Position numbers and translations under genes: made by a program. Under the pieces are notes generated by a model. The model made no database searches, had not been told where the DNA came from, and saw only the letters and a list, made by a program, of their open reading frames with translations. Positions 1-19,628 of a stretch of DNA of 19,628 nt are shown one piece after another; positions within the stretch are counted from its first letter, which is position 1, and each line of letters begins with the position of its first letter. The stretch is from positions 1-19,628 of the forward strand of contig JBGAGQ010000089.1 of the NCBI GenBank assembly GCA_044226625.1, in the 5' to 3' direction. Source of the stretch: Thermoanaerobaculia bacterium (GTDB lineage Bacteria; Acidobacteriota; Thermoanaerobaculia; Multivoradales; UBA5704).

Positions 1-1
1 G

Positions 2-78
2 TGGTGCAGCCAGGAGGAGTCGAACCCCCAACCTACAGATCCGTAGTCTGTCGCTCTATCCAGTTGAGCTATGGCTGC
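2..78 (-). tRNA. tRNA-Arg (anticodon ACG), CCA encoded
   Basis: Reverse complement reads GCAGCCA-TAGCTCAACTGGATAGAGC-G-ACAGA-CTACGGA-TCTGT-AGGTT-GGGGG-TTCGACT-CCTCC-TGGCTGC-A-CCA. It has a 7-bp acceptor stem, D arm, anticodon loop CT-ACG-GA, TTCGA T-loop and 3' CCA. Confidence 0.97.
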
Positions 79-105
79 ACGGGCAAGGCCAACGGCAGGC
101 GCGGA

Positions 106-135
106 AGAATAGACGAAAACCTCCGCGATCGGCAA
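106..135 (-). promoter_or_regulatory. Putative sigma70 promoter of the tRNA-Arg gene
   Basis: Minus strand TTGCCG (135-130), 18-nt spacer, TATTCT (111-106), 27 nt upstream of the mature tRNA 5' end. Confidence 0.5.
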
Positions 136-157
136 GTACCAGCCGATTCGAGCCCAG

Positions 158-192
158 GATAACCCAGGAGGGTCCGAGAAAACGATAGTTTT
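158..192. repeat. Left arm of a 35-bp inverted repeat
   Basis: GATAACCCAGGAGGGTCCGAGAAAACGATAGTTTT matches the reverse complement of 708-742 (GATAAACCAGGAAGGTCCGAGAAAGCGATAGTTTT) at 32/35 positions. Confidence 0.9.
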
Positions 193-354
193 CCGGAGGT
201 CTCGAGAATTTGTCCGGGCCGCGACGTGCCTCCTGCGGCACCGCCGGCTCTCGGGGTGAGCCCCGGGGCTCGAACGGGGTCTTGGAGAGCCGATCCGGGC
301 GAAACTCCGCTCGATTCGGGGAGGTTCCGGCCGGTGCGGCCGGCCGGTCGGACG

Positions 355-610
355 GAATCGATGGCCGAATCCGGTCCATTCGAGGATCGAATCCACTGGA
401 TGCGGCGGCCGAATCCGGCCAGGCGACGGCCGACTTCAGCGATTCCACGGCGGAATGCAGAGGATGCGACGGCGGAATCTTGCGGATTCGCCGGTGAATC
501 CAGTCGATTCGATGGCGGAATGCGGTGGGTGCGACGGCCGAACCCAGTCGATGCGACGGCCGAATCGAAGGCTGGAACCGGAGAATCAGCGTCTACGGCG
601 GCCGAATCGA
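355..610. repeat. Degenerate tandem array, ~12 units of 21-22 bp, consensus ~GATKCGACGGCSGAATCC
   Basis: GAAT/GAAC/GACT core starts at 367, 389, 411, 432, 453, 475, 496, 518, 540, 562, 583 and 604 (spacings 21 or 22). Weaker in-phase units may start at ~292, 313 and 333. Confidence 0.85.
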
Positions 611-707
611 CCCAAAACTTCGCTGTAACGCCGGATCGGGCCAGTCCATCGGGCACGGTCCGTCCGATGGGCCGAGAGTCCTCCCCGCGAAGGTAGATCT
701 CTCTCCA

Positions 708-742
708 AAAACTATCGCTTTCTCGGACCTTCCTGGTTTATC
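708..742. repeat. Right arm of the 35-bp inverted repeat
   Basis: AAAACTATCGCTTTCTCGGACCTTCCTGGTTTATC is the inverted copy of 158-192 with 3 mismatches. Confidence 0.9.
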
Positions 743-923
743 GTCGGGAAGACCGGGGTGAAGTGACGCTCGTCGAACCCGGGGCCTGGACGATTCTGGG
801 AAGCGTGGTCGGCCTGAACGCCTCCCGAGAAGGGGCGTCGAAGACCGGGCGCCTCGGCGCTATCCGATAGAGTCGCCGGGTGAGCCCTCGTCGTAGCGCC
901 CCGTTCTCCGCTTCCTCGGTCCG

Positions 924-2336
924 ATGACGCCGCTGCGCGAACGGAGGGGGTCGGCGTTAGCGCGGGTCCTGGGCGATGCCTTGATCGCGGCGACCGCCTT
1001 GGGAATCGCGTTCTGGCTGCGGATCCACCTTCCGCTTCCCTTTACGCAGGGGCTGCTGCCGCCCGACCGGATCTCGTTCCTCTCCCGGGAGGGGCTGGCG
1101 GCGGTCGTGGCACAGCTGCTCGCGCTCTATTTCTTCGGCTTCTACGACGCGGATCGCCCGCTCACGGTGGCCGAGCTCTCGCGGCGGCTGCTGCCGGCGA
1201 TGCTCGGGCAGGCCGCTTTGCTCGCGGGGTATCTGTTCTTCACCAACCGAACGTTCCCGCGCTCGGTCCTGCTGCTGTACGCCTTGCTCGACCTGATGCT
1301 CCTGGTTTTCTGGCGGCGCTGGGCGAACCGGCGCGGCCCGCGGCGGCACCGGCGCATCGCCCTGGTGGGAGAAGGGGCCGACGCCAGGGAGATCGCCGCC
1401 GTGCTTGCCGCTCAGGGGTGGCACGGGCTGGAGGTTGCGGGCTACGTGACCCTCCAACCCGCGTCGGCCAAAGGAGAAGGAGAAGAGCCCGAGACGCAGA
1501 CCTCGGGCCTCGGGCCCCGTTTAGGGACGATCGAGGACCTTCCGGCCCTGCTGGCCGCGGGGGCGATCGACGACGTGGTGCTCGCCGCCGGGGAGGACGC
1601 CTGGCAGACGCGGCTGCTCGACCGGATCGCCGGCAGCCGGCCGGACCATACGAACGTCCTCCTCCTGCCAGGGCCGTTCGAGAGCTTGATCGGGCGGATG
1701 CGCTATCGCTGGGTGCATGACCTGCCGTTGATCGAGGTGGTGCGCGAGTCGGAGTGGCGGATCAACCGGCCGGCCAAGCGATTGTTCGACCTCGCCGCGG
1801 TTGCCGCTCTGGGGCTCGTTCTCCTGCCGGTCCTGGCGCTCGCGGCACTCGCCGTCCGCCTCACCTCCCCCGGCCCGATCCTCTATCGGCAGGTGCGGGT
1901 GGGGCGAGACCGCCGGCCGTTCACGGTGTACAAGCTCCGCTCGATGCGGACCGACGCCGAAGCGGAGAGCGGCGAGGTGCTCGCCGAGGTGGGCGACGTG
2001 CGCCTGACGCCGATCGGTGCGTTCCTGCGCCGCTTCCGGATCGACGAGATCCCCCAGCTGATCAACGTGCTCGGCGGGAGCATGAGCTTGATCGGACCCC
2101 GCCCGGAGCGTCCCGGTTTCGTCGAGCGCTACCTCGCCGAGGTGCCGGGCTACGCCGAGCGCTTTTCGGTCGCCCCGGGCCTCACCGGCCTCGCCCAGGT
2201 GAACGGCGACTATCACTCGAGCCCGCAGAACAAGCTGCGCTACGAGCTCGCTTACATCGCGAACTGGTCGCTCGGGCTCGATTTGTCGATTCTGGTGCGG
2301 ACGGTGAAGATCGTGCTGACGTCGCGCGGGGTTTAG
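924..2336 (+). CDS. Polyprenyl-phosphate glycosylphosphotransferase (priming sugar transferase, WcaJ/WbaP-like, Bac_transf domain)
   Basis: 470 aa with N-terminal TM helices and a Rossmann-like segment (IALVGEG). C-terminal catalytic motifs: KRLFD, SPGPILYRQVRVG, YKLRSM, RIDEIPQLINVLGGSMSLIGPRP, PGLTGLAQV, WSLGLDLSIL. Confidence 0.92.
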   Translation: MTPLRERRGSALARVLGDALIAATALGIAFWLRIHLPLPFTQGLLPPDRISFLSREGLAAVVAQLLALYFFGFYDADRPLTVAELSRRLLPAMLGQAALLAGYLFFTNRTFPRSVLLLYALLDLMLLVFWRRWANRRGPRRHRRIALVGEGADAREIAAVLAAQGWHGLEVAGYVTLQPASAKGEGEEPETQTSGLGPRLGTIEDLPALLAAGAIDDVVLAAGEDAWQTRLLDRIAGSRPDHTNVLLLPGPFESLIGRMRYRWVHDLPLIEVVRESEWRINRPAKRLFDLAAVAALGLVLLPVLALAALAVRLTSPGPILYRQVRVGRDRRPFTVYKLRSMRTDAEAESGEVLAEVGDVRLTPIGAFLRRFRIDEIPQLINVLGGSMSLIGPRPERPGFVERYLAEVPGYAERFSVAPGLTGLAQVNGDYHSSPQNKLRYELAYIANWSLGLDLSILVRTVKIVLTSRGV

Positions 2337-2384
2337 TCAGGAGAGGCCCGAGATGACGATCAAACGCCAGGTCGCAGTGCACCA

Positions 2385-2530
2385 CCCCCACCTCGGTCCT
2401 CCCCCGCAAGCGGGGGAGGAAGCGTAAAGCCAAGGACATTGCCGGGCACCACAAAGGGGAGGAGGGCGTACATCCAAGGGCTTCGCCGAAAAGTCCCTCC
2501 CCCCGCCTGCGGGGGGAGGCTAGGAGGGGG
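2385..2530. repeat. Inverted pair of REP-like palindromic elements between convergent genes
   Basis: Hairpin TCCTCCCCCGC-AA-GCGGGGGAGGA (2397-2420) is preceded by CCCCCACCTCGG. Hairpin CCTCCCCCCGC-CT-GCGGGGGGAGG (2496-2519) is followed by CTAGGAGGGGG. The two units are approximate inverted copies. Confidence 0.75.
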
Positions 2531-2568
2531 GCGGAGGGCCGGAATTCCCCCACTTGCGGGCGGGTTCG

Positions 2569-3732
2569 CTAGGCCAACGCACCCGTGATCCAGGTCCCAC
2601 CAAGCACCCGGGAGCCGCGGTAGAACACCGCCGCCTGGCCGGGCGCCACGCCGCGCTGGGGGGTCTCGAACTCGACCTCCGCGCGGCCGTCGGGGAGCGA
2701 GCGGATGCGCGCGGCGACGCCGGGATGGCGGGAGCGGATCTTCACCGTCGCCTCGACCTCTCCGTTGCCGTCCGTAGGCGGCGGTCCGATCCAGTGGAGG
2801 CGCTCGCCGCGCAGGCCGCGGGCGAGGAGCTCGTCGTCGGACCCTACGACCACGCGGTTCGCCTCGGGCTCGATGCGCAGCACGTAGAGCCGATGCCCTC
2901 CGGCGATGCCGAGGCCGCGCCGCTGGCCCACGGTGTAGCGGTAGTAGGGCTCGCCACGGCCTAGCTCGCGCCCTTCCGTATCGACCAGGATCGCCGGAAC
3001 GCCTAGATCGGGTGGCGCCTCCCGATCCGAGAGGATCCTGAAGCGCGAGGGGGCGGCGGTGACCTCTCCCTCGACGAACTCGCGCACGCCGCCCGAGACG
3101 AAGCAGACCTCCATGCTCTCGCCCTTCTCGGCGACCGCGAGACCCGCCTCGCGCGCGAGCTCTCGGACCTCCGTCTTCTTGAGCTCCCCGAGCGGGAAAT
3201 GCGAGGCAGCGAGCTGCTCGGCCGACAGCTCGAACAGGTAGTAGCTCTGGTCCTTCTCCGGATTCGTCGCGGTATGCAGCTCCGGCCCCTCGGGACCGGC
3301 GATGATCCGCGCGTAGTGCCCGGTCGCGAGGCGCTCGGCGCCGAAGGCGCGCGCTTTCTGCCAGAGCAGGTCGAACTTGATCCAGGTGTTGCACGCGACG
3401 CAGGGGCTCGGCGTCCGGCCGGAGAGGTAGTCGCCGACGAACGGATCGACCACCTTCTCGCGGAACTCCTGGTCCATCCGAAGGGTGTAGTGCGGAATCC
3501 CCGCCTGCTGGGCCACGCGCTTGGCGTCGGAGAGGTCGAGCGCGCCGCAGCAGCGGCCGTTCGAGACCTCTTCCGAGCGGTCCCAGAGGAGCATCGACAG
3601 GCCGACCACCGGCTGCCCCTCGCGGGCGAGCATCCAGGCCACGACCGAGGAGTCGAGCCCGCCGCTCATCGCGACCGCCGTGAGGCCGGCGCCCGTTGCG
3701 GCCATGTCGCGCGGATCGCCCAGGGCGCTCAT
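2569..3732 (-). CDS. mnmA: tRNA-specific 2-thiouridylase MnmA
   Basis: Motifs VAMSGGLDSS (PP-loop), GRTPSPCVACN, ATGHYA, KDQSYYL, ESMEVCF, YTVGQRRGLG and VAPGQAAVFY. Start reassigned to the ATG at 3732, which overlaps the upstream stop (ATGA), giving 387 aa. The 599-aa track ORF is over-extended. Confidence 0.95.
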   Translation of the reverse strand: MSALGDPRDMAATGAGLTAVAMSGGLDSSVVAWMLAREGQPVVGLSMLLWDRSEEVSNGRCCGALDLSDAKRVAQQAGIPHYTLRMDQEFREKVVDPFVGDYLSGRTPSPCVACNTWIKFDLLWQKARAFGAERLATGHYARIIAGPEGPELHTATNPEKDQSYYLFELSAEQLAASHFPLGELKKTEVRELAREAGLAVAEKGESMEVCFVSGGVREFVEGEVTAAPSRFRILSDREAPPDLGVPAILVDTEGRELGRGEPYYRYTVGQRRGLGIAGGHRLYVLRIEPEANRVVVGSDDELLARGLRGERLHWIGPPPTDGNGEVEATVKIRSRHPGVAARIRSLPDGRAEVEFETPQRGVAPGQAAVFYRGSRVLGGTWITGALA

Positions 3733-4895
3733 CGCGCCCCTCCGACCGGAGCAAGCTGGCGGAGCGCCGCCACCTCGCGCGCCAAAGCGGTGAGGAAGGC
3801 GTCGACCTCCGCGATCGTGTTGGTCATGCCGACGCTCACCCGGAGCGACGAGAGCGCCTCCTCCGGGGAGAAACCGGCGGCGAGCATCCCCTTGCTCGGC
3901 TCGACCGCGCCGGACGAGCAGGCCGAACCGGTCGACACAGCGAACCCGGCGAGGTCGAGGCGAATCAGGAGCCCCTCTCCCTCGACCCCGGAGAACGCGA
4001 TATGGGTCGTGTTCGGCAAACGCGCCCGGTCGGCCGCATGGACGCGAGCGTCCGGAATGTCCGCGACGCCCCGCTCGATCCGGTCGCGCAGCGTGGAGAG
4101 GTGCCGAGCGCGCTCGGACAGCTCGGCGGCGGCGAGCTCCGCGGCCTTGCCGAGACCGACGATTGCCGGGACGTTCTCCGTCCCGGCACGGCGGCGACGC
4201 TCCTGGCTTCCGCCGACGAGGAAGCTGTCGAGCTCGAACCCCTTCCGGAGCCATAGCGCCGCGGCTCCCAGCGGGCCATGGAACTTGTGCCCGCCGAGGA
4301 CCAGCGCGTCCACCTCGAGGTCGGGAGCGGAGACCGGGATCTTCCCCACCGCCTGGACGGCGTCGCACAGCATGGGAACACCGAGCGAGCGGGCGGCGCG
4401 GGCGACTTCGGCGACCGGCTGGATCGTTCCCAGCTCGTTGTTGGCGAGCATCAGCGCGGCGAGACGTGCAGACGGTCGGTCGGCGACGGGCGAGATCGCC
4501 GCGATCATCTCGTCCGGGTCGACCGTGCCGCCGCGCGGAGCGATCCGCTCGATCTCGAAGCCGGCGCGTCCGAGCCGGTTGGCCGACTCACGCACGGACG
4601 GGTGCTCGAAACCCGAGGTGACGACGCGCCCGCGCGGCCCGGAAAACGCCAGGTGGAAAAGGACCGCGTTGTTCGCCTCGGTGCCCGAGGCGCAGAGGAC
4701 GATCTCGACCGGCCGGACGCCGAGGAGCGCCGCGACCTTCTCCCGCGCCTCCTCGACCGCGTTGCGCGCGGCCTGGCCGAAAGAATGCAAGGAGGAGGGG
4801 TTGCCATGCCGCTCGCCAAGCCACGGCGACATCGCCTCTCGGACCCTTGGGTCGAGCGGCGTCGTCGCGTTGTGGTCCAGGTAGACAGCCGCCAT
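3729..4895 (-). CDS. iscS: Cysteine desulfurase, IscS/NifS (group I) family
   Basis: Motifs VYLDHNATTP, GNPSSLH, SGTEANN, EHPSV, ANNELGTIQP, DAVQ, GGHKFHGP (PLP lysine), RAGTEN and STGSACSSG (catalytic Cys). Confidence 0.93.
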   Translation of the reverse strand: MAAVYLDHNATTPLDPRVREAMSPWLGERHGNPSSLHSFGQAARNAVEEAREKVAALLGVRPVEIVLCASGTEANNAVLFHLAFSGPRGRVVTSGFEHPSVRESANRLGRAGFEIERIAPRGGTVDPDEMIAAISPVADRPSARLAALMLANNELGTIQPVAEVARAARSLGVPMLCDAVQAVGKIPVSAPDLEVDALVLGGHKFHGPLGAAALWLRKGFELDSFLVGGSQERRRRAGTENVPAIVGLGKAAELAAAELSERARHLSTLRDRIERGVADIPDARVHAADRARLPNTTHIAFSGVEGEGLLIRLDLAGFAVSTGSACSSGAVEPSKGMLAAGFSPEEALSSLRVSVGMTNTIAEVDAFLTALAREVAALRQLAPVGGAR

Positions 4896-4904
4896 GGCTT
4901 CGGT

Positions 4905-4910
4905 ATTGTA
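4905..4910 (-). promoter_or_regulatory. Putative -10 element (TACAAT) 9 nt upstream of the desulfurase ATG
   Basis: Minus strand reads GGG-TACAAT-ACCGAAGCC-ATG. No SD and no recognisable -35. Confidence 0.45.
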
Positions 4911-5030
4911 CCCGGTGCGTCCACCGGGGCGGGCGGGCTCGCCCCCCGGGGAGGACGACGTTCGAGACTTATCGGTCGGTGATTCTCCGCCATCGCCCGG
5001 CGCCGACCGTCGACACGAAAGCGGGTGTTC

Positions 5031-7688
5031 ATGCGCCGTACCACGCGGATCGCCGCCTTGGCCCTCGCGCTCCCGATCGTCTCCGGCCTTTCGGCCCTCG
5101 GAGACGAGCCGAAGACGCCGGCTTCTCCCCAGGCGGCGCCGGCAGCCCCTTCGGCAGCTCCTGACTCCAACCCTCCCGCCGCCGCACCCGCCCCCCAGGC
5201 GGCTCCCGCGGCGGGGACGGACGCCAAGGCCACGCCGGCCCCAAAGAAGAAGAAGCTCGACCGGTCGACGCAGAAGAAGCTTCTGGCGGCGCTCTCCGAG
5301 GAATACCGCGACTGGTTCGACGAGGTGACCATCCTCCTGTCGGACGAGGAGAAAGCGGCGTTCCTTACCCTGGAGAAGGACTACCAGCGCGACGCGTTCA
5401 TCAAGCGCTTCTGGGAAGTTCGCGACCCGTACCCCGAGACGGCGAAGAACGAGTTCAAGGACCGCTGGCGCGCGACGGTCGAGCAGGCGCGCGCGAGCTT
5501 CGGCAGCCTCGTCGACGACCGCTCGCGGTTGATGCTCCTGAACGGTCCCCCCGACGGCCGGATCACCTCGCGCTGCTCGACCGTCCTCTGGCCGCTCGAG
5601 GTCTGGTACTACGGCAAGGGGAACCGCCTGCGCGAGGAGTTCGTCCTGGTGTTCTATCAGCGCTGGGGCGCCGGGCAGTATCGCCTGTGGTCGCCCGGCG
5701 AGGGCTTCGACGTGCTGTTCGTCGATGGCTCGAACAACGCGTCGCTCGACCGGGTGGTAAACGAATGCCGGGACGGCGACCAGCTCGCCGGCGGCATCGG
5801 GTGGGTCGCCCGCCAGGGGCTCGGTTACATGACGCTCCAGCTCCAGCTCGAGACGCCGCCGAAGGGGCCGAGCGGCGAGTGGGTCGCGACCTTCAACTCC
5901 TATTCGACCGACGTGGCGCCGGACGCGCCGAGCTTCCCCGCGAAGCTCGACCTCGCCTTCCCGGGCCGGCGGCAGAACCGGACGGTGGTTCAGGGGGTGT
6001 TTTCAGTCAACCCGTCCGACATCGGCCAGGCGAAGCTCGGCGAGCATCGCTCGTACAACCTGCAGATGGTCGGCGAGGTGCTCGAGGGGCGCGAGCTGTT
6101 CGACAGCTTCCGCTACAAGTTCGACTTCCCCGGCGACCAGGCGGCGCAGGCGTCGCTGCCCTTGGTCTTCCAGCGATATCTGCGCCCCGGCCGCTACAAG
6201 ATGGTGATCAAGATCGAGGACATCAACGGCCAGAAGTTCCACCGCGCCGAGCGCGAGCTGATCGTGCCGCAGGTAGAACGGGAGGCGCCTCCTCCGCCGC
6301 CGGAAGACGCCGCCACCGCCGCCCTGTTCGCCGAGGCGAATGCGGCGATCCGCCGGGCGGAGAACACGCTCCAGATCATCCCGCCCACGGGCGAGCTCCA
6401 GACCGGCATGCTCCGGTTCGACACGTTGACGACGGGACCGGACATCGAGAAGGTCACGTTCGGCCTGGACGGTAAGCCGCTGCTGACGAAGACCAAGCCG
6501 CCCTACAGCGTGGAGCTCGACCTCGGCACCCTGCCGCGCTCGCGCCAACTTTCCGCCACAGCCTACGACGCGGCGGGCAAGGAGCTCGCGAGCGACTCGG
6601 TGGCGCTCAACTCGGCGGGGCAGCGCTTCCGGGTCCACCTGACCGAGCCGGTGCGCGGAAAGCGCTACGCGAAGAGCCTGACCGCCTCGGCCGACGTCCA
6701 GGTGCCCGACGGGGAAGCGGTCGAGCGCGTGGAGATGTACTTGAACGAAGAGCGGGTGGCGACGCTCTACCAGGCGCCGTTCACTCAGCCGATCGCGCTG
6801 CCCAAGGACATGGACCTCGGATACGTGCGGGCGGTCGCCTATCTGACCGACGGCAATTCGACCGAGGACGTTGCGTTCGTCAATGCGCCCGACGATTTCC
6901 AGCAGCTCAAGGTGCAGTACGTGGAGCTCTACACGAGCGTCTTCGACCGCGCCGGGCGGCCGGTCGAGGGGCTCGACCGAAAGGACTTCGCCGTCACGGA
7001 AGACGGCGTGCCGCAGGAGATCAACCGGTTCGAGAAGGTTACCGACCTGCCGATCCACGCCGCGATCCTGCTCGACACCTCGGCCTCGATGGAGCCGAAC
7101 CTGCCGGCGGCGCGGGCGGCGGCACTCGAGTTCCTGGAAAAACGGGTGCAGCCCAAAGACCGCGCCGCGGTGATCACCTTCAACGATCGGCCGAACCTGA
7201 CGGCGAAGTTCACCAAGGATCTCGGGAATCTCGCCGGCGGGCTCGCGGGGGTCAAAGCGGAGCGCGGCACGGCCCTCTACGACAGCCTGGTCTTCTCGCT
7301 CTACTACTTCAACGGCATCAAAGGGCAGCGGGCGATCCTCCTCCTTTCCGACGGCAAGGACGAGAACAGCAAATTCAGCTACGAGGACGCGTTGGACTAC
7401 GTCCGCCGCGCCGGGGTGACGATCTACTCGATCGGGCTCGGCAAGGATCTGGACAAGCGCAAGCTGACCAAGCTCGCCGAGGAGACCGGCGGCCGATCGT
7501 TCTTCGTCCAAAAGCCGGAGGAGCTGTCGCGCATCTATAACGAGATCGAAGAGGAGCTGCGCTCGCAGTACCTGATCGCCTATCAGTCGACCAACAGCTC
7601 GGACGACACCGACTTCCGAACCATCGAATGCAAGGTCGTCGGCCGCCCCGGCCTCGAGGCGAAGACGCTGCGCGGCTACTACCCGTAG
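5031..7688 (+). CDS. Secreted GWxTD-domain / Ig-like / von Willebrand A (VWA) domain protein
   Basis: Signal peptide (MRRTTRIAALALALPIVSGLSALG) and an Ala/Pro linker. GWxTD-like region EEYRDW..SDEEKAAFL..RDAFIKRFW..RDPYPET..NEF..DRSRLMLLNGPPD..EVWYY. Beta-rich Ig-like repeats (VERVEMYLN..APF). C-terminal VWA with LLDTSASM, GTALYD, LLLSDGKD, LAEETGG and ELRSQYLIAY. Start is ATG 5031 or GTG 5025. Confidence 0.82.
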   Translation: MRRTTRIAALALALPIVSGLSALGDEPKTPASPQAAPAAPSAAPDSNPPAAAPAPQAAPAAGTDAKATPAPKKKKLDRSTQKKLLAALSEEYRDWFDEVTILLSDEEKAAFLTLEKDYQRDAFIKRFWEVRDPYPETAKNEFKDRWRATVEQARASFGSLVDDRSRLMLLNGPPDGRITSRCSTVLWPLEVWYYGKGNRLREEFVLVFYQRWGAGQYRLWSPGEGFDVLFVDGSNNASLDRVVNECRDGDQLAGGIGWVARQGLGYMTLQLQLETPPKGPSGEWVATFNSYSTDVAPDAPSFPAKLDLAFPGRRQNRTVVQGVFSVNPSDIGQAKLGEHRSYNLQMVGEVLEGRELFDSFRYKFDFPGDQAAQASLPLVFQRYLRPGRYKMVIKIEDINGQKFHRAERELIVPQVEREAPPPPPEDAATAALFAEANAAIRRAENTLQIIPPTGELQTGMLRFDTLTTGPDIEKVTFGLDGKPLLTKTKPPYSVELDLGTLPRSRQLSATAYDAAGKELASDSVALNSAGQRFRVHLTEPVRGKRYAKSLTASADVQVPDGEAVERVEMYLNEERVATLYQAPFTQPIALPKDMDLGYVRAVAYLTDGNSTEDVAFVNAPDDFQQLKVQYVELYTSVFDRAGRPVEGLDRKDFAVTEDGVPQEINRFEKVTDLPIHAAILLDTSASMEPNLPAARAAALEFLEKRVQPKDRAAVITFNDRPNLTAKFTKDLGNLAGGLAGVKAERGTALYDSLVFSLYYFNGIKGQRAILLLSDGKDENSKFSYEDALDYVRRAGVTIYSIGLGKDLDKRKLTKLAEETGGRSFFVQKPEELSRIYNEIEEELRSQYLIAYQSTNSSDDTDFRTIECKVVGRPGLEAKTLRGYYP

Positions 7689-7800
7689 GCGGACCCGGGC
7701 CGATCCCCGGCCCACGGCGCACGGGCGCGAAACCTCGCGCCCGGCGCCCCGTAGTCCTCTCCAGCCACCGTTCCGCTCCAGGCCGTGGAGGACGCTTCCG

Positions 7801-10230
7801 ATGAATCTCCTGCTCGACACCCGCCTCGCGTTTCGCTCTCTGCTCAAGCGGCCCGGTGCGGCGCTGGTCATGATTCTCACGCTCGCCCTGGGATTGGGCG
7901 CGAACGCGGCGATCTTCGGGGTGCTCGATCGGCTGGTGCTCCATCCGTTCGTCTTCCCCGAGGTGGACCGCTTGGTCCTCCTCACGGAAACGGCCGCGGG
8001 CGAGGAATTCGACAGCGCCAACGTCTCGCCGGCGAACCTGTTCGACGGCCGGCCTCAGATCGGCGGGGTGATCCAGGATCTGGTGGCCTGCGCCGGCTGG
8101 AACGCCAACCTGCTCGGGCCGGACGGACCGGAGCGGGCGATCGGGTTCCGAGTCTCGCCGCAGTTCTTCCGCACCCTGCGCGTCGAGCCCGCCCTGGGCC
8201 GCTTCTTCCTGCCGGCGAGCGAGACGGCGCCGAACCCCGCAGACGCGGACGCCGTGGTGATTGGCGACGAGCTCTGGCATCGGCTCGGAGCCGACCCCCA
8301 GATGGTGGGCAAAACGCTTTCGATCGACGGCCGCCGGCGGGTGGTGATCGGCGTCACTCGCCCGGGCTTCTCTTTTCCGGAGGGCAGCTCGGTCTGGACG
8401 ACCCTCGACTTCACCCCCGAGGAAGCCGCTCGCAGGGACGATCACTATCTGACTGCGATCGGTCGCCTCGCTTCCGGGGTGACCCTCGCCACGGCAGCTG
8501 CGCGCGTCGAGGTCGTGGCGGCGGATCTGCGCACCCGCTTTCCCGAGGCGAACGCCCACCGCGGCCTCCGGCTCCAGACCCTGGCGGAAGGATTGCGGGA
8601 TCAGGGCACCCCGTCGATCCTCGGGCTCTGGCAGGTCGCCGCGGTGTTCGTGCTCCTGATCGCCTGGGTAAACCTCGCGAACCTGATGCTCGCCCGCGGC
8701 TCGGAGCGGATGAAAGATCTCGCGCTGCTCGAAGCGCTCGGCGCCAGCCGCGCCCGCCGGATGATTCCCCTGCTCGGCGAGGGGCTCCTGGTCTCCGGGC
8801 TCGGCGCCCTGCTCTCGCTGCCGATCGCCGCGTTCGCGATCCGCCTGATGCACGACGCGATGCCGCTCTCGATCCGCAAGTTCATCTACGGGTGGGATCG
8901 GCTCGGCCTCGATGCGCGGAGTTTCGGATTTACCCTCTTCCTCGCGGCGATTTCGGTCTTCGCGTTCGCCGTCTGGCCGGCGCTCCGCTCCTCGGCCGCA
9001 CGGCTCGGCGGCATGCTCCGGCAGACCGAGCGCGGGACGACGGGGCCGGGAGCCCAGCGCGGCCGCAGCGCCCTGGTGATCGCTGAGGTCGCCGCCGGCC
9101 TCGTGCTGCTGGTCTCGGCCGGTCTCTGCGTCCGCGCCGCGAACCGGCTGATCGACGGGCCCCAAGGGTACGACCCCGACCGCCTGCTGACGATCCGGTT
9201 GGCCCTCTCCGAGGACCGTTATGCCGACGCCGCCTCGTGGCGCTCGTTCACGACCAAAGCCCTCGGCCGTCTGGCGACGGAGCCCGGGGTGGTCTCCGTC
9301 GCAGCCGCCAACGTGATGCCGGCGACCGGCAACAATGCGAGCTTCCCCGTGGCGATCGCGGGCGAGCCCGAGCCGGACCCGAGCGATCCCCCCCAGGTGG
9401 ACGGCCGGATGGTCTCCCCCGGCTACTTCGAAACGCTCGGGCTGCCGATCCTCGCGGGCCGGCCGATCGCCGCTTCCGACGGGGCGGAGACGCTTCCCGT
9501 CGCGGTGATCAGCCGGTCGATGGCGGAGCGGTTCTGGCCGGGACGCGATCCCCTGGGCAAGAAATTCCGCGCCGGAGAGAAGGGAGAGCCCTGGCTGACG
9601 GTGGTCGGGGTCGCGGGCGACCACATCCATCAATGGTTCGGCCGGAGGAACTATCCGACGTTCTGGAAGCCTCTCGAGCAGCAGCCCAGGGCTCGGCTCA
9701 CCCTCGCGATCAAAACGGCGGGCGCCCCCGAGGCGTTCGCGCGGACGGCGAGGAAGGTGCTGCGCGAGGTCGATCCCTACCAACCGGTGTTCGACGTCGG
9801 GAGCATGCGCCGCTCGATCTCGGAGTCGACGATCGGCCTCCAGTACGTGGCGGCGGTCATGGCCTCCTTCGCGCTTTTCGGCGTGCTCCTCGCCCTCTCC
9901 GGCGTCTACGCCGTGATGGCCTATCGGGTGAGTCTGCGGCGCCGGGAGATCGGCGTCCGCGTCGCGCTCGGCGCCACGCGAGGCAACGTGCTCGGGCTCA
10001 CCCTGGGTCAGGCGTTGCGTCTGACCGCGATCGGCCTCGGCGCAGGAGCGTTCCTCTCCGCCCTCGCCGGCCGGGCGATCGCTGGGCTGCTGCGCGGGGT
10101 CACCGACGTCGATCCGACGCTGATCCTCGCGGGAACTCTTCTCCTAGGGGCCGCGATGCTGCTCGCCGCGTTCGTGCCCACCCGCCGCGCGCTCGCCCTC
10201 GATCCGGCGGAGGTGCTGCGGAACGACTGA
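7801..10230 (+). CDS. ADOP-family duplicated ABC permease (MacB/FtsX-like domains twice)
   Basis: 809 aa starting DTRLAFRSLLKRPG..TLALGLGANAAIF, with VLLIAWVNLANLMLAR, RSALVIAEVA and RRREIGVRVALGA, ending DPAEVLRND. GGAGG SD 9 nt upstream. No adjacent ATPase gene. Confidence 0.9.
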   Translation: MNLLLDTRLAFRSLLKRPGAALVMILTLALGLGANAAIFGVLDRLVLHPFVFPEVDRLVLLTETAAGEEFDSANVSPANLFDGRPQIGGVIQDLVACAGWNANLLGPDGPERAIGFRVSPQFFRTLRVEPALGRFFLPASETAPNPADADAVVIGDELWHRLGADPQMVGKTLSIDGRRRVVIGVTRPGFSFPEGSSVWTTLDFTPEEAARRDDHYLTAIGRLASGVTLATAAARVEVVAADLRTRFPEANAHRGLRLQTLAEGLRDQGTPSILGLWQVAAVFVLLIAWVNLANLMLARGSERMKDLALLEALGASRARRMIPLLGEGLLVSGLGALLSLPIAAFAIRLMHDAMPLSIRKFIYGWDRLGLDARSFGFTLFLAAISVFAFAVWPALRSSAARLGGMLRQTERGTTGPGAQRGRSALVIAEVAAGLVLLVSAGLCVRAANRLIDGPQGYDPDRLLTIRLALSEDRYADAASWRSFTTKALGRLATEPGVVSVAAANVMPATGNNASFPVAIAGEPEPDPSDPPQVDGRMVSPGYFETLGLPILAGRPIAASDGAETLPVAVISRSMAERFWPGRDPLGKKFRAGEKGEPWLTVVGVAGDHIHQWFGRRNYPTFWKPLEQQPRARLTLAIKTAGAPEAFARTARKVLREVDPYQPVFDVGSMRRSISESTIGLQYVAAVMASFALFGVLLALSGVYAVMAYRVSLRRREIGVRVALGATRGNVLGLTLGQALRLTAIGLGAGAFLSALAGRAIAGLLRGVTDVDPTLILAGTLLLGAAMLLAAFVPTRRALALDPAEVLRND

Positions 10231-10256
10231 GGTTCGGATCGCCGCCTACCGGCCAA

Positions 10257-11078
10257 TCACGCTTCGAACATCGCGCTGATTTCGCGGTAGGGCACGGCTT
10301 CTTCGGCGAACGTAAAGGTGCCGCTCTCGCGCATCTCGCGGCCGGCGCGCAGAAATGCGCCGAGCGCCGCGCGGGAAAGAGCGCTCCCGACGCTCACCCG
10401 CTTGACGCCGATCTCAGACAGCTCGGCGAGCGTGAGCCGCACGCCCTGAAGGCCCATCACCACGTTGACCGGACGATCGACCGAGCGGACGATCTCGGCG
10501 ATCTCCTCGCGGCTCGACAGGCCCGGTGCGTACAGCACGTCGGCGCCCGCCTCCTGGTAGGCCTGGAGACGGGCGATCGTGTCGCCGAGATCCGGACGAC
10601 CGACCAGATAGTTTTCCGCGCGCGCGGTCAGGGTGAACGGAAAGTCGAGCGCGCGGGCCGCCTCGGCCGCGGCACGAATCCGCTCGACCGCCAAGCCGAG
10701 CGGATAGATGGGAGCGTCCATGCGCTGGGTGAAGTCCTCGATCGAGCCACCGACCAGACCGGTCGCCGCGGCCCGCCGGATCGTCTCGGCCACCGTCGCC
10801 GGATCGTCGCCGAAGCCGTGCTCCAGGTCCGCGCTCACGGGAAGATTGGTCGCCGAAGCGATCACCGCCGCGTGAGCCAGCATCTCGTCGCGGCCGGTGA
10901 GGTTGTCGCGTCGACCGACCGAGAACGAATATCCGGCGCTCGTCGTCGCGAGCGCCTCGAAACCAAGGTGCGCGAGGAGGCGGGCGGTACCCGCGTCCCA
11001 GGGATTGGGGAGGATGAACGCGCCGTCCCGTTCGTGGAGCGCGCGGAAGGCGGTGGCTTTTTCTGCCTGGGTTTGCAT
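10257..11078 (-). CDS. Isocitrate lyase / PEP mutase superfamily protein
   Basis: Motifs FRALH..PNPWDAGTARL..GFEALATTSAG, PVSADLEHGFG, GGSIED, TARAEN, AYQEAGADVLYAPG, PVNV and GVKRVSVG. Confidence 0.9.
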   Translation of the reverse strand: MQTQAEKATAFRALHERDGAFILPNPWDAGTARLLAHLGFEALATTSAGYSFSVGRRDNLTGRDEMLAHAAVIASATNLPVSADLEHGFGDDPATVAETIRRAAATGLVGGSIEDFTQRMDAPIYPLGLAVERIRAAAEAARALDFPFTLTARAENYLVGRPDLGDTIARLQAYQEAGADVLYAPGLSSREEIAEIVRSVDRPVNVVMGLQGVRLTLAELSEIGVKRVSVGSALSRAALGAFLRAGREMRESGTFTFAEEAVPYREISAMFEA

Positions 11079-11285
11079 GGGTTGAGAGCCTCCGTCGGGC
11101 GGATGCCGATCCCGGAATCACAGGATGGTAACGGAGCCGTTGCCTCGGTCGTTTCACCGTCGACCGAATCGTCATGTCTCGCCGCGATGCCTTTCGCGCG
11201 CCGCATTTGGCAGCTTGGCGACCTGAAGGGTGTCGGGGTCGTCGTTCCTTGGGCTGCCCCCACGACTCGGATCGCGGCGTGACGG

Positions 11286-11786
11286 TCAGGGCTCCGACTT
11301 TTCTCGCTCGAGCTCGGCCTGGCGCGCTCGGATCATCTCCTCCAGCTCGCTCTGGTGCGCCTTGCCGATATCCACGCCGAGGGCCGCCCCCTTCTGGAAC
11401 AGCTCGGGCAGCTTCGTCAGGGCCTTGTGGCCCGTAGGGCTCCGGTAGAAAGCGATCATGTCGCGCGTCTCGGCCTCGGTGAACGCTTCCATGTAGATCT
11501 TGACCATCTGGGGAGCCATCTCTTCCCAGGTCAGATACTTGGTCGCCCAGGCGATCAGGACGCCCCGAAAGGGCTCGATCTGCGGATTGGACGCGACTTG
11601 CGCATCGACCATCGCGGTCACTCCACCGATCATCGTCTTTTCGAGGTCCATCAGACCGAACAGCTCAACGACCGCCTGCTCGTGCGTGCTCAGCTGCCGC
11701 TCGGAAGCTTGTCCTGAAGCTTGGGCGTGGAGAGAAGCCGTCCACCAGAGGAGCGATAGCAAAACGACGAAGGACGCTTTTCTCAT
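11286..11786 (-). CDS. Exported DUF2059-like protein
   Basis: Signal peptide ending SLHA. Contains IYMEAFTEAETRDMIAFYRSPTGHK, typical of DUF2059. GGAG SD upstream. Confidence 0.8.
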   Translation of the reverse strand: MRKASFVVLLSLLWWTASLHAQASGQASERQLSTHEQAVVELFGLMDLEKTMIGGVTAMVDAQVASNPQIEPFRGVLIAWATKYLTWEEMAPQMVKIYMEAFTEAETRDMIAFYRSPTGHKALTKLPELFQKGAALGVDIGKAHQSELEEMIRARQAELEREKSEP

Positions 11787-11910
11787 AGCGGTTCTCCAGA
11801 GGTGGCCTATGAGCCCTCGATCATAGCCTGGCGCCGCAAGGTCACGAGCCCTGCTCAGCGCCTCATTGGGGCCCGATGGTTAGTTAGCCCTGCCCCAGGC
11901 TCACCGGAGC

Positions 11911-12375
11911 TCAATCGATCTCCTTCGGCAGCCGTTCGAGCAGCCCCCGCACCGTCATTCCGAATGCGGGAACGATCTCATCAGGAATCAGCTCGGCGAG
12001 CGGCTCGAGGACGAATCGGCGTTCGGCGAGGCGCGGATGGGGAAGCGAGATCTCTGGCCGGTGGGAGATTCGATCGCCGAACCAGAGCAGATCGAGGTCG
12101 AGCGGGCGGGGGCCCCAATGCTCGCCGCGGCGCCTGCCGGCCGCGAGCTCGATCCATTGGCAGAGCGCGAGCAGCGACTCGGCGTCCAACGTCGAGCGGG
12201 CGACCAGAGCGGTGTTCAGGTAATCAGGCTGGGCGATCGAGGAGATCGCCTTTGTGCGATGGATCGAGGCGACCCGGACCTCCGAGAGATGGTCGCGCAA
12301 AACGTCGAGGGCCCGTTCGAAGCAAGCTTCGACGGGCCCTACGTTGCCCCCGAGGGCGATCGCGATCCGGGGAGG
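11911..12375 (-). CDS. folK: 2-amino-4-hydroxy-6-hydroxymethyldihydropteridine pyrophosphokinase (HPPK); start codon unresolved
   Basis: Motifs QPDYLNT, RRRGEHWGPRPLDLDLL and LPHPRLAERRFVLEPLAEL. The frame continues upstream of the track's TTG (12300) as PPRIAIALGGNVG, the conserved HPPK N-terminus, with no in-frame ATG/GTG/TTG. Confidence 0.88.
   Translation of the reverse strand, partial: PPRIAIALGGNVGPVEACFERALDVLRDHLSEVRVASIHRTKAISSIAQPDYLNTALVARSTLDAESLLALCQWIELAAGRRRGEHWGPRPLDLDLLWFGDRISHRPEISLPHPRLAERRFVLEPLAELIPDEIVPAFGMTVRGLLERLPKEID
12301..12345 (-). other. Strong hairpin inside the 5' part of folK (possible attenuator/terminator)
   Basis: On the plus strand AGGGCCCGT(T)CGAAGC (12308-12323) pairs with GCTTCGACGGGCCCT (12326-12340), extended by AACGT/ACGTT. 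On the minus strand the stem ends in a short TTTT run. Confidence 0.5.
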
Positions 12376-12376
12376 A

Positions 12377-12700
12377 TTACTCCTCGTCGTCGTCGTCGAG
12401 ATCCTCTTCCTCGTCGTCCCCGCCGAGGTCGCCGCCGACCAGATCGTCGTCGATCAAATCCTCGTCGCCTCCGACGTCTCCCGGAACCTCTTCCGGCTCA
12501 TCGTCAAACCCGCGCGCCACTTCCGCTTTGCGCTTCTTGCGCGCCGCCTGGGTGGCGGCGAGTTGGGTCGAAGGAGCGGCATGGGTCTGGTTCGCGCCGC
12601 ACTTCGGGCAAATCGGCTCCGGCTTGCCCAAGTCGTAAAACTTGGTGCCGCAGCTGTAGCACTCGTGCTTGGTTCCGAGCTTGGTGGTGGTTTCAGGCAT
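12377..12700 (-). CDS. FYDLN-acid family (TIGR02300-like) zinc-ribbon protein with acidic tail
   Basis: [29 protein letters not shown] (two CxxC pairs, FYDL motif) followed by an Asp/Glu-rich C-terminus. 107 aa. Confidence 0.9.
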
Positions 12701-12744
12701 CGAGACGGATCTCCGCGCGGCGAAGCCGCGTTTTCAGGCGCGGG

Positions 12745-12773
12745 AAGCTAACATCCGCCCCGGGTGCTGTCAA
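12745..12773 (-). promoter_or_regulatory. Sigma70 promoter for the FYDLN gene (and possibly folK)
   Basis: Minus strand has a perfect TTGACA (12773-12768), a 17-nt spacer ending in TGT (extended -10 TGn), then TAGCTT (12750-12745). Confidence 0.78.
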
Positions 12774-12783
12774 CGTGGGATGA

Positions 12784-12863
12784 CTCCTCGCCGCCCGGCC
12801 CCTCCTCGAGAAGAGGGGCCGGGAGAACGAGGAGGCGAGGGTCGGAAGAGGAACCCCGACCCC
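12784..12863 (-). terminator. Hairpins downstream of rpoD (no U-tract; terminator or 3' stabiliser)
   Basis: CCCGGCCCCTC/GAGGGGCCGGG (12794-12823) lies inside an outer CTCCTCG/CGAGGAG stem. A second stem AGGGTCGG/CCGACCCT (12838-12863) abuts the stop codon. Confidence 0.45.
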
Positions 12864-14573
<1,710 letters not shown>

Positions 14574-14644
14574 AATGTGCCTCCTCGCGGCGTCTTTTCT
14601 TCGTGCGGTTCTTCCGGGGGCGCGGGATGGGCGATCCGTCCGGC

Positions 14645-16471
14645 TCAGAGATCTTCCGCACCCATCCGGGAGCTCCGGGAATGCAGAGAGCGGGCCAACC
14701 TCGTCTTCTCGGCGAGGAGCCTCTCCAAACGAACGTGGTCCCCAGCGCGCTCGGCCCGAAGGATCTCGCTCGCCAGATCTTTGAGCCGCTGCTGCTGCCA
14801 ACGGCGTACCAGTTTTTCGAGGGACCCGGAAAGCCCAGGCTTTCCAGGGGTAACGGAACTTTCTATCACGATTTGGGACAATCGGGCAATCGCCCGCTCG
14901 TCAGACCCGAGCTCGGCCCGTACCGAGCGGACATCCGGGGGGAAGCCGTTGCTTCCGGAGTACAAAGCGTGGAAAGCGCGAAAAATATTCCGGCAATCGG
15001 CATCGAGGAACGCCTCGGACGCCGGCAGCTCGGAAACCGGCGGAACCCCCTCGCCGCCGAGCAGAAAATCGAGCACCTGCTCTTCGATCGTCCGCACCAC
15101 GCGCCCCGGCCGCGGCTCCGAAACGGCGGGTCGGGGAGCAGCGGAAGCCTCGCCTCGAGCCCCCGCCGAACCGGCCGGCTCGGCGCCCAACCGCCGGGAC
15201 ATCAGCTCGGCGGGGACCTGGATCCGCTCGGCGGCGACCCGGGCGTAGCTCCAGCGCAGGATGGCGTCGGGGATCGGGCGCAGCAGCTCGGCCACCGCCG
15301 CCGCCGCTTTGGCCTGCTCGCGCGGCTCGCGCGCGCTCTCGGCCGGCGCGATCCGTTCGAGCTCCGCGACCACGGCATCGGGCGCCTCGTCGATCGCCGC
15401 CGCGACCGCCGCGATCCCCTGGACCTGACGCAAGGAATCCGGGTCGTGTCCCTCGGGGAAGCGCGCGCGGCGGACCGAGAGCCCCTCGGCGAGCAGGAAC
15501 GGCAGCGCCCGGCGGAACGCGTTTTCCCCCGCCGAGTCGCCGTCGTAGGCCACCACCACCTCCTCGGAATAGCGCTTGAGGAGTTTGGCCTGCTCGGGGG
15601 TGAGCGCCGTGCCCATTCCGGCGACCGCTCCCTCGAGCCCGCTGGCCACGGCGCCCAGGACGTCGAAATACCCCTCCACGAGGACCGCCCGGCCGGTCTC
15701 GCGGATCGCCCGTTTCGCCTGGTCGAGACCGTAGAGGAGATTTCCTTTGTGGAACGCCGCGGTCTCTGCAGTATTTACATACTTCGCCTTGTCGTCGCCC
15801 AGCGTCCGCCCGCCGAAGCCGACCAGACGCCCTGCGGCGTTCCGGATCGGGAACATCAGACGATTGCGGAAGCGGTCGTACGGATCGCCCCCCTGCCGCT
15901 CGGTGCGCTCCGGCCGGGCGATCAGGCCGGCCGCCTCGAGATCGCCGGAGGGAACCTTCGTCCGGAGCGCCTCGAACAGATTCCGCCAGCCGTCCGGCGC
16001 GTACCCCAGGCCGAAGCGCTCGATGAGCGCGAGGGGAATCTGCCGCTTCTCGAGGTACCCCCGGGCGAACGTCGACCGCTTCAGCTGCTCGACGAAAAAC
16101 TCCTGCGCCGCGCCGAGCGCCCCTTCGACGTCTCGCTCCCCCTTGCCGCCGCGCCGCTCCGGCGCCGAGGGGAGTGGGATGCCGTAGCGCCGGGCGAGCG
16201 ACTCGATCGCGGCCGGGAAATCGTCGCCGGAAAGGAGCATGTGCAGCTTGATCGCATCCCCTCCCTGCCCGCAGCCGAAGCAGTAGAACAGCCCCGGCCC
16301 GGGATCGACCCCGAAGGACGGCGACTTTTCCTTGTGCAGCGGACAGAGGCCCTGGTATCGCCGTCCCGCCTTCTGCAAACGGGTGTGCTCAGAGGCGACC
16401 GACAGGATGTCGGCCGCGTCGCGGACCGCTTGGATCAGCTGAGGCGTGAGATGGACGTTACCGAGGGACAT
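14645..16471 (-). CDS. dnaG: DNA primase
   Basis: CHC2 zinc finger [53 protein letters not shown] and [11 protein letters not shown]. Likely start ATG 16471 (alternative 16501). Confidence 0.95.
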
Positions 16472-16569
16472 GTCGTTTCGATTTCGGGATCCGGCTCGCA
16501 TTGGGGACGTCCGCGGACGCCCGGTTCTTTACCATTCGACGAGGGCCGCGTCCGCCTCCGCGCTTCCGC

Positions 16570-16601
16570 TCCCTTCGGAGTGCTGCGGCACCCCAAAGGA
16601 A
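16570..16601. other. Intergenic hairpin between mutS2 and dnaG
   Basis: Minus strand TTCCTTTGGGGTGC-CGCA-GCACTCCGAAGGGA forms a 14-bp stem with three G-U pairs, which close only on the minus (mRNA) strand. Confidence 0.45.
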
Positions 16602-16710
16602 GGACACCTATTGGAGGACGCGAGAACCCAGCTTCCGACGCGCCTCCCGTCCCGGAAATTGAGAACGCCTCGGCACGCCGATCCGTTCCCGCCCTTTCCT
16701 ATAGGCGCGA

Positions 16711-19281
16711 TCAGGCGTTCCGAAGCGTCACGACCGTGGCGCCGTTTCCCCCCTCTTCAGGATCGCCCGGCCGGAGACTCGCGACCGCTCGATGGCCGCG
16801 CAAGCGCTCGCGGACCGCCTGGCGAAGCTTGCCCGAGCCATGACCGTGGACCACCCGGATCTCCTTGTGCGGCCCCCGCACGGCCTGGTCGAGATAGGCG
16901 TCGAGCATCTCCAGGGCGCTCTCCACCCTCTGGCCGATCAGATGGAGCTCGGGCGACGCGGAAGCGCTCTCCTCGGCATCGCGCGAGCTGCCGCGCACGC
17001 CGCCAAGCCCTCCCGGCACCGCTCTCAGCGCGCGACGTCCTCCAACACCGCGAGCGCTCCCCTCTACCCGTCCCGGGCGATCCGCGGCGGCGATCGGCTC
17101 GGCCCGAGCCGGGCCCCTGGCGGCAACCGCACCGAGCTCGTCGGCCCGGCAGCGGACTCGCTTGCCGGCGACCGCAACCTCGGCCCGATCCCCTTCGAGC
17201 TTCTCGAGCTTCCCCTGCCAGCCGAGCCCCAGATGTCGAACGGTGCCGCCGACCACCAAAGGCCCGGAGGGCGCCTCCGGCTCTTCGACCAGCTCGGGCG
17301 CCTCGGCGAACAGGCGTTCGGCGGCCTCGGCTTCGAGGCCGCGCCGCTTGCCCTGCTCGAAGCGCTCGCGCAGCCGGGCGACCTCCTCGCGGAGGCGCGC
17401 CGACGTCTCGCGCCGAAACGAGTCGAGGTCGCCCTTGAGCTTTCGCCCTACGTTCTTCCGCTCTTCCGCCGCGGCGGCGAGCTCGTCGGCCAGCCGCCTT
17501 CGCAGCTTCTCGGCATCCGTTCTCTCGACCTCGAGCTCGGCGCGCGTCTCGGCCAACTCTTGGCGCGCCCGTTCGACCTCGACCAGGAGCCGGCGCAGGT
17601 CGCGGTGCTCCGAGCCCAAGCGCGCCTCGGCGCGGTCCAGCCACTCGGACGGCAGGCCCAAACGGCGCGCCAAAGCGAGTGCCTCGCTCCCCCCAGGCGG
17701 CCCGGGGACCAGGCGGAACGTCGGCCGGCCGGTCTGCGGATCGAATTCCATCGCGGCGCACGAGGCGCCACCGGTCTCGAGCGCCGCGGCGGCGAGCTGG
17801 GCGAGGTGGGTCGTGATGACCGCGAGTGTCCGCTTCTCCGCCAGGCTCTCGAGCAGGGAGACGGAGAGCGCGGCGCCCTCCTCTGGGTCGGTTCCCGAGC
17901 CGAGCTCGTCGAGCAGCACCAAGCTGTTCGGGCCGGCAGCCTCCCAGGCCTCCTTGAGGCGGAGCAGCCGTCCCGAGAAGGTCGAACGGTCGGCGAGCAG
18001 GTCCTGCTCGTCCCCCACGGTCGCGACCAGCCGGTCGAGGAACGGCACGCGGCTCCCCGCCGCGGCGGGGATCGGCAGGCCGCAGAGCGCCGCGGCGGCG
18101 AGCAGGCCGGCGGTCTTCAGCGCCACGGTCTTGCCTCCCGCGTTCGGGCCGGTGATCACGAAGATCCGTCGATCGCCGGACAGCTCGAGGTCGAGCGGCA
18201 CGATCGTGCCGCCGTAGCCCGCTTGGCCGAGCGCCTCCCGGCGCGCGTCGGCGAGGCGCGAATCGAGCAGGGGATGACGCGCCGAGACGAGCCGGAGCTC
18301 CGGCGGCGAATCCGAGGCGGCGCCCATCGCCCGGCCGATCTCGGGCAACTCGGCTTCGGCGACCGATGCGAAGCGCAACGCCGCCTGGATCAGGTCGAGC
18401 TCCGCGATGAAGTCGGCGATGCCCCCCGGGCCGGCGATCGCGGGAAGCTCCGCCCGCGCCGCAGCGATCAGCTCGTTGACGATCCGGCGCCGCTCGGCCT
18501 CCTCGTCTTCGACCGACTGCTGCAGCTCGTTGTTCGAATCGACGACCTCGATCGGCTCGAAGTAGAAGCTCTTGCCGGTACCCGAACGGCCGTGGATCAG
18601 CCCCCCGCTTCGTCCCTTCGCCCCGGAATCGAGCATCAGGACCAGACGGCCGCCGCGCAGGGGGATCGTCTCTTCGGACAGGTCGGTCCGGTGGCTCTGA
18701 ACGTAGGAGCCGAGGTCCGAGTAGAGCTGGTCGCGTACGCGGCGGATCTGCTTGCGCAACGCCGCGAGCTTCGGGCTCGCCTCTTCCCGCACTTCCCCCC
18801 GGCGGTCGAGCGCCCGATCGATCTTCGCCAACAGCGGTTGCAGGTCGGGAACCCGGAACGCGAGCGTCTGAAGCGCGGGGCAGGCCTCGGCGCCCCGGAT
18901 GCGGGCGGCCGCCTGGCGCGAGGCGCGGAGCAGATCGGCGAGGCGCACGAGATCGAGCCCCTGCACGGGAGGCCGCCCGGTCGCCAAGCGCTCGACCAGC
19001 TCGCCCACCGGGACGTCGAAATCCGGCACCAGCGAGCCCGCGCCGAGCAGGCGGCCGGCCTCTTCGATCCGCCGCCTCTGCGACAGCAGCGGCCCTTCCT
19101 CGACGAACGGAGCGAGCGCGAGCACCCGCTCGTGCCCCAAATCGGTCGAGGCGAAATGGGCGACCACGGACAGGAGCGAAGGGAGCTCCAGCGCAAGGGC
19201 CGTCGCCTCGGAGAGGACGGAGGCCCCCACGCCAGGTTCCCCGGACGTCTCGTCGTCGTCGAAATCGGGAGACTGTTGCAT
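16711..19281 (-). CDS. mutS2: MutS2 family ATPase with C-terminal Smr domain
   Basis: HGRSGTGKSFYFEP, ARHPLL, Walker A ITGPNAGGKT, STFSG, LLDELGSGTDPEEG, TTH, coiled coil, KOW-like segment and Smr domain IRVVHGHGSGKLR..GGNGATVV. Start is ATG 19281 or GTG 19284. Confidence 0.93.
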   Translation of the reverse strand: MQQSPDFDDDETSGEPGVGASVLSEATALALELPSLLSVVAHFASTDLGHERVLALAPFVEEGPLLSQRRRIEEAGRLLGAGSLVPDFDVPVGELVERLATGRPPVQGLDLVRLADLLRASRQAAARIRGAEACPALQTLAFRVPDLQPLLAKIDRALDRRGEVREEASPKLAALRKQIRRVRDQLYSDLGSYVQSHRTDLSEETIPLRGGRLVLMLDSGAKGRSGGLIHGRSGTGKSFYFEPIEVVDSNNELQQSVEDEEAERRRIVNELIAAARAELPAIAGPGGIADFIAELDLIQAALRFASVAEAELPEIGRAMGAASDSPPELRLVSARHPLLDSRLADARREALGQAGYGGTIVPLDLELSGDRRIFVITGPNAGGKTVALKTAGLLAAAALCGLPIPAAAGSRVPFLDRLVATVGDEQDLLADRSTFSGRLLRLKEAWEAAGPNSLVLLDELGSGTDPEEGAALSVSLLESLAEKRTLAVITTHLAQLAAAALETGGASCAAMEFDPQTGRPTFRLVPGPPGGSEALALARRLGLPSEWLDRAEARLGSEHRDLRRLLVEVERARQELAETRAELEVERTDAEKLRRRLADELAAAAEERKNVGRKLKGDLDSFRRETSARLREEVARLRERFEQGKRRGLEAEAAERLFAEAPELVEEPEAPSGPLVVGGTVRHLGLGWQGKLEKLEGDRAEVAVAGKRVRCRADELGAVAARGPARAEPIAAADRPGRVEGSARGVGGRRALRAVPGGLGGVRGSSRDAEESASASPELHLIGQRVESALEMLDAYLDQAVRGPHKEIRVVHGHGSGKLRQAVRERLRGHRAVASLRPGDPEEGGNGATVVTLRNA

Positions 19282-19316
19282 CACGGGAATTTCACGTCTC
19301 CGAAGGTTTCCGGGTC

Positions 19317-19352
19317 AAAAGAAAAACGGGAGTGGGGCGAACCCCTCTCCCG
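19317..19352 (-). terminator. Intrinsic terminator after rpsU
   Basis: Minus strand CGGGAG-A-GGGG-TTCG-CCCC-A-CTCCCG followed by TTTTTCTTTT. Confidence 0.82.
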
Positions 19353-19393
19353 CTCCGTGCGCCGTTCGAAAACCAGCGGACCTGCTCGCCGGC

Positions 19394-19603
19394 TCAGGAA
19401 AGTCCCTGGCGCCGTTCCTCGATCAGCTTGCGCGCCTGCTTTTTGCGCGCTTGGATGGTCTTCCGCTTGCGCTTGACGGAGGGCTTCTCGAAGTGCTGCC
19501 GCTTGCGCAGCTCGGTCAGAATGCCGGACTTCTCGATCTTCCGCTTGAACCGGCGGAGGGCATTCTCGAAGCTCTCTTCCTCACGTACGTGCACGACGGG
19601 CAT
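19394..19603 (-). CDS. rpsU: 30S ribosomal protein S21
   Basis: [48 protein letters not shown], with a GAGGTG SD upstream. Confidence 0.97.
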
Positions 19604-19628
19604 CCGAAATCACCTCTCTTCTGGCGCA

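Follow-up and report, generated by a model that had tools for sequence, protein, structure and literature searches.

The closest described counterpart of the element analyzed here is BrickBuilt of Porphyromonas gingivalis, which, in the parts of its published description used here, has imperfect 23-nt tandem repeats enclosed by a leader and a tail, with 12-nt TIRs (PMC4596501). BrickBuilt lies between genes in 19 copies per genome, reaches a length of 991 nt, and has units that are 89–100% alike, IS5-like ends, and target-site duplications that are inconsistent or missing; the same parts of that report describe MITEPgRS/464, a MITE with 41-nt repeats (PMC4596501). BOX elements of Streptococcus pneumoniae have the organization boxA-boxB(n)-boxC and, according to the sections of the source that deal with their structure, are 67–637 bp long, intergenic, present in many copies per genome with MITE-like features, and thought to act as transcribed RNA structures (PMC3049150). 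REP clusters sit between genes and, as stated in an extract of the relevant report, can be tandemly reiterated (PMC3733652). For invertons, the excerpted source gives a length of <300 bases for >75% of the 10,983 invertons in one data set (PMC11602134).

The DNA analyzed here (the window; 19,628 nt) originates from an Acidobacteriota chromosome that is Thermoanaerobaculia-like. At its left end, a gene for tRNA-Arg (anticodon ACG) lies on the minus strand at 2–78 with its 5' end toward the element (ARAGORN; Rfam tRNA, 65.9 bits). On the other side of the element, a gene for a priming sugar-phosphate transferase with Bac_transf and CoA_binding_3 domains lies on the plus strand at 924–2336 (Pfam; Bac_transf E value, 4.7e-60). 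The transferase gene is monocistronic and convergent with mnmA. The window otherwise has a housekeeping content and also encodes a class-V aminotransferase, a VWA protein, a MacB/FtsX permease, a PEP-mutase-family enzyme, HPPK, rpoD, dnaG, and mutS2. Between the convergent transferase gene and mnmA, we noted two GC-rich hairpins at 2398–2419 and 2496–2519 (CCTCCCCC...GGGGGAGG), which are likely terminators. At the corresponding place in one relative (L001, 7471–7515), there is a match to the Acido-Lenti-1 RNA with 38.3 bits, while no such match was found in the window at E values up to 1.

A first-pass annotation of this DNA had described inverted copies at 158–192 and 708–742 that are identical at 32 of 35 positions. 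Using a repeat search, we recovered this pair (91.4% over 35 nt) and found that it extends to two 40-nt arms at 153–192 (plus) and 708–747 (minus), which are complementary at 35 of 40 positions (88%; arm divergence, 12.5%, i.e., 5 of 40 positions differ) and lie 515 nt apart. The unit bounded by these inverted repeats, 153–747, is thus 595 bp long. In 200 dinucleotide-preserving shuffles of 1–1200, the maxima were 26/35 and 29/40. The best-conserved part of the arms is the inner 22 nt (21/22), and this core occurs twice in the 19,628 nt, both times in the arms (expected from 200 shuffles, 0.00). The left arm has a 6-4-6 dyad, GAAAAC-GATA-GTTTTC, at its inner end (178–193; sequence reading), and the right arm has an imperfect copy of it at 707–722. 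The GC content is 0.52 at 151–210 and 0.47 at 691–750 vs approximately 0.58–0.80 nearby. By inspection of the sequence, no direct repeats adjoin the arm ends, neither at 153/747 nor at 158/742, and there is thus no target-site duplication for either choice of ends. The earlier descriptions of the arms as more AT-rich than their flanks, of the dyad in the left arm, and of the missing target-site duplication therefore all hold.

The interior of the element has three parts, which were delimited based on sequence and motif spacing. A GC-rich, non-repetitive spacer, the leader (193–361), connects the left arm to a degenerate tandem array, and a second non-repetitive spacer, the tail (621–707), connects the array to the right arm. 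TRF placed the array at 389–566 with a period of 22 nt, 8.2 copies, and 67% matches. Based on motif spacing, the array (plus strand) widens to 362–620 and comprises ~12 degenerate units of 20–22 nt with starts from 362 to 599, and autocorrelation in this region peaks at 22, 43, and 65. The unit approximates CGGCCGAATCC-N5-GATKCGA, and many units have a GAATC/GATTC dyad. Leader and tail do not form a long foldback by complementarity; the inner pair 341–356/659–674 was matched in 26 of 500 shuffles and is not significant.

The interior is non-coding. In the four longest ORFs of the region, the GC content by codon position is flat (0.61–0.72), while GC3 values are 0.79–0.91 in 10 of the predicted genes in the window, and a Pfam scan of three of these four ORFs gave no match. 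A search of a protein collection with the translations of two element ORFs, aimed at spurious gene calls on other copies and covering two of the six frames and proteins of near length, identified no relative at E ≤ 0.01. Among the 34 ORFs scanned in the window, none had a transposase or recombinase domain. The first-pass observations of a periodic array between the arms, of the absence of a credible ORF, and of the absence of a transposase or recombinase gene in the window were accordingly borne out. Two candidate explanations for the array were considered and rejected: coding repeats, based on periods of 20 and 22 nt, which are not multiples of three, and on the flat codon-position GC, and, on visual inspection, a sponge RNA of the CsrA type, since some units lack GGA.

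By architecture alone, and to the extent covered by the parts of the sources cited above, the element resembles BrickBuilt and MITEPgRS in having terminal inverted repeats, a leader, a tandem array, and a tail and in being intergenic and non-coding. It differs from BrickBuilt in its 40-nt arms, in the single copy seen, in array units with 67% matches, in that no parent IS was seen, and in belonging to another phylum. BOX is a looser match, again compared by architecture only and as far as the sections on its structure go: flanking modules surround a variable tandem array. A boxB unit far exceeds 22 nt in length, whereas the window array has 22-nt units and a single copy was seen. On the same partial basis, each arm, like REP, BIME, and REPIN sequences, has its own short palindrome, and the two are in inverted orientation. 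REPINs are ~100 nt long, occur in many copies, and have a cognate RAYT transposase; neither a RAYT nor a GTAG/CGTC tag pair was seen here. As in the invertons of Bacteroides and others in the excerpted source, a segment of a few hundred bp with inverted repeats at its ends precedes a polysaccharide gene, but no invertase is encoded in the window, no internal promoter was found, and the segment is longer than most invertons. Iteron arrays of plasmid origins and tandem-repeat plasmid centromeres consist of direct repeats approximately two helical turns apart. The window array shares this spacing, but there is no rep or par gene nearby, the context is chromosomal and housekeeping, and the units are degenerate. 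The statement in the first-pass annotation that this architecture matches no named element was too strong; the BrickBuilt layout of inverted-repeat ends, leader, array, and tail is published, and the BOX plan, in the parts of the report that describe it, is similar.

For a comparison of the site among relatives, we searched genome contigs with the transferase and obtained 80 loci (891,269 nt). These loci are from MAGs labelled Acidobacteriota, Thermoanaerobaculia, or Holophagales, and the best transferase proteins are 82–87% identical, with 86–87% for the top match. A tRNA scan covering 60 of the 80 loci detected tRNA-Arg(ACG) upstream of the transferase gene only in L001, L002, and L003. In these three, the distance from the tRNA to the transferase start is 156–174 nt vs 845 nt in the window. 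Colinearity with the window extends over ~7.7 kb in L001 and L002 (tRNA, transferase, mnmA, aminotransferase, VWA gene) and up to the end of the contig in L003. Using blastn and alignment, we found that the sole large difference is the replacement of 56, 57, and 41 bp in L001–L003 by 726 bp of window-specific DNA (137–862), with homology ending at 136 and restarting at 863. Hence, the site is empty in all three syntenic relatives, which represent other species rather than strains. In the next clade (L004–L006), a metalloprotease gene lies upstream instead of the tRNA, and a short region of ~150–200 bp without the element precedes the same conserved box.

In a tree of the transferases, the window and (L003,(L001,L002)) are sister groups. 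Because of this position and because L004–L006 also have no element, a gain of the insertion in the lineage of the window would be the simpler history; formally, one deletion in the common ancestor of L001–L003 could have had the same outcome. Because the 41–57-bp spacers of the relatives have no similarity to 137–862 beyond that of shuffles, the exact ends of the insertion cannot be fixed. The left arm begins 16 nt past the end of homology, and 115 nt separate the right arm from the point where homology restarts. Beyond the right arm, the window-specific DNA at 748–862 (sequence, blastn) has a 10-nt direct repeat, GAAGACCGGG, at 748–757 and 840–849 that brackets 82 nt and is present on the right-arm side only. 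Outside the left arm, a 13-mer, CCAGCCGATTCGA, at 139–151 matches the array units at 500–512 (12/13) and 544–556 (11/13). This likeness could be due to chance, or the inserted DNA could begin before the arm.

The first-pass annotation also proposed that the arms are duplicated, outward-facing promoter or operator sites for the tRNA and the transferase genes. On the tRNA side, the block at 1–136 is conserved with L001–L003 in the alignment. Based on sequence and invariant alignment columns, we infer promoter-like boxes on the minus strand at 107–135, i.e., a −35 box TTGCCG (135–130), a 17-nt spacer, and a −10 box TATTCT (112–107) located ~29 nt upstream of the tRNA; with 8 of 12 matches, these putative boxes are under the threshold of the promoter scan. 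On the transferase side, a plus-strand block at 864–890 (CCGATAGAGT...GTGAGCCC) with a −10-like TAGAGT at 868–873 is common to the window and L001–L006. This box lies 121 nt outside the right arm and is also present in genomes without the element. Of 75 loci examined, 53 have an 8-mer of the type [GT][AGT]TA[GA]A[GA]T no farther than 120 nt upstream of where the transferase gene is estimated to start; we put the chance expectation at <0.01 per locus. In many distant relatives, the box TA[GA]A[GA]T is only 5–15 nt before the estimated transferase start codon, and the mRNA in these organisms would then have a short leader or none. A simple scan for sigma-70-like promoters, with rules that do not cover this phylum, returned none in 1–1100. 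Because the conserved transferase box is outside the element and is also present in element-free genomes, twin outward promoters or operators at the arms are disfavored, and the idea of an on/off switch is weakened; the conserved boxes of both genes (107–135 and 868–873) are outside the arms.

No further copy of the element was detected in the material searched. The window has no second copy of the element, and the core is confined to the two arms. In blastn searches of 100–900 against the 80 loci (891,269 nt, all from other species), only the flanks in L001–L003 matched, and a fuzzy search allowing up to 10 mismatches in the 40-nt arm and up to 4 in the 22-nt core had no match in these loci. 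A search of plasmid and phage collections with 140–870 in a distant mode also gave no match. As all of these sequences belong to other species or replicons, the negative results are only slightly informative about the genome from which the window comes. No transposase with matching ends was seen, and there was no arm-like sequence in the 80 loci, the plasmids, or the phages. Searches of Rfam with the whole window and ten of the relatives' loci at arrays or repeats identified no family for the element or for the relatives' arrays and repeats.

Tandem arrays of similar period are present elsewhere in the lineage. TRF on the 80 loci (891 kb) identified 25 tandem tracts of at least 120 nt, of which 17 have a base period of 20–22 nt. 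For three of these 17 arrays (in L006, L009, and L052), which overlap ORF predictions, coding heptads are a possible explanation, and a doubtful ORF covers part of the array in L046. The remaining 20–22-nt arrays are intergenic and often abut the 3' ends of genes (listed here together with that in L046: L011, 1924–2173; L014, 484–684; L015, 4372–4653; L017, 4573–4874; L025, 313–472 and 8187–8421; L028, 3875–4109; L030, 1113–1468; L035, 12568–12824; L044, 3956–4149; L046, 4674–4925; L051, 3602–4008; L060, 755–1051; and L071, 1346–1626). The relatives' arrays have 6–19 copies, often with a dyad in the unit. Their units are unrelated to that of the window, and among 15 array units, only the orthologous pair in L014/L025 and one pair inside the L071 array are related beyond shuffles. 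The arrays are also sporadic: 4 of 64 loci with a match to MTHFR have an array at the 3' end of MTHFR, and these represent three units (one shared by L015 and L017, one in L028, and one in L046). In the 12 arrays examined, none was flanked by long inverted repeats.

Simple slippage does not account for a constant period in arrays whose sequence varies freely, and we found no literature on such fixed-period arrays in a search limited to open-access papers. The window array could be an instance of a lineage-wide class, in which Thermoanaerobaculia-like genomes would repeatedly acquire intergenic arrays with a 20–22-nt period but unrelated units, often with a dyad in each, in which some shared process or constraint (for instance, a phased protein scaffold or ruler-like generation of repeats) would make or keep these arrays, and in which the copy bounded by inverted repeats would be a moved or inverted form beside a surface-polysaccharide gene; we regard this interpretation as distinctly improbable. 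Close to one of the array-bearing regions, in L015, a TIR-domain and TPR protein is encoded on the minus strand (869–2185).

The relatives also have a dispersed family of inverted repeats, which occupies many intergenic sites, is unrelated to the arms in the window, and is built on CCTCACCCC...CCCCTCTCCC/GGGAGAGG. Its arms are 35–54 nt long, each with its own inner dyad, and are separated by 100–135 nt. In nine relatives, a member lies between MTHFR and the same transferase gene, directly upstream of the latter (L015, 5708–5948; L034, 5741–5937; L026, 5694–5883; L045, 424–610; and L028, L033, L047, L049, and L054). Other sites include L034 7427–7576 and 12067–12177, L014 12241–12396, and L069 12673–13148. 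The search for inversion of the interior of these elements between species recovered full-length matches in the same orientation only. Thus, repeat elements have recurrently landed or grown in the intergenic space upstream of the transferase gene in this lineage, and arms with an inner dyad are a local theme. Two further features of the relatives' loci are a SAM-I/IV riboswitch match in L014 (4273–4391, minus strand; 50.1 bits) between MTHFR and a same-strand gene of ~1167 aa, and 8-nt tandem tracts of 8.5 and 10.9 copies in L002 (1712–1789 and 1902–1988) directly 3' of the transferase gene.

Based on these data, we tentatively favor the possibility that the segment is a decayed, non-autonomous MITE-like insertion carrying an internal minisatellite. 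In this scenario, non-coding DNA would have inserted, in a lineage-specific manner, into the divergent promoter region between tRNA-Arg and the priming glycosyltransferase gene. A transposase supplied in trans would once have bound the arms, likely at the inner 22 nt including the 16-bp dyad, and moved the unit, and the length of the array may have changed up or down via slippage. The copy would since have decayed to arms that are 12.5% diverged and array units with 67% matches, and it is probably now immobile and near neutral. Because both conserved boxes sit outside the element, its main effect would be to place the neighboring promoter-like boxes ~0.7 kb farther apart.

Several observations are in agreement with a MITE-like insertion. 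The arms match at 35 of 40 positions and enclose a small (595 bp) non-coding unit, the site is empty in three of three syntenic relatives, and the left end of the window-specific DNA (137) is at most 16 nt from the left arm. Moreover, dispersed inverted-repeat elements and intergenic arrays abound in the lineage, and BrickBuilt and MITEPgRS, as far as the source describes them, provide a precedent for tandem-array MITEs, as does BOX for the modular plan. Against this reading, there is no target-site duplication, no second copy or parent IS was seen in the material searched, the arms do not delimit the indel exactly (16 nt on the left and 115 nt on the right), and 40-nt arms are much longer than the 12 nt of BrickBuilt. 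The first-pass annotation had made the MITE-like model depend on an empty site in relatives. With such a site in all three, the model stands and is the best supported of the three models offered there (MITE-like element, invertible switch, and twin promoters), while a target-site duplication and a cognate transposase were not found.

An unlikely alternative is that the segment arose locally and was never mobile. Its spacer would have grown via a slippage minisatellite and an inverted duplication, or would have been gained by recombination, and no transposase would ever have acted on the arms. The single copy seen in the window and in 891 kb from other species, without a target-site duplication, fits this explanation, as do window-specific DNA (137–862) that exceeds the part bounded by inverted repeats and the array-unit-like 13-mer outside the left arm (139–151; 12/13 to 500–512). 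The "naked" 20–22-nt arrays of the relatives, sporadic at intergenic sites (4 of 64 MTHFR-match loci at the 3' end) and with long flanking repeats in 0 of 12 examined, point in the same direction. However, a 40-nt inverted duplication symmetric about 515 nt requires a separate event, and the left arm begins nearly where homology to the relatives ends. We give less credence to the segment being an inverton, i.e., to a recombinase encoded elsewhere that flips the 515-nt interior and thereby alters expression of the transferase or the tRNA. The segment between the inverted repeats precedes a gene for the initiation of surface-polysaccharide synthesis, a gene class reported for invertons in the excerpted source (PMC11602134), and a recombinase acting in trans is compatible with our data. 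Yet, none of the 34 ORFs in the window has a recombinase domain, the scan, with rules that do not cover this phylum, detected no sigma-70-like promoter inside, and the transferase gene has kept, 121 nt beyond the right arm, a conserved −10-like box that element-free relatives also have. Also, the element is absent from three of three syntenic relatives, its arms differ at 5 of 40 positions, and its 595 bp are long for a class in which, in the data set summarized in that source, >75% of 10,983 members are <300 bases (PMC11602134). The unrelated inverted-repeat elements upstream of the transferase gene in nine relatives are likewise found in full-length interspecies matches with the same orientation only.

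We also consider it improbable that the segment is a functional array of DNA-binding sites, in which the 22-nt units and the dyads of the arms would bind a regulator or a structuring protein, much as iterons or centromere-like arrays do, and the arms could be looping operators or twin promoters. The regular 20–22-nt spacing of approximately two helical turns, with ~12 units of which many have a dyad, fits such an array, and the finding that 17 of the relatives' 25 tracts of at least 120 nt share this period while their units are unrelated is a hint that the period, and not the sequence, is constrained. On the other hand, no replication, partition, or regulator gene adjoins the segment, the element is absent from close relatives, arrays are sporadic, the units are degenerate (67% matches), and the conserved promoter-like boxes are outside the arms. 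In addition, outside the dyads the arms have a further 24 nt in common in mirror orientation, which is expected from a duplication and not from convergent operators. Least probable, and in our view highly so, is a large structured RNA gene with ends paired through the 40-nt arms. Both strands of 140–760 do fold better than shuffles (z score, −4.7; 0 of 20 shuffles each), but the arms account for this signal; for the interior by itself, the z score is −1.45, and 9 of 100 shuffles are as good. Apart from the tRNA, no Rfam family was found at threshold in 1–1100 searched at E values up to 10, both putative neighboring promoters point away from the segment, and the segment is conserved in 0 of 80 relatives.

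If the segment is a decayed MITE-like insertion, it would be ordinary genome litter, and it would also be the first described composite MITE-like repeat with an internal minisatellite in this uncultured Acidobacteriota lineage. The element lends no support to a phase-variable capsule switch. Its main use would be as a warning for annotation and as a marker of intergenic turnover beside a capsule/EPS initiation gene. With many arrays that share a period and a second family of inverted repeats at the same transferase gene, the pattern may merit a genome-wide census.
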